This document shows positions 1-64,000 of a stretch of DNA of 64,000 nucleotides, piece by piece (the first letter of the stretch is position 1; each line of letters begins with the position of its first letter). Origin of the DNA: an uncultured virus (IMG/VR IMGVR_UViG_3300010885_008506). Lineage: Duplodnaviria > Heunggongvirae > Uroviricota > Caudoviricetes. The position numbers were made by a program, and so were the translations under genes. Under the pieces are notes generated by a model. That model ran no database searches. It saw only the letters and a program-made list of their open reading frames with translations, and was not told where the DNA came from. The stretch spans positions 1-64,000 of the IMG/VR virus record IMGVR_UViG_3300010885_008506; one strand, written 5' to 3'.

Positions 1-339
1 CTGACCTGTGTCTGACTTAAACCAAAAGTCGCCACTTGCATTTGTTGTGGGACGGGCTGTTGCAATAACAGTTGCACTGTGTGGCTTAAAGCCCGATCCG
101 TTATAAACATTTAATCTACCAGTAGAAGTATTATACCAAATTTGTCCAACTAGTGGATTTGATGGGGCTGTAGAATTAGCAAAGCTTTCTAGTATTCGTA
201 CCAAGTTCTGATTCAGTGTTGAACCATATCCTGGATAGTTCTTACCCACCAGTGTAATAGAAGTTTTAGTGGTATCTAGTGTACCATCCTGTAGTGTTAT
301 TAATGTTTGACCATTACTTTTGGTTATAATATATGACAT
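1..339 (-). CDS. Tail fibre/baseplate-attached protein, 3'-truncated by the window edge (paralogue of the two neighbouring genes)
   Basis: Not in the ORF track. Manual translation from ATG at 339 gives MSYIITKSNGQTLITLQDGTLDTTKTSITLVGKNYPGYGSTLNQNLVRILESFANSTAPSNPLVGQIWYNT..., open to position 1. It has the same N-terminal domain as 355..2619 and 2616..3953. Confidence 0.8.
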   Translation of the reverse strand, partial: MSYIITKSNGQTLITLQDGTLDTTKTSITLVGKNYPGYGSTLNQNLVRILESFANSTAPSNPLVGQIWYNTSTGRLNVYNGSGFKPHSATVIATARPTTNASGDFWFKSDTGQ

Positions 340-354
340 GTTTGTTCTCTTCTA

Positions 355-2619
355 TTACGCTATCTTCATTATGAAGTATAGGGTGTAGTATGGAGGCAAC
401 GTACTTACAGTATGGGTATGTACCCCATCGCTATTGATTGCGTGAGTATGTGGGTCTCCTGCTCCAACACTGCCAACCAATGGTGTTGATAGACCGTTAG
501 TTGATCTGTATGCGCCAACAGAAGCAGGGCCTGTTATCGACTTACCAGCAACTGCAAGACCTGGTGCATTGTTAAATCCGTATGACACGTTATCGGTGTC
601 AGTTCCTCCATCAACATATAATGTGTGTGCGTGTGATGGCAGTTCTCCCGCAGTTAGTACGTGCCCGCCTGTTAGGCCACCATGCGTGTGTGCACCGTTT
701 GACGCCGTTGTACTAGAGCTGCTGCCACCTTCATAGCGAACTTCGCCCGGTGTTGTTGCTGGATTGCTGTAGTCTGCGCTTGCGCCCATTACAAACTTAT
801 TAACTAAGTTTGGTGTGCCGCTGGTGCCGTCACAAATATGCCAATTGGCAGGAACCGCAGCAGCAGTACCGTACCACATGATTATTGATCCAACCGGAAG
901 TGTAGTTGACGCGGCACTAATGTCAACATTAACTGTGTTACCAACAGACGAAGTTACGTTAACGTCAGTGCCGGTAAAGTTAATAGTTGTCACACCCGAT
1001 GAAGTGCCTACACCTGAACCAGTGTCCTGTACTGTTACACCTGATATACCAGTTCCGTACGTTGTGATTGCACTTCTTACAAATGCGGTAGTTGCAATCT
1101 TAGTTGAGTTGTCACTTGTTGCCGGAGTAGTTGATATTGGAGCGCCAGTAAAGGTAGGACTTGCAATATCTGCCTTAACATCCACATAAGCTTTTGTTGC
1201 AGGATGTGAATTTGCACTTGGTGTTGGCACTGTAATTGTTGCGCCAGTGAAGTTATGCGTTCCGGTAAAAGTATTGCCAGACTTTAATGCATAGTCGCCT
1301 TCAATTACAGTTACACGGTTAGCTACTGTAGTTAGGTCGCTAACATTTGCCTTAGTAATCAGTGTACCTGTAATAACATCCTGTACAAACTTAGTATTAG
1401 CAATCTGTGCATCGCTTTGTGCAAGATTGCTAATATTTGGTACTGTAGGAATACCAGTTAGGTCAGTATTATCAAACTGACCTTTAACATATTCTGTGGT
1501 TGCAATACGTGTGCTATTTTCGCTAAACGACAGTACTCCGGTTGCAGTTGGTGCTCCTGTTAGTACTGTATTGTTAAACTGTGCCTTAACATATGCTGTG
1601 GTTGCAAACTTTGTAGTATTGTCTGAAGTTGATGCAGTTACACCAGTGACGGTGCTAGCAAATACTGCTGCTCCGTCAACTTGTAATGTACCTGTGCCTG
1701 CAACATGCAATGTTGCTGCAGGGGAGGCAGTATTAATACCAACTTCTTGTCCTGTTGTTACAGTGAATGTACTTTGTAATCCAGTACCATTGGTAGTCTG
1801 TAGATAGATGTTCCCGCCATTAACTGTGTTGCTTATGCGGAAGTTATTGCTTTGTGGGTATAGTTGAATCTGAGATGCTGACCCAACACTTAGGCCAGTG
1901 TTAGCATTCAATGTTCCGGCAATAACTCCATTTGCATTGTTACGAATAATGTTATTAGCCGATAAAGTACTTGTACCGTCTTTGAGTGTTTCTGCAACAG
2001 TTGCAAGTCCACGAATCTTAAAGTCCCAGGTAGTATCGTCGCCAATGTTTAGTCCTGGTGCTAGTGTTGGTAAAGGAACGCTCTTGAATCCAATTTGCGC
2101 ACTTGCAGGTACAAATGTTTCGTCTGTAATGATTGCCACGTTCTTGTTATTAACCAATACACGCAGTACAGTGTGCGAGCCGCCCGCAGTGTCGATGATT
2201 GTATCAGCTAGTACTTGTGTTTCTGCTATACCTGATGGGCCAACTAAACGGAAAGAACCGCCGCTATAAACATACAACTTTCTGTCGTTGGTATCAAACC
2301 ATAATTGATTTTCTACTGGACTAGTTGGTTGAGAGTTTTGAAATACGCCGGTAACTAAACTGTTAAATTGCGAACCTGAATAAACTTTGAGACTCTTACC
2401 TGCCTTATCGTACCATAGCTGACCGGTTAAAGGACCAGTAGGTGCAGTAACTGCTGCAAAGTTTTCTGCTAGGTGAACAATGTTTTCATTCAGTGCTTCA
2501 CCAAATGCAACATAGTTTTTACCTATTAGAGTTAAACCTGCTTGTTCTACTGCAGTGCCTTGTGGTACGGTTAAAAATACCGAACCATCGCTTTTATTAA
2601 TTTCGTAATTAACGGTCAT
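355..2619 (-). CDS. Tail fibre protein with C-terminal tail-collar domain
   Basis: Shared N-terminal LxGKNY...ENFA...GQLWYD domain; four DNxTKIATTAxV-type fibre repeats; collar-like LPVGSIIMWYG...WHICDG...TPNL; HxH motifs (GAHTH, SHAH, PHTH, VHTH) near the tip. Confidence 0.85.
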   Translation of the reverse strand: MTVNYEINKSDGSVFLTVPQGTAVEQAGLTLIGKNYVAFGEALNENIVHLAENFAAVTAPTGPLTGQLWYDKAGKSLKVYSGSQFNSLVTGVFQNSQPTSPVENQLWFDTNDRKLYVYSGGSFRLVGPSGIAETQVLADTIIDTAGGSHTVLRVLVNNKNVAIITDETFVPASAQIGFKSVPLPTLAPGLNIGDDTTWDFKIRGLATVAETLKDGTSTLSANNIIRNNANGVIAGTLNANTGLSVGSASQIQLYPQSNNFRISNTVNGGNIYLQTTNGTGLQSTFTVTTGQEVGINTASPAATLHVAGTGTLQVDGAAVFASTVTGVTASTSDNTTKFATTAYVKAQFNNTVLTGAPTATGVLSFSENSTRIATTEYVKGQFDNTDLTGIPTVPNISNLAQSDAQIANTKFVQDVITGTLITKANVSDLTTVANRVTVIEGDYALKSGNTFTGTHNFTGATITVPTPSANSHPATKAYVDVKADIASPTFTGAPISTTPATSDNSTKIATTAFVRSAITTYGTGISGVTVQDTGSGVGTSSGVTTINFTGTDVNVTSSVGNTVNVDISAASTTLPVGSIIMWYGTAAAVPANWHICDGTSGTPNLVNKFVMGASADYSNPATTPGEVRYEGGSSSSTTASNGAHTHGGLTGGHVLTAGELPSHAHTLYVDGGTDTDNVSYGFNNAPGLAVAGKSITGPASVGAYRSTNGLSTPLVGSVGAGDPHTHAINSDGVHTHTVSTLPPYYTLYFIMKIA

Positions 2620-3953
2620 TGGTTATCCGCCTGTTCCGTGTAAACTAGCTTTTCGCCTGTTAGCTTTTCTAACAAACGAGCCATCTTAAGCATGTCTACG
2701 TTAATCTTTTTGCCGCCACGTTGACTGTAATACGACCAAGCCATTGGCTCACTTGGACCTTCTGGGATCAGACTAAAGTTGTGGGGCGATATCTGTGTGT
2801 CGTTTCCAGCAGAGTCCATAACAAACATTTCGCCACCGCTGACATAAAATAATGCAGCACCTGCTACGCCTGCGGAGGGGATAACACCGTCAAATATGAC
2901 CAAGCTGTTTTCTGCACCACTTGGGCTTGTTGTTCCGCCGATCAATATGTTACCGTTTGTTGGTCTAAGAACAATTGCGCCAGTTGATCTAGTATTAGCT
3001 ACTATAATGTCAGTGCCTGATATGCTAATGGTAGCAGATCCGATTGAACCTATAGTTAGACCCGAGTTACTCACTGATGTAAAGCCGGTATTAGTTCTAA
3101 CTACACCCGACACATCTAGTGCTGCTACGGGATCAGTCTTGTTAATGCCAACATAACCCGATGAACTGGTTAAGCCAACGCCTGCAACTGTTAGTACTTT
3201 ATTGGCTTGTCCCGAACTTGCTTTAGCTTCTAGGTATACAACGCCGCTATTCTCGGTATTTGCAAGTGTTACTGAACCAGTTGCTGTTTTAATTGCACCT
3301 TGTGCAGTATCACCAATTAAGAATCCGTTATTGTTTGTGAGATATAATTGTGCAGTGGATGGCATTGTCATGCCAATTACTACATCGCTAAATCCAGTCT
3401 CGCCATCTGCCGTATATGCATCCTCGCTGAATGCGGCAACGCGAGAATTACCAACATACATGCTGATAATTTCGTGTGATCCAGGCGAAGGTTGCGTATC
3501 TGCTGCAGTATCGTGTTCTAATCCGTTTTTACCTAAGCCTGGATCTGCTAGTGGGCCAATTAGTCTTGCGGATGCTGTTATGTCTGTCCCTTGACTCTTG
3601 ACATACAATTGTCCAGTTGAGGAATTAAGCCAAAAGTCACCCTGCTTCCAGTATGCTGTAGGTTCTGTAGTAGAAACGTATGGGCCGCCAACTTCTTTGA
3701 AGCGAGAGCCATCATAAACTTTAAGTTTAGCAACTGTGGACGTCTTGTCGTACCAAAGCTGTCCTGTTATGGGCTTTGTTGGGGAGCTAGTATTCGCAAA
3801 GTTTTCTAGCAGCTTTACAAAATTCTGATTCTGAGCTAATCCAAAACTGAAATAGTTTTTACCTATCAGCGTTAGGTCAGTTGTATTATCCGCGGTACTA
3901 TCTGCTACTGAAACTAGCGTAGTACCGTCGGTTTTTGTAATTAAATAGGCCAT
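2616..3953 (-). CDS. Tail fibre/baseplate-attached protein (paralogue)
   Basis: Same N-terminal domain (LTLIGKNY...NQNFVKLLENFA...GQLWYD). Start moved to ATG 3953 (MAYLITK), which follows an AAGGA Shine-Dalgarno and aligns with the paralogues. Confidence 0.8.
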   Translation of the reverse strand: MAYLITKTDGTTLVSVADSTADNTTDLTLIGKNYFSFGLAQNQNFVKLLENFANTSSPTKPITGQLWYDKTSTVAKLKVYDGSRFKEVGGPYVSTTEPTAYWKQGDFWLNSSTGQLYVKSQGTDITASARLIGPLADPGLGKNGLEHDTAADTQPSPGSHEIISMYVGNSRVAAFSEDAYTADGETGFSDVVIGMTMPSTAQLYLTNNNGFLIGDTAQGAIKTATGSVTLANTENSGVVYLEAKASSGQANKVLTVAGVGLTSSSGYVGINKTDPVAALDVSGVVRTNTGFTSVSNSGLTIGSIGSATISISGTDIIVANTRSTGAIVLRPTNGNILIGGTTSPSGAENSLVIFDGVIPSAGVAGAALFYVSGGEMFVMDSAGNDTQISPHNFSLIPEGPSEPMAWSYYSQRGGKKINVDMLKMARLLEKLTGEKLVYTEQADNQ

Positions 3954-3975
3954 TACGTTAAATTCCTTATCCAAC

Positions 3976-3983
3976 TATTTATT
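3976..3983 (-). promoter_or_regulatory. Candidate T4-type late promoter (AATAAATA)
   Basis: One mismatch to TATAAATA, ~23 nt upstream of the 3953 start; a gp55-like sigma factor is encoded in the window. Confidence 0.45.
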
Positions 3984-4021
3984 GCAGTTGGACCAAAAGC
4001 CCTAACGCAATCTACAGCCAG

Positions 4022-4609
4022 TTATACAGTCTCTGTAAATGTTGTGAAGCTTTGAATTCGTAGGGTGTAATCCACCTGAATAATACGATTCAAACTCTTC
4101 TGAACGGGGTGGAATACAACATGGGTAATCAAACGCTTGTTTGTGCCCGTGTTATCGTCCCAACACTTTAGTCCCAATTCGTCAAACACATAGTCACTAG
4201 TACTGGTTGCGTTGTCAAATGCTTCTTGCCCAAGAGGCTCGCCGTAGTCTAGTGTGCAAGTAACTACGATATCAGTATACTTCTTGCCTACAGTGTGGCG
4301 AACTTCCAAACGATTACGTGCAGGATCAGTATTGAGCCCGTTGTTGTCGTTTACAGTCTTGTAATAAGTTTCATTATGCAGTCCTGCACTTTGATTCAGC
4401 GTGTTTGGGGCTAGGTATGTGATAATTCCCGTGCTGTCGATGGTTGTCCCACCGTTGCCAAACGCCATTTCTTGAATGAACCCATGTCCGCGATCTGCTA
4501 GTGCATTAGCCATAGCAATTGAAATGTTTTCATAATGGATAGCGTTGTCCTTATCCACTAGTATAATGCCAGTCTCTGGCTCCCAAATCTTAATATGTCC
4601 CTGAATCAT
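4022..4609 (-). CDS. Virion/baseplate structural protein (tail-fibre attachment type)
   Basis: 195-aa ORF in the baseplate cluster; MAFGNGG...FDELGL...LITHVVFHPVQKS...VDYTLRIQ resembles baseplate fibre-anchor domains (inference). Confidence 0.6.
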   Translation of the reverse strand: MIQGHIKIWEPETGIILVDKDNAIHYENISIAMANALADRGHGFIQEMAFGNGGTTIDSTGIITYLAPNTLNQSAGLHNETYYKTVNDNNGLNTDPARNRLEVRHTVGKKYTDIVVTCTLDYGEPLGQEAFDNATSTSDYVFDELGLKCWDDNTGTNKRLITHVVFHPVQKSLNRIIQVDYTLRIQSFTTFTETV

Positions 4610-4610
4610 G

Positions 4611-4748
4611 TTATTCTGACCTCTGTTCTACTAAAACTTCACCAGTTTCTGCATCGATTATCTTAAGTTTGCCCGAAAATAGCAGTCCTGCTGCATCATT
4701 TGGTGCTTGCTTATCCTCGCTTGCGGGTAGGTTAGTATCGTTATTCAT
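4611..4748 (-). CDS. 45-aa small protein below the ORF-track cutoff
   Basis: MNNDTNLPASEDKQAPNDAAGLLFSGKLKIIDAETGEVLVEQRSE*; fills the gap exactly, follows an ATAAATA motif, and its C-terminus resembles the N-terminus of the next gene. Confidence 0.65.
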   Translation of the reverse strand: MNNDTNLPASEDKQAPNDAAGLLFSGKLKIIDAETGEVLVEQRSE

Positions 4749-4756
4749 ACGTGTAT

Positions 4757-7700
4757 TTATGATATGTCAAATACCGTAGTTTTTTCTCTAATAAAGATAG
4801 CCCATTGAGTATCAGTATCAGCCATGCTAGACGTTGGGTCTGTTACATCATACCAGTTATAAGCTTGCTTGATTGCAAGTACAACTCGTAGCCCACTCTT
4901 AGGTGCTTCGTTAAACGTAACCTGATAGTACGATCCTGCGCTTTGATCCACTGTATAGCCTGATGTCATCTTTTTACCAGCTACGTATACTAGCACCGAG
5001 TCCGTATCATGTTCGGAAGTAGTCAGTAGTAATGGCAGCGCAAAAGACACAGTGGCTCCGTTTGCAGAGTATGTTTCGCTATTCATGTACTCGGATGCGG
5101 GTAACTGATTTCTGTAGCTCATGTCCACTGCAAGTGTACCTACGCGATGATTTCCTGCGCCGGTGCCTTTCGTTGCTCTTCTCAAACGACTAATGTAGTC
5201 TGACCCTTTCTCCCAGTATTCAATTCGTTCCTTGCCAATCATTACTACGCCCGGACGATTGATTAGCGGGGACGGTGCAACAAGTGCAGAAGCATTAGTT
5301 AGATAAATTCTGTCACTGGCTGTAGTAACTGCTTGAGAAACTGTTGTTGAGTTTTCCAATGGTAATCTGTATGCACTCAGGCTGCCCATCATATCTTTGA
5401 ATACCCTAAAGCCTATTGTTGAGCTAGTAGTTGATGTTCCTGCAAAGTAGTGAACAACAATTACGTCATTGTCGTCAATGCCGCCTGCAATATTCACTAT
5501 TCTATTGGATTCGGCTTGTAAGTACCATCCTACGACAGGAGCAATGTATACTCCGTTCTTGTATACTTGTACACGGTTAACTGCAATAATATCATCGCTC
5601 AGAACAATCTGTCCGCGAGAATAGAAGTTTGCAAGTTGTTGCTGTGTTGGACTTAATCCAATTCCGTATATGCCATATCCTTGATACTGAATGTGCAGTG
5701 TATTATCAATGCCAAACACTTCTGTTCTGATACCGGTTAGCGCAGTGTCGTTATACGTTGTAACTAGTATTTTAGTATTAGTAGAACCGTCGTCTACCAT
5801 TGATGTCAGTGTTAAGGTGCTACCTTGTACATAGTAATCGCCGCTTGGTAATACTGTTATAGTAACTACATCGTTTAGTGCGGGTGTAGCCGTCAACGTA
5901 ACAACGCCTGAACTGTAACTGCTAATAGATACTATTTGGCCGTTAACTGTTGCTTGAATATCGCCCGCTACTAGTCCCGCAATATTAAAGTTTGGGCATA
6001 CTGGTATGTTAAATTGAGCAGTTGCTCCGGTGCCTAGTGCGTATGCTGTTGCAGGCGGGGTTAAACGTAAGCCTGCTTCTGCACCTTCTGCAACAGCATA
6101 TGCAATTGTACTAGTGCTCAATGGGGCTGGCGCGCCAGATGGATTTGTTATTGTATAATTCAATGATCCATTAATAAAAATTGATTCTACAAAACTTTCT
6201 GTGTAGTTTTTGAGATCAACCGGTACACCTGCTACTGTGAGGTATGAAACAATTCTAATTACTGCCCCAATTGCAGGAGCAGGACTAATAGTTACTAATA
6301 CATCATTTTCATAAGGAGCTGAATCGCTTGCAAAGGTATGTGCGGTCTTTATTCCATCAACTACAACAATACATTGACGCAATGGATTATCAAGTCCTAC
6401 TCCGGTTACTCGAAACACTTCGCTAGATCCGTTACCTACAAAGTTTTGAACTTGTTCTACGCTTGGCCCATTATCGTTTGTTACTACAGCAGTGATAATG
6501 CTGTTTGCTGCAGGTGCCGTATTAAATTGTAACTCTGCATTTATTTGTCCCAATATGTTAGAGTAATCAATAATATATGCAACACCTGGATCCTGTACCA
6601 GTCCGTTAACAAATACTGTTATATTATCGACACTACTTGGTACTGGGTTGAGCGCAAAATACGTAGTTGTTCCGTTTCCTGATATTGTTTGGATACTAAT
6701 ATTCTGATTTTGTGACTCAGCTGTGAATACCTTAACATCCAATGCGTCAAACACTTGCCCCGACACTAGTTCTTCTGTGCTTGGTGTCGTATCTGGTCCA
6801 ATGAAGCTGCCGCCCGAATTAGAAACTTCAGCAGATGGGTCGTAACCGCTAGACGACGCAAATCGTCCACCAGATTGATATGTGTCATACCCGCCTAATT
6901 CTACTAAGTTGCCGTACGGGTCTAGTTCCCAATTGTCAAAATCAACAGAATCAAATCCACGCGCCTGACTTGCAAAGCCTGGTCCAGTTGAGAATTTAGG
7001 ACTTACAATCTTAGTCTGATCGTAATCTGCTCCTAACAACAATGGCAGTAACGGAGGATTCAATATCAACGATATAGTTGTATTGTTACTTGGTGCTGTT
7101 GCAAAGTTTATGGTCATCTCGCTTGGATACACCGTGTAATCGCTTGGCTCTACTAGAATATCGCCCAATGCAACCTGCATTAATTCTTCGTACATGAAGT
7201 CTTGTGGCAGGTCAAATGTAGTGGTTACGCCGTCGCCAATATGTGTTTGAATAATTCTTTCTGGTATGCCGGCTTGTCCAGGTTGCGGATCGTAGAATGC
7301 TGCAATTCTATCGGCTGCATGCCAATCGTCAAATCCTGGATTATCCTGTGCAGGATCGCGTGTTTCCGGATAAAGAATATCTGCTGTTCCCTTAACACGG
7401 TCAAATCTCATTCCAGTTTTAAACATTCTAACTGGAGTCTTACCTAGTACTGCATATGCTCTTGCGCCCGATCCATGTCCGGGCAAGCTAACGATTTCTA
7501 CTGTTGGGGGAGTCAGATATCCCTCGCCTTCGTCTACTACTATGATTTGACGAATTGCATCAAGATTTACTACACCTGGGCCGCCTGCTACGTTTGCAAG
7601 CACATCACCTGGCAAGTCTGTAGTATCAATTGAACTGTCCTTAATTGCTTGCTGATCCAACCATAGCTTTCTAGCAGAGAAATAATTATCCGCACCTAAT

Positions 7701-10700
7701 GTTTCAAACGATTGTGCAAATCCTAAATTTACTGCGTAAGCACTAGCAAGTCTGACGTTTCCTTCTAGTACAGTTTTACCGCCTGTTAACTTAATTGTTG
7801 GCGCAATGTCGTATCCAGTACCACCGTCAGCTACTACGATTGCAACTACGCTGTATCCTCGGTTATCTCTGTAACTGCGCCATGGCCATTCATTTTCAAA
7901 TCTGCTTGCTTGCTCCGGGTCGTCAACTACACTTGTTTCATAGTGGTTGTCAACTATATGAGGAGGGCAGTCAAAGTCTGTTGTCAGACTACCAAACACG
8001 TCCTTGCCCGAGTATACAGAAGTGTATTCTCGTATCTTAGTATGATAAGGTTTGACTTCTGTAATATACTTTTCTAAGCTGTCGTCTATGTCTAGCGCGT
8101 ACACAGGACGTTCTGCAAGTTCAGCAACAAAGTGTTTGACTTTAATGAAGCTACTCTTGAATGCCCAGTCTAGCTGACGCTGTTCAACTAATGCATGACG
8201 GACCATACGGAAAAACCAGCTGTTCCACAAATACTTGTATTCATTTACAAATACGTTGTCACGCATTGCTGTCAGAATGTTTCTAAGTTCAATGGTAGGC
8301 TCAGAGTCAAATACTGCACTGTCAAACGAACTTGTATCAAATGACATTGATGTATTGAAATCTGCTGCAGTGATGTCTAGCTTAATAGTGCCGTTTTCCA
8401 GTGCCATTATGGTGGTATCACCTGTTGAATCCTTACGCAGAACTCTCCAGTAGCCCGGACCCAATACTTTAACATTAGTATCTACATAATTGCTGTCCTG
8501 AAACTCTTGCTCAGTAGCAAGTGTTACTGCTGCGATTGATCCCTCGGGATAGTCTGTAGAATAATAATCAAGTCGCGACCAATAGCGTGTTGTATCGTAT
8601 TTCTGTACACGTGATAGCATTAAGTTTGTGCCGTCCCACATATAGATCGTCCACAAATTTTTACGTGTCTCGTCGCTTTCAACTAGCAACAAATATCCTG
8701 CAGGTTTTGCCAGCAAGTCGCTAACAATAATATCTGCGTATGTAGGAACAGATTCGTCCCAGTTTTGATACTCGGTAGTAAGTGTTGTTGAGCCATCGTC
8801 AAACGTTGTATCACCTGTGTCGATTGTTAAGTCTTGAACTTCCATGATCAATGGCTGTGGATCAGACTGATTCATTGTGCCTAGATCAACATCTTCAACA
8901 ATGATAGATGCTAGATATTCATTTAGATATTCTGCGCAAACTTCAATTGCCCCTACACGGTCGTTAAACATTGTCTGACGTGGACGAATCTTAACGCCCA
9001 GTCGCTTGTGCGCAGCTAGTTCAACATCTGGTACATTATTTCCTGCTAGGTCACGCCCCGTCAGGCTGTCGACCATCTTGTTAACAAGTGAAGTTGGCGG
9101 TGCAACGTTATCGCCTTCGCTTAACAATGTCCATTCTACGTGACGTGGGCTATTTTGCTCAACTCGCAGAACTTCAATTTGTAGAATTTGTTCGCCGTCT
9201 ACTAAATTATCACGCAAGTTTTGAGTAACAACTCCGGCACTGCCCGCAGCAGCTACCCATTGGTATGGGCCATTAGTTAATGCTGTTGCGATGCTTGCTA
9301 CACTCAGTGTTTTCTTACTTGACTGCGAGATAGACTGCTTGCCCGCAACCCAGAAGTAGTATCGGAACACCGTAGCGCCGTTGCTGTCTGTTGTAACTTT
9401 GGTATTATACGGCTGCAGTCCGCCCAGTGGAGGTGTACCCATTGACGGAGTCATACCATTGACATTGTACGCTGACGGCACTGTGGTGCTTTCAATCCAT
9501 TCACATACAGTAATAGTACTGCCTGGGAATAATTGACCCCAGTTCTTTATCTTGTACGATAAGTCGCCTTGTTCATACCATAACCATACTGCAGTTGAAT
9601 TATCCCACCATGTAGTTCCAACTTTTTCTTCTGCCCAGAAAGTATTTCCGGGCGAATTCTCTTGATAGATAGATGGGTCAATTGATAATGTATAATCAAC
9701 ATTGATCATAGCTTCACTGTCGTGTAGATCCTTTAGCGGATCCCATAAAGATAAGAACTCAATAACCTGATCTTGTACTGGATCGTAGCTGAGTGCGCGA
9801 TTAATTAGTTTAGTATCAACCACTTGCTCTTGTTGTGTTTCTGCAGCCCATCCGTCTTGCGTATTATCGTATTCGTATATCTTGCCGCGAACTGACCAAG
9901 GACTTGCAATGATAACTGTATCGTTTACTTCCGATAGTGCTGAACCAAATCCTGTAGTAGAATCATCTACTGCACTAATAGGATTGAATACAGATCCTTC
10001 CCACACATACTGTGTACTATATAAACTCGAACCCGGTGCTGCGCCGTAACGACTGTGCAATCCAAAGCTTTCTACTGCACCGTATCCAATGATTACATCT
10101 GTAAATGTAGTGTCGTTGGCATCAAAAGTTGTTGTACTGCTATCCAGTATTAACTTCCATACATATGGTGCAGTTGGGTTGCCTACTAGTAGCTTGCCGC
10201 TGGTTGTAAACTTAACAGTTTTACCAAACAAGTTTAATCCGTTAGTGTTTGGTCCAGTTAGTACCTGTGTTAACGACGCAGTTCCTGATGTTGCACTAAA
10301 GTCGTAGATTCTAACAATACCGTCAGACACTAGTGTATCAAATGTAGTGTCGCCTGTATCAATGATTGTGCCAAACGTATCGTAAGTAGTGAATCTTGAT
10401 CCCACTGCCACACGTACATTTTCACCAACTGTAGTAATGTCAATTGGGTGCTGCGACTTAATGGGGATACTTGTAGTCCCTGTTACGATCGCATTTATGT
10501 CTTGTGTTAGAATACCGTTCTCGTCAATAGTATACACATAAATGTGGCCATTACCTGCAGTATCTAGTATTGCTACCTTGTTAGAGTCTGCGGCCATTAC
10601 AATACCAGTACCTGTTGCTGTTTGTGTAACAGGCGCTAGTTGTATGCTGTATGTATCAGTTGCTGCAGCAGAGCCTGTGTATGCAGTGTGTGTGCCCAAA

Positions 10701-13700
10701 CCTACTACAGGAGTAGTAAGATCTTCGTCAATATATAAACTTACAGCAAAGTTATCAATCTTTTCTACATAGAATGTACCGCCGTTAATAGCATTGCTGT
10801 TTGACTGTACAACTCCTGTTACACCTGTGATAGTAATTGCTTGTTTGTCACTAAGTCCGTGATAGAGATTTAGTGCAATTGTTCCAGCTGCTGTTGCAGT
10901 CTTAGATAGTGTAATTCTGTTTACGCCCGGAGTATAATCTTCTTCTATATTAATAATGACTGTGTTACTTTGAACACCGGTACCTGATACTTGTGTACCA
11001 ATCTGTACGCCTGCAACAGAACTAGCTGTTGTCACGTATGCACTTGATACGGAAGTAGTGCATGCTGCAATACCAAATGTCATGTCAATTGGGTCAGGGT
11101 ACGAATTAACTGTTATATTTTTAACAGGTAATGTAAAGTTACCATACTTCAATTTGTAAATTGTAGCTTCGCCGGGTGAACCAATTAGCATTAGCGTATC
11201 GCTTACACGGGCAAGTGTTGTGCCAAACTTAGCACTGGTTATACCCACAGGAGCGTCAATGGTATATCCCAATGTCCAGTCGCCTGTTGGTCCTCTGTTC
11301 CAAACTTGTACAGAGCCGTACTCTGTACCAATTATACTATTAGCAGGGCACCCAATAATTAGAGTTTCGCTGTCCAAGTGTGATATTGAATAACCAAATT
11401 CACATGCTGCACTTACGTCCGATGTACTACCGCGTAGTCTATCAACATATGCTAGATCGCCGCCTGCTTCTGAGCGTTCAAAAATTAATACTGCCTGATC
11501 GGTTTGCCCGCCGGCAGCAGTTGCTTCTGCTCTTGCTGCAGTCCAAATAATTGAACGATATGTCCATGCGTGTACCCTGGATCCAGTAACTGAATAGTTA
11601 GAAGTTGGGGCAGTTAGCCCAGCTGGTTGCGGGCCCACTAGCCATGGATCTTGTTTCTTTAGAACTGCCCATCCGCCATCGTATGCATCGATCCATAGAC
11701 GATCGCCTACTTCACTTTCGTACACACGAACTGCAGAGTCTATGTGACTTGAATACGCTACACCTGCTGCAGTATATGTATTATAAGCCTGTGAGTTTAC
11801 GGGAATTGTTAGTGCTTGATCGTCGTACAACGAAATCTTATTTGTGCTTACATATTTTGCGTAGTAAACTTTGCCGTTAAGTTCAGCCATTCCCGCAATA
11901 CGATCAATAATTAAACGTTCGCCGCCAATATATGAATGATCGTTGGCAAATGTTAGCACCACTGGGTTAGTGTTAGTTGCTGCAGTAATAACGTTAAATT
12001 CTACTGAATTAAAATTATTGTACTGGACTGGTAGTAACTTAACAATGAAGGCACTAAAGGTATCACCCTCGTTCAATCCGGTACCGTTAACTATTGTAAA
12101 GCTAGTAGTAGATTCAACAGTTTGTACAACTTGATATCCGTTTATACCTGGTACAGGTTGTAGTTGCCCTGGAGCAGATACCTCGGAGTATGTCAAATCG
12201 TCTAGAGTGACTAGCCAGATATCTTCATTTTCTGCAAGATCAAGCTTGCTGTCCAATGACACTACATCATTAGCTAGTATTGTTATATTAAATGGGCCAA
12301 AACGCTTAGTCTTGTAGATGGCCGAATCAGTTAGTGCTGTTTGTGCAACCCAAATAATTGTGCCATTTTTGTTCATCAGACTTGCATTGATGTTTGATAG
12401 TTGATCGTGCGATAGCACTGTTGCATCAACCTGATCTATTCTTGCATAGCCTGCATATTTTTGTTTGAATTTTGCTGTAGTCAGCGGGAAGATGCTTCCG
12501 CTAACACGTTCGCCTTGATCAAGAATTTTGTCTGCAGGTATTCCTACAACATTACGTTCGTAAGATGTTGCGTTATCTAGATCTAGTGCTATCTTAGAAA
12601 ATTCTAAATCGTTTGAGTCTAGTAGTAATTCAACTTCGTCTGTGTTATCTGCTAGACCAAATTCGCCAATACGGAATGCCCATTCGTCTTTGATATCAAC
12701 TGACAATTCACTGTTAGGATTAATGCCGCGTAGTAACTTGGTTACTGCTTGCTCTGTACCCTTTTGCGTAATCATGCCTTGATAGAACTTAAACTGAGAT
12801 TCGTCATCTACTAATAATGACTGTAGATAATCTCTTGGCTGGAATCCAATCAAGTGACGAGCATAAGAACTAACGTCGCTTGTAATCTGATCAACACTGA
12901 GGTCATAGAACTGTTCAAGACGCGCAGCCATTGATTCTAAGTTTGGCTGCAGGAACTTCTTAGGTTGCTTTGCCAGCTTCTTCCACTTAGAATAATCAAA
13001 TATATCACCACTGTTATGCACAGTTGTTGTTATGTATACTGTGGTGCTAATCTTAACAAGATCGCCATTTCTGTAATCTGTGTAACTCTGCCAATCGTTG
13101 ATGTTAGCTTGATCTAGGGTGAAGCCTGGTGCAAACAGTTTACCATTCCAACTATTGCTCTTACTTCCCTTAATCTTTAAACGTTCTTGTCTTGCGCCAG
13201 TTGTTGAATCAAATACGATATCACTGAAATCAGTCTTATCGTCAAACACAACCAAATGGTCAAACTCGCTTATAACTGCTTTTAGCAAGTAGATTGAGCG
13301 ATCTGCTGTAACAGACGATACTGTGATTAGGTCAAAGTTTCTGTCTACTGCAATGCTGTTTGCACGTAGTGGTGTACCGTTTTGATCCAACACGCCGTTA
13401 GGATCCGAATATACTCCGTACAGTGGGTCAAGGTCACCTTGCGGGACATACATCTGCACAAACTGACTTGCAGGGCTTAGTGTTAACGACGACCCGTTGT
13501 TCCAGTTCTGTAGACTCCAAAATAGGAATTCTCTACCAGATAGTATCCAATTGCGAATTGAGCCTAGGTCATTGTCGAACTGATCAAATACAAATCCTTG
13601 ATTTTCTAGATAACGTCCGTATGCAATTATAAAGTCAAATACTTCTTGCGCAGTTGAAAAGACGGTTCCGTAATAAACCTTAGCAGGATTTGTACTGAAT

Positions 13701-16700
13701 GTTTTCCAATATGTTGCAACAATACCACCTTGTACAGGCAATGTTTGTAGTGCTGCAAAGTTTTCAAAGTCAAACGCACTGCTGCTTGTGTGATCTGTTG
13801 TTACTCTGAAGAATAGTCCGTTATACTTGACTACTTGTCCTTTAATGTAATAGTAACCGTCTCTCCAATCTAGATAAGACGACGACTGCTCGCCTACACG
13901 CAATGAGTCTTTTTGACCTTCGTCATGTAAGCTTGGTAATATACTGAAGTATGCTTTCTCTGTGTCGTATCCTTCTACTCTCCAGCCGGTATCAGTACGG
14001 GTAATAATTACGCCACTATAGGTTAATGTATCAATTGGACTGCTTTGATCTAGTAGCAATTGATAGTTGCTATCCGGTAGCAAGCTTAATGAGTTCTTAC
14101 TGCCAGGTGCAACTGCGTTAATGTATACCTGCAACTTATCCTTGTCAGTAAAGCCAGTCATTCTAAACATCAGTCGAGGGCATATACCCGATACAAAATT
14201 GTTAAACTCGCTTAGGTCAATATTAAGTGACTTGGCTCTTGCTTGTATCCAAACAAAATATCCAGTAGTGTAAGTATTAGTAACACTTGCTTCGACATCA
14301 GATTGACGTACTACTTTACCTACTGAGGTAATAGTTGTGTCGTATATCTTTTGCAGAGTATTAGTTACTGCATCAAATGCAGTATCAAGTAAATCAAATC
14401 CTGATCCAAAGTATAGACGAGAATTGGTCAATGCCTGATACAGTTGCACAGCAAATGGATATTCGCTGCTTCTAATCCAAGCTTGTTCTACCGGACTGCA
14501 GTCACCAAACTGCCAATCACGATTTAACAATCTTTGATCTGTAATCTTAACTAGCTGTGATGCATCAGGTGACAATAGTACGCCGTGATCGTCTACTGGG
14601 ATGATATCCTGTAGTCTGTGTTCGGCATTGTATCGCACATAACGTGTGTCAACACCTGCACGATAACCCTGACGAATTAGACCCTGTTCTAGGTCTTCCC
14701 ACAGTTTTGTATTTTGCTTGGTGTATGGAGCAGTGCCGTATTCACTTGCCCACCATGTTGGCTCTTCGTGGAAGCCTAGCATTTCCCATGGTGTAACGTT
14801 TGGATATGGTGTGTCAAAATAGTGACGATATACTCCAAACCAGCTGCCAATTAGAATCTTATTACCAAACACATCTTCCTGACCGCGATAATTCCATTGC
14901 CACGGGTCACTAGTAACAGGATGACTGCTGTAGTTTAGCTTGGACTTAAGGATCCATTGTCCAAAGAATCTGTCAAATACATCGATGTAATTCTGAAAGT
15001 CTCTTTCGCTAGAACGATAGTAGCCCGGCAGTAATGCAAATTTATCTAGTACCTGCTTGTAAGAATCACTGCCTTGTTTCTTGATGTTGTTATAGATTCT
15101 GTTCTCTAGTTCAAGTAGCAGTTCGTCGCGCTGATCGCCAAATGCTGGCGTCAGGCTTCCGTCGTGTCCTCTAATAACAGTTACTAGTCCCGATGGCTGC
15201 TGTATAGTTGTTAGTGCTGGCACATATGCTGGTGCAATGCCCAGCTTTGCAGGAGTAGCAGCAACCCAGTTCTCTGTAGTAGTATCGTACTGACGAACAA
15301 CAATCACATCATTCTGTGTTAGCGGATAATTGGTTGAGATTGTAAGCGACGACAAAGGAGTATCAAAGTCGTAGTCTTGGTAACGTGCGAGTAGTATGCC
15401 GTTGTGATAAACTAGTACAGCCTTTCTATTTGACTCTTCATCTACGTATGCCGTAGTTAGAGGATAGGTCTTGTCTTCCTGATAGCGAACCTTATAGCTA
15501 TTTTCCACAAAGTTTGTATATCCCGGAACCATGTCACTGTCATAGAATGGGAAGTCTGCTGTTTTACCCAGTACGTATTCCGATAGAATACTGTCCAGCA
15601 TTGTTGGCACTGGATTTTCTTCGTCAAATACAACTGTATTATACTTCTGTATTACAGAATTTTTAAATTTAGTAAATTCGTTACGTGCATATTCTAAGCT
15701 TTGAACAAAGCCCAGTGTTCTATTCTTTAGCAAGGCCATTGCTAATAAGATGTTACCGTTGTGATAACCAAACTTAGTGCAATAGGAATCTAGTGTTGGT
15801 TGTATGAATAGATTGTTGTTGCCAACTGAACGACCATCTAACGTTGTTAGTAACTGTGCGCCGCTAGTTAAATGAGATGCTAGTTCACCAAACGTCATTA
15901 CAGAAATTTGTTGATTGGAAGGATTTGTTGTTAGACTTAAAGGAAGCCTCAACACCAAGTCTGTTTCTGTAATGTCGTCATTAGTCCAATGTGTGATCAT
16001 TAACTTGTCGTTGACTTTTAATGTATTTCTGAATACTAGTAAACTGTTTGCTTTAACTTGCTTTACTTTTCCGTCAACTGCTGTTGCATAGTCAATTACT
16101 CTATCAACCAGATCGTAGTCTTGACCCTGATACAGCAATTGATCGTTGAGCTCAACTATAACTGTTTGTTGTACATCACTCTCAATGACGGAGATTTTTA
16201 ATTCAACTTCGTTAGTTTCTACGTCCACGTAACGTAGATCAATTACAGGAGGTTTGCCAATGATTGGACTATCAAGCACAACAGAACGAAGCGAATCATC
16301 GTTTACGTTAAGTGTGTAGAAACTTTCGCAAGCTAGTTCTGTAGTAGTTTCTGACAGAGTAAATTGGAATATGTCCTGGCTATGATTCCATTCAAACTGA
16401 ATGTCGCCAGTTAAGCCAACAGACTTATAACTCAGAGGGAAGCCAATTTCGCTATCGTTAGTACCTGTTCCTCGTTTGAACGAGAACAACTTGCTACCAA
16501 TGAATGTGCTACCTACATATGTTGCTCGATCGCCAATGCTTGTTTTGTTAGAATCAAACAAATCAAACAGTGGTTCTTGATTGATTGCTGTTTTATTCTG
16601 CGACTGAACCCACTCATTGTTTAGATAATAAAAATTCTTACCTGCATTACTATTGCCGTCAGTAACTACGATACCATCATAATCGCTAACACTTGCAACT

Positions 16701-19165
16701 TCTGTTAACACAATATTAGGCTGATAGTCGTATGCTGTTAATTCAATATCGTCTAGTGATAATAGTGTTGTTACTAGCGTAATTTCAATACGTTCTTCTG
16801 TACCAATGGTTACACCAGCAGTAGCTGTTACACCAGCACCCGGTGCTGCAATTACTACAGTCACTGCGGTTGTAGAAGTAGTTGGGTTGGTAATAGTAAT
16901 AAAATCTACTGCATCTCCAACTAATGTTGCAACTGCAGAACCACCAACAGGTAAACTAGTAACAGTATCTATTAGACTTACAGTAGGAGCTGTAGCATAC
17001 CCACTTCCTCCGTTAGTTACTGTAATTTCTGTAATTGCAGGAATGTTATATACTACATCTGTTGAGTACAGATTAGAAGGTATAATATCATCACCATTTT
17101 TAAGTTCAATTGTTTTATTTCTAAAATCACCTTGAATGTTGAATACATCACCGGTGTTGGTAGCTAGCCATTCGTATGGCGCTGTGCCAATTGCACCCGG
17201 ATTGTATATAGACTTACGTCCTTCGTCTAGACTGGCAATTGTTACTTCGTAAATCTTGTTTCGTACCTGCAAATCTGTATCAGCAGAGAACACAACTTTC
17301 ATGCCGTTCTCTAGGCCAACACCATCCGCAGAATATCCAGATGCTGCCATCACGTTGCTTAGAGCATCAATTTCTACTTGATCAAATGCATCTACTACTG
17401 CAACGTTACGACGTGCATGATTATACAATGCGATATCGTTGTCAAATTCCACAACAGGACGTTTGGCTTTTTCTGCTTGATCGATTACAAAATCTTGCTC
17501 CAGTACTTTAGCAGTATGCTCTAGTACGCGATAATGGAACCAACGATTACTGCGACTCCACGCATTCCCGTCTAGACTAGAACGTGCAATAGTAATGTAA
17601 TGCTTGTTTAGAAAGCCGTAGTTGATATCTTGTTCTAGTCCGTTTGGTACTAATAAATCAACGTCAAGCAAACGAATACTGCTACCAACACCTTCTACGT
17701 AATATGTTTTGTTACGATAAGAAGCAGGTAGTACTGTTGCATCAAATGTTACTTTGAGTCCATTCATGAACGTAACATCGCCAATTGCAAATCTCTGCTG
17801 TCCAATTACGTCTCGTTCAATATCGATAGACGGGACGCCAGTGAATGCCGATGCTGTAGTTGGTACTTGAATTGTACTAGACTGTTGGATTGGGCTACCT
17901 GTCCAACTTGGACCAACTACATATGGGAATACCGGATCGTTAGCGTTGTCAACTGTTAAGAAGTATGCATACGTTCCGTTAGGGAAATCTGGTGTTACGC
18001 AAAAACGTCCATTGTTAACGTCAAGTGTTCCTAGATTTGCAATGTATTCGTAGTCTTCAACATATCTACCGTCTGGTGTGCCGCGAACAGCAGTTGCACC
18101 TTTGATGCGATAGCTGCTGGTCATGTTAATGATTGAGCCGCTGCCGTCTGCGTTAGTATAACCACGTGGTCCGTAGATTGGGAAGCCGTCAAACGCATAC
18201 CCTAGTATCTTACTATGTCCGCTAACTGAATCGCCTAGTTCTGAACTGTATGCGTGATAGTGGAACACACCGTTAATGTCTGGATGTCCTGCAAATTCTG
18301 TAGGACTGACGTGCTGCACATCCTCGCTGCGATTAAATTCATTTGCTAAATTGCTGCTAGTACTATCAAATGTAATTGTGTGATTTTCTAAGAAAGGCGT
18401 GTTTATTGTATACGTAACATCATTAAGCTTTTCTTTGCTGCCCATTGTGTATGTGTAAAATGGGTGCCCGTTAGTTGCAACGCCAATCATACTGCCTGCG
18501 GGTACAGCTACTTGATTCTGACTCTGTCTAATCTGCGGATCACGTGGTAGCTTAAATGCCACTGTTGTGTCTGCAACTGCTCGTGTTACATCTACTGTAG
18601 GAAAACTATCAACCAATGAAGATTGATTACTAGTTGACACGTATATATTTTTATCGTCGTAATAACCTAGTACTGTATTGTCAAATGCGGACAATTTAAT
18701 GAACAGTAAGTTGGCAATTGCAAAACTTATTGGTATTGCGTCCGGGCCGTTGGGCATCCAGTAGTACTGATCATAGTTGATCAGCTTGTCTAAACTAATC
18801 TTAAAATCAGCTGGTTTAAAATCGTCAGCTAGTGCGTTTTGTAGATTATTTTTATCAACACCATAATAGTTTAGGGCATTGATAAAGTCTTCTGCAGTAG
18901 CACCAAAGGCATATGTACCATCTGGGTTCACTGATGCTGCACCAACTTCAAGTTGATAAGCGTTTCTTAGTTCATTATTCTCTGTTAAGAATCTATCAGT
19001 TGACGTTGCACCTTTTGCATATCTACGTCCTACATAGTAATTCAATTGTCTTGGGTCACTTGGGGTTACCAAATGGTCCATCGTAGATGCTAAGAATCTA
19101 CGGTTTAGACTTGTTTGAAATACTTCTGGTAAAAACTTGTAACTGCGTTGAAATGCTTTAGCCAT
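4757..19165 (-). CDS. Giant (4802 aa) baseplate wedge-type structural protein with YHYH and multiple beta-rich accessory domains
   Basis: Directly downstream of the gp6-like gene; N-terminal FLPEVFQT...RRFL; YHYH-like segment (GVFHYH...ILGYAFDGFPIYGP); YITEVKPYHTKIRE motif; repeated GNGxxxxF Ig-like units at the C-terminus. Confidence 0.75.
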   Translation of the reverse strand: MAKAFQRSYKFLPEVFQTSLNRRFLASTMDHLVTPSDPRQLNYYVGRRYAKGATSTDRFLTENNELRNAYQLEVGAASVNPDGTYAFGATAEDFINALNYYGVDKNNLQNALADDFKPADFKISLDKLINYDQYYWMPNGPDAIPISFAIANLLFIKLSAFDNTVLGYYDDKNIYVSTSNQSSLVDSFPTVDVTRAVADTTVAFKLPRDPQIRQSQNQVAVPAGSMIGVATNGHPFYTYTMGSKEKLNDVTYTINTPFLENHTITFDSTSSNLANEFNRSEDVQHVSPTEFAGHPDINGVFHYHAYSSELGDSVSGHSKILGYAFDGFPIYGPRGYTNADGSGSIINMTSSYRIKGATAVRGTPDGRYVEDYEYIANLGTLDVNNGRFCVTPDFPNGTYAYFLTVDNANDPVFPYVVGPSWTGSPIQQSSTIQVPTTASAFTGVPSIDIERDVIGQQRFAIGDVTFMNGLKVTFDATVLPASYRNKTYYVEGVGSSIRLLDVDLLVPNGLEQDINYGFLNKHYITIARSSLDGNAWSRSNRWFHYRVLEHTAKVLEQDFVIDQAEKAKRPVVEFDNDIALYNHARRNVAVVDAFDQVEIDALSNVMAASGYSADGVGLENGMKVVFSADTDLQVRNKIYEVTIASLDEGRKSIYNPGAIGTAPYEWLATNTGDVFNIQGDFRNKTIELKNGDDIIPSNLYSTDVVYNIPAITEITVTNGGSGYATAPTVSLIDTVTSLPVGGSAVATLVGDAVDFITITNPTTSTTAVTVVIAAPGAGVTATAGVTIGTEERIEITLVTTLLSLDDIELTAYDYQPNIVLTEVASVSDYDGIVVTDGNSNAGKNFYYLNNEWVQSQNKTAINQEPLFDLFDSNKTSIGDRATYVGSTFIGSKLFSFKRGTGTNDSEIGFPLSYKSVGLTGDIQFEWNHSQDIFQFTLSETTTELACESFYTLNVNDDSLRSVVLDSPIIGKPPVIDLRYVDVETNEVELKISVIESDVQQTVIVELNDQLLYQGQDYDLVDRVIDYATAVDGKVKQVKANSLLVFRNTLKVNDKLMITHWTNDDITETDLVLRLPLSLTTNPSNQQISVMTFGELASHLTSGAQLLTTLDGRSVGNNNLFIQPTLDSYCTKFGYHNGNILLAMALLKNRTLGFVQSLEYARNEFTKFKNSVIQKYNTVVFDEENPVPTMLDSILSEYVLGKTADFPFYDSDMVPGYTNFVENSYKVRYQEDKTYPLTTAYVDEESNRKAVLVYHNGILLARYQDYDFDTPLSSLTISTNYPLTQNDVIVVRQYDTTTENWVAATPAKLGIAPAYVPALTTIQQPSGLVTVIRGHDGSLTPAFGDQRDELLLELENRIYNNIKKQGSDSYKQVLDKFALLPGYYRSSERDFQNYIDVFDRFFGQWILKSKLNYSSHPVTSDPWQWNYRGQEDVFGNKILIGSWFGVYRHYFDTPYPNVTPWEMLGFHEEPTWWASEYGTAPYTKQNTKLWEDLEQGLIRQGYRAGVDTRYVRYNAEHRLQDIIPVDDHGVLLSPDASQLVKITDQRLLNRDWQFGDCSPVEQAWIRSSEYPFAVQLYQALTNSRLYFGSGFDLLDTAFDAVTNTLQKIYDTTITSVGKVVRQSDVEASVTNTYTTGYFVWIQARAKSLNIDLSEFNNFVSGICPRLMFRMTGFTDKDKLQVYINAVAPGSKNSLSLLPDSNYQLLLDQSSPIDTLTYSGVIITRTDTGWRVEGYDTEKAYFSILPSLHDEGQKDSLRVGEQSSSYLDWRDGYYYIKGQVVKYNGLFFRVTTDHTSSSAFDFENFAALQTLPVQGGIVATYWKTFSTNPAKVYYGTVFSTAQEVFDFIIAYGRYLENQGFVFDQFDNDLGSIRNWILSGREFLFWSLQNWNNGSSLTLSPASQFVQMYVPQGDLDPLYGVYSDPNGVLDQNGTPLRANSIAVDRNFDLITVSSVTADRSIYLLKAVISEFDHLVVFDDKTDFSDIVFDSTTGARQERLKIKGSKSNSWNGKLFAPGFTLDQANINDWQSYTDYRNGDLVKISTTVYITTTVHNSGDIFDYSKWKKLAKQPKKFLQPNLESMAARLEQFYDLSVDQITSDVSSYARHLIGFQPRDYLQSLLVDDESQFKFYQGMITQKGTEQAVTKLLRGINPNSELSVDIKDEWAFRIGEFGLADNTDEVELLLDSNDLEFSKIALDLDNATSYERNVVGIPADKILDQGERVSGSIFPLTTAKFKQKYAGYARIDQVDATVLSHDQLSNINASLMNKNGTIIWVAQTALTDSAIYKTKRFGPFNITILANDVVSLDSKLDLAENEDIWLVTLDDLTYSEVSAPGQLQPVPGINGYQVVQTVESTTSFTIVNGTGLNEGDTFSAFIVKLLPVQYNNFNSVEFNVITAATNTNPVVLTFANDHSYIGGERLIIDRIAGMAELNGKVYYAKYVSTNKISLYDDQALTIPVNSQAYNTYTAAGVAYSSHIDSAVRVYESEVGDRLWIDAYDGGWAVLKKQDPWLVGPQPAGLTAPTSNYSVTGSRVHAWTYRSIIWTAARAEATAAGGQTDQAVLIFERSEAGGDLAYVDRLRGSTSDVSAACEFGYSISHLDSETLIIGCPANSIIGTEYGSVQVWNRGPTGDWTLGYTIDAPVGITSAKFGTTLARVSDTLMLIGSPGEATIYKLKYGNFTLPVKNITVNSYPDPIDMTFGIAACTTSVSSAYVTTASSVAGVQIGTQVSGTGVQSNTVIINIEEDYTPGVNRITLSKTATAAGTIALNLYHGLSDKQAITITGVTGVVQSNSNAINGGTFYVEKIDNFAVSLYIDEDLTTPVVGLGTHTAYTGSAAATDTYSIQLAPVTQTATGTGIVMAADSNKVAILDTAGNGHIYVYTIDENGILTQDINAIVTGTTSIPIKSQHPIDITTVGENVRVAVGSRFTTYDTFGTIIDTGDTTFDTLVSDGIVRIYDFSATSGTASLTQVLTGPNTNGLNLFGKTVKFTTSGKLLVGNPTAPYVWKLILDSSTTTFDANDTTFTDVIIGYGAVESFGLHSRYGAAPGSSLYSTQYVWEGSVFNPISAVDDSTTGFGSALSEVNDTVIIASPWSVRGKIYEYDNTQDGWAAETQQEQVVDTKLINRALSYDPVQDQVIEFLSLWDPLKDLHDSEAMINVDYTLSIDPSIYQENSPGNTFWAEEKVGTTWWDNSTAVWLWYEQGDLSYKIKNWGQLFPGSTITVCEWIESTTVPSAYNVNGMTPSMGTPPLGGLQPYNTKVTTDSNGATVFRYYFWVAGKQSISQSSKKTLSVASIATALTNGPYQWVAAAGSAGVVTQNLRDNLVDGEQILQIEVLRVEQNSPRHVEWTLLSEGDNVAPPTSLVNKMVDSLTGRDLAGNNVPDVELAAHKRLGVKIRPRQTMFNDRVGAIEVCAEYLNEYLASIIVEDVDLGTMNQSDPQPLIMEVQDLTIDTGDTTFDDGSTTLTTEYQNWDESVPTYADIIVSDLLAKPAGYLLLVESDETRKNLWTIYMWDGTNLMLSRVQKYDTTRYWSRLDYYSTDYPEGSIAAVTLATEQEFQDSNYVDTNVKVLGPGYWRVLRKDSTGDTTIMALENGTIKLDITAADFNTSMSFDTSSFDSAVFDSEPTIELRNILTAMRDNVFVNEYKYLWNSWFFRMVRHALVEQRQLDWAFKSSFIKVKHFVAELAERPVYALDIDDSLEKYITEVKPYHTKIREYTSVYSGKDVFGSLTTDFDCPPHIVDNHYETSVVDDPEQASRFENEWPWRSYRDNRGYSVVAIVVADGGTGYDIAPTIKLTGGKTVLEGNVRLASAYAVNLGFAQSFETLGADNYFSARKLWLDQQAIKDSSIDTTDLPGDVLANVAGGPGVVNLDAIRQIIVVDEGEGYLTPPTVEIVSLPGHGSGARAYAVLGKTPVRMFKTGMRFDRVKGTADILYPETRDPAQDNPGFDDWHAADRIAAFYDPQPGQAGIPERIIQTHIGDGVTTTFDLPQDFMYEELMQVALGDILVEPSDYTVYPSEMTINFATAPSNNTTISLILNPPLLPLLLGADYDQTKIVSPKFSTGPGFASQARGFDSVDFDNWELDPYGNLVELGGYDTYQSGGRFASSSGYDPSAEVSNSGGSFIGPDTTPSTEELVSGQVFDALDVKVFTAESQNQNISIQTISGNGTTTYFALNPVPSSVDNITVFVNGLVQDPGVAYIIDYSNILGQINAELQFNTAPAANSIITAVVTNDNGPSVEQVQNFVGNGSSEVFRVTGVGLDNPLRQCIVVVDGIKTAHTFASDSAPYENDVLVTISPAPAIGAVIRIVSYLTVAGVPVDLKNYTESFVESIFINGSLNYTITNPSGAPAPLSTSTIAYAVAEGAEAGLRLTPPATAYALGTGATAQFNIPVCPNFNIAGLVAGDIQATVNGQIVSISSYSSGVVTLTATPALNDVVTITVLPSGDYYVQGSTLTLTSMVDDGSTNTKILVTTYNDTALTGIRTEVFGIDNTLHIQYQGYGIYGIGLSPTQQQLANFYSRGQIVLSDDIIAVNRVQVYKNGVYIAPVVGWYLQAESNRIVNIAGGIDDNDVIVVHYFAGTSTTSSTIGFRVFKDMMGSLSAYRLPLENSTTVSQAVTTASDRIYLTNASALVAPSPLINRPGVVMIGKERIEYWEKGSDYISRLRRATKGTGAGNHRVGTLAVDMSYRNQLPASEYMNSETYSANGATVSFALPLLLTTSEHDTDSVLVYVAGKKMTSGYTVDQSAGSYYQVTFNEAPKSGLRVVLAIKQAYNWYDVTDPTSSMADTDTQWAIFIREKTTVFDIS

Positions 19166-19166
19166 A

Positions 19167-22100
19167 TTAATTAGTTATTGTTGCTGGTGTTACGCTTTCG
19201 ATAATCACAATATCGTCTACTGTGACATCATGTATCAATATTTCATCCGGCATACTTGTTATCTGGAACAAGTCGCCAAACTCGCTTGATGTGTTTTCTG
19301 GTACAATGACCACACTACTTATTAATCCTGTTAACTGCAAGTGTACAAATGCTGCTAGTTCAGTGAAGTAGAATGTATCGCCAAAGTCATAGTTTGCATT
19401 AGCAAAGAATACGTCAATTGCACTTACAATTCTGCTCTTAATTTCATTGTCACTTACCAAGCTTGATGAATTACGCACCACTTTAAACTTAGCACGTTGT
19501 CCAGGATCTGCCTTAGAACCAAACAGTATCTTAAAGTCTACAGGATGATAGATGATATCATCGCTCATGCCCTTAACTGTTTCAATACTGCTTAACAAGT
19601 CGCGCAGTTCTTGACTTGTTGGCGCTGTTGGCTTAGTTAGATCATTGCGGTCAAATTTTAACCAGTTACGCAAATCGTTGTTATATGTCTTGGTCATTAC
19701 ATATATGTCAATCAGATTGCTTAGTGCTGGATCAATTCTACGTGTGTCTGCTGCATTGTGTTCATACTTAAATTGCAATGCTTCACGACCATAGTACGAC
19801 TTGTAAAGACTTGTAGAATAGTATGTTGCGTCAGTTTCCTTCCACACATATAGTTTTTCAGTGTCGCGTACATAGATTAGTTGTCCATCTACATAAGGAT
19901 CTAGATTAGGATCTGTTGAACCAATGTTTGACAAACTGTTAACAACAACAATGTCGCTAGTTGTACGTAGTCTCCAACGATAGAAACCAGTTGAGTCTGT
20001 GTAGCGTTCAAACACTACCACAAAGTCACCGCTGGTAAATCCGTATTGTTTAGTTGCACTAGGTGCAGTTGTGTTAACAAGCTTGTTAAAACTATCTAAG
20101 TCGTCTGGTACCTGATCATTATTTTCGTCCGCAAAACTTACGCGAACTTCTTGTGGGTTCGCATATCCGTCAATGTCTTGTATATTGTCAATGATATGAA
20201 ATTTAATGTCCTTGCTATATGCGCGATCACCGTTGCTCCAATCGCTGTTAGTCTTTAGTACTACAACTTGGTCGCTTACTACCTTGCCTGTCAATGGATC
20301 TTTAATCAACTGTGAACTGTCAAAGTAGAACTTATTTTGATCTTCACTTCTAAAGATAGTTTGTAGCAAGCGAACAGTACCCTTGTATTGTTCGTTACGA
20401 TATTCAAACTTCATTAGCCAGCTAGCATCTGCATTAGTCTTAGATGTGTTTTGTGCGTAGTCTAAGCTAAAATCTACATTTGTGCTTAGGTCTCTTGCGT
20501 CAATATAGTACCATATAGAATTTAGTCTATCGTAGCCTATACCAAAGTCTACTTGATTTTGTATAGCATCTAAGATAGTTGATTCTAGCGAGCCTAAGTC
20601 ACGACTCATTGCAGGCATTGCTTCCGACAAAATAGAATTTGTTGGTACTACGTCGTTGAATGCAATTGGGCCTGACCCATCGGACAATGCGCCTGCTCCG
20701 CTATTGCTGCCGTCGCCTATCAAATTCATAATCTTAACCCAAACGTAAGATGGCTGCACAAATGTTAGCGTTATGTTAGGATTAGTTATTGTGGCTGCTT
20801 GACTTAGCGTTATTGAGTTTGTAGTGCCTGCTGTAACTGCAACAACTGTTGTGTTTGATGGGATACCCGAGCCCGATACATTCATACCAACTAGCACATT
20901 GGCCACTGAATTTGTAGTAGTCACTGTAACACTAGCATTTGATAATACGCAAGTATTAACTGTATTTGTAGATCGTTGTAGTGTACGAGTACTGTCGTAG
21001 TAATAGCCATTAGGCGCAATAAACTTTAGCAGTGTGCCTTTAGCAGCAGTATTAGTAGGATATGAACCTGCTTCTGGGCCAAATGCTCTAGCTGCGCCAA
21101 AGCTATCTACAAAGTAACCATCGTATATGTTGTTTGAATTATGCAAACCATTCCATAGTAATCCCGACGACAAGAAACTTATTCTATCAAATTTTACATA
21201 GTAGAAGTTAGTCAACTCTTCGTTAACTAGATATGGTCTGATTGTGTTTTGGATCACACTGTTAATTTCGTTAGCAAGGTCCGACCATGCAAACGTAAAT
21301 GTTTCGTTGTAGTCCTTTTGATAGATGATACCGTCATCTGCAAACAGTTTAATTGAACTGTAACGTCCGGTTGGGTCAACTACGTCTAAGTAACGGTTTG
21401 TACCTGAGCTTGTACGATTTACTGCCTTAGCTTTAAGTACGTTCTGGCTTGTGATCACCGGATAGATGTTATAGTCTTCGCCCGTGATCATTCTATTCTG
21501 TGTGTAATATGCTTGTGGTGCGCGAGTCTTGATATCCGTAAAGCTTTCTGCGGGACTACTGTTACTTACGTTGGTGCGTAACGCAAAATTCATATTCATT
21601 GTGGCAACTTGTCCGTTCTTAGTTCGAACATTTATTGAATTTGTTACACGCGGCATGTCAGATGTTCTAATTTGATATGCTAGACCGTTGCTAGTGCGAT
21701 AGTAGTAACGGAAGTTTCCGTTAGGGATGTCGCCAAATGTGCCGTCGGCAAATACTAAGTCTACGCCATCATTGTCACGACCAACCGTGCTGTACACCTT
21801 GCGAATATTGCGGGATAATGAATTATAAATGATGTTGTTGCCGCTAATTTCTGAAATGTTTCTCCACAATGCTGTGAAGTTACCGTCTGCACTTAATTCA
21901 AACAGCCATGTGTCTGTATTATTGATGCCCGATGTATTAATACCTAATACTTGGTTAGGCAACGCATCTGCAATTCCAAAGTCTGCACTACCTAGTGTGC
22001 CCTGCTTGAACATTACGAACCAGCCAGTGTTTGGACTACCGTTGCCCTTGCCGTCATTGCGATACAGCAAGCTAAAACCGCTGTTTGGCACAGGTACACG

Positions 22101-22769
22101 TTCTGTTAGTGTACCGTCTGTGTCAATATATGCGCCTACCATTTCAAAGTTCATGTTAACGCCGCCCACTTTCTGTGCAAACGGTAGTACTGGACTTGAA
22201 TTTAGGCTGTTGATCTCATACAGGTCTGTAGTAACGCCATTAATCACAGCACGACGAGCAGGCTTACCCACGCGCTGGTTTGTGCTCATTGCTTGACCTA
22301 CAATAATGTTAAAGTGTTCTTGAAAATCAGGGTTAGTTGCATCGTTCCAAGTAATGGGTAAATTACGTAGGTTGTTACCGTTGCTGTCCACTAGGTCTTG
22401 TGTCGTGCTTATAGTGGTAAGCTTGAGCATGCCGCTAGCAGGAATATTACGCTTTGGGGTATAGCCCACCAGACGCGCCATTCTAATAACGCTGTCACGA
22501 CGTGTTGCAGTATCGATGAAGTTTTCACGACTGTTTAGGTCTATTCGAAACGCAATGCTTTGTCCCATGTACGCCATCATGTCGATTAGCGCAACGAATT
22601 CACTGCTTTCAATGAAGTCGTTAAAGTCTTCGGGGAAGTTGGTCTTTACGTAATCTAGCAATACTCTGCGTAGATTATCGAAGTCATAGCTGCTTAGATC
22701 AATCTGACTAAACGCTTGATATATCTTTTTCCAATCTTCAACTGCAAATATTTTTGATACGTCACTCAT
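19167..22769 (-). CDS. gp6: Baseplate wedge subunit, T4 gp6-like
   Basis: YDFDNLR...FNDFIESSEFVALIDMMAY...ENFIDTATRRDSVIRMARLVGYTPKR; FADGTFGDIP; ES..DIKTRAP..YYTQNRMITGEDY; adjacent to gp25. Confidence 0.85.
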   Translation of the reverse strand: MSDVSKIFAVEDWKKIYQAFSQIDLSSYDFDNLRRVLLDYVKTNFPEDFNDFIESSEFVALIDMMAYMGQSIAFRIDLNSRENFIDTATRRDSVIRMARLVGYTPKRNIPASGMLKLTTISTTQDLVDSNGNNLRNLPITWNDATNPDFQEHFNIIVGQAMSTNQRVGKPARRAVINGVTTDLYEINSLNSSPVLPFAQKVGGVNMNFEMVGAYIDTDGTLTERVPVPNSGFSLLYRNDGKGNGSPNTGWFVMFKQGTLGSADFGIADALPNQVLGINTSGINNTDTWLFELSADGNFTALWRNISEISGNNIIYNSLSRNIRKVYSTVGRDNDGVDLVFADGTFGDIPNGNFRYYYRTSNGLAYQIRTSDMPRVTNSINVRTKNGQVATMNMNFALRTNVSNSSPAESFTDIKTRAPQAYYTQNRMITGEDYNIYPVITSQNVLKAKAVNRTSSGTNRYLDVVDPTGRYSSIKLFADDGIIYQKDYNETFTFAWSDLANEINSVIQNTIRPYLVNEELTNFYYVKFDRISFLSSGLLWNGLHNSNNIYDGYFVDSFGAARAFGPEAGSYPTNTAAKGTLLKFIAPNGYYYDSTRTLQRSTNTVNTCVLSNASVTVTTTNSVANVLVGMNVSGSGIPSNTTVVAVTAGTTNSITLSQAATITNPNITLTFVQPSYVWVKIMNLIGDGSNSGAGALSDGSGPIAFNDVVPTNSILSEAMPAMSRDLGSLESTILDAIQNQVDFGIGYDRLNSIWYYIDARDLSTNVDFSLDYAQNTSKTNADASWLMKFEYRNEQYKGTVRLLQTIFRSEDQNKFYFDSSQLIKDPLTGKVVSDQVVVLKTNSDWSNGDRAYSKDIKFHIIDNIQDIDGYANPQEVRVSFADENNDQVPDDLDSFNKLVNTTAPSATKQYGFTSGDFVVVFERYTDSTGFYRWRLRTTSDIVVVNSLSNIGSTDPNLDPYVDGQLIYVRDTEKLYVWKETDATYYSTSLYKSYYGREALQFKYEHNAADTRRIDPALSNLIDIYVMTKTYNNDLRNWLKFDRNDLTKPTAPTSQELRDLLSSIETVKGMSDDIIYHPVDFKILFGSKADPGQRAKFKVVRNSSSLVSDNEIKSRIVSAIDVFFANANYDFGDTFYFTELAAFVHLQLTGLISSVVIVPENTSSEFGDLFQITSMPDEILIHDVTVDDIVIIESVTPATITN

Positions 22770-22787
22770 AAATTTACCCTGTGTCTT

Positions 22788-22795
22788 TATTTATA
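22788..22795 (-). promoter_or_regulatory. T4-type late promoter TATAAATA
   Basis: Exact match 19 nt upstream of the gp6-like start codon. Confidence 0.7.
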
Positions 22796-22822
22796 TTAAG
22801 CAAAAACCAGGGTAATTAATGG

Positions 22823-23215
22823 CTACGACGTAGGTCTTATGTACCCTTCAGTTGAGAATTCCCAGCTCACTGTGTCCGACGCAGAGAATGGTATAAAGGT
22901 GATTTCGCATGCCACTCTTACACCTAGTCCGTCTTGTACTTGATCAACTGCAACAACATCTAGTCTGCAGCGCGGATCAAAACCCACAATACGTACAACG
23001 TCGTCTTCAATAGCACTCACAATCTCGTCTGTATAGGGTTCAAACAGCAAGTAGGGAATAATAGTACCAAAGTTAGGATTTTCTAGTTTTTCTCCCCGCT
23101 TGATCGAGAAATGATTAGTTAAATCCCGCTTAATTAGGTCTATATCCGTGATAGTTGTATCGGGCTTGTTAGTTAATGTAGAACTATAACCTGAAAATGT
23201 TTTGAGAAATGCCAT
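22823..23215 (-). CDS. gp25: Baseplate wedge subunit gp25-like
   Basis: 130 aa; DIDLIKRDL...IKRGEKLENPNFGTII..LLFEP...FDPR is the typical gp25/GPW pattern. Confidence 0.85.
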   Translation of the reverse strand: MAFLKTFSGYSSTLTNKPDTTITDIDLIKRDLTNHFSIKRGEKLENPNFGTIIPYLLFEPYTDEIVSAIEDDVVRIVGFDPRCRLDVVAVDQVQDGLGVRVACEITFIPFSASDTVSWEFSTEGYIRPTS

Positions 23216-23230
23216 TTGCTATAGTTATCC

Positions 23231-25675
23231 TTAATCTACCTGAGTTTTGCTACCCTGTGTAAAGTAGCCATAAGATGTTGTGCCGCTGGCATCCTTATAA
23301 GGATATGCTGCGGGTGATTTCTTCAATATCTTCCAGTGAACATACAGGCCAATTGCACCGTTACCCAAGTTATTTGCGTCTGTTGTTAACTTGCGCACAT
23401 CTTCTGCTGTTAATTGCATGCTTGGTGCAAACTTAGAGAACCCTTGCTTGTTGCCTAGACCCATGAACATCACTAATTTCAACCAACCTGCACGATCTGC
23501 ACCGCTTTCTTCACGGGCACCAGTAATAATCCCTATTGACTTCAAGCTTAAGTAGTTTGAATAGGTAGAAGCAATGATGCATTTGTCCTGTAGCGCGTAG
23601 TCTAACAAGAATCCGTTGGGTCCACCGGTGCCTAACTGAGGTGTGTTTGGCGGGCTAAAGATTGCGGCATTGTTAAATCGTGGGCATAGTATTTCCTGTG
23701 TTGCAGGAGTCCAGCTTGCTTCGCTGAGTGCAGCAGCTTTAGATTGCGTGTCCACTGTTGTTATGCCCAAACCCTTAAGTAATGACATTCCCAACTGATA
23801 TCTGCCAATGAATCCGTTTGGATTTATCATTGGGTCGCCGTTCGGCAACGTATCATAACGTCCGCGACTTGCTGCAGCAGCAATATCTTCACGGAATGTA
23901 TCAAAGTTAATGGCCATCTCGCTTACGAAATTAGCCAGTGTTTCTGTTAGTGCAAATGATTTGCTGCCCGATACTAATTTAGAAGTATCAGCGGGGAACG
24001 CAACGCCCGAACCATTGGAGAATACACTATCGCCTGTGGCTTTTCCTGTAGGTGCATCTGTTGCGCTAGTGTTTACATTAATCTCATGCGCAGTCCAAGG
24101 TTCATGCTGCGGGGTAATTGGCACATGACTTTGTTGCACGCCGCTGTTGAAAGGCTTGGGTATGTCAATAACTGCAGAAGTTCTTGAATCCTTTTGTAGG
24201 GCAGTAATAGTTGTACTAGCACCTTCGTACCAGTTCTTGCTACTAGTCCATCCTGTAACAGGATGTACATCGCCATCGTTGTCGCCATTGGTAAAGTCAA
24301 GATCAACTTTTTGGCTAAAGCTAGCAATTGTACCTGAACCTGCCTTAACTGATTCCCATATCCCACCTGCGGCATCTAGTTCTAGTTTTCCGCCTGACTT
24401 CAGGGTAATTAATCCTGAGGCATTGACTTGGAAACTAGTACCAGTTTCAAAAGTAATTTCTTTGCCTGCAGTTGTTTTGTACTCATTTACAAACTGCATG
24501 GTTCCGTTTTGTGCCTGAATGGTTAACCCACTACCGTATGAGCTAGCAGAGTTGCCCCCACCTGCACCTGGCTTTGCAATAAGTGTTAGACTATCGCTTT
24601 CTTGAATCATGTCTGGGCTACGTTGGTAGAACTTAGCTTTACCAAGATGTCGTTGCTCAACTGCTTCGGTATTAATATTACTTGCGACCACATTAAAGTT
24701 ATTTGTTGCTAGCACGTTGATGTCATTGTTAGCTGTTAGGTTTAGATCCTTCTCAGCATGTACACTAACACTGCCCTTGCCATACACATCGATACGACCG
24801 TTAGCTGTTAGTTCAACCCACGCACTACCGTTTTGATTGATAACATATACTGAACCAATAGTATCATTGATTAATACCATGCCGCCACTAGAGCTGCGAA
24901 TTCTAACCACTTGATTTTGCCCAAGTGCATCACCGTCGTCCATTACAAATTGATGTCCACCAGTTCGGCCTGTAACTGTTAAGAACTCTTGTGAGCCCGA
25001 TGTTGGTGATGGGCCTGCACGAGAAATAATCTTACCCGGTGTACTGATACCAAACACGCTAGATGGTGCTTCTCTACGCACAGTACTGGTAGTAGGTCCA
25101 CGTGCTTCGTCTTGTGCTAGTCCTTGTTGTTCAAGAATAGCAGCTTGCACCAAGTGCGGTGGTGCTTTTGTCGGATCTGAATATACTTCAGACTGTGTGG
25201 TAAAAGAACCAACAGTAACTTTGTTATATTCTGTAATAGGGTCACGGTCCGGTGATGTTGTGTTAGTTGCACCGCGTTGTGCAATACCCGGAATCATATG
25301 ATTCATTAATTGGTTAGGAACACATGCAAACCAAAAGCCTCTAGCTAAGTCCAAGTTGGCAAACATAACCAATACTTGTACGCCAATGTCCGGAGGTACA
25401 AACCACATGCCATATGATTGACTTGTGCCCGTTATATCAGCATTGGAACTAGATTTTAAATTGGTTACACCATAGAATGGCGTAGCATAACTGACTGTTA
25501 GCCAGCCAGACTGGTCTGTTGCGGGGACACTGCTAAGTTCTGGAATCCATACTTGGATACGACCCATACACGTAGGGTCAAGGTTATTCATTATGGTGGC
25601 AACATACGGCCCCGAATTAGTTAATGAATTAGATTTATTAGTATTATTAACTAAAAATGGTCCAGCCTGTGCCAC
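23231..25675 (-). CDS. Baseplate central spike, gp5/VgrG-like (OB fold, beta-helix, possible C-terminal lysozyme-like domain)
   Basis: DPTCMGRIQVWIPEL...YGMWFVPPDIGVQVLVMF (gp5 OB fold); GHQFVMDD...beta-helix repeats; C-terminal GFIGRYQLG segment. GTG start overlaps the upstream TAG. Confidence 0.75.
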   Translation of the reverse strand: MAQAGPFLVNNTNKSNSLTNSGPYVATIMNNLDPTCMGRIQVWIPELSSVPATDQSGWLTVSYATPFYGVTNLKSSSNADITGTSQSYGMWFVPPDIGVQVLVMFANLDLARGFWFACVPNQLMNHMIPGIAQRGATNTTSPDRDPITEYNKVTVGSFTTQSEVYSDPTKAPPHLVQAAILEQQGLAQDEARGPTTSTVRREAPSSVFGISTPGKIISRAGPSPTSGSQEFLTVTGRTGGHQFVMDDGDALGQNQVVRIRSSSGGMVLINDTIGSVYVINQNGSAWVELTANGRIDVYGKGSVSVHAEKDLNLTANNDINVLATNNFNVVASNINTEAVEQRHLGKAKFYQRSPDMIQESDSLTLIAKPGAGGGNSASSYGSGLTIQAQNGTMQFVNEYKTTAGKEITFETGTSFQVNASGLITLKSGGKLELDAAGGIWESVKAGSGTIASFSQKVDLDFTNGDNDGDVHPVTGWTSSKNWYEGASTTITALQKDSRTSAVIDIPKPFNSGVQQSHVPITPQHEPWTAHEINVNTSATDAPTGKATGDSVFSNGSGVAFPADTSKLVSGSKSFALTETLANFVSEMAINFDTFREDIAAAASRGRYDTLPNGDPMINPNGFIGRYQLGMSLLKGLGITTVDTQSKAAALSEASWTPATQEILCPRFNNAAIFSPPNTPQLGTGGPNGFLLDYALQDKCIIASTYSNYLSLKSIGIITGAREESGADRAGWLKLVMFMGLGNKQGFSKFAPSMQLTAEDVRKLTTDANNLGNGAIGLYVHWKILKKSPAAYPYKDASGTTSYGYFTQGSKTQVD

Positions 25676-28600
25676 TAGATAACTCCCTTAATAGATACGC
25701 TTACGGATTGCTTAACACTTGATAGTGATTTTTGCGCTAGTCCTTTTGCGCTCACTGCTATAGCATTTATGTCCGTTGATATGCTACCGGCAGATAAGTT
25801 CTTGATAGCACCACTACCTGCCAGACTCGCTACTGCAAACTTTTCTTTAATAGATGCAATTTGTGAGGAGGACAATGCACTCATAGTGCTAACATCAAGT
25901 GGCAAGTTCTTTATCAGATTAGCTGTTTGCGGTTGTGCAGCAGCAAGGGCCGCAACTGTGTCAACAGTTAACCCTGCTAGATTAGCAACTGCATCTTGTG
26001 TAAACGATGTTTGCAACTTCTTAGAACTAGCAGCTGACATTAGAGGGTTATTACTAGCCTTGTTAATTATGCTTTCTGCGGCTTTGGCTACGGTTGCGCC
26101 CGCTGCGCTGCCTGCAGATTTAGCCACAGCAGTTAGAGAAGATGCGCTACCTGGCATAGCTGACTGACCGCCTACTGCATTTACCAAAGATTTAGCTGTA
26201 GCATTTGCTGCAGTAGATAGCGACGGGCTCGCAACTTTAATACCTTTCGAGATATCAGTAATTCGATTAAACGATGCGCGAGCTTCTAGTTTAAGTTGAT
26301 CTGGCGACAATGCGCTGTTCAATTGACTTTGTATTGCATCAATTGAATCACCTGCAACTGTAGTAGCATTTGGTGCAGAGAAAGAGGTTGCGGGCAAGTT
26401 CAAATCAGGACTCTTACTTGCTAGTTCTTCAAAAGCAGATGCTAAACTGGGTTGCAATGCTGCAGAGTTTTCCGTAGTTAGTCCCGGCGCACCTGGTACT
26501 TTAAATCCTGGTAGTAGTGCAGACAGTTTGTTTGCTACCGAAGGTGTTGCTGCTGCGGCAGTCTGTATTGCTTGCCCCATTAACGCACCAACTGCATTAG
26601 ATGTAGTAGACAAATTTCCTGTGGCCGCTAACGCTTTACCATTACCCGACAATAGTGCGGGAGTCTTAGCTAGGAACGACGATGCTACGCCCGATGCTGC
26701 ACTTGTGAGTCCTCCTGCAAGTGCGTCTGTTATTGCATTAACTGAACCTGACAGCATGTTCTGTAATTGATTCTGTATGTCCGGACCTGATACTAGCGAC
26801 CCAACAAAGTTCTCTAACGCTGCTGCTGCCTTATCCTGCGTTGCAAATTGGTCAAACAATGAATTGACTATTGGTTTTGTCACATCCTTAGTTGGGTTTG
26901 GATCCAAGTTAACAAACATTACCAAATCTTTAGTTACGTTTTGATTAACACTAGCAGGCAATGTTTCTTCCAGTTCAAAGTCGCTCGGCATACCTGGAAT
27001 AGATCCTGCATCCTTAATCACCGCACTAATATCTGCCGTTGGCAATGTTACCTTAGGAGAATAGCTACTTAGAAGATTGTTTGCAAAACTTCCAGCAGCA
27101 GTTGATAATCCGGTAGACAATGTTTGTTCAAAATTAGTTAAACCAACTTGCACAAGTGATTTCAATGTGCTAGTCAGATTTGATCCACCAGGTACATCAA
27201 TTGCAGTCTTGAGTGCGGCAGTAAGTTCTTTAGATGTAGTGCTAAACTCCTTAGTTGCTTCGGCATTTTCTTTAACTGTTTGGTCTGCTTTTGCACCAGC
27301 TGCTTTTGCTTCGGGCGTAGACACAGTAAGACGCGAGTCTTTAACTGCGTTTACGTTCATAGTAAATGCTCCGCTTTCTTTAAAGTTTGCAGTTACAGTC
27401 ATATACTGATAATATCCCGCTACCATTGCATTTGATCGCAAGGTAGGATCCGGATTACCCAAAGTAAAGAGGAAGAAAGAAGTAGAGAATCCCGTAGGAT
27501 CAGCACTTCGATCTAGTACAGGTTTTTCTCTATTAGCTTCCCAATCTAGATATTGATATTTAAATTCTTCGGCTGTAAGGGCCATTTCGCTTTTGGCTAT
27601 GAGCGCCGGATCGCCTACTATTTCCATATCCAACGTAATTAAGTCTGGACTGTTAGCAAATACGCTCGGCAACAGACTTTTAAATCTCATTTCAGTTTCG
27701 TTAAAATCTTTGGGCATGCCCTTAGATGCTGTATCCCTATCGGGCAATACGTTTGCAGTAGATGACATAGAACCTGATGCACTAGTTCCGGTAGTACCAG
27801 TCTCGCCCGATGCAACAGGGGTAGTTGGTTGTCCAGATTCTACCGAACTGCTAGATGCTGCGGCGTTAGTAGAAGAACCTTCTATATAACGTGCATTCGC
27901 TGTATAAAATGTTGTATTAAAGTTTAAGTCTAAACTTAGAATATCAATATTCTTGCCGGTAAACAAATAGTTGTATCCGCGAATAGTGCTATTTTTTATT
28001 TCGTCTGCGAGTTTTTCAGGATCAGGCACTGGTCCTGCTGCAGGTGATGCCCATTCGATACCAACAACATTAAATGTTACTCTCTTCTTTAGTACGTTAA
28101 ATTGCGGATCGTATCCTAGAAATTCGTAAGTAGGATAAACCTTAATATAAGGAATGAAGGCAGGCATGCCTTCAGTTTCAATATTCTTGATTGCTTCTAG
28201 GCAATAGGTACTGTTTAGTGCTAACAGTTCAACCACAGACGTGACAGTCATTTCCTGACCAAGTTTTACTGAACGCACAGATGATGTTACACCGTCGCTG
28301 TTTGCTGCTCGCAGTACTGCCAATTGTGTTTCTTTACGTTTTTTTGCTGCTTCAATTGCATCTTTGTCAATAGCTTCTGGCTCTTGACTTGTGCTGCTAG
28401 GATCGCCGGATGACTGCTGTTGTGCGCCCGCAGTTGGATTGGTATTACCGTTTGCTCCGGCGCCAGCTTGTAGTGCAGAAATTCTTCCTGTACTTACAAC
28501 TTCCTTACCTTTTGTAACATCTTTATCTAGTTTAGCTTGTCCAAATTTTGTTAAGCGATCTTCAAGGCCATTGAAACCGCCGTTAACAATATGTGTTACC

Positions 28601-30069
28601 AGATAGGTATTAGTAAAGTCAACTGGTGTTCTGGGTCTGCCTGATTTTATGTATGATTTAGAATTTGGACGCTTTGTTAGTTGTGTTCTAACAGTGCTAA
28701 CCCAAAACCAACATGCAGATTCTGCTGCAAGATCTTCTTGTTCTAACAGTGCTGGTTCGACAACTAGATCTTTACCAAGAAACTTGCCACACTTTGCATA
28801 GTTACTCTTGCCTGTTACCTGTATATAACCTCTACCTTTGTATCGTGGTCCGTCGCCTGCTACTGTGTTACCCAAAGCTGCAGCTTTTTTTGGATTAACT
28901 GTAATATCATAATTGCGACCATTAGCAGTTTCTGCTAGAAATTTGAAGGTACCCGATTCGTGCAAGCACTGTGCATAAAATTGCGCACGTTCAGCAGGAT
29001 CCACAATACCGTACTTGTCCATTGCCGCAAGAAACTTAAGACGTCTACGTATTTTGTCAGCGTCCGTTAGTTTAAGTGGTTTTGGTACAGGCGCCTGAAT
29101 TTCATTCACTAGTGCGCCTGCTACTTGTGCGTCTGACGTTTCGGTTGGTGCTTCATACAATTGAACAATATCTTGCGGACTTTTCATTGGGCTATCTGCT
29201 ATAGACCCGCCATCTGTCAGGGTAGAACTTAATGTTCTATCAAAAAATATCTCTGCTCTCTTACCAACAGGGACAATGGAATAGGAATAGATTGTTCTAG
29301 GTGTGCCGGTGGTTTGATCCTTGGTCATCTCTTCTTGCGTGCTATTCATTTGTATCGCAAGATCTTCAAGGTAATCTTTGATTTTGTATCCTTTTAGCTC
29401 TGTTATTTTTTCGTACAAAGCACGTTGCGCCGATGCAAATTGTGCATACGTAGAATATGAACATCCTTCGATGTTATACGCAGTACCCGACGAAGAAATG
29501 TTAAAACCAACTTTAATTAGTCTGATTGGTATGTGTCGCACTGTTGATGATAGTTGTTGATATATATCGGTAGGAGACGACGCTGCATTTGCATTATTTG
29601 GGGCATTGAAAAATATAGAAAGTAAGATTGGTACTTCTTCTGTTGACGACAGTACCTGATCTTGCGTGTAATCATTTAGTACGTTAAACGCTGTTAATAG
29701 CGTTGGCAAGAAATTAACACCATTTGGTTCTTTGATATTAATTTGAATGTTGCCTCCGGTATTACCGCCACCAATACCACGTGCGCCCAATGGGATTGTT
29801 ATAGTTGTATTTTCAATAAACGTATCGCTATGCTGTTCGTTGGAACCCCAGCGATTTGGAAAGCTAGCAGTACCGCCTGTTGCTGCTATTACCACAGTTG
29901 TATTATCAAATACATCCCAGTTGTTTGGGCGACCGCCTTCTACTGTAAACTTTTTAAGGTCCTCAAGTTTGAACACACGCAAAACTATCGTGTAGTTGTA
30001 GCTATCAAACTCATGTAAGATGTTTCGATAAGGGCGAGCATCTAATCGCGGTATAGGAAGATAATCCAT
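25675..30069 (-). CDS. Baseplate hub-type tail protein with inserted GH19 (chitinase/lysozyme) domain and long Ala/Ser-rich C-terminus
   Basis: Lies between the gp53-like and gp5-like genes; GH19 motifs AQFYAQCLHES, YKGRGYIQVTGKSNY, SACWFW, VNGGFNGLEDR; hub-like YNYLFTGKNIDIL and MEIVGDP. Confidence 0.7.
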   Translation of the reverse strand: MDYLPIPRLDARPYRNILHEFDSYNYTIVLRVFKLEDLKKFTVEGGRPNNWDVFDNTTVVIAATGGTASFPNRWGSNEQHSDTFIENTTITIPLGARGIGGGNTGGNIQINIKEPNGVNFLPTLLTAFNVLNDYTQDQVLSSTEEVPILLSIFFNAPNNANAASSPTDIYQQLSSTVRHIPIRLIKVGFNISSSGTAYNIEGCSYSTYAQFASAQRALYEKITELKGYKIKDYLEDLAIQMNSTQEEMTKDQTTGTPRTIYSYSIVPVGKRAEIFFDRTLSSTLTDGGSIADSPMKSPQDIVQLYEAPTETSDAQVAGALVNEIQAPVPKPLKLTDADKIRRRLKFLAAMDKYGIVDPAERAQFYAQCLHESGTFKFLAETANGRNYDITVNPKKAAALGNTVAGDGPRYKGRGYIQVTGKSNYAKCGKFLGKDLVVEPALLEQEDLAAESACWFWVSTVRTQLTKRPNSKSYIKSGRPRTPVDFTNTYLVTHIVNGGFNGLEDRLTKFGQAKLDKDVTKGKEVVSTGRISALQAGAGANGNTNPTAGAQQQSSGDPSSTSQEPEAIDKDAIEAAKKRKETQLAVLRAANSDGVTSSVRSVKLGQEMTVTSVVELLALNSTYCLEAIKNIETEGMPAFIPYIKVYPTYEFLGYDPQFNVLKKRVTFNVVGIEWASPAAGPVPDPEKLADEIKNSTIRGYNYLFTGKNIDILSLDLNFNTTFYTANARYIEGSSTNAAASSSSVESGQPTTPVASGETGTTGTSASGSMSSTANVLPDRDTASKGMPKDFNETEMRFKSLLPSVFANSPDLITLDMEIVGDPALIAKSEMALTAEEFKYQYLDWEANREKPVLDRSADPTGFSTSFFLFTLGNPDPTLRSNAMVAGYYQYMTVTANFKESGAFTMNVNAVKDSRLTVSTPEAKAAGAKADQTVKENAEATKEFSTTSKELTAALKTAIDVPGGSNLTSTLKSLVQVGLTNFEQTLSTGLSTAAGSFANNLLSSYSPKVTLPTADISAVIKDAGSIPGMPSDFELEETLPASVNQNVTKDLVMFVNLDPNPTKDVTKPIVNSLFDQFATQDKAAAALENFVGSLVSGPDIQNQLQNMLSGSVNAITDALAGGLTSAASGVASSFLAKTPALLSGNGKALAATGNLSTTSNAVGALMGQAIQTAAAATPSVANKLSALLPGFKVPGAPGLTTENSAALQPSLASAFEELASKSPDLNLPATSFSAPNATTVAGDSIDAIQSQLNSALSPDQLKLEARASFNRITDISKGIKVASPSLSTAANATAKSLVNAVGGQSAMPGSASSLTAVAKSAGSAAGATVAKAAESIINKASNNPLMSAASSKKLQTSFTQDAVANLAGLTVDTVAALAAAQPQTANLIKNLPLDVSTMSALSSSQIASIKEKFAVASLAGSGAIKNLSAGSISTDINAIAVSAKGLAQKSLSSVKQSVSVSIKGVI

Positions 30070-30070
30070 T

Positions 30071-30370
30071 TTAGATTCCTAGATATCTTTTGAGATTAGC
30101 ATGCGACGGTACCATAATAACTGTACCGTTAACAAAATCTGATATAGGATCACGTAGGTCGTTAGGATTACGCATAGCAAATACCCACCATAGTTTTGGT
30201 GTTTCGTATAAGTCGTTACTCAGTAGGTCTGGACGAAAGTTATACACCGGATCAATTTCATACGGAACATCTTCTACAGATGCTGGTATGGGTCTAGGTG
30301 TTATTAGATCTAGTGTTCCCTGAACTTGCTGAGTGCTATACCAAGGACTGGTCTTACTATACTTGGCCAT
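30071..30370 (-). CDS. Baseplate wedge gp53/LysM-like small protein
   Basis: 99 aa; YNFRPDLLSNDLYETPKLWWVFAMRN...GTVIMVP pattern. Confidence 0.7.
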   Translation of the reverse strand: MAKYSKTSPWYSTQQVQGTLDLITPRPIPASVEDVPYEIDPVYNFRPDLLSNDLYETPKLWWVFAMRNPNDLRDPISDFVNGTVIMVPSHANLKRYLGI

Positions 30371-31209
30371 TAGAAGAATCCTTTACCTATCAGTTCGCCA
30401 TTAATAAATTTAGTGGTAGAATAATCTGCACTGATCAAATCTGATCTTGCATATGCTGGAACTAGCGTCACGCCAATGGTCATCTCTGTGGGAACCATAC
30501 TTGGTGGTATAGCAAATCCCGCTGTGTCTCTATTCTGTAGTCCTGCACTGTCCGACGTCATGTCTGTGCGAACATAGTCTACTTCTGTTGGATAGTCTAG
30601 GTTCAACTGTTGAACCACTACGGGTAGTTCTTTAACTCCACCTTCACCCAAATATGTTAATTTAAGAATGGGCGGTGGGCGTCCAACACGGGTAGCATCT
30701 CCCTCAAAGTTATGTCCTTTTGTGGAACTCTTTAAGAAGTGCAGTACAGCGTACAGATAATTTGCTTCGGCAATATTTGTTGCCGTAAACAATCCGCTAA
30801 TAGTTATAGTGGACATTTCACTGCTAGAATATGCTGGTGTACTAAAGTTAGTCTGCAGAGTTTTGATCATCTCGTAACTAGCTTGATAGTTAACTGTAAA
30901 CTGCGGAGTGTAGGGCCAAATTATTGTGTTTCTTCCGGGCAAGTATTGGAACACACCGTCGGAGTACATGGTCTCGGCGTCGGGCCAACGTAAGCGACAA
31001 CGCCAATCTTGGCTAACTGATGCACTAGCTCGTATAGGACGAATCTTCTTTCGACCAGTCAGTGTTTGTCCTTCCAGTTGGTCTTTAAGGAACCCACTAG
31101 CTAATTCTCTTACTTTTCCGGGCAACTTGTTGATCAGGCTTTTGCCTATCTCTTTGCCCAGAGATTTACCTGTTTGTTTAACAACATTGTTAATTAGGGA
31201 CGCCACCAT
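30370..31209 (-). CDS. Tail tube initiator/baseplate-tube junction protein (gp48/gp54-like)
   Basis: IIWPYTPQFTVNYQASY...ITISGLFTA...G.PPPILKL.YLG...LPVVV; start moved to ATG 31209 (AAGGAG 4 nt upstream). Confidence 0.6.
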   Translation of the reverse strand: MVASLINNVVKQTGKSLGKEIGKSLINKLPGKVRELASGFLKDQLEGQTLTGRKKIRPIRASASVSQDWRCRLRWPDAETMYSDGVFQYLPGRNTIIWPYTPQFTVNYQASYEMIKTLQTNFSTPAYSSSEMSTITISGLFTATNIAEANYLYAVLHFLKSSTKGHNFEGDATRVGRPPPILKLTYLGEGGVKELPVVVQQLNLDYPTEVDYVRTDMTSDSAGLQNRDTAGFAIPPSMVPTEMTIGVTLVPAYARSDLISADYSTTKFINGELIGKGFF

Positions 31210-31227
31210 AATACTCCTTGACATCTA

Positions 31228-31235
31228 TATTTATA
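31228..31235 (-). promoter_or_regulatory. T4-type late promoter TATAAATA driving the baseplate operon
   Basis: Exact match at the head of the 31-kb minus-strand structural run. Confidence 0.75.
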
Positions 31236-31292
31236 GTCGCTAAAATAGTCAGATAATTACTATAATTGGCGTTTTTACAACTAAGGAACCAC

Positions 31293-32078
31293 ATGAAGTA
31301 TCTAACAAACAAAGATCTGCTACGCGAAATTCATTTGAGTAAGAACAGCTACTGTTCCTACGTTGCTAAGACCGACTCAACTTACGACCTAATCCTGCCC
31401 AGTGTTGAGCGCATTAATAGGCTAACCATTAGCCAAGCGCGTAAAGCCCGCGCAACTCGTATGGAAGTTGAAGCTAAGGCAACAGGCACACCGATCGAAG
31501 TAGATCCAAAAGATATTGCAGTTACGGATATTGTGTTCCGTATCATGACTTGGGATCATATCCCGCTAAGTCCTGGACGTAAGAAGACCCCAAAGATTAC
31601 TAGTGACCACCACGTAAAGGTAAACTTCCCTCCCTTCCAACACTACAAGCTCACAGATGAAAAGGCACCATTTTGTGTGGGTAAGAGCCATTGGCGTGGT
31701 GACATCGAAAGTGGTCACTATTGCAGGGACAAGGGCAAAATGACAGACAATCTAGCTCGCATGTTCCTCAAGCTTTGCGAGCGTTATAGTAGTCGCAGCA
31801 ACTGGCGTGGATACACTTACGTAGATGAAATGCGTGGGCAAGCACTACTACAGTTGAGCATGATTGGACTACAGTTTGACGAAAGCAAGAGCTCAAATCC
31901 TTTTGCTTACTACACTGCTGCTATTACCAACAGCTTCACACGTATTCTCAATACCGAAAAGCGTAATCAAAACATTCGAGATGACATTCTTGAAATGAAT
32001 AATCTTAACCCCAGCTATACGCGCCAGCTTAACAATGAAGAAGCCATGCGTAAAGCCAGAGATCATGGTGATGAGTAA
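31293..32078 (+). CDS. gp55: Late-transcription sigma factor, T4 gp55-like
   Basis: YLTNKDLL...NWRGYTYVDEM...QFDESKSSNPFAYYTAAITNSFTRILNTEK; followed by gp47 and gp46 homologues. Start at ATG 31293 after AAGGA. Confidence 0.8.
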   Translation: MKYLTNKDLLREIHLSKNSYCSYVAKTDSTYDLILPSVERINRLTISQARKARATRMEVEAKATGTPIEVDPKDIAVTDIVFRIMTWDHIPLSPGRKKTPKITSDHHVKVNFPPFQHYKLTDEKAPFCVGKSHWRGDIESGHYCRDKGKMTDNLARMFLKLCERYSSRSNWRGYTYVDEMRGQALLQLSMIGLQFDESKSSNPFAYYTAAITNSFTRILNTEKRNQNIRDDILEMNNLNPSYTRQLNNEEAMRKARDHGDE

Positions 32079-32099
32079 TAGCATCAGCTAACTATTACT

Positions 32100-33116
32100 A
32101 TGACAAATTTATTCAAACGTGCAGCCGTTTTCACGGATATACACTTTGGAGCCAAGAGCAACAGCACAGTCCATAATGAGGACTGTGCTGCGTTCATCCG
32201 TTGGGCTACTGCTACTGCTAACAAGCGTGGTTGTAATGTAGCCATCATGATGGGCGATTGGCACAACCATCGTGCATCCATTAGTATTACCACACTCAAT
32301 TACAGTCTTGATGCGATTGAACATCTCAGCAAGAACTTTGATCGAGTGTTTTTCATTCCGGGTAATCATGACATTTACTATCGTGACCGTCGTGACGTAA
32401 CATCAGTTGCGTGGGCTCGGCACATGCCTAACATTCATATTATTAACGAAGATTTTTATCAGGAAGGCGATGTTGCTATTGCACCTTGGCTCATCCCCGG
32501 CGACCATGAAAAACTAAAGAAGATTAAAGCCAAATACATGTTTGGTCACTTTGAACTTCCTAGCTTTATGATGAACGCTAAGGTAGCCATGCCCGACCAC
32601 GGTGATGTGCGTATAGAGGACATGCAGCATATCGAAACTGTGTTCAGCGGACACTTTCATATTCGCCAAAAGCGCGCCAATGTGATTTACACCGGCAACG
32701 CCTTCCCCCACAACTACGGTGATGCGTGGGACGACGAGCGTGGTATGATGATATTAGATTGGGGTCAAGAGCCTGAGTTCATTGCATGGCCCGATGCACC
32801 AAAGTATCGTACCATGCCACTGAGTCAGCTATTAGAAAACCCTGCCAAATATCTTGATGCAAGAACTTATATGCGTGTTACACTAGACAAAGATGTCAGC
32901 TACGAAGAGGCCAACTTTGTGAAAGAAACATTCCATGCACAATATGGCTGTAGAGAGATTGGACTTATTGAGGACAAGACTCAACAGGTACAAGTGGATG
33001 CAGGCGCAGAAATCAAGTTCGAAAGTGTGGATCAAATTGTAAGCGAGCAACTGCTGCGTATTCAAAGTGAAGCATATGACTCTGCTTTACTATTGGACAT
33101 TTACAGAAACCTATGA
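32100..33116 (+). CDS. gp47: Recombination nuclease, Mre11/SbcD-like
   Basis: Metallophosphoesterase motifs DIHFG, GDWH, GNHD, GHFE, SGHFH. Confidence 0.9.
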   Translation: MTNLFKRAAVFTDIHFGAKSNSTVHNEDCAAFIRWATATANKRGCNVAIMMGDWHNHRASISITTLNYSLDAIEHLSKNFDRVFFIPGNHDIYYRDRRDVTSVAWARHMPNIHIINEDFYQEGDVAIAPWLIPGDHEKLKKIKAKYMFGHFELPSFMMNAKVAMPDHGDVRIEDMQHIETVFSGHFHIRQKRANVIYTGNAFPHNYGDAWDDERGMMILDWGQEPEFIAWPDAPKYRTMPLSQLLENPAKYLDARTYMRVTLDKDVSYEEANFVKETFHAQYGCREIGLIEDKTQQVQVDAGAEIKFESVDQIVSEQLLRIQSEAYDSALLLDIYRNL

Positions 33117-34888
33117 TTAAGATAACCAATCTAACTGTTAAGAACTTTCTAAGTGTAGGTAATGTTACCCAGGCACTCAAGTTGGATCATGATCAACTGA
33201 TCCTAGTGCTAGGCGAGAACATGGACCTAGGCGGCGACGATGCTGGCTCACGTAACGGTGTAGGCAAGACTACAATTGCCAACGCACTAAGTTATGCTGT
33301 ATACGGACAAGCACTCAGCAACATCAAGAAGGACAACCTAATCAACAAGAGTAATCAAAAGAACATGATTACCAGTGTTGAATGGGAAAGCAATAGTGTG
33401 CTGTATCGTGTGGAACGTGGACGTAAGCCAAACGTGCTACGCTTCTATATTAACAGTAATGAGTATAAGGGTTCTGATACTGAAGTACAGGATGAGTCGC
33501 AAGGTGACAGCAGAGAAACGCAAAAGGCAATCGAGTCTGCGTTTGGTGTAAGTCATACCATGTTCAAGCATATAGTGGCACTGAACACTTATACTGAACC
33601 ATTCCTTACTATGAAGAGTGCAGAGCAGCGGCAGCTAATTGAGGAACTGCTGGGTATTACTCAGTTAGGCATGAAAGCTGATCAGCTTAAGGAACAGAGT
33701 AAGCTAGTTAAGGATCAGATACAGGGCGAAGAGATTCGCATCAAGACTGTGAAAGATAGCAACACACGTATTGGCGAAACTATTCGCAGCTTTGAAATCA
33801 AAAGCTCTGCATGGGAAAGTAAGAAACGTTCCGACCTAGCGGATCTTAACGAAGTACTAACTCAACTTGAAACACTGGACATCAATCGAGAGATTGCGCT
33901 GCATACTGCATGGGAATTCTATCGTGCTTATGCTAATCAACGCTCGCAGCTGGTAAAGCTTAAGTCTGTCTCAGACTCTGCACTTAGCCAAGCCAAGCAA
34001 CGAGTTAAACAAGTTACTGCTCAAATTTCTAAAGCTGCTGCACAAACTTGTCCAACTTGTAGCCAAACTGTGGATGCAGATAAACACGAGCATCTGGTAG
34101 ATCAACTGCGTAAGGATCTCGCCAAACAGGAAAAGGAACAAGCAAGAGCACAAGCTGAGGTAGACAAGTATCAAAAGGAAACTGATGCTATTGGTGTGCT
34201 ACAACAACCTGATGAAACTTTTTATGATACTTCTGCAGAAGCATATCAACATCAAAGCAGTATGCGTAGTATTCAAGAACAAATTGAAACTACTACCAAC
34301 AACGAGAATCCTTATATTGAGCAAATTGAACAACTCAAGACTACAGCATTGCAGGAAGTAGATTATGATTACTTGCAGCAGCTAGCCAAGTTGCGTGACC
34401 ATCAGGAGTTCCTGCTCAAGTTACTAACCAGCAAGGACAGTTTCATTCGCAAGAGCATCATTGACCAAAATCTAAACTATCTTAATCAGCGACTAGGCTT
34501 TTACCTTGCGCAGTTGGGCTTGCCACACAGTGTCAAGTTCCTAAACGATCTCAGTGTAGAGATTACAGAACTCGGACGTGACTTAGATTTTGACAATCTT
34601 TCGAGGGGAGAACGTAATCGCTTGATTTTAGGTATGAGTTGGGCATTCCGTGATGTATGGGAAAGCTTGTACCAAAGCATCAACATTCTATTTGTTGACG
34701 AGTTGATTGACAACGGATTGGATGCTAGTGGTGTAGATAGCGCACTAGGTGTACTCAAGAAGATGACACGAGACAGGCACAAGAGCGTGTTCTTAATCTC
34801 ACACCGCGATGACCTAATAAGTAGAGTCAACAGTGTGCTTAAGGTAATTAAATTAAACGGCTACACAGAGTACAGTGGACTAAATTAA
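33113..34888 (+). CDS. gp46: Recombination ATPase, Rad50/SbcC-like
   Basis: KNFLSVGN, Walker A NGVGKT, coiled coil with CPTC zinc hook, LSRGE signature, Walker B LFVDE, ISH. Confidence 0.9.
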   Translation: MIKITNLTVKNFLSVGNVTQALKLDHDQLILVLGENMDLGGDDAGSRNGVGKTTIANALSYAVYGQALSNIKKDNLINKSNQKNMITSVEWESNSVLYRVERGRKPNVLRFYINSNEYKGSDTEVQDESQGDSRETQKAIESAFGVSHTMFKHIVALNTYTEPFLTMKSAEQRQLIEELLGITQLGMKADQLKEQSKLVKDQIQGEEIRIKTVKDSNTRIGETIRSFEIKSSAWESKKRSDLADLNEVLTQLETLDINREIALHTAWEFYRAYANQRSQLVKLKSVSDSALSQAKQRVKQVTAQISKAAAQTCPTCSQTVDADKHEHLVDQLRKDLAKQEKEQARAQAEVDKYQKETDAIGVLQQPDETFYDTSAEAYQHQSSMRSIQEQIETTTNNENPYIEQIEQLKTTALQEVDYDYLQQLAKLRDHQEFLLKLLTSKDSFIRKSIIDQNLNYLNQRLGFYLAQLGLPHSVKFLNDLSVEITELGRDLDFDNLSRGERNRLILGMSWAFRDVWESLYQSINILFVDELIDNGLDASGVDSALGVLKKMTRDRHKSVFLISHRDDLISRVNSVLKVIKLNGYTEYSGLN

Positions 34889-34889
34889 T

Positions 34890-35108
34890 ATGGAGAACAA
34901 CACAATGACTGAACCTACACAACAAAACACAAATGATGCACTGAAGGCTGCATTCGAAGCTTATCTAGTAGAGAATGACAAGTATTCCGTTAAGGGCGTA
35001 AAGGCTGCTGGTACCAGAGCAAGAAAAGCATTAGCCGATCTAGCTAAACTCTGTAAGGCCCGGCGTACAGAAATACAAAACGAAAAGAACGCCGCTAAAA
35101 CACCTTAA
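34890..35108 (+). CDS. Small basic protein, histone H1-like/Hc1-type DNA-binding candidate
   Basis: KGVKAAGTRARKAL..LAKLCKARRTEIQ motif; the true start may be ATG 34905 after GGAG. Confidence 0.6.
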   Translation: MENNTMTEPTQQNTNDALKAAFEAYLVENDKYSVKGVKAAGTRARKALADLAKLCKARRTEIQNEKNAAKTP

Positions 35109-35114
35109 CACTTT

Positions 35115-35142
35115 AGGGCACTGGCAACAGTGCTCTTTTTTT
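35115..35142 (+). terminator. Rho-independent terminator
   Basis: AGGGCACTG-GCAA-CAGTGCTCT followed by a T run, just after the 34890..35108 stop. Confidence 0.85.
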
Positions 35143-35145
35143 GAC

Positions 35146-35174
35146 TTGACGTTCTGTACATGTTCATGTAACAT
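35146..35174 (+). promoter_or_regulatory. Candidate sigma70-type early promoter
   Basis: TTGACG-N17-TAACAT immediately after the terminator and 5 nt before ATG 35180. Confidence 0.5.
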
Positions 35175-35179
35175 ATGCT

Positions 35180-35398
35180 ATGGCATTTAATCCTAAGATA
35201 TACGTTAAATTTAATAGCACAGAGGACTCTAACCCAGTACTAACTATTTGGAATTGGTGTGAGTCGATGAACATTCAGTTTGATTTCTTAGGATTTGATA
35301 TCAGAGATACACCTGAAACATTTAAACCAGTATCCGTGTCCATCTGGCAAATAACAGACGAGATGGACAACATTGCTTTTCGACTGAGGTGGACATGA
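35180..35398 (+). CDS. Small hypothetical protein, FxLRW C-terminal family (copy 1)
   Basis: 72 aa ending ITDE...FRLRWT; the stop overlaps the next ATG (ATGA). Confidence 0.7.
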   Translation: MAFNPKIYVKFNSTEDSNPVLTIWNWCESMNIQFDFLGFDIRDTPETFKPVSVSIWQITDEMDNIAFRLRWT

Positions 35399-35628
35399 CC
35401 AATATAATTGAAAGGAAAAATAATAGTAAGTTCATCGTGTACGACGATAGCTATCTAAGTGAAAGCGATTGCAAATATACTGTATTACTGTCTCACTTAA
35501 AGTTTTGGGTCAAGAACATTGATGAACTACAAGACTGGTTACAAGCGCACGACTGCACTAAGCAGGGTATGACTGTTAATATACCTGATGACGAACGCAT
35601 GGTACTATTTGCACTGAGATGGTCATGA
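35395..35628 (+). CDS. Small hypothetical protein, FxLRW family (copy 2)
   Basis: Ends IPDD...FALRWS; starts at the ATGA overlap (35395). Confidence 0.7.
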   Translation: MTNIIERKNNSKFIVYDDSYLSESDCKYTVLLSHLKFWVKNIDELQDWLQAHDCTKQGMTVNIPDDERMVLFALRWS

Positions 35629-35819
35629 CTAACATAGCCCGCTTATCTCCCGCCAAACGTACAGAAATGGCTCGGTGGGCTTGCGAAATGGATTTGGAGT
35701 TTAGTATAGACATACTGTATCAAGGATGCAAAAAGTTTCATGATTCTAATGGATATCTAGACCTGTGGCTTATTCCCGATGAAAACAATTACTTAATATT
35801 TACATTGAGGTGGTCATGA
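35625..35819 (+). CDS. Small hypothetical protein, FxLRW family (copy 3)
   Basis: Ends IPDE...FTLRWS; starts at the ATGA overlap (35625). Confidence 0.7.
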   Translation: MTNIARLSPAKRTEMARWACEMDLEFSIDILYQGCKKFHDSNGYLDLWLIPDENNYLIFTLRWS

Positions 35820-36061
35820 ATCAATATCTACGCCGCGCAATCAAGACTACGGACTTTTGGATTGAATGGATCAGTACAGTCTTACTAGTAGTAGGTGTAG
35901 CATTGACTAGCTGGGACGTTACACCATGGAACTTGTGGTTGGGCTTGATTGCTAACGCTGCATGGATCTATATAGGTGCTCGATGGCATCGATGGAGCCT
36001 AATGGTGGTCAGCATCGTAATTTGCAGTTTGTATGTAAGTGGATTAGTTCGCTACTATTAA
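35816..36061 (+). CDS. Small membrane protein (about three TM helices)
   Basis: Three hydrophobic Trp-rich segments; starts at the ATGA overlap (35816). Confidence 0.65.
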   Translation: MNQYLRRAIKTTDFWIEWISTVLLVVGVALTSWDVTPWNLWLGLIANAAWIYIGARWHRWSLMVVSIVICSLYVSGLVRYY

Positions 36062-36711
36062 TAGGCTATAAAGGGATCGGTTATCACAGGCACTAAGTTG
36101 CGGGACATTATGTTACTGCCGCCTATGTCCCACATAACTGCTGTTGATTTTTTCTTTTCCCCTTCAGGACTACGTTTACCGTAATATTTAAATAACTCTA
36201 TCAAAGTTTGATAAAAGTTATACCACATACGCTTGACTTCTTCCGGACCTTGCAACATGGTCTTTGTTTCGCCACTTACAAGGAATTGATGACCTGGTTG
36301 TATTGTGCCCAACTCTAACCACGGCAAATCTAAATGATCAACTAAATCGTCAGCAATTCGTTCCATACGCTTGTTAAGATGCTTGAGTAATTCCATCTCT
36401 ATGTAGATGATGCTTTCGCCATTAATTTTCACACGCCGAGGTGAACTTAGAAATTTAGGTAAATGCGGATTGCTGGGATTACGTTGGCAAAACTTATAAA
36501 AGGTTAGAAAACCCAATGCGGCATTTGTTGGTGACTGACCGTATTCGTTTACAAATACTTTTAATACCATAGTCTGTTCGGCATTAATGTAGACTCTTGC
36601 GTCAGAGCCGCTGTTGAGAAAACGAAATCCTTTTAACGCAGCCCATGCATCTATTTCGTCTATAGTATCATCGTTAAACGGTGCTTCAGTGATGAATTCA
36701 ACGACTCGCAC
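36058..36711 (-). CDS. Protein-kinase-like protein, probable internal head protein
   Basis: FLNSGSDARVY (Gly loop), MVLKVF (beta3 Lys), PHLPKF, YIEMELL (hinge), WDIGGSNIM (DxxxxN catalytic loop), VITDPF. GTG start at 36711 gives MRVVEFITE. Confidence 0.65.
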   Translation of the reverse strand: MRVVEFITEAPFNDDTIDEIDAWAALKGFRFLNSGSDARVYINAEQTMVLKVFVNEYGQSPTNAALGFLTFYKFCQRNPSNPHLPKFLSSPRRVKINGESIIYIEMELLKHLNKRMERIADDLVDHLDLPWLELGTIQPGHQFLVSGETKTMLQGPEEVKRMWYNFYQTLIELFKYYGKRSPEGEKKKSTAVMWDIGGSNIMSRNLVPVITDPFIAY

Positions 36712-37105
36712 GGCGTGACTCAAATATAGCAGGATTCTTCTTAGCATAGTCGCGCATGATCTGTCCTGCTAGACTATTAGCTTCATTTTCGTATTGACTA
36801 CCAGTGACTCCATCGTTGGGCTGTAGTCCACCATCAACTGTGCGATCCTGACGTGCATGCACTAATTCGTGTGCAAGTGTACGCATGATATCAGCAGCAT
36901 GACGGCCAGCAATGTTTACGCGAATATTTTTATCATCTAGGCTGTATCCGCCAAAGCTACCCTGAGCCACTGCATGCTTCTTACTATCAATTAGCACAAT
37001 CTCAGGAGGATGATCTAATCCAATACACTTACACGCATACTCCACAAAACTATCAAGCTTGCTACGTATGTCAGATGATTCAGTTATAAATTCTCTAGAT
37101 CTCAT
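36698..37105 (-). CDS. Zincin-like metallopeptidase, probable internal head protein
   Basis: RTLAHELVHARQ (HExxH) with downstream ENEAN; N-terminus MRSREFITE. Confidence 0.7.
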   Translation of the reverse strand: MRSREFITESSDIRSKLDSFVEYACKCIGLDHPPEIVLIDSKKHAVAQGSFGGYSLDDKNIRVNIAGRHAADIMRTLAHELVHARQDRTVDGGLQPNDGVTGSQYENEANSLAGQIMRDYAKKNPAIFESRRASR

Positions 37106-37169
37106 TTGAATATTATCTCAGGGCTTGGCCAACTGCTAGTTGATCCGCATGCATTACTTATCTCAGTTA

Positions 37170-37650
37170 CCATGATTGGCTTGCGCCAATCAGCTCTGCA
37201 TTCGCTTTAAGTTCGCATTCGCTCACTTAAGCTCACTTGAGCAATTTGTACGTCTAGGATAATGTTACTGTGTAAGAGTAAAAACTTTGTTACTGGGATA
37301 CTTTTCCTAGATTCAGTCATACTTCGCCCTGGTCGGGACAAGGTATGACTAAACGAATTTTTCCTGAGTTCGTACGTCACTGTGTTCAGGAACAGTCCTA
37401 TAGGACAGAGGCGGTTGCCCGATACCTCGTTCTTCCATACTTCGGCGATTAGCGCAACGGGACTTGTATGTACTGAGACACAGAATTATACACACAAGCT
37501 GCGGGTGAATATCTCGTTCAATCAGAGCCGCATCATTCAAAGCTCAACTCGTCATGCCATCCCGTGCATTTGCTAGATGCGTTCCACCTGCGGCCACCAC
37601 GCGAGCAGGATCACCTCGGGATACGGATCGTTCCGCAACTGGGGCTATAA
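37170..37650 (-). ncRNA. Candidate large structured non-coding RNA (~480 nt), family not identified
   Basis: Lies in a 615-nt gap in an otherwise gene-dense genome; about ten helices, two GCAA tetraloops and G-U pairs that work on the minus strand, a loop-loop pseudoknot, and an upstream TATAAGTA element. Ends are approximate. Confidence 0.65.
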
Positions 37651-37660
37651 AATACAGTAA

Positions 37661-37668
37661 TACTTATA
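37661..37668 (-). promoter_or_regulatory. Candidate late promoter variant (TATAAGTA) for the structured RNA
   Basis: One mismatch to TATAAATA, positioned just upstream of the structured region on the minus strand. Confidence 0.4.
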
Positions 37669-37723
37669 AGACCTTGCGTTTAACGTTAAATTTTACGGTA
37701 TACTCGTTTCAGCTATATACTTG

Positions 37724-38146
37724 ATGTGGACATTTCAAGGACAGGAAGTAACGGATCTTCCCGACGATATTGTGGGGTTTGTATACTGTATTACTAACCT
37801 AGCTAACGAGCGAATGTACATTGGCAAAAAGCTAGCTAAGTTTGCTAAAACTACCTACAAAACAGTTAAACTTAAGAACGGAAAGAAGAAACGCAAGAAG
37901 ATACGGGGCAAAGTAGAAAGCGATTGGCGTGACTACTACGGGTCCAGTAATGAACTAACTCGCGATGTTGAAGCACTGGGCAAGGACAAGTTTGCCCGTG
38001 AGATACTGTTCTATTGCCACAGTAAAGCTGAATGCTCTTATGTAGAAGCCCGCGAACAGATCCAGCGACGTGTGTTAGAAAGTGATCAGTTCTATAACGG
38101 GCATATACAAGTACGTGTGCATAAGAAACACATACGTAAATCTTAG
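37724..38146 (+). CDS. Stand-alone GIY-YIG family endonuclease-like protein
   Basis: GFVYCITN...MYIGKK, YYGSS, REIL, conserved-type E (YVEARE) and YN; Lys/Arg-rich insertion KLKNGKKKRKKIRGK; no separate C-terminal DNA-binding domain. Confidence 0.75.
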   Translation: MWTFQGQEVTDLPDDIVGFVYCITNLANERMYIGKKLAKFAKTTYKTVKLKNGKKKRKKIRGKVESDWRDYYGSSNELTRDVEALGKDKFAREILFYCHSKAECSYVEAREQIQRRVLESDQFYNGHIQVRVHKKHIRKS

Positions 38147-38379
38147 AAGAACGGTAGTCCGGACTTCTTGGTAGTTTCCAAGTTTTCTTTGTAAATCTCC
38201 GCAATAATATTACGATCGTCGTAACTTAGCATTAGTGCTTGATCTAGTGAGATCGCGCCGCGCATGCTCCAAGCTAACTTATAACAATCTTCCCTAATCT
38301 TGAGACAGTCTTTTTGATATGCATCGCAAAGCTCCTCAATTTCCTCAACTGTTAGTTGCTGGAGCCTCGAGCGAAAAAA
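38143..38379 (-). CDS. Probable -1 frameshift extension of the upstream baseplate-hub/tail-assembly chaperone
   Basis: Open -1 frame entered at the T-TTT-TTC heptamer (38379..38373): ...FFRSRLQQLTVEEIEEL...LAWSMRGAISLDQA...KKSGLPFF; no well-placed own start codon. Confidence 0.6.
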   Translation of the reverse strand, partial: FFRSRLQQLTVEEIEELCDAYQKDCLKIREDCYKLAWSMRGAISLDQALMLSYDDRNIIAEIYKENLETTKKSGLPFF

Positions 38380-39206
38380 TTGGTAGCGTCGAACTCCAGT
38401 TCCTGCTTCCACTTGTGTTGGCATTCCTGACATTCAACTTGGATTGGAGCCAGACTAAAGCTTTCCTTGTTGTTTGTGATACACTTGTTAATGCTGTCAA
38501 ACACATCGCTGCTGGTATTTTGTATGAAGTCTTCAATCATTGATCGATCGGTAACTTGTGTACCATCGGGTGTTTGGATACATGCAATGCTGTCCAGTAC
38601 AATTTCCAACGTTAGTGAAGTTAGCTTCTTAAATCCTTCGCTAAACTTTTTAATTTTGGTTGCTTCGTCTAGACTACTTTGCTGAATTTCCTGTAGTAGA
38701 CGCTGTTCTTCAAATGTTCTGTACTGTTTGTTATTCAGCTGACGGTATGTCATGGGTTTGAGCACAATGGTTAGCTCGTTTGCGTGAATGTAATCGTTCC
38801 ACACTCTGTGCAGCGTTTGTGCTTGTGCTTCCTTAAGGTCCAGCTGATAATTGTTAACAGCTTTACACTGCGGGCAATCAGGGCTAACGTCCATCATGCT
38901 ACCGTATGTTGCAATTCGTATGGCAATTAACAAGGTGTCGAGGTCTACACTGGGAATATTCCATGCATTTTTGATGGCAGGAACACAGCTTTGGATAATA
39001 TCCACAGTGCCCTGTCCGTTTAGCAGTGCGTCTGGCGTTTTAAGCGAAATCTCATCTTTTGCTGTCATGGGCATGATGCCAACTTCGCCCGTTGCGGGCC
39101 AATCAATGCTGCCGGGTTCGTACCATCTGCCTCCACTAGGCAAGGGAGTATAGTACTTAGCCTGTCTAAAATATGAACTCAGCGGGTTATTTTTAATTTC
39201 TGACAT
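38352..39206 (-). CDS. Baseplate hub assembly/tail assembly chaperone, T4 gp26/gp51-like
   Basis: NPL..YFRQ...LPSGG..Y...MTAKDEI.LKTPDALLNG...DLDTLLIAIRIATYG, two CxxC pairs (CPQC, CQEC), ends ATNFF; divergent from the tape measure gene. Start at ATG 39206. Confidence 0.7.
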   Translation of the reverse strand: MSEIKNNPLSSYFRQAKYYTPLPSGGRWYEPGSIDWPATGEVGIMPMTAKDEISLKTPDALLNGQGTVDIIQSCVPAIKNAWNIPSVDLDTLLIAIRIATYGSMMDVSPDCPQCKAVNNYQLDLKEAQAQTLHRVWNDYIHANELTIVLKPMTYRQLNNKQYRTFEEQRLLQEIQQSSLDEATKIKKFSEGFKKLTSLTLEIVLDSIACIQTPDGTQVTDRSMIEDFIQNTSSDVFDSINKCITNNKESFSLAPIQVECQECQHKWKQELEFDATNFFARGSSN

Positions 39207-39244
39207 TGAATTGCTTCCGTTTAAAAAACCGGTTTCATAACCGT

Positions 39245-39252
39245 TATAAATA
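39245..39252 (+). promoter_or_regulatory. T4-type late promoter TATAAATA
   Basis: Exact match 23 nt upstream of the tape-measure start, heading the head-gene run. Confidence 0.75.
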
Positions 39253-39275
39253 CACAACTATATATCTACCACACT

Positions 39276-42128
39276 ATGGCTAACTCAATAAACATTAACG
39301 GCACAGAATACAGGATAGAAGGCGACGACCTCGCTACTGAGGCAACCCTACGAAGTTTAGTTGCTGCAATGAATCGTCTGGCTAGTGCAAGTGCCCGCAG
39401 CGGGGGAGGTAGTAGCAATGCCGGTGGCGGAGCTGCAGATGCCGGCGCCGCACTAAATCAAGGACTCGATGAAGTTGCAGGTAACCTAGATGATATGAGC
39501 GGATCTGTGATTCGAATGAATACTCAAAATAATGAGATTATACGATTACAGGGCGGAACTGCTAAGGGATTTAATATATTAGGCGGTGCAGCTAAGGCAT
39601 TAGGCGGCGCGTTTAAGCTAGTCCAAGGCGCATTCATGATTGGCGTTGCTATCGTTAGTGCAGCATTTGGTGCAGTTGACAAGATGGCAGATACTGTTAA
39701 AGAGATGAATGCGTCTGGTATCAGATTTCAAGGTGGATTTGCCGAACTAGCAGCCGCTGCAGGATCTGCAGGTTTAAGTGTAGAAGAACTTGGACGATTA
39801 ATGACGCAGAATCATGCTGCGGTTGCTCGTTTTGGCGGCGGCAATATGAATGAAGGAGCTAAAAGATTAACAGCATTTAGTCGAGAATTGGTATTTGGCA
39901 AAGCTAAGTTAGCAGGATTGGGCATTGGAGTTAGCGAAGCAGCGCAATATCTTGCCGACTATGCTGATATCCAACAGAACTTAACACACCAAGATATTAC
40001 TCGAGCACGTGCCGGAGAAACTGCAGCAGATGTTCAAAAGAGAGTAACAGCAAGTACTGCCGATTATGTTTCGGACTTAGACTCCCTTGCAAGATCCACA
40101 GGTAAGACCAGAGAAGAAATGAATAAGATGATGGCAGATTTTGCAAAGAATCCAGATTTTACTGCTACCCTTGATATGCTTGGTTTAGCAGGCGAAGAAA
40201 AAAATAGTGTAATGAAATTTGCCACAATGTTACAAGGTTTACCAGGAGGCGAAACATTAGTAAGTGCTTTTGGTGATTTATTACAGTTTGGTACTATGAC
40301 AGGCGATACTGCTGCAGCATTTGCAACAGTAGGTCCGCAACTTCAAAACACATTCACTGGAATTGCAGATAAATTGAAATCTGGTGCAATAACAGAAGAA
40401 CAAGCTCGCGACGAAATGGCAAATGCTATGGGAGACAACGCCGAGCAAATATCTAAGACACTTGGTGCTATTCCACAAGCACAACGTACTCAGGCACAAA
40501 AAGATTTACTCATGGCAGCAAATGCGGCCAAAGCAAACAAGGCTGCAAGAGAAGGCGAAGTTATAGAGTTTATGAAGACAGCAGCGGGCAGAAATAAAAC
40601 ATTTGCCGAAGCAGAAAAAGCAATGAACGATCAGCGCAGTGCAGAGCTAGAGTCACAAAAGCAATTACAAGATATCAAGACTAAGTTTGGCGGCATGTTT
40701 GAAAGTTTGATACTAAAGATATTTGGCAGCAAGGTCTTTCTGACGTTGTTTGATAAAATTACAACAGGATTTCAAACTCTCGCAGATTTTATCTATTCCG
40801 CAATAAAGAAAGTGGATCCTTATATTGCAAAGTTTGATACAGTAGTAATGCCTATTGTAAACAAGATGATAAAATTCTTCTCGGACGTATTTGGCAAAGT
40901 ATCTGAAATTTTAGGAAAAATTGATATCACTAGTGCATTAAGCATACTTGGTGAAATTTTTGATCAGATATTAACGTTCGCTAACACTGTAGTTAATGCT
41001 ATTGACTTTAAGATGATTGGAGACATATTTACACAGGTATTTGGAACAGTATCTGATGTTCTTCAGAATTTATGGGGAAGAGTTAAAGATATATTCTCAA
41101 AACAAGAAGGCGGTATGGGCGGAACTCTTGCCAAATTGGGCGAAGCTCTTGGTAAGATTGTCAATGCACTGGGTAAGGTCATTAAAGTAGTAGTCAAAGT
41201 ATTTAAACTTCTGTATGATTGGGTATTACAACCCATTATGGACATACTTGGACCAATCATTGGAACTATTGTGAACGCCCTTGTTGGAGTAATTGATATA
41301 TTCGGAAGTCTTGCAGACTACTGGACAACGCTCATTGATTTCTTTATGGGCGATGCATCGTTCTCGGAAGTCTTTGACAAATTTATGGCTGTATGGACAA
41401 GTATTGGAAATTATCTGATAAACGGATTGAAAGATTGGGGCAAAATGTTAATGAGTCCGTTTGTTTCAATATACAATCATTGGGTACGAATATTCAACAC
41501 TGTTGGCGACTTTGTTAAAAATGTATTTGGCGGGTTTGATATTGGGGTAATATTGACTAAGGTAACAGATTCTATCAAGAATGTATTTGCCGGCATCGCC
41601 AAATGGTGGAAAGAATTCTCATTCATGGATATGTTGAACTCCATTACTGATGCGATCAAGGGACTGTTTAGCAGTATTGGCAATTACATCAAGGACAAGT
41701 TAAATCCTCTCAATTGGTTTAAGAAAGATAAAAAGGGCGCAGCAGCAGCACCGCCACCAAAAGATCTTTCTAAATCTACTATTCCGGCAGAAATTAATAC
41801 AATACCTGAAGGGCAGCGCACACCTATTCAGAACCGAATACTAGAAGTACAAAAAAATCCAATGGCGATGCTCAAACCTTTGCCAGCTGCACCAACAACT
41901 CCTGCAGCAACAGGCGCACCTGCAGCCGCTACAGCGTTAGCGAAACCAGCAGCTGGCGTAGGGAAAGTAGTAAATACAGATGACTTAGTAAAAAAGATAT
42001 CTGCTCAAATTGATATGATGACTCAGGTGTTAATGGCGATAGAAAAACAAGGCGAGGAGAAACCAGGTATGGTATCTGGTGCATTTTCCTCGCTGACAAA
42101 GAAAGCTGCGGCTCTCGGACTTCCTTAA
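39276..42128 (+). CDS. Tape measure protein
   Basis: 950 aa, Ala/Gly-rich helical, with periodic Trp/Phe amphipathic repeats in the C-terminal half; next to the chaperone genes. Confidence 0.7.
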   Translation: MANSININGTEYRIEGDDLATEATLRSLVAAMNRLASASARSGGGSSNAGGGAADAGAALNQGLDEVAGNLDDMSGSVIRMNTQNNEIIRLQGGTAKGFNILGGAAKALGGAFKLVQGAFMIGVAIVSAAFGAVDKMADTVKEMNASGIRFQGGFAELAAAAGSAGLSVEELGRLMTQNHAAVARFGGGNMNEGAKRLTAFSRELVFGKAKLAGLGIGVSEAAQYLADYADIQQNLTHQDITRARAGETAADVQKRVTASTADYVSDLDSLARSTGKTREEMNKMMADFAKNPDFTATLDMLGLAGEEKNSVMKFATMLQGLPGGETLVSAFGDLLQFGTMTGDTAAAFATVGPQLQNTFTGIADKLKSGAITEEQARDEMANAMGDNAEQISKTLGAIPQAQRTQAQKDLLMAANAAKANKAAREGEVIEFMKTAAGRNKTFAEAEKAMNDQRSAELESQKQLQDIKTKFGGMFESLILKIFGSKVFLTLFDKITTGFQTLADFIYSAIKKVDPYIAKFDTVVMPIVNKMIKFFSDVFGKVSEILGKIDITSALSILGEIFDQILTFANTVVNAIDFKMIGDIFTQVFGTVSDVLQNLWGRVKDIFSKQEGGMGGTLAKLGEALGKIVNALGKVIKVVVKVFKLLYDWVLQPIMDILGPIIGTIVNALVGVIDIFGSLADYWTTLIDFFMGDASFSEVFDKFMAVWTSIGNYLINGLKDWGKMLMSPFVSIYNHWVRIFNTVGDFVKNVFGGFDIGVILTKVTDSIKNVFAGIAKWWKEFSFMDMLNSITDAIKGLFSSIGNYIKDKLNPLNWFKKDKKGAAAAPPPKDLSKSTIPAEINTIPEGQRTPIQNRILEVQKNPMAMLKPLPAAPTTPAATGAPAAATALAKPAAGVGKVVNTDDLVKKISAQIDMMTQVLMAIEKQGEEKPGMVSGAFSSLTKKAAALGLP

Positions 42129-42139
42129 AGGGTATATAA

Positions 42140-43870
42140 ATGAGTAGTTGGCGTAAACATTTTAACGTATATCAAGACCCAAACAAGGGCAATAACAGTC
42201 CTATCTCGGGCAAAAAGACCACTACTCCCAGTGTAATGAGTCGCAAGAACTTTAACACGTTCCTACCTGAAGTATACAGTGGACAAAGTAATCGTGTTGA
42301 TCGGTACTATCAATACGAGATCATGGACCAAGATCCTGAAGTTAACAGCGCACTGGATATCATTGCAGAGTTTTGCACAGAAGTAAACCCAGACAACGGC
42401 ACACAGTTCAACTTTCACTTTCTAGAACAGCCAACAGACGTTGAAGTTAAGATTCTCAAGCAAGCACTGGTAAGTTGGTACAGACTCAATGAACTGGATC
42501 GCAGAATATTCCGCTTGTTCAGAAACGTGATCAAGTACGGCGATGCGTTCTTTATCCGTGACCCCGAGAACAACAAGCTGTATCACTGCGATGCACGTAA
42601 TGTTGACAAGGTAATTGTCAACGAAGCAGAAGGTAAGAAGCCCGAGCAGTATGTTGTTCGTGACATTAACCTAAACTTGCAGTCATTGACCACAACACAA
42701 CTATTACCCAACAACACCAGCAATACAAGTTATACACAAACACCTGCAATACTAGGCGCAACCTCCCCAAGAGGCAACAACTATAATTTCAGCGCAGGTG
42801 GTAGTAATGGTGGTAGATTCAGCAATACACAAAGTCAGATGGCTGTTGCCGCAGAGCACGTTGTACATCTGAGCTTAAACGAAGGTCTCGACGCAGCATG
42901 GCCATTTGGTTATAGTATTCTAGAGAATGTATTCAAGACGTTCAAACAGAAAGAACTAATCGAAGATGCTATCATTATCTATCGCGTACAACGTGCGCCA
43001 GAACGTCGTGTGTTCAAGATTGACACAGGCAATCTGCCCAGCCACTTAGCCATGCAGTTCCTAGAGCGTGTTAAGAACGAAATTTATCAGCGTCGTATTC
43101 CTAGTCAGACAGGTGGCGGTAGCAACATAAGTGACGCTACCTATAACCCAATTAGCATGAATGAAGACTTCTTCTTTGCTGTTAATAGTGATGGCAAGGG
43201 AAGTGACGTTACTACATTGCCGGGCGGCGAGAATCTAGGTCAAATTGATGACCTCAAGTTCTTTACTAACAAGCTGTTCCGCGCATTGCGTATTCCTAGC
43301 AGCTACATGCCTACGGGACCAGACGATAGTGCTGCAACTTACAATGACGGACGTGTGGGTACATCACTAATTCAAGAACTGCGTTTTAACAAGTATTGCA
43401 TGCGTTTGCAAAGCTTAATTGTGCCGCAGCTGGACCTAGACTTTAAGATTTACCTTAAGAAGCGTGGTATTAATATTGATACCAGTATGTTTGAATTGAA
43501 GTTTACCGAGCCACAGAACTTTAGTCAGTTTAAGACTGTGGATGTGGATAGCAACCGTATCAATAACTTTAATCAGATGGCACAGTTGCCCTTTATTGCT
43601 AAACGTTGGGCAATGGGACGGTACTTGGGCTTAAGCGAACAAGAAATTGTGGATAACGAAACACAATGGAAGAAAGAAAACGCGCAGGCTGAAGCAGAAA
43701 CTAGCGGTTCAGATCTACGTAACGTAGGTGTTACCCCAGGTGGCATGGAAGCAGATATGGGTGCAGTGGATCAGGCTATGGCAGGCCCACCGGGCGGCGA
43801 AGCCCCCCCAGAAGGTGCACCAACTGCACCAGGAGGCGAAATGCCCCCGGGAGGAGAACCTGGAATTTAA
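42140..43870 (+). CDS. gp20: Portal protein
   Basis: YEIMDQDPEVNSALDII; LIEDAIIIYRVQRAPERRVFKIDTGNLP; EDFFF...VTTLPGGENLGQIDD..FF..KL.RAL.IP.S. Confidence 0.95.
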   Translation: MSSWRKHFNVYQDPNKGNNSPISGKKTTTPSVMSRKNFNTFLPEVYSGQSNRVDRYYQYEIMDQDPEVNSALDIIAEFCTEVNPDNGTQFNFHFLEQPTDVEVKILKQALVSWYRLNELDRRIFRLFRNVIKYGDAFFIRDPENNKLYHCDARNVDKVIVNEAEGKKPEQYVVRDINLNLQSLTTTQLLPNNTSNTSYTQTPAILGATSPRGNNYNFSAGGSNGGRFSNTQSQMAVAAEHVVHLSLNEGLDAAWPFGYSILENVFKTFKQKELIEDAIIIYRVQRAPERRVFKIDTGNLPSHLAMQFLERVKNEIYQRRIPSQTGGGSNISDATYNPISMNEDFFFAVNSDGKGSDVTTLPGGENLGQIDDLKFFTNKLFRALRIPSSYMPTGPDDSAATYNDGRVGTSLIQELRFNKYCMRLQSLIVPQLDLDFKIYLKKRGINIDTSMFELKFTEPQNFSQFKTVDVDSNRINNFNQMAQLPFIAKRWAMGRYLGLSEQEIVDNETQWKKENAQAEAETSGSDLRNVGVTPGGMEADMGAVDQAMAGPPGGEAPPEGAPTAPGGEMPPGGEPGI

Positions 43871-43903
43871 TCAAATTGATTAAATACAGCGTGAGGAAAT
43901 TGT

Positions 43904-44134
43904 ATGCATTTACGTGACTTAATGGAAAATACCGAGAAAGTACCCGATCAGAGGTATGATGCTAAGGATGACGAAAGTGTACAGCGTCCAGACGATACAC
44001 GCAAGATACGTCTCACACTGGAACAAATAAACAAGTTACGTCGAATGCAAGAAGTTCGTAAAATGGAACAGAAAAAACAAGAAGATTTCTTTAAGACCAT
44101 TTACGGCGCACCACCTGCAGCACCTGCGGGTTAA
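43904..44134 (+). CDS. Small prohead core protein (gp68-like position)
   Basis: 76 aa between portal and protease; RLTLEQINKLRRM; N-terminal LME could be a protease site. Confidence 0.55.
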   Translation: MHLRDLMENTEKVPDQRYDAKDDESVQRPDDTRKIRLTLEQINKLRRMQEVRKMEQKKQEDFFKTIYGAPPAAPAG

Positions 44135-44144
44135 AAAAATACCA

Positions 44145-44171
44145 AAAAACCGGCCGTTTGAGCCGGTTTTT
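44145..44171 (+). terminator. Hairpin/terminator
   Basis: AAAAACCGGC-CGTTTGA-GCCGGTTTTT inverted repeat after the 44134 stop. Confidence 0.65.
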
Positions 44172-44219
44172 CTATTCTTTTGATAACTAATTACACACTT
44201 AGCTAAGGAGATTTTAAAC

Positions 44220-44969
44220 ATGTCAAAGAAATTTGAGCAATTGCTTGAATATGTTGTCAATGACGAAACAGAAAAGGCTCAGGCCATTTTCCACGAAATC
44301 GTTGTTGCAAAGAGCCGTGAAATTTACGAAAATCTAATCGCAGACGAAACAGCAGAACTCGACGAAGAAGAGTTTGGCGGTGACGAAGTTGAAGGTCTAG
44401 TAAATGAGATCGAAGCCGAAGAGTACGATATGTCAGAAGCTGACGAAGAGATGGGCGACGAAGAGCCACTCGACGACGAAGGCGACATGGGTGACGATAT
44501 GGGCGACGAACTAGATAGCTCAGAACACGACATGGGCGACGAGGGTGGTATGGAAGATATGGAAGACCGTCTCGTTGACCTAGAAGATGCACTAAGCCAG
44601 CTGAAGTCAGAATTTGACGACCTAATGGCAGGCGAAGGAAGTGACGAAGATCACGAAGAAACAGACCATGAAGACATGGGCGACGAAGCTGCAAGCGCAG
44701 ATATGGGCGACGAAGAGATGGACGAAGCTTCAATCTTCGAATACAAGGAGCATGCTCCAAAGCCAGTTCTGTCGGAACCAGCCGGTACTCATGCAACGAG
44801 CCCTCTGGCAAAGAATGCTAAGAGCCCAACAGGTGCTGGCAAGCCAGTATCTATTAAGGATGGCAGTCAGGGAAATCATGGTGTTAAGAGTCCAGGTAAG
44901 CTAACAAGCTACGATACCAGGGGCGAAGGCACCAAGATGAAGAAAGTCCAGGACATGAAGAAGGTCTAA
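44220..44969 (+). CDS. Highly acidic prohead core protein (gp67-like position)
   Basis: D/E-rich low-complexity protein, strong AAGGAG RBS, immediately before the protease. Confidence 0.7.
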   Translation: MSKKFEQLLEYVVNDETEKAQAIFHEIVVAKSREIYENLIADETAELDEEEFGGDEVEGLVNEIEAEEYDMSEADEEMGDEEPLDDEGDMGDDMGDELDSSEHDMGDEGGMEDMEDRLVDLEDALSQLKSEFDDLMAGEGSDEDHEETDHEDMGDEAASADMGDEEMDEASIFEYKEHAPKPVLSEPAGTHATSPLAKNAKSPTGAGKPVSIKDGSQGNHGVKSPGKLTSYDTRGEGTKMKKVQDMKKV

Positions 44970-44972
44970 GAT

Positions 44973-45605
44973 ATGTCAGCTCTACTGCGAGAACATCTCA
45001 GCTACGAGCGTGCCCAGGCAATACTGGAAACCTCCGGTGAAGGCAATCTTAAGAGCTTGTATCTTAAGGGAACCTTCATCGAGGGTGAAGTAAAGAATGC
45101 CAACCAAAGAGTGTATCCGTCTCACGAAATCAAGCGAGCAGTTGAATCCATGCAGGAACAACTGAAAAACGGATACAGCATTCTTGGTGAAATTGACCAC
45201 CCAGATGATTTAAAGATTAATCTTGATCGTGTAAGTCACATGATCACAGATATTTGGATGGACGGAAATAACGGTATTGGCAAGTTGAAAATACTTCCAA
45301 CACCGATGGGCAAGATTGCAGAATCAATGCTGCAAAGCGGCGTTAAACTGGGTGTAAGTTCTCGTGGTTCGGGCGACGTAAACGATTCAAATGGCAAGGT
45401 TTCAAATTTTGAGATCTTGACCGTAGATATTGTGGCTCAGCCATCAGCTCCAAATGCTTATCCTACTCCTATATATGAGGGACTAATGAACTCTAAGCGG
45501 GGAAAGATAACATTAGAGATGGCGGCGGAAGCCACGTATAACCCCAAGGTACAGAAATACCTTGAGAAAGAGATCACGAATTTGATTCGTGATCTGAAAC
45601 TATAG
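44973..45605 (+). CDS. gp21: Prohead protease
   Basis: LYLKG.FI..EVKNANQRVY, LGEIDHP, VSHMI, ILPTPMG, LGVSSRGSG, DIVAQPSAPNAY. Confidence 0.93.
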   Translation: MSALLREHLSYERAQAILETSGEGNLKSLYLKGTFIEGEVKNANQRVYPSHEIKRAVESMQEQLKNGYSILGEIDHPDDLKINLDRVSHMITDIWMDGNNGIGKLKILPTPMGKIAESMLQSGVKLGVSSRGSGDVNDSNGKVSNFEILTVDIVAQPSAPNAYPTPIYEGLMNSKRGKITLEMAAEATYNPKVQKYLEKEITNLIRDLKL

Positions 45606-45616
45606 AGGAACATGCA

Positions 45617-46708
45617 ATGCTAGACGCCTTGAAAAATATCGTCGACAATGGCATGCTTTCCGAAGATACCAAACTAGCCATCAATGAAGCCTGGGAAAGC
45701 AAAGTTCGCGAAATTCGTGAATCAGTTGAAACAGAACTACGTGGCGAATTTGCTCAACGTTATGAGCACGATAAGAGTCAGATTATTGAAGGACTCGATC
45801 GTATGGTATCTGAAAATCTGCAGAAAGAACTAGGTGAATTTGCTGAAGACCGTAAGGCTCTTATCAGCGAGCGCATCCAGTACAAGAAGCAGACTAAGGA
45901 GCATGCTGCCAAGCTCCAACAGTTCGTGTTGGAAAATTTGGCAAAAGAATTAAAGGAATTTAAGGCCGAACGTGATGCATTCAGAAAGGATGTAGCCAAG
46001 CTAGAGAGTTTTGTGGTTAAGAACCTATCAAAGGAAATCATGGAATTCTCAGAAGACAAGAAGGAATTGGTTAACGCCAAGGTACGTCTTGTTGCAGAAG
46101 CTAAGAATCAGCTGAACGCCGTTAAGAAGCAGTTCGTTTCACGCGCTGCCGCTGCTGTAGAAACAGCAGTCACTGAAGGTTTGAAGAAAGAATTAGTGCA
46201 ACTTAAGGAAGATATCGAAGTTGCTCGCAAGAATAACTTTGGACAACGCTTGTTTGAAGCGTTCTCAAAAGAATTTGCAAGCAGCCATTACAGCGAAACA
46301 ACAGAAATCCGCGCATTGCGTGGTAAGCTGACGCAAGCTGTACGTGTGATGGAAAATCTTAAGAAGCAGTCAGATGCTGCAGCACATCTAGTTGAATCAA
46401 AACAAAAAACGATCAACGAAATGCGCGACAGTTCTGTGCGTTTGGAAGTTATGAGCGAGTTGTTTACGCCACTAGGCAAAAAGCCACGCGCTATAATGGA
46501 AGATTTACTGAGAACAGTACCAACTGCAAAACTCAGAGAGTCTTTTGACAAGTATTTGCCGAGTGTTTTAAACGACGGTACACAAAGTGCCCCAGTAAAG
46601 AAGCAATTGGTTGAATCGAGAAAGGAAGTTACTGGTGACAAGCCAGTGCAAATTGACAGACCAGCAGCGGAAATCTTTGATCTCCGTAAGCTAGCTGGCT
46701 TGAAGTAA
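45617..46708 (+). CDS. gp22: Prohead scaffolding protein
   Basis: Long coiled-coil protein between protease and major capsid, as in the T4 order 21-22-23. Confidence 0.8.
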   Translation: MLDALKNIVDNGMLSEDTKLAINEAWESKVREIRESVETELRGEFAQRYEHDKSQIIEGLDRMVSENLQKELGEFAEDRKALISERIQYKKQTKEHAAKLQQFVLENLAKELKEFKAERDAFRKDVAKLESFVVKNLSKEIMEFSEDKKELVNAKVRLVAEAKNQLNAVKKQFVSRAAAAVETAVTEGLKKELVQLKEDIEVARKNNFGQRLFEAFSKEFASSHYSETTEIRALRGKLTQAVRVMENLKKQSDAAAHLVESKQKTINEMRDSSVRLEVMSELFTPLGKKPRAIMEDLLRTVPTAKLRESFDKYLPSVLNDGTQSAPVKKQLVESRKEVTGDKPVQIDRPAAEIFDLRKLAGLK

Positions 46709-46731
46709 CACATTAAAAGAGGAAATTTAAA

Positions 46732-47922
46732 ATGTCTAACACACTTCTTGAACATCGTTGGAACGAGACCAAGGAGGCGTTGCTGGAAGGTCTCACTGGC
46801 TCAAAGAGAAATTCTATGAGTGTAATGCTGGAAAACACCCGCAAGTACATCGCAGAATCGGCATCGTCAGGTGCTACATCAGCCGGTAACATCGCAAGCC
46901 TCAACCGCGTAATTCTACCAGTAATTCGTCGCGTAATGCCAACAGTCATTGCAAACGAACTAGTTGGCGTACAGCCAATGACAGGTCCTGTCGGACAGAT
47001 CCACACATTGCGTGTGCGTTATGCCCAGACACACACTGGTTCAGTTGCCGGCGACAATACTACAGCAGGCGAAGAAGCACTAAGCCCATTCAAGATCAGC
47101 CTAAGCTACTCCGGTACAGCACCGTCAGCAACAGCAAGTGATCAAAGAGCAGGTGCAACAGCAGGCCTAGAAGGTACCGGTGGTAATAAGGTATCGGTAC
47201 AGATTTTGAAGCAACCAGTAGAGGCACGTACACGTAAATTGTCAGCTCGCTGGACCTTTGAAGCTGCACAGGATGCACAATCACAGCACGGTCTGGATCT
47301 AGAAGCAGAAATTATGGCTGCACTAGCTCAAGAAATTACTGCTGAAATTGACCAGGAAATCCTAGCAAGCCTCCGTTCACTGGCACCAACAGAAGAAACC
47401 TTCGACCAGTCAACAGTAAGTGGTACTGCAACATTCGTTGGCGACGAGCATGCTGCTCTAGCTATTCTAATCAACAGAACCGCTAACAAGATTGCTTCAC
47501 GCACACGTCGCGGTGCAGGTAACTGGGCAGTTGTAAGCCCATATGCATTGACTATCCTACAGTCAGCAACAACAAGCGCATTTGCACGTACCACAGAAGG
47601 TACATTCGAAGCACCAACAAACACCAAGTTTGTCGGTACATTGAACAGCAGCATGCGTGTATATGTTGACGCATATGCAGCTGACACACAGTCAGTACTA
47701 GTTGGTTATAAGGGTTCAACAGAGACAGATGCAGCAGCATTCTACTGCCCATACATCCCTCTAATGAGCTCAGGTGTAATCCTAGACCCAGCAACATTCG
47801 AGCCAACAGTTGGCTTCATGACACGTTACGGCTATGTTGAACTAACCAACACAGCATCGTCACTTGGCAATGCAGCAGACTACCTCGGTGAAGTTGTAGT
47901 TCAGAACGTAAGCTTCCAGTAA
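46732..47922 (+). CDS. gp23: Major capsid protein
   Basis: LPVIRRVMP..IANELVGVQPMTGPVGQIHTLR; RKLSARWTFEAAQD; EITAEIDQE; AFYCPYIPL; FMTRYG. Confidence 0.96.
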   Translation: MSNTLLEHRWNETKEALLEGLTGSKRNSMSVMLENTRKYIAESASSGATSAGNIASLNRVILPVIRRVMPTVIANELVGVQPMTGPVGQIHTLRVRYAQTHTGSVAGDNTTAGEEALSPFKISLSYSGTAPSATASDQRAGATAGLEGTGGNKVSVQILKQPVEARTRKLSARWTFEAAQDAQSQHGLDLEAEIMAALAQEITAEIDQEILASLRSLAPTEETFDQSTVSGTATFVGDEHAALAILINRTANKIASRTRRGAGNWAVVSPYALTILQSATTSAFARTTEGTFEAPTNTKFVGTLNSSMRVYVDAYAADTQSVLVGYKGSTETDAAAFYCPYIPLMSSGVILDPATFEPTVGFMTRYGYVELTNTASSLGNAADYLGEVVVQNVSFQ

Positions 47923-47947
47923 TAAGAAGTTCAACGTTAGTTGATAT

Positions 47948-47977
47948 GACAGGGGCAGAAATGCCCCTGTCTTTTTA
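47948..47977 (+). terminator. Rho-independent terminator after the major capsid gene
   Basis: GACAGGGGCA-GAAA-TGCCCCTGTC followed by TTTTT. Confidence 0.9.
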
Positions 47978-47986
47978 TGTCTAAGT

Positions 47987-47994
47987 AATAAATA
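47987..47994 (+). promoter_or_regulatory. Candidate late promoter AATAAATA
   Basis: Lies right after the terminator and upstream of the GAGG RBS and ATG 48013. Confidence 0.55.
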
Positions 47995-48012
47995 ATGATA
48001 GAGGGTTAAACA

Positions 48013-48423
48013 ATGTCGCTAACAAATAAAACACAAGGTAATATTACGCAGATTGCATTAGGCACGGGTACTAATGCTGGTAATGCAAATGGTACAATCA
48101 ATCTAGTTGGCGGAGAGGTCATTGTAACCGGCGATTTAACAGTATTAGGCACATTAAATGCTACTGTTGATCCGTTACCTAACTTTGATAGTCCTATACT
48201 TTACATAAATGACGTAGATACACCAACAGATACCATTGGTGGATTGGTATTAAGAGGCGATACAGATAAAGAATTACTTTGGTACGACACTACCGATGCA
48301 TGGTCTAGTAATGTTAACTTTGACTTAACAACTAACGGCAGCACTTATCAAATTGAAGGTGTAACTGTGCTAAGTGCTACCGCATTGGGACAGGGAGTTG
48401 CAGTGGACGGCGGAACGTATTAA
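48013..48423 (+). CDS. Small virion structural protein (fibre/decoration-like)
   Basis: 136 aa, beta-rich (VTGDLTVLGT), ends DGGTY; has its own late promoter. Confidence 0.55.
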   Translation: MSLTNKTQGNITQIALGTGTNAGNANGTINLVGGEVIVTGDLTVLGTLNATVDPLPNFDSPILYINDVDTPTDTIGGLVLRGDTDKELLWYDTTDAWSSNVNFDLTTNGSTYQIEGVTVLSATALGQGVAVDGGTY

Positions 48424-49097
48424 AATCTTACAAAGTGATAGTCGCCGTCAACACCTAGACCACCGGACGAGAACATACCCGATACGTCAGTAAATCCAAT
48501 AGTTTTTAAATATTCCCGTACTTCGTTTACACTAGGTGCACCAATATTAAAATCTACATGTTGTAATTCTAAAACTAGATGTTTGCAGTGTTCTAACATC
48601 TTAGTTGCACCTTTGATAATATCTAGTTCTGCACCTTGCACATCCATCTTAATAAGATCAGGCAAGGGATATCCTTTGTTAGCAACTATAGTATCTAGAG
48701 TCATTGCTATCTTTGCAACAGCAGTGCTATCGGGGAATACACAGTTGCCAAATGTATGTGCTACATTTTCTTGATAGTATGAATTGCCACCTGGCTGTTC
48801 TACATTTTCGTAGAACTTAACTTCCTTGTTGTCTTGATCGGATAACACACCAATGTTATATTTGTATCCACTTTCTTGATATAAAAATTCTGCAGCTTCC
48901 ATACCGTCAAACAAGATATATTCTGCATTAGGCCAGACAGGCTTCATTGAGTTAGTCCAATGCATAACACACGCACCAATGTCGTATATTACTTTTGGTT
49001 CAAAATTTAGATCATCACGTAACTTTTTCAAGTAATCAACATGTGATTTTGGAAAAAGTTCTAATCGTTGTCCCAATTGTCTTAGATGATCTTTCAA
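48420..49097 (-). CDS. FkbM-family SAM-dependent methyltransferase
   Basis: IYDIGAC, TLDTIV, PDLIKMDVQGAELDIIKGA...LVLE. Confidence 0.85.
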   Translation of the reverse strand: MKDHLRQLGQRLELFPKSHVDYLKKLRDDLNFEPKVIYDIGACVMHWTNSMKPVWPNAEYILFDGMEAAEFLYQESGYKYNIGVLSDQDNKEVKFYENVEQPGGNSYYQENVAHTFGNCVFPDSTAVAKIAMTLDTIVANKGYPLPDLIKMDVQGAELDIIKGATKMLEHCKHLVLELQHVDFNIGAPSVNEVREYLKTIGFTDVSGMFSSGGLGVDGDYHFVRF

Positions 49098-52009
49098 GTC
49101 ATACTCTTTTTTTTAGTATCCACAGGAGCGTAACCGGTCATTAGCCCAACCTTAAACGTAAATGCTCCTAGATGGTCGCACTTAATACTAGTGTCTACGT
49201 ATATCCTGAATCCCTTGTTACGTGCTTTAGCACAGAAGTCGGTATCTTCGCTTATTGTATCCTTGTGATCTAGTGCAACATGATATTCAAATTGCGGATA
49301 TCCTACAGCACTAAATATCTCTCCCTTTGCCAACACACAACCAAATCCACATCCACCAATTTCAACAAGCGCATTATCGGGTAAATTTTGTAGTTCTGCA
49401 CGATTCATACCGCCCCATTGATTAGGTAGGTAGATTTCCAATGCATGTGTGCCCGGAATACGCTGTATATACAACCCGCTTACTATATCCACATTGTGGG
49501 ATAGCATTTTCTTTAGTGTGTCGGGCGGGAATACGATATCGCTATCAACTGAGAACAGATAGTCGTAGTTTGCGGCCCAACTTGCGATTAGATTTCTTAC
49601 CTGATCCACACGGTATCCAAACGTATATCTAAATTCTGTTTCATATCCATCTGGTATTTCAAGATCGTAAATGCTCTTGAACGTATCTACTTCAATATTA
49701 CGTGCTGTTGGAATAGCAATCAGAATCTTCTTCTTTTTTGAAGTAGGTAATACAGTATTGCTAGCCGTTGGCATAGTTATAGTAGTAGTAGGAACTACTG
49801 GAGGCGTAATAGCAAGAGAAGGTGTTGCGGTTGGGTTAGTGAGCGATACACCTAGTTCTCTGAGAATTTCTAATGCTGGTTTCCTCGCCTCAGTTCGTGG
49901 CGGCGGGTTTGCCGGCGGCAATTCTGGTATCGTAAACATTGGTCCGTCTTTCATTTTAATAATGTTCCTTGCATTTCTTGTTTGCTCGTCGCCGTTGATC
50001 TTGTAGTCGTTAAGTGGACTAGCATCATTATAATTATAAACAACTCTAGACACAACCGTAATTTTGTCTGGATCGGCTTGTTCTAGTACAGAGTAGAAAA
50101 TAGAGCCGTCACCGCCAGCCTTAAACCAATTACCATCTGCATCTTTAAACATCTTGTCGTCCACAGCATTGAGTAGACGCTTTCTGAAAGTACGTAAATG
50201 GGTGTAGGGCATGATCCAATTGAAATGATGATTGCGATAGTTTTTGGTATCACGCACATGTTTTGGATATGGTTGCGATATCAACGGAATGTTATCAACT
50301 ATACTCCAGCACGACCCATAACTAAATTCTGTGCCTTCGTGATAGATATTATTATAGTAGTGGAATATGTCGGGATCGTTAACTAACCAGTCGTCGCCAT
50401 CTAGGATCATAACTATATCGTCATCTCCAAGATGTTCTCTAATAGCTGATACCTGATTGCATACAGCACCAACATTTGTTTCACTTTCTATTAGAGTAAA
50501 CCTACCGTCTAATTCGTCTGGTAAGTCCTTCATTACATCCATGATAACATCGACACTATTGTCGGTTGATGCATCATTGATCAAGTACAGATGATAGTTA
50601 TCGTAGTTCTGCTGGGCAACACTTTCAATACACTTGCGCAGATAATTTGCTGCATTATAAAATGTGCTAATAACTGCAATGCGTTGTTGTACGCCACGTG
50701 TTGGAGTGCCCCACTCTTCGTTGTTACTAAATCTACGTCCAAACACTTGATGTACTTTAGCATTAATATCTGCAGCTCTGCGGTAGTCTGTTACTGGTAA
50801 GAATTGATTTAGCTTCTTATAAAAATGCTGCTTCCACTGTACTGCAACAGTATCCCATGTACAGATATCGCGTATCTGATTACATGCATACATCTTTTGC
50901 TGATGTAGGTATGTGTTGCGGTATGCATTTATAGTCATTTCCGCAAACTTCTGAGACTGTGTTTCCGGATTGATCTCGGGGAATAGTCCGTTTGGCTCTA
51001 CGGCATAGTCTAGCTGATAGCAAGCTAGGTTAACAGCAGTTTCTTCCAGTGCACCAAAACGACTGCAAAGTACTGGAGTATTGTAGTATAAGGATTCTAA
51101 AGTGGAAATGCCAAACGTTTCGGGAAACGCACCAGGCATGATCATAAAGCTTGCACGACTGAGCAACTCTGCAATTTCGCTTTGCTTGATAATACCAGTA
51201 AACTCTACCGCTAACTGCGCATACAATGGATTAGCTGCATACTCGCGTAGCTTCTTTTCCTGTGCATCGGGTTCTGCATTATCTCTGAAACGATAGTATC
51301 CCCCTACTACTTTGAGCTGTGCATCGGGAATGTTAGCTTTAACTTGTGGCCAAATACGATCTAGTAATGGGACAAGTCCCTTGGTTACGCTAGCATTGTA
51401 CACAAAAAGATTGCGGTCTTTGGCAGCAACATCTACTTGATCAATATATTTTGTCATACCATTACGTGTAACAAATACCTTGTTCTTGAGTACTTCAAAG
51501 TTACGACGCTTACCGCCGTGGTGGCAGTTAGTGACATACGCTGTGTGGAAGTCGCTCAGAGTAAAGATCTCATCGATTTGCCTATTCAACAGCAGATCTT
51601 CTAGTATCTCGTCCCCGCCGCAGAACGTGTCGTGCATCCACAACACTTTATGTTTGGCATTTTTAACCAGCTGCTGATATCTTTTGCAATGATATCCAAA
51701 CTGCGCCCAGTGTGCCCAATGATGTTCTAATGAGAAAGGAACAACAGTACGCGACCCAATCACAATGTCCGCAGTATAATCATTTGGTACATCAAGTCGA
51801 GTATGATCTACATATGTCACACCGTCAAACACACCTTCCTGCGCATGAGAATCTATGCAGTTGTTGAATACCGTGACTTTAAATCCTAGCTTTGCAAGCT
51901 CTTTGGATATCAAAATTACAGCACTTTCACTACCGCCTAACCCGCGTTTGCTTAACGTATTACCATCATAGGTAAGTCCAAGCACGTCAATTATTGCTAC
52001 AGATAACAT
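49094..52009 (-). CDS. Multidomain glycosyltransferase (GT-B/GT4-like plus two GT-A/GT2-like domains)
   Basis: GLGGSE...ETFGISTLES (GT4-like); STFYNAANYLRKCIESV...NDASTD...LDGDD (GT2); Pro/Thr linker; ILIAIP...SVDSDI...GFGCVL...SEDTDFC (second GT-A). Confidence 0.85.
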   Translation of the reverse strand: MLSVAIIDVLGLTYDGNTLSKRGLGGSESAVILISKELAKLGFKVTVFNNCIDSHAQEGVFDGVTYVDHTRLDVPNDYTADIVIGSRTVVPFSLEHHWAHWAQFGYHCKRYQQLVKNAKHKVLWMHDTFCGGDEILEDLLLNRQIDEIFTLSDFHTAYVTNCHHGGKRRNFEVLKNKVFVTRNGMTKYIDQVDVAAKDRNLFVYNASVTKGLVPLLDRIWPQVKANIPDAQLKVVGGYYRFRDNAEPDAQEKKLREYAANPLYAQLAVEFTGIIKQSEIAELLSRASFMIMPGAFPETFGISTLESLYYNTPVLCSRFGALEETAVNLACYQLDYAVEPNGLFPEINPETQSQKFAEMTINAYRNTYLHQQKMYACNQIRDICTWDTVAVQWKQHFYKKLNQFLPVTDYRRAADINAKVHQVFGRRFSNNEEWGTPTRGVQQRIAVISTFYNAANYLRKCIESVAQQNYDNYHLYLINDASTDNSVDVIMDVMKDLPDELDGRFTLIESETNVGAVCNQVSAIREHLGDDDIVMILDGDDWLVNDPDIFHYYNNIYHEGTEFSYGSCWSIVDNIPLISQPYPKHVRDTKNYRNHHFNWIMPYTHLRTFRKRLLNAVDDKMFKDADGNWFKAGGDGSIFYSVLEQADPDKITVVSRVVYNYNDASPLNDYKINGDEQTRNARNIIKMKDGPMFTIPELPPANPPPRTEARKPALEILRELGVSLTNPTATPSLAITPPVVPTTTITMPTASNTVLPTSKKKKILIAIPTARNIEVDTFKSIYDLEIPDGYETEFRYTFGYRVDQVRNLIASWAANYDYLFSVDSDIVFPPDTLKKMLSHNVDIVSGLYIQRIPGTHALEIYLPNQWGGMNRAELQNLPDNALVEIGGCGFGCVLAKGEIFSAVGYPQFEYHVALDHKDTISEDTDFCAKARNKGFRIYVDTSIKCDHLGAFTFKVGLMTGYAPVDTKKKSMT

Positions 52010-52094
52010 ATAGTCCTTTTAAAATTTAGAGCTAAATACGATACTAATACTTATTTTTCATCTCCGTACAGAGAAAAATTTCGTAGGGAACGCT

Positions 52095-55000
52095 ATGGCT
52101 ACTTTTAACTTAATTCAGATGAAGCGCAGTGCAACTCCGGGAAAAGTCCCCACAACACAGGACTTATCGCTGGGAGAATTTGGTATAAACACTTACGATG
52201 GTAAGGTTTTTATCAAAAAGGACGACGGTACGCCTAGTATCGTTGAAGTTGGCGTCAGAGGCGCCACTGCAGTTCAAAATGTATTTTATGTAAGTAAAAG
52301 TGGTAATGATGCAAACGACGGAAAGAGCCTAGATAAGTCCAAACTTACAATTAAGTCTGCTGTAGCAGCAACTCGCGCATTAGTTGCAACTGCAACTGCG
52401 ACCGTAGCCAATGGGTCAATTACTGCATTATATGTAACAAATCCAGGCGCCGGGTATGAATTACCCTTAATCCCAACCGTCACAATCTTTGGCGACGGTA
52501 CCGGAGCAAGAGCAGTACCTATTATCAGTAGCGGATCAGTTATAGGTTTTACAATACTAGATAGAGGTATTGACTACACTTACGCCGATGTATACATAAC
52601 ACCGGCTGGCGCAGGACGCACTGGTGCAGGCTCAACCATATTTGTCAAGAGCGGCGACTATACAGAAGATAATCCAATTTACATCCCAGCCGGAGTAAGC
52701 ATTGTTGGCGACAGTTTGCGTTCGGTGACAATTCGTCCGCAAAACACAACGCTGGACTTGTTTTGGGTTAATAACAAGAGCTACTTTACTGAAATGACTT
52801 TCAGAGATCATAAGGCTCCGGCTGCAATTATCGCATTCCCCTCAGTTGACATTACTGGCATTGAAAATACCAATCCTGCCCGTGTAACGTTCTCGGGAGT
52901 ATTCATATATGACAGAGTTAAATGTTCACGTGACGTTGGACTTATTGTAGATGCTCTTGCACAAGACATTAAATTTCCTGGTCTAGATGGCACAAGCCAA
53001 AGCATGTTTGCTGGCTTGCAGTACTGGACACAAAGTGGATACAGTATTCCAAATGTGTACCCAACATCAGAAGTAACAGCAACACTGGGCGCACTTGCTC
53101 AACTTAAACTAGAAATTGCTGCGTTGCTTGGACCGGTGATGACTATAACTACGGACTCACTAGTTGACGTAATTATTAACATATTAAATGGTACAACAAA
53201 TCCTGCTACAGTCACGGATCTGATAGTACCAAACGGTACAACAGCAATTACAGCAACGGACGTTGTTAACGCATACGCTGACATACAAGCAGCAAAGACT
53301 ACAATTATAGATAATATTATTAACTGGATTAACACTGTTGGTGCTCCGGGCATAACTTACGACGAAGCCCTTTGTCGCAGAGACCTTGGTTATATCATTG
53401 ACAGTGTGTGCTACGACTTGTTGTACGGCGGCAACCGTCAAGTAATTCAAAATGGTATCTACTACTTGGGGTTCTCGGAAACGGACACAGCAATTCCAGG
53501 TGAGATTCCTCAGGTAACTGCTGCATATAACTATCTAAAGAGTATTGTTCCTTTGGTCATTGAAGGAACAGCAATTGCATCACCTCGTCAGACTAAGGTT
53601 GTACAAGTTACAACAGGTAGTAATGGCACCGTAACACAGTCTAATCTAGCAACTAGCAATATTGACATGATATTAGATATTATTAATACCGGACCAGCTG
53701 CATACGTAACTGCTGGAACACGTACACCAATTGGTCTAGTTGCAGCAAGCGGCAATGCTACCAATGCATATAACAAGTTAATAGCTAATAGAGATTTCCT
53801 ACGTGCAGAAGTAATTGCTTACATTGATCAGGAGACAATTTCGTTTGATCGTGCCAAGTGCTATCGTGACCTTGGACTCATTGTGGATTCTATTGCAACT
53901 GACGTGACATTCACCGATAGAACACAAACAACTTTTGCAGGTATCCAGTATTGGAGTCAGGCTGCACTAGCATCGTCTAGCGAAATAAATCCGGGTGAGA
54001 TTGCAGCTACAATTAACGCATATACATATCTTAAAGCAATTGCACTAGATATTATTCAAGACATATCAACACATGTTCTATATACACCGGTGTCGTATCC
54101 TCGAGTGACAGCAGCATCTATACCTACATCTGCAGTAACCGACCCTACAGTTATTTCTGCTATTAGTGACAATTTTGATCTGTTACTTGATATATTGACC
54201 GATGGCAATACCAATAACGTAACAGAGCGTATTATTTCAAGTGGTTTGATTATTGCAGGCAATACAACGCAGCAATATCATGCGGCATTACTCTTAAATG
54301 CTAACACAGATTTCTTTAAGGAACAAGTAACATTAAGAATTGCTAACCAATTCCCGTTGTTAGTATACAATACCGCTACTTGCGAGCGAGACGTACAATA
54401 TGTTACTAGTTGCATAAGCAGAGACAATCTATTTGGTGGCAATCGCCAGACTGTGCAAGCAGCAGTATACTATTATAGCTATCTAGCAGCTAGTACAGTA
54501 CCAACAGAAATACAGCAAATTGAAAAAGCTTACAAGTATATCAAGATATTAGCTAGCTACATTATACGTGGGCTACCAATGCCTTATGTATATCAAACTG
54601 GAGAATTACAAGACTTTGTAACTGCTTCCGGTGTTGGTACATTGACGCAAGTCACAGTGGCACAGAACCTAGTAGATTATATGTTGGGCATCATCAATGA
54701 TAAAACAACAGCAGATGCACCTGGATACGCCGGCATCTCAGAATTTAGTACAACGTATCGTCGTGCGGGCGAGCAATTACTAGCCAACAAAGAATTCATT
54801 AAGGCAGAAGTTGTTGCGTACCTAGAAGGATACACGTATAACCGTACAACATGTTCACGTGACACCGGACTCATTGTGGATGCGCTGGTACAAGACTTAT
54901 TGTTTGATGGCGATAGCCAATCAACATTTGCAGCAATCCAGTACTGGAGTCAGACAGCAGAACGTTCAATCCCAGCAGGAGAGATTGCAGCAACAGTAGC

Positions 55001-58000
55001 GGCAATTGACTTTGTTATCACTCAGACTAATGCATTGTCTATTAGAACAGCAGACAAGACTAATATTGAAAATGGTTTTGACTTAATAAGAAATCTATTG
55101 GATGAAACTGTTAACGTAGCAACAATCACCAGCGGCATAGTTCCTAACAGTATTGAACCTGATCGCGATGCGCAAGCTGCGTATGATGCGCTACAAGCAG
55201 CCAAAGCAACAATCATTGACGATACGATTGCAGACATTGCAGGTACGTTCCCGTCATTTGATCAACCAATTACGGGCGCAACTGCAGCAAGTCCTGTTGT
55301 ACTAACTATTACAGGTCACGCCTTTGCAGATGGTGACTCCATTAGAATCAACAACATTGAAGGCATGGTTGAGCTAAACGGCAATCGTTACTACACTAAG
55401 AACACTGGCGCAAATACCGTAGAGCTATACTTAGATGCTACATTGCTAACTGCTCTAGACGGTACAGGATTTACAGCGTACGAGACAGGCGGTTATGCAG
55501 ATACACAGACTGCAGCGAAATGCCGCAGAGATTTGGGCTACATGATTGACAGTGTTAGCTTTGATTTGTTGTATAACGCTGACCCAACTAACACTGTTCA
55601 GTCTAACAGACAAGCAGTACAATCAGGCGTTTACTATTGGAATCACTCAACTACTGTAAGCATAGTACCTGGCGAAAAACCAATTGTAACAGCAGCATAC
55701 GATTACATCAAGACATTGTCGTCGTACATTGTTGAAGGACGCGAGGTTCCAACAGTATACGGTACAGTGCCACAAGTGATGCCAGAGGGGCCAATGGCAA
55801 TTGGTACAACACAAGACGTTAACAAGATTACTGACAAGCTTGACCTGATGATTAACATTATCAATGCAGGCCCAAGTGTTGCACCAAATCCAGAACCAAT
55901 TAGCCTAGCACGTATCGGTTCATTTAATTACAACCGCACCAAGTGCTCACGTGACTTAGGACTGATCGTAGACGCCATTGCACAGGACATTAAATTCCCA
56001 GGCACCAGCGGCGACAGTCAAACAGTGTTTGCTGGCCTGCAATACTGGACACAGAACGACGGGTATAGTATTTCAAACATTGCACCAAGTGCAGAAGTTG
56101 CAGCAACAGTTGGTGCACTAGTGCAGTTGAAAGCGCAAATCACTGCAGTTGCTGCAGCTACATCTGCTACAACAGATGAACTAATTGATCTTATCATAAA
56201 CATTATCAATAGAATTATCGATCCAGCTGATGTTACCGATTTGATTATACCAAACGATGCGATCGCTAACACCGGAGCAATAGCTACAGCCTACGCAGCA
56301 ATACAATCGGCCAAGACAACAATTCGCGCCAACATAGTTACTTGGGTTAACACTAACTATCCAGCATTAGTATATAACTCTACAACTTGTAGTCGAGACG
56401 TTGGTTTTATAATTGACAGCGTATGCTATGACTTGTTGTATAACGGCAACCGTCAGGCAATTCAAAGCGGTATCTACTATCTAGGCTTCTCGTCAACTGA
56501 TAGTGCAGTGGCAGGTGAAATACCACAGGTAACTGCCGCTTACACCTATCTAAAGAGCATACTGCCTTCTATCATTGAAGGGACACCATTGGCTACAACA
56601 TATCAAACAGACGTAGCACAAGTTACATCGGGTAGCAGCGGTACACCAACACAGTCTACACTTGCAGCCGACGCAGTAGATATCATACTAGACATTATTA
56701 ATAATGGTCCTGGTACATACCTTGACGCTGGCACACGTACTCCAATTGGTCTAGTTGCCGCTGGCGGTAATGCTAATAACACTTATACACGGTTGCAAGC
56801 TAATAGAGACTTTATCCGTGCAGAAGTAATTGCTTACATTGATACTACAGTTGTAACGTACGATCATCTCAAGTGCTCACGCGACCTTGGGTTGATCGTT
56901 GACGCACTAGCACAAGACTTGAAGTTCCCAGGACTAGACGGCAACAGCCAAAGCATGTTTGCTGGCTTGCAGTACTGGACTCAAGCAGATGGTTATAGTG
57001 TTCCTGATGGATCTCCTAGCGAGAAGGCCGCTACACTTGATGCACTAGCATATCTCAAGTCGCAGGTTGCAGGATTGGCTGGTGTAACAATTGATTCAAC
57101 TACAAATGCACTATTTGACACTATCATCGATATACTAGATGGTACAACACCTCCGGCTAGCGTAACTGATCTGATTGTACCAAACGGAACAACAGCAAGT
57201 GTTGTTACTGCAGTAACTGATGCATATGCTGCAATTCAAACAGCAAAAGCAACACTACCTGCTGCTACAGTTGCATACATACAAGGACTACCTGCGTACT
57301 CGGGTCTAGTATTTGATACAGGATTGTGCGAGCGCGACGTTGGTTACATATTAGACAGTATTTCATATGACGTACTGTATGGCGGTAATCGTCAGGCAAT
57401 ACAAAGCGGTATCTACTATCTAAACTTCTCAAGTACAGTGACTGCAATTCCAAACGAAGTACCGCAGGTAACTGCTGCGTATGAATACTTGAAGTCAATT
57501 ATCCCATCTATTGTTACAGGTACACCGGTTGCAACACTATATCAAACAGAAGTTGCACAGGTAATCTCAGGTAGCAGTGGTGCAGGTGCAGCAGCATCCG
57601 TACAGGCAAATGTTGATTTGATATTGGATATCATTATCAACGGACCAAACGCTTATATTACTCCAGGTACAAGAACACCAATTGGACTAGTAGCAGAAAC
57701 AAACGCAACTATACTGAATGCCTATAACAAGTTGGTAGCAAATCGTAGTTTCTTACGTGCAGAAATCATTGCGTATATTGACTATGTACTACAGCAGAAG
57801 TATCAAACAACAGCTAACGCTGCATATCTACTAAACGCTAACCGTGCGTTCATTGTATCAGAGCTAATTGGATTTACGGACGAAAACTACGCAATACAGC
57901 ACCCATACTCGAGCGGAGATACTATTTCTATTCGTCAGGTTGTTGGTATGACAGAAGTCAATAACGGTTATATACATCAGATCACCAATGCAACCAACAC

Positions 58001-59912
58001 CAACCCAGTTAGACTAACATTTAATAAGGGTCATGCCTTTGGAGATACTACTTCGATGAGACTATCTGCTGTAGGCGGAATGAACGAAGTTAATGGCAAT
58101 CGTTACTATGCACGTTTCTTTAATACTACAGAAGTTGAACTGTTCAATGACGTTAAACTAACAGATCCTGTTGATGGAACACTGTTTGGTTCATACACCA
58201 GCGGCGGCCAGGCAGAAACAGACAGCTTCTATTATGTACGAAAGATAGATGGCGACAGCATTGATCTGTATCTTGATCGTGCGCTAACACAACCAGTTGA
58301 TGCAACTAACTGGGGTTCGTATATTACCGGTGGTATTGCTGGAACTGGCGCATTACCAGTAAGCCCATACGTACACAACTGCTCCAGTATCACTACAACT
58401 GGCACAGGTATGCGTGTTGACGGTAACTTGAGTACTGGATTGAAGTCTATGGTCCTCGACTCGTTTACCCAAATTAACGAAGGTGGTAACGGGATTGAAA
58501 TCATCAACCGCGGTTACGCACAGCTCGTATCCATTTACACCATTTGTACTGACATTGGTATTTTGTGTAAGGGCGGCGGCTTCTGTTCCGTTGCTAACAG
58601 TGACAGCAGCTTTGGTACATACGCACTAGTTGCGGATGGATTAAGTGAAGTATTGTATTCGGGTGTAACAGACGGCGACTTGCAAACAGGCAAGGCTATC
58701 AACCTTAAGGGGCTAACGCACCGTCCAAACTATGGCGATGCGATGGACGTCACTAGTGAATTAATTGTCGCAGACGCATATATCGTAGCAGCTAGTGCAA
58801 CTATTAACGATCCTGGCACAGGTTATAAGCCGGGCGATTTGATGGAACTCGACGGCATAGTAGGCACTTCGCCAAAGTTCCGCGTATCAACAGTTAAGAT
58901 TGTTAGCGCATCCGTTAATACCTTAGTATCGGGGTCACTTGCAATAGGTGATAGATTTACGTTCTCTAAGGGATATAGTACATCTGCTGTGCTTGAAGTA
59001 GCAACAGTTACGCCATCGGTTACATTTACTATTATCGAAGCTGGCGTTAAGAACACGGGAGTAACAGCTCTAACAAATATTAGTCCCGATATCTCGTCAT
59101 CGGCTGCTGTAATAACAGTGGATCTGGTGTACGGAATTGAATCGGTCGGAGTTGCAGCACCATTTTATGGCGAACTAATAGAAACTCCATCAAACCCATC
59201 TGTTACTATAACATCTACTGGTATTGGCGTAGATGCACTGCTAGACGTAATTTATTCGGTACGCTTGACTTTTGACGATCCGCACTACTTTAGGGGCGAC
59301 GAGCAGATTGTAGCTAGTGGGTTTACGGGTAGTAATAATCAATCGTTGCTAAACGGTAATACGTATTTTATCAAATTAACTAACAATGCGTACAAAGCAG
59401 ATCTACACATAGACTCTGCTCTAGCACTGGGAGTTGATACATCACTGTATACTGCATCATATGATGGTGGTGGCACCGCTACACTACACGACTACTATAC
59501 CGTAGTAACAGCAACAGAAGGACCAGTTGCAACTGCAGGCACATACGAAGGATTACGTCAAAGTCAGATTGGACTAGAAATTGCTGTTAAGCGTCCAATT
59601 GTAGATGAATCTGCAGTTGAGTTCCGCCAACGTAGTATTGTATCGTCCTCGGGCCATACATTTGAGTACATTGGTTCGGGAAATATACTAAGTACAGCAA
59701 CACCAGAAGCGGGTGCTTATCCAATTGCAGCCAACGAAGTAGTTGAGCTGCGTGGAGGTAAAGCATACTTTACTGGAACTAACGAACAAGGCGACTTTAA
59801 AATCGGTACTGAACTGGTAATTAATCGCGATACTGGTACAATCTCTGGTAGAACATTTAACAAGAGTTTGTTCGCAGTACTAACGCCATACATATTGGCA
59901 CTCGAGGGATAA
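52095..59912 (+). CDS. Large (2605 aa) virion fibre/structural protein: beta-helix core interrupted by CxRD helical repeats and small beta modules
   Basis: N-terminal IQMKRS.TPGKVPT...GEFGINTYDGK; FYVSKSGND..DG...TIKSA; IFVKSGDY.E; SPYVHNCS...DSFTQ; C-terminal SSGHTFEYIGSG and GDFKIG. Confidence 0.75.
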   Translation: MATFNLIQMKRSATPGKVPTTQDLSLGEFGINTYDGKVFIKKDDGTPSIVEVGVRGATAVQNVFYVSKSGNDANDGKSLDKSKLTIKSAVAATRALVATATATVANGSITALYVTNPGAGYELPLIPTVTIFGDGTGARAVPIISSGSVIGFTILDRGIDYTYADVYITPAGAGRTGAGSTIFVKSGDYTEDNPIYIPAGVSIVGDSLRSVTIRPQNTTLDLFWVNNKSYFTEMTFRDHKAPAAIIAFPSVDITGIENTNPARVTFSGVFIYDRVKCSRDVGLIVDALAQDIKFPGLDGTSQSMFAGLQYWTQSGYSIPNVYPTSEVTATLGALAQLKLEIAALLGPVMTITTDSLVDVIINILNGTTNPATVTDLIVPNGTTAITATDVVNAYADIQAAKTTIIDNIINWINTVGAPGITYDEALCRRDLGYIIDSVCYDLLYGGNRQVIQNGIYYLGFSETDTAIPGEIPQVTAAYNYLKSIVPLVIEGTAIASPRQTKVVQVTTGSNGTVTQSNLATSNIDMILDIINTGPAAYVTAGTRTPIGLVAASGNATNAYNKLIANRDFLRAEVIAYIDQETISFDRAKCYRDLGLIVDSIATDVTFTDRTQTTFAGIQYWSQAALASSSEINPGEIAATINAYTYLKAIALDIIQDISTHVLYTPVSYPRVTAASIPTSAVTDPTVISAISDNFDLLLDILTDGNTNNVTERIISSGLIIAGNTTQQYHAALLLNANTDFFKEQVTLRIANQFPLLVYNTATCERDVQYVTSCISRDNLFGGNRQTVQAAVYYYSYLAASTVPTEIQQIEKAYKYIKILASYIIRGLPMPYVYQTGELQDFVTASGVGTLTQVTVAQNLVDYMLGIINDKTTADAPGYAGISEFSTTYRRAGEQLLANKEFIKAEVVAYLEGYTYNRTTCSRDTGLIVDALVQDLLFDGDSQSTFAAIQYWSQTAERSIPAGEIAATVAAIDFVITQTNALSIRTADKTNIENGFDLIRNLLDETVNVATITSGIVPNSIEPDRDAQAAYDALQAAKATIIDDTIADIAGTFPSFDQPITGATAASPVVLTITGHAFADGDSIRINNIEGMVELNGNRYYTKNTGANTVELYLDATLLTALDGTGFTAYETGGYADTQTAAKCRRDLGYMIDSVSFDLLYNADPTNTVQSNRQAVQSGVYYWNHSTTVSIVPGEKPIVTAAYDYIKTLSSYIVEGREVPTVYGTVPQVMPEGPMAIGTTQDVNKITDKLDLMINIINAGPSVAPNPEPISLARIGSFNYNRTKCSRDLGLIVDAIAQDIKFPGTSGDSQTVFAGLQYWTQNDGYSISNIAPSAEVAATVGALVQLKAQITAVAAATSATTDELIDLIINIINRIIDPADVTDLIIPNDAIANTGAIATAYAAIQSAKTTIRANIVTWVNTNYPALVYNSTTCSRDVGFIIDSVCYDLLYNGNRQAIQSGIYYLGFSSTDSAVAGEIPQVTAAYTYLKSILPSIIEGTPLATTYQTDVAQVTSGSSGTPTQSTLAADAVDIILDIINNGPGTYLDAGTRTPIGLVAAGGNANNTYTRLQANRDFIRAEVIAYIDTTVVTYDHLKCSRDLGLIVDALAQDLKFPGLDGNSQSMFAGLQYWTQADGYSVPDGSPSEKAATLDALAYLKSQVAGLAGVTIDSTTNALFDTIIDILDGTTPPASVTDLIVPNGTTASVVTAVTDAYAAIQTAKATLPAATVAYIQGLPAYSGLVFDTGLCERDVGYILDSISYDVLYGGNRQAIQSGIYYLNFSSTVTAIPNEVPQVTAAYEYLKSIIPSIVTGTPVATLYQTEVAQVISGSSGAGAAASVQANVDLILDIIINGPNAYITPGTRTPIGLVAETNATILNAYNKLVANRSFLRAEIIAYIDYVLQQKYQTTANAAYLLNANRAFIVSELIGFTDENYAIQHPYSSGDTISIRQVVGMTEVNNGYIHQITNATNTNPVRLTFNKGHAFGDTTSMRLSAVGGMNEVNGNRYYARFFNTTEVELFNDVKLTDPVDGTLFGSYTSGGQAETDSFYYVRKIDGDSIDLYLDRALTQPVDATNWGSYITGGIAGTGALPVSPYVHNCSSITTTGTGMRVDGNLSTGLKSMVLDSFTQINEGGNGIEIINRGYAQLVSIYTICTDIGILCKGGGFCSVANSDSSFGTYALVADGLSEVLYSGVTDGDLQTGKAINLKGLTHRPNYGDAMDVTSELIVADAYIVAASATINDPGTGYKPGDLMELDGIVGTSPKFRVSTVKIVSASVNTLVSGSLAIGDRFTFSKGYSTSAVLEVATVTPSVTFTIIEAGVKNTGVTALTNISPDISSSAAVITVDLVYGIESVGVAAPFYGELIETPSNPSVTITSTGIGVDALLDVIYSVRLTFDDPHYFRGDEQIVASGFTGSNNQSLLNGNTYFIKLTNNAYKADLHIDSALALGVDTSLYTASYDGGGTATLHDYYTVVTATEGPVATAGTYEGLRQSQIGLEIAVKRPIVDESAVEFRQRSIVSSSGHTFEYIGSGNILSTATPEAGAYPIAANEVVELRGGKAYFTGTNEQGDFKIGTELVINRDTGTISGRTFNKSLFAVLTPYILALEG
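52905..57890 (+). repeat. Five tandem copies of a two-part (~300 aa) coding repeat, each half with a CxRD motif
   Basis: Ten CxRD motifs alternating CxRDxGLIVD and CxRDxG(Y/F)xxD types; a 35-nt exact DNA repeat at 52995..53029 and 56946..56980. Confidence 0.85.
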
Positions 59913-59915
59913 TAC

Positions 59916-60263
59916 ATGGCTTCCACTATACCTTTAAATACGTTTAAAACTGTTGCTTCTGCAATAACTACGGCAGACGTAGACATCTATACTGCACCTG
60001 TAGGCATTACTACTATTATATTGATGGCGCAAGTCTCTAATATGAACGTAGGAACCCCGCTTGATAAATGGGTAAGTGCTGCTCACAATGATGGCTCCAC
60101 AATGAGATATTTGGTACGCGAATTTGGAGTCCCACCAAACGACAGTGTAAGTGTATTAACTGGTAAATTAGTATTGGAATCAGGACAAAGTATCACTATG
60201 TCGGCAGAGGATAACGACTATCTAGAAGTTGTGTTAAGCATACTAGAAACATCAAACGAATAA
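59916..60263 (+). CDS. Small virion-associated protein
   Basis: 115 aa; IYTAP.G.TTIIL.AQVSN...GKLVLESG; lies between two fibre genes. Confidence 0.6.
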   Translation: MASTIPLNTFKTVASAITTADVDIYTAPVGITTIILMAQVSNMNVGTPLDKWVSAAHNDGSTMRYLVREFGVPPNDSVSVLTGKLVLESGQSITMSAEDNDYLEVVLSILETSNE

Positions 60264-60264
60264 T

Positions 60265-62406
60265 ATGGCCAAATTACTTACAACACTTAGCGGTAGAGTT
60301 AAAAAGGTAGCTGCAACGACTGCTGGCTATCCTCTAGCAGCGGACCCAACATGGATCAGTCTAAGAGAAGCTGAACCAAATTTAGGCGTACCTCCGGGCG
60401 TAAGTTATGTTTTGTCCAGTGATATAACTGGAACAAGATTTTGGACTCCAGCGATAGGCGATGTTGGCCCACAGGGCCCACAAGGCTTTACTGGATCAAT
60501 AGGGTTTACCGGATCACGTGGACCACAAGGTCCACAAGGATTCACTGGTAGTAAAGGTCCACAAGGATTCACTGGTAGTATTGGACCACAGGGTGTAGGA
60601 TTCACTGGATCTCGCTCTACTGTAGAAGGATTTACTGGATCAATAGGATACACCGGATCTCGCTCTACGGTAGAAGGATACACTGGATCAATAGGATTTG
60701 TTGGATCACGTGGTCCACAAGGCTTCACTGGTTCAGTTGGATTTGTTGGTAGTACTGGATCAGGTTTCACTGGATCAATTGGCCCACAAGGCTTTACTGG
60801 TTCGATTGGTGCAGGCTTTACTGGCTCGCAGTCAACTACACTTGGTTACACTGGCTCAACAGGCCCACAAGGCCCAGTTGGTTTTGTTGGAAGCTTGGGA
60901 ACTGGTTTTACTGGATCTAGAGGCGCAGGCGCGCAAGGCCCGCAAGGTCCGTTGGGTTTTACTGGATCAATTGGTCCAACAGGACCACAAGGTTTTGCTG
61001 GATCGGTGGGCGGCACAGGTGGTTCAGGATACACGGGCAGTGCAAGTACAGTATCAGGTCCACAAGGCTACACTGGTAGTATTGGATATACCGGCAGCAT
61101 CGGTGTACAAGGTCCACAAGGCTACACCGGTTCACGCGGCGCAGGGGCGCAGGGCCCGCAAGGATTCAATGGCTCACAAGGTTTTGTTGGCAGTGTTGGT
61201 CCACAAGGACCACAAGGACCACAAGGTCCACAAGGACCAATTGGCTATACAGGATCGCGTGGTTTTGTTGGTTCAGTTGGTGCACAAGGTCCGCAAGGAT
61301 ACACTGGCAGCATTGGCTTTACCGGCTCAGTTGGGGCACAAGGACCACAGGGCTATGTTGGCTCAGCTGGTAATACAGGCTCACAAGGTGTTGATGGTGC
61401 ACAAGGTCCACAAGGCTATACAGGTAGCACGGGCGCACAAGGTCCACAAGGATATGTTGGCAGCATTGGCGCACAAGGTCCACAAGGTCCACAGGGCTAC
61501 ACCGGCTCTAGGGGCGCAACTGGCGCACAAGGTCCACAAGGTCCAACTGGCTTTACCGGATCAGCGAGCATTGGATTCAGTGGAAGTGGTGTAGTTGGAG
61601 CACAAGGTCCACAGGGCTACACTGGTAGCCTTGGCTATGCTGGTAGTGTTGGATCAACAAATCCAAATGCTGATTTATTAGATGGGTATGACAGCTCAGA
61701 ATTTGCTTTACTTGCAAGAGTAGAAAACAAATTCTCAGGCGACCTAAGAGTGTACATTGGTACAAACGTTAATAATGGTAGAATATATTTTACCGAGACC
61801 CAGCAAACATATCTAGCATATAATAGTTCAGACTGGGTAGTTAAGAGAAATGGCGGTTTACTCGACGATACTGTATGGGATTCTGGTAACGATGGTGCGG
61901 GTTCGGGCCTAAACGCAGACTTATTAGATAGTTACCAAGGCTCACATGTTCTGTCTCACGTAAATGCAACTAATACAACAATTACAGGTAGTACATATTA
62001 TCCTGTAGTAGTAAGCACTAGTGGATCAAATACATTTGCTCGTGTAGACACTACAAACTTTAGCATTCAAAGTGGTACACTATATGCTACAGACTTTGCT
62101 TCTACATCGGATGCAAGACTTAAGGATGTAGTTGGATACCTAGGTAGTTCACTAGATCGTGTTAAGAGTATTAGTGGTGTAAACTACTACTGGAACGAAG
62201 CAGCTAAGAATCAAGGTATACTTGACAAGAAGTTGCAAGTTGGTGTTTTAGCACAAGAAGTGCAAAAGATACTACCAGAAGCGGTACACGAGCACGATGG
62301 TAGACTACATGTAGTGTACGATAAGTTGATTGCACTGTTAATTGAAGCTATAAAGGAACTTGACGCTAAGATAGAAAACAAAGGCTGCAACTGTAGCTGC
62401 AAATAA
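60265..62406 (+). CDS. Collagen-like tail fibre with C-terminal intramolecular chaperone (peptidase S74-like)
   Basis: About 400 aa of G-X-Y repeats (GPQ, GFT/GYT-GS); two NADLLD motifs; SDARLKD...[15 protein letters not shown]...[15 protein letters not shown]. Confidence 0.85.
60465..61655 (+). repeat. Collagen-coding tandem repeats (GGTCCACAA / GGxTTxACTGGx units)
   Basis: Many 9- and 18-nt units; longer duplicated block GGATCTCGCTCTACxGTAGAAGGAT at ~60607 and ~60655. Confidence 0.85.
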
Positions 62407-62408
62407 AA

Positions 62409-62432
62409 TAAAGCCCCTTAATTGGGGCTTTA
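62409..62432. terminator. Probable bidirectional terminator
   Basis: TAAAGCCCC-TTAATT-GGGGCTTTA between the convergent fibre and thyX genes. Confidence 0.75.
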
Positions 62433-62434
62433 CT

Positions 62435-63265
62435 TTATCGCTTATTACGTGCTATCGCAGCACCCCATTTTTCGTTAAACTCTCGCCATTCTCTTGCACC
62501 CATACTGTAGTATGTTGCATCATTGCGGAATATACCACTGATCAGATCATCTACAGCTCGTACTTCACCTGCACTGAGTGTTACAGCATTAAATCTGTAA
62601 TCTTCAAAAGCTTCGCATGCAATCGGCAAGCGGGACTTGACCATATTGTACATAGCAGTAGCATAGTCGCAAATCTCTTCCTGCGCATGATTATCCATAC
62701 GCAAGCGAATGTAGTGAAAGAAATTGTGTAGGTCAATCTTCCAATACATTTCGGTATAGTTAGCAACAGGTAACACAATACGTGCCAGTTCCCGTGTAGT
62801 GTCTACATTGGGATCAATCATGTGTCGATATTCTCTGTGTGCCTTTTCAAACGTTGAGGACATGGCGTGTTGTACACTTTCCGCTTCAGCTACAGTATAA
62901 GTGCCATCTCGCCCTTGCTTGTTGACTAAACTTTGAGGTTTGATTTTATCTAACGGGGGTAAGTAAAAATCATCGCTCATTACACTGTATCTGCCACTGT
63001 ACTCGTTCACGCTAGCGGTACGATGACGTAGGTGCTGGCGTGCTATGAAGATTGGCATCTTGAGTGCAAATTTAAGTTCAACCATCTCAAACGGGGTGGT
63101 ATGCCAATGGCGCATTAGATAGCGAATCAATCCTCGATCGTCGCTAATACTTTTAGTACCTTTGCCGTAACTAATACGGGCAGCATCTGCAATATCGTGA
63201 TCACTGCCCATAAAGTCCATTAGTACAACACGCCCATGCTCGTGAACCTTAATCTCTTCAATCAT
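62435..63265 (-). CDS. thyX: Flavin-dependent thymidylate synthase
   Basis: AARISY, HTTPFE, IFIARQHLRHRTASVNEYSGRY (RHRx7SxR), RELARIVLP, LRMDNHAQEEI. Confidence 0.95.
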   Translation of the reverse strand: MIEEIKVHEHGRVVLMDFMGSDHDIADAARISYGKGTKSISDDRGLIRYLMRHWHTTPFEMVELKFALKMPIFIARQHLRHRTASVNEYSGRYSVMSDDFYLPPLDKIKPQSLVNKQGRDGTYTVAEAESVQHAMSSTFEKAHREYRHMIDPNVDTTRELARIVLPVANYTEMYWKIDLHNFFHYIRLRMDNHAQEEICDYATAMYNMVKSRLPIACEAFEDYRFNAVTLSAGEVRAVDDLISGIFRNDATYYSMGAREWREFNEKWGAAIARNKR

Positions 63266-63602
63266 CCTTTGATCCTTTAAGCAAAATTCTAACGTGTTCG
63301 GATATGTCGGAATGAAGTTCGTCTAGATCAATAACAAACTCAACAGCAGATATATCACCTATCTCTTCACAAACTCTCTCAATCAATGATTCAACATGTT
63401 CGTCATTATGATTCTTAAGTTCGTATAAATGTATCTTACCATTCTTAGCGTGGAAGCGAATATCATTTACATATTCTAAAGGAACTTTTTCAATACTAAT
63501 TTGACTGAGTGTTCGCTTCCACTGCTCTGCTGTTGAGCCTACAAACTTAACCCACCGTTGCAGTCTTGGGCGGCCTGCCCCGCTTTTTTTGGTCTTTGAC
63601 AT
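63258..63602 (-). CDS. Hypothetical protein
   Basis: 114-aa ORF overlapping both neighbours in the same orientation as thyX; start uncertain. Confidence 0.55.
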   Translation of the reverse strand: MSKTKKSGAGRPRLQRWVKFVGSTAEQWKRTLSQISIEKVPLEYVNDIRFHAKNGKIHLYELKNHNDEHVESLIERVCEEIGDISAVEFVIDLDELHSDISEHVRILLKGSKDD

Positions 63603-63999
63603 CAGTTACAGTAGTTGTAGTTGCAGTACTTGCTGCAAGTTGACGCAGTCTAGCTGCTTCCCTTTCATGGAACTCTGCTTGCATTAGCAATACATTATCG
63701 TTGGCAGCAGCTGGTACTACTGGTGTTGATACTATTGCTGCTAGTTCGTCTGAAACTAGATTTCCGTAGAAAGGCTTTGATAGCATGTCTGCGTCCACTT
63801 TTTTCACATCAGTCTTGTTTAGAAGAATCTGATTAACTTCGTTTAGTGGAACAGATGTAGAAACATTAGGGGTTAGCAACACATTTTTAGTGTTAACTTT
63901 CTTAATGAATCCTTTAGAATGCAATACGTTTAGGATGTTATTACCATCACTAAAGAATCTACGACCTAATAGGTCTGCTAGATCAGCCGATTGCTGTCC
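63547..63999 (-). CDS. Hypothetical protein, 5'-truncated by the window edge
   Basis: The frame stays open to the window end (GQQSADLADLLGRRFFSDGNNILNVLHSKGFIKKV...); C-terminal KKRGRPPK is AT-hook-like. Confidence 0.65.
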   Translation of the reverse strand, partial: GQQSADLADLLGRRFFSDGNNILNVLHSKGFIKKVNTKNVLLTPNVSTSVPLNEVNQILLNKTDVKKVDADMLSKPFYGNLVSDELAAIVSTPVVPAAANDNVLLMQAEFHEREAARLRQLAASTATTTTVTDVKDQKKRGRPPKTATVG

Positions 64000-64000
64000 T

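Follow-up and report, generated by a model that had tools for sequence, protein, structure and literature searches.

A structured RNA with a concerted direct repeat in Rak2-like jumbo phages and bacterial islands, and its possible role as an RNA-primed replication origin

What is encoded in the longest stretch without an ORF within a jumbo phage's structural block, and what could it do? The DNA analysed here (the window) comprises 64,000 nucleotides of an uncultured member of the Caudoviricetes, positions 1 to 64,000 of IMG/VR record IMGVR_UViG_3300010885_008506. It covers the structural block of a Rak2/PA5oct/GAP32-like jumbo myovirus; the capsid protein is 61 to 67% identical to theirs, the gene order (gp47/46, gp26, portal, capsid) matches that of those phages, and a gp55-like sigma factor was also found. 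The ORF map confirmed that the gap at 37106 to 37720 (615 nt), which a preliminary description had picked out as the only long intergenic one, is the longest ORF-free stretch of the window. It is flanked by a 135-aa gene and a divergent SegE-type GIY-YIG nuclease gene (Table 1); at 38143 to 39257, the window holds a gp26-like gene and then a 96-aa ORF.

The same description had proposed a large, pseudoknotted non-coding RNA on the minus strand of the gap, preceded by the promoter-like element TATAAGTA. This element is also present upstream of the RNA in the closest relative, the one relative in which it was seen, and TATAAATA occurs three times in the window, every copy preceding a structural gene. 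ATAAATA is the proposed late promoter in CBB/GAP32 (excerpt of PMC5259590). A TAANTA motif lies 5 to 12 nt before the start codons of many genes of the window and of the related loci, often leaving little or no leader, and is probably the late promoter of this clade.

Table 1. Features in and around the gap, in window coordinates
Feature	Position	Strand	Evidence
SegE-type GIY-YIG nuclease gene, divergent from the RNA	37721..38146	+	PF19835, 117.6 bits
Late-type promoter-like TATAAGTA	37661..37668	-	putative function
Lineage-specific 5' multibranch domain, replacing the Polynucleobacter-1 domain of type A relatives	37559..37622	-	compensatory changes against one relative
UGCGG/CCGCA stem of type B, inner loop conserved	37500..37532	-	covariation; model alignment
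Long stem; loop 37483-37473 pseudoknots with 37389-37380	37462..37499	-	pairs 183:213, 185:211, 187:209, 193:202
Conserved multi-pseudoknot core	37380..37458	-	covarying pairs 221-223:249-251, 233-235:267-269, 240:258
Core helix GUUGC/GCAAC	37458-37454/37418-37414	-	
Core helix GAAC/GUUC	37432-37429/37393-37390	-	
Core helix GAGG/CCUC	37428-37425/37411-37408	-	
Direct repeat copy 1 (ACTC + word AGGAAAA)	37359..37369	-	
Hairpin between the two repeats	37315..37350	-	pairs 243:259 to 247:255, two-sided changes in type B
Direct repeat copy 2 (ATCT + word AGGAAAA); conserved RNA ends	37302..37312	-	
3' module: GAGCG..GCGAA motif (GTGAGCG 37226-37220) and C(GCAA)G hairpin	37173..37235	-	
ATAAGTA, likely late-type promoter of the next gene (37105-36698)	37155..37161	-	putative

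Structure of the minus-strand RNA

Every stem arm and motif of the proposed fold that we checked was found on the minus strand where it had been placed. Folding energy gave a modest signal, with z-scores against 100 shuffles of -2.39 for the minus strand (2 of 100 as good) and -3.28 for the plus strand (none of 100). Since folding energy by itself neither proves this RNA nor picks its strand, we let the homologues decide.

A search with the GIY-YIG protein provided the best 80 of 196 related viral loci, and a profile was built from 39 of those, excluding the window. It matched 68 of the 78 loci that differ from the window, a count in which the seed members are bound to appear, as well as 104 of 120 loci that a core pattern had picked out independently. 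The 144 full-length copies of this subtype (type A) were reduced to 104 at less than 93% identity (mean identity 68%); a second subtype (type B) gave 112 pattern matches, 44 of them non-redundant. No conserved open frame was found in type A, where 4 of the 104 copies have a stop-free frame and lengths are spread evenly over the three frames. A model of 33 type B sequences (R1), again excluding the window, scores the window at 81.8 bits (E 4e-21) and the type A locus L025 at 72.9 bits, the 3' core, repeats and hairpin being common to both. Each of 5 large records has the element exactly once, and nhmmer gave a single match each in 3 of 3. More divergent RNA subtypes lie beside GIY-YIG genes at L010, L013, L039, L023 and L159 (11 to 20 bits with R1).

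RNAalifold on the plain alignments mispaired the core and the 3' hairpin, and pair statistics were therefore taken from an in-house test that mimics R-scape and is not R-scape itself (G-test with background correction, compared to 20 tree simulations). In the 104 non-redundant type A homologues, 32 column pairs were significant at E≤0.1, 27 of them canonical; two of the other five are register or neighbour effects and three link the two 3' repeats. In type B, 5 of the 6 significant pairs are canonical. The type A pairs define a 5' pseudoknot, a stem-loop whose loop pairs about 75 nt downstream, and a compact core, and the RNA contains many invariant unpaired bases. Over the 27 covarying pairs, G-U cells outnumber A-C cells by 81 to 18, which supports the proposed minus strand, a preference that energy alone does not give. 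Covariation, together with the late-type promoter kept in one close relative, thus bears out a large pseudoknotted minus-strand RNA under selection, and we consider the structured element to be real almost beyond doubt. The RNA proper is an intricately folded non-coding RNA of ∼350 nt (about 37650 to 37300), while the terminal 130 nt of the region described earlier, 3' of it, look like DNA hairpins. The only RNA sequencing run found has three contigs in late genes and none over the RNA, at an uninformative depth of 3 to 7.

Not all parts of the first fold survived this comparison. The loop pseudoknot did, with covarying pairs 199:274 and 200:273, and the closest relative keeps 10 of its 11 pairs with a wholly different sequence; the UGCGG/CCGCA stem is likewise upheld by covarying pairs 19:45 and 20:44 in the 44 type B sequences. 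What had been read as a GNRA hairpin, CGG-GCAA-CCG, is replaced by a core helix in which GCAA forms the 3' strand opposite GUUGC, with support from pairs 221-223:249-251 in the 104 type A sequences and 88-90:120-122 in type B. The CGGA/UCCG hairpin is missing from the one relative having the 5' domain, and the UCUAGGA/UCCUAGA stem overlaps the second direct repeat and lacks covariation support. GUCC-UAUA-GGAC forms a variable insert. For the 5' multibranch domain, compensatory changes were seen in CCUGC/GCAGG (3 pairs) and in the closing stem, but in a single relative; scans of metagenome and viral sequences with this domain gave only the window's own phage and that relative, with 8 of 10 metagenome matches being due to chance. 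In a separate search, 2 of 5 matches were likewise chance ones.

Known families, cultured phages and bacterial islands

Neither Rfam nor ARAGORN gave a match to tRNA, tmRNA, RNase P or group I/II introns in the window, in agreement with the judgement made by eye. The window has no match to RF01718 at the gathering score and no Rfam match to known ribozymes or riboswitches or to GOLLD, ROOL or OLE either, two chance snoRNA matches (E 1.2 and 5.6) being all that was returned. The suggestion that the RNA was possibly undescribed holds in part: many relatives sharing the 3' core of the window begin with Polynucleobacter-1 (RF01718). This family matched 1 of 13 loci scanned (L025, 113 bits, first 136 nt) and 5 of 5 bacterial genomes carrying the element. 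It forms the 5' domain of the type A and island copies, which share the core, repeats and 3' module of the window; it differs in that the orphan model, of 141 positions, ends before the core, and the window has another 5' domain. What is already catalogued is therefore the front piece (∼140 nt) of some relatives, and not the core, repeats, tail or 5' domain of the window. In the literature, we found the element described only as a 2010 table entry, 'cis-reg y, switch ?', which marks Polynucleobacter-1 as a probable cis-regulator (Weinberg et al. 2010, excerpt of PMC2864571), and catalogues of candidate viral RNAs and preprint supplements could list parts of it.

That entry, and the compact multi-pseudoknot core with its invariant bases, would suit a ribozyme that processes itself or a core that senses a ligand, maturing the ends of the RNA or controlling the gene that follows. 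We regard this as distinctly unlikely: Rfam has no ribozyme or riboswitch match, the gene that follows differs between loci, frequently lies convergent to the RNA and in many cases is preceded by a promoter of its own, and the concerted repeats described below would be left unexplained. A retron, DGR or DRT was also sought, and 0 of 5 records (3 of them at least 90% complete) contained a PF00078 reverse transcriptase.

Searches of isolate phages by blastn with the window or a type A copy gave no match. The syntenic gap of GAP32 matches 72 isolate records, 25 of them over at least 80%, and includes the element, which is unannotated in cultured phages. All 12 aligned cultured phages keep the core helix with 5/5 pairs in three sequence variants, together with the loop pseudoknot, a duplicated word and a sigma70-like -10 box. 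Because R1 scores these cores weakly (XaC1 23.6 bits, RaK2 16.7, GAP32 9.6), homology rests on the motif-level match and shared anatomy. The syntenic gaps of PA5oct and Phosso gave no core match with R1, the 3' motif being present by eye, and in Vibrio phage 2.275.O a gene occupies the slot and there is no gap at that place. The four ncRNAs reported for PA5oct map elsewhere than its syntenic gap (excerpt of PMC7318152). One of the matching cultured phages, Sharanji (OR545507), was isolated on E. coli K-12; with the element present in cultured phages, the orphan motif from 2010 becomes directly testable. In phage UE-S1 (L386, 765-922), the 5' part of the element is annotated 'repeat_region', and GAP32-like genomes each have 4 to 5 partial matches to the GAP32 gap.

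The element has also spread to small bacterial islands. Six bacterial contigs carry it (one cut short and identical to another), two of them from Polynucleobacter isolates, and the islands are low in GC and encode an integrase, a small tyrosine recombinase, a gp44-like clamp loader and DUF6641. In 5 of 5 islands, TAAATA lies 109 to 120 nt ahead of the element match. Four of them (L390, L392, L393 and L394) combine an integrase, DUF6641 and a clamp-loader gene like gp44 of T4 with a late-type promoter of the phage kind, and are candidate satellites of jumbo phages in Polynucleobacter and other hosts; L390 also has a BstXI-type restriction-modification pair. No recognised Rep, primase or GIY-YIG was found among 28 chosen island ORFs. 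For one island protein, a confident fold (pLDDT 88.7) had no PDB match and the Atlas gave unnamed clusters only.

The duplicated word, the 3' module and the neighbouring nuclease

An unusual feature of the element is its direct repeat. The words after ACTC and ATCT are identical in 140 of 146 sequences (mean of 27.8 and maximum of 42 in shuffled controls), a figure biased upward by taking the best candidate pair per sequence; in 2 of 148 sequences the words were not located. An unbiased column covariation test finds the same link between the two repeats. When changes were counted over 100 type A sequences, on a tree that left out the word columns, each copy of the 7-nt word had changed 37 times and the two jointly 37 times. 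The repeats are spaced 47 to 67 nt apart without helical phasing, and both words sit in short stem-loops. We found no intramolecular partner, the complement of the word occurring in 3 cases compared to 8.0 in shuffled sequences. The flanks of the two repeats have not become alike, and this speaks against a simple gene conversion of the entire unit.

Two identical words without a complement inside the RNA point to one of two uses: they pair with the opposite DNA strand, or they are twin sites for a protein. The latter is how the words would be used in a trans-acting RNP scaffold or regulatory RNA, as binding loops for a dimeric phage protein, with the 3' hairpins acting as terminator or processing signals. 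The stem-loops holding both words, the many invariant unpaired bases and the late-type promoters, which suit a morphogenesis or late regulatory RNA, are consistent with such a role, but the 37 joint changes would each require matching changes in the protein. We consider it rather unlikely; the rate of change favours pairing with the opposite strand, for which perfectly joint changes make that strand the natural partner. The protein compared was the GIY-YIG nuclease, and in 68 proteins no column predicted the word (best accuracies of 0.79, 0.79 and 0.93 against baselines of 0.66, 0.54 and 0.90). An RNP with this neighbour is disfavoured, since the gene is exchangeable and does not predict the word.

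A further signal lies 20 to 100 nt past the repeats. The GAGCG..GCGAA motif, which is short, degenerate and was defined after the flanks were inspected, occurs on the RNA-sense strand of 69 of 100 flanks in type A and 23 of 30 in type B, compared to 5 and 0 on the other strand and a background of 0.4%. It is accompanied by C(GNA/GNNA)G hairpins on the RNA-sense strand (74 of 100 and 18 of 30; background 0.3%), a class also present on the other strand (37 of 100 and 6 of 30). GNA triloops are DNA-type hairpins. From its motif and hairpins, the 3' module is a candidate site for priming or loading on single-stranded DNA.

At 107 RNA loci of at least 2.9 kb, the neighbour is a GIY-YIG nuclease in 76, a RusA-like resolvase in 20, EndoVII in 1 and none of these in 10, never two together, so that a junction-type nuclease adjoins 97 of the 107. 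Three GIY-type genomes had no matches to RusA-like or EndoVII. This mutual exclusivity suggests that the GIY-YIG protein is a replacement resolvase rather than a dedicated partner, and its gene probably fills the Holliday-junction resolvase slot; SLX1 is a precedent for a GIY-YIG resolvase. At L062 (∼4130-4160), a remnant like the end of a GIY-YIG gene precedes the RNA, with another gene inserted between. Many isolate records, and PHROG 447, label this GIY-YIG family 'NAD synthetase'.

An RNA-guided system with the SegE-type GIY-YIG protein is highly improbable. At most type A loci the RNA begins 13 to 65 nt past the GIY-YIG match, as such a system might have it, but the gene is exchangeable, is divergent from the RNA in the window and is not beside it in enteric phages or islands. 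Relatives of this GIY-YIG family occur in 497 isolate records, and an RNA match lay beside 0 of 3 examined. An OMEGA-like system was rejected, as neither obligate linkage nor co-evolution with the nuclease was found.

The neighbours could also mean that the element is a cis site for another DNA transaction (entry of recombination-dependent replication, packaging start or genome resolution), at which the RNA would open the DNA and the junction nuclease cut the branch. Adjacency at 97 of 107 loci and the EndoVII gene flanking the element in most enteric phages examined fit this, and satellites also copy packaging signals. However, a junction-type nuclease does not adjoin the element at 10 of 60 type B loci, in RaK2 and XaC1 or on the islands, and adjacency may be plain core-genome synteny. 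We judge this explanation unlikely.

A possible RNA-primed origin and its known counterparts

The reading we prefer, with a probability of roughly 0.4, is that the element acts in cis as an origin module of Rak2/PA5oct-like jumbo myoviruses and is primed by RNA in a way resembling ColE1 RNA II. In the course of events that we infer, from transcription through hybrid formation and priming to origin activity, a promoter (late-type in the window, sigma70-like in enteric relatives) would yield the ∼350-nt RNA, which would fold into the pseudoknotted core. The intervening hairpin would hold the first word beside the second, the first word could then pair with the template strand where the second copy lies and so seed a persistent RNA-DNA hybrid, and the displaced strand would expose the DNA-type hairpins that load priming or helicase proteins. 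A nuclease would trim the RNA end into a primer. The model draws on the fold of the RNA, its single copy per record, the concerted words, the strand-specific 3' module and the recurrence of the entire module on islands where the 28 ORFs scanned included no recognised Rep or primase.

Several observations count against this origin model. Pairing over 7 nt is weak, and the absence of mismatched intermediates in the 100 type A sequences could reflect copying rather than pairing. A late-type promoter is odd for a first origin, and two island proteins without assigned identity could be initiators. RNase HI was absent from 5 of 5 records (3 of them at least 90% complete). In its favour, Phosso has an RNase H gene directly after the syntenic gap; that RNase H gave no tblastn match in 3 of 3 genomes. 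RNase H1 or a flap nuclease is noted in group 2 jumbo phages (excerpt of PMC7824862). Nucleotide skew was uninformative: none of the 3 genomes analysed (G001, G003 and G004) shows a switch at the element, and in all three the RNA runs with the majority strand, as most genes do. Compared to G003 and G004, the head-gene block of G001 at ∼170-230 kb is inverted against the majority strand; the RNA of G001 still runs with that strand. Our literature search found no replication origin or conserved structured RNA described for this jumbo-phage clade.

A wider proposal, which we advance tentatively and a shade less firmly than the origin reading, is that Rak2-like jumbo phages and satellite islands responsive to their late promoters share a multi-pseudoknot RNA that primes replication in cis through a self-matched, freely mutable word re-invading its own template. 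It would be an independent counterpart of ColE1 RNA II and would give Polynucleobacter-1 a function. New here are the link to cultured phages, the statistics of the concerted repeat, the late-type promoters of the islands and an origin model that can be tested. If the RNA is a primer, it represents a second invention of origin firing controlled by RNA folding and defines a satellite class of jumbo phages; even if it is not, a perfectly concerted direct repeat is an unusual signature that needs explanation.

Among known systems, GOLLD, ROOL and OLE are large pseudoknotted orphan RNAs, some of them in phages, and to our knowledge a direct repeat and a DNA-hairpin tail are not features of these. 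T4 oriF and oriG resemble the element in having a promoter and a downstream hybrid-forming (R-loop) region in a T4-like phage, but use a middle promoter and an unwinding element, and the excerpt of PMC4412123 describes no large covarying RNA fold for them. The element also resembles ColE1, which has a folded transcript, a repeated sense-strand word and a single-strand loading site (excerpts of PMC3167613, PMC4412123 and PMC5043065). There, pairing takes place between a run of rG in the RNA and a run of dC in the template (excerpt of PMC4412123); on the ColE1 sense strand, we found G6 twice, at 928 and 1175, ahead of the origin motif near 1191. GAGCG-N-AGCGA occurs once in ColE1, on the RNA-sense strand ∼135 nt past the origin, the position at which n'-pas/ssiA is located (excerpt of PMC3167613). 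The element differs in its several pseudoknots, in a variable A/G-rich word instead of a G run and in that RNase HI is usually not encoded. ColE1 gave no match with R1 and the element matched no plasmid, so that homology does not place it in the ColE1 family, although it may, by analogy, work alike.
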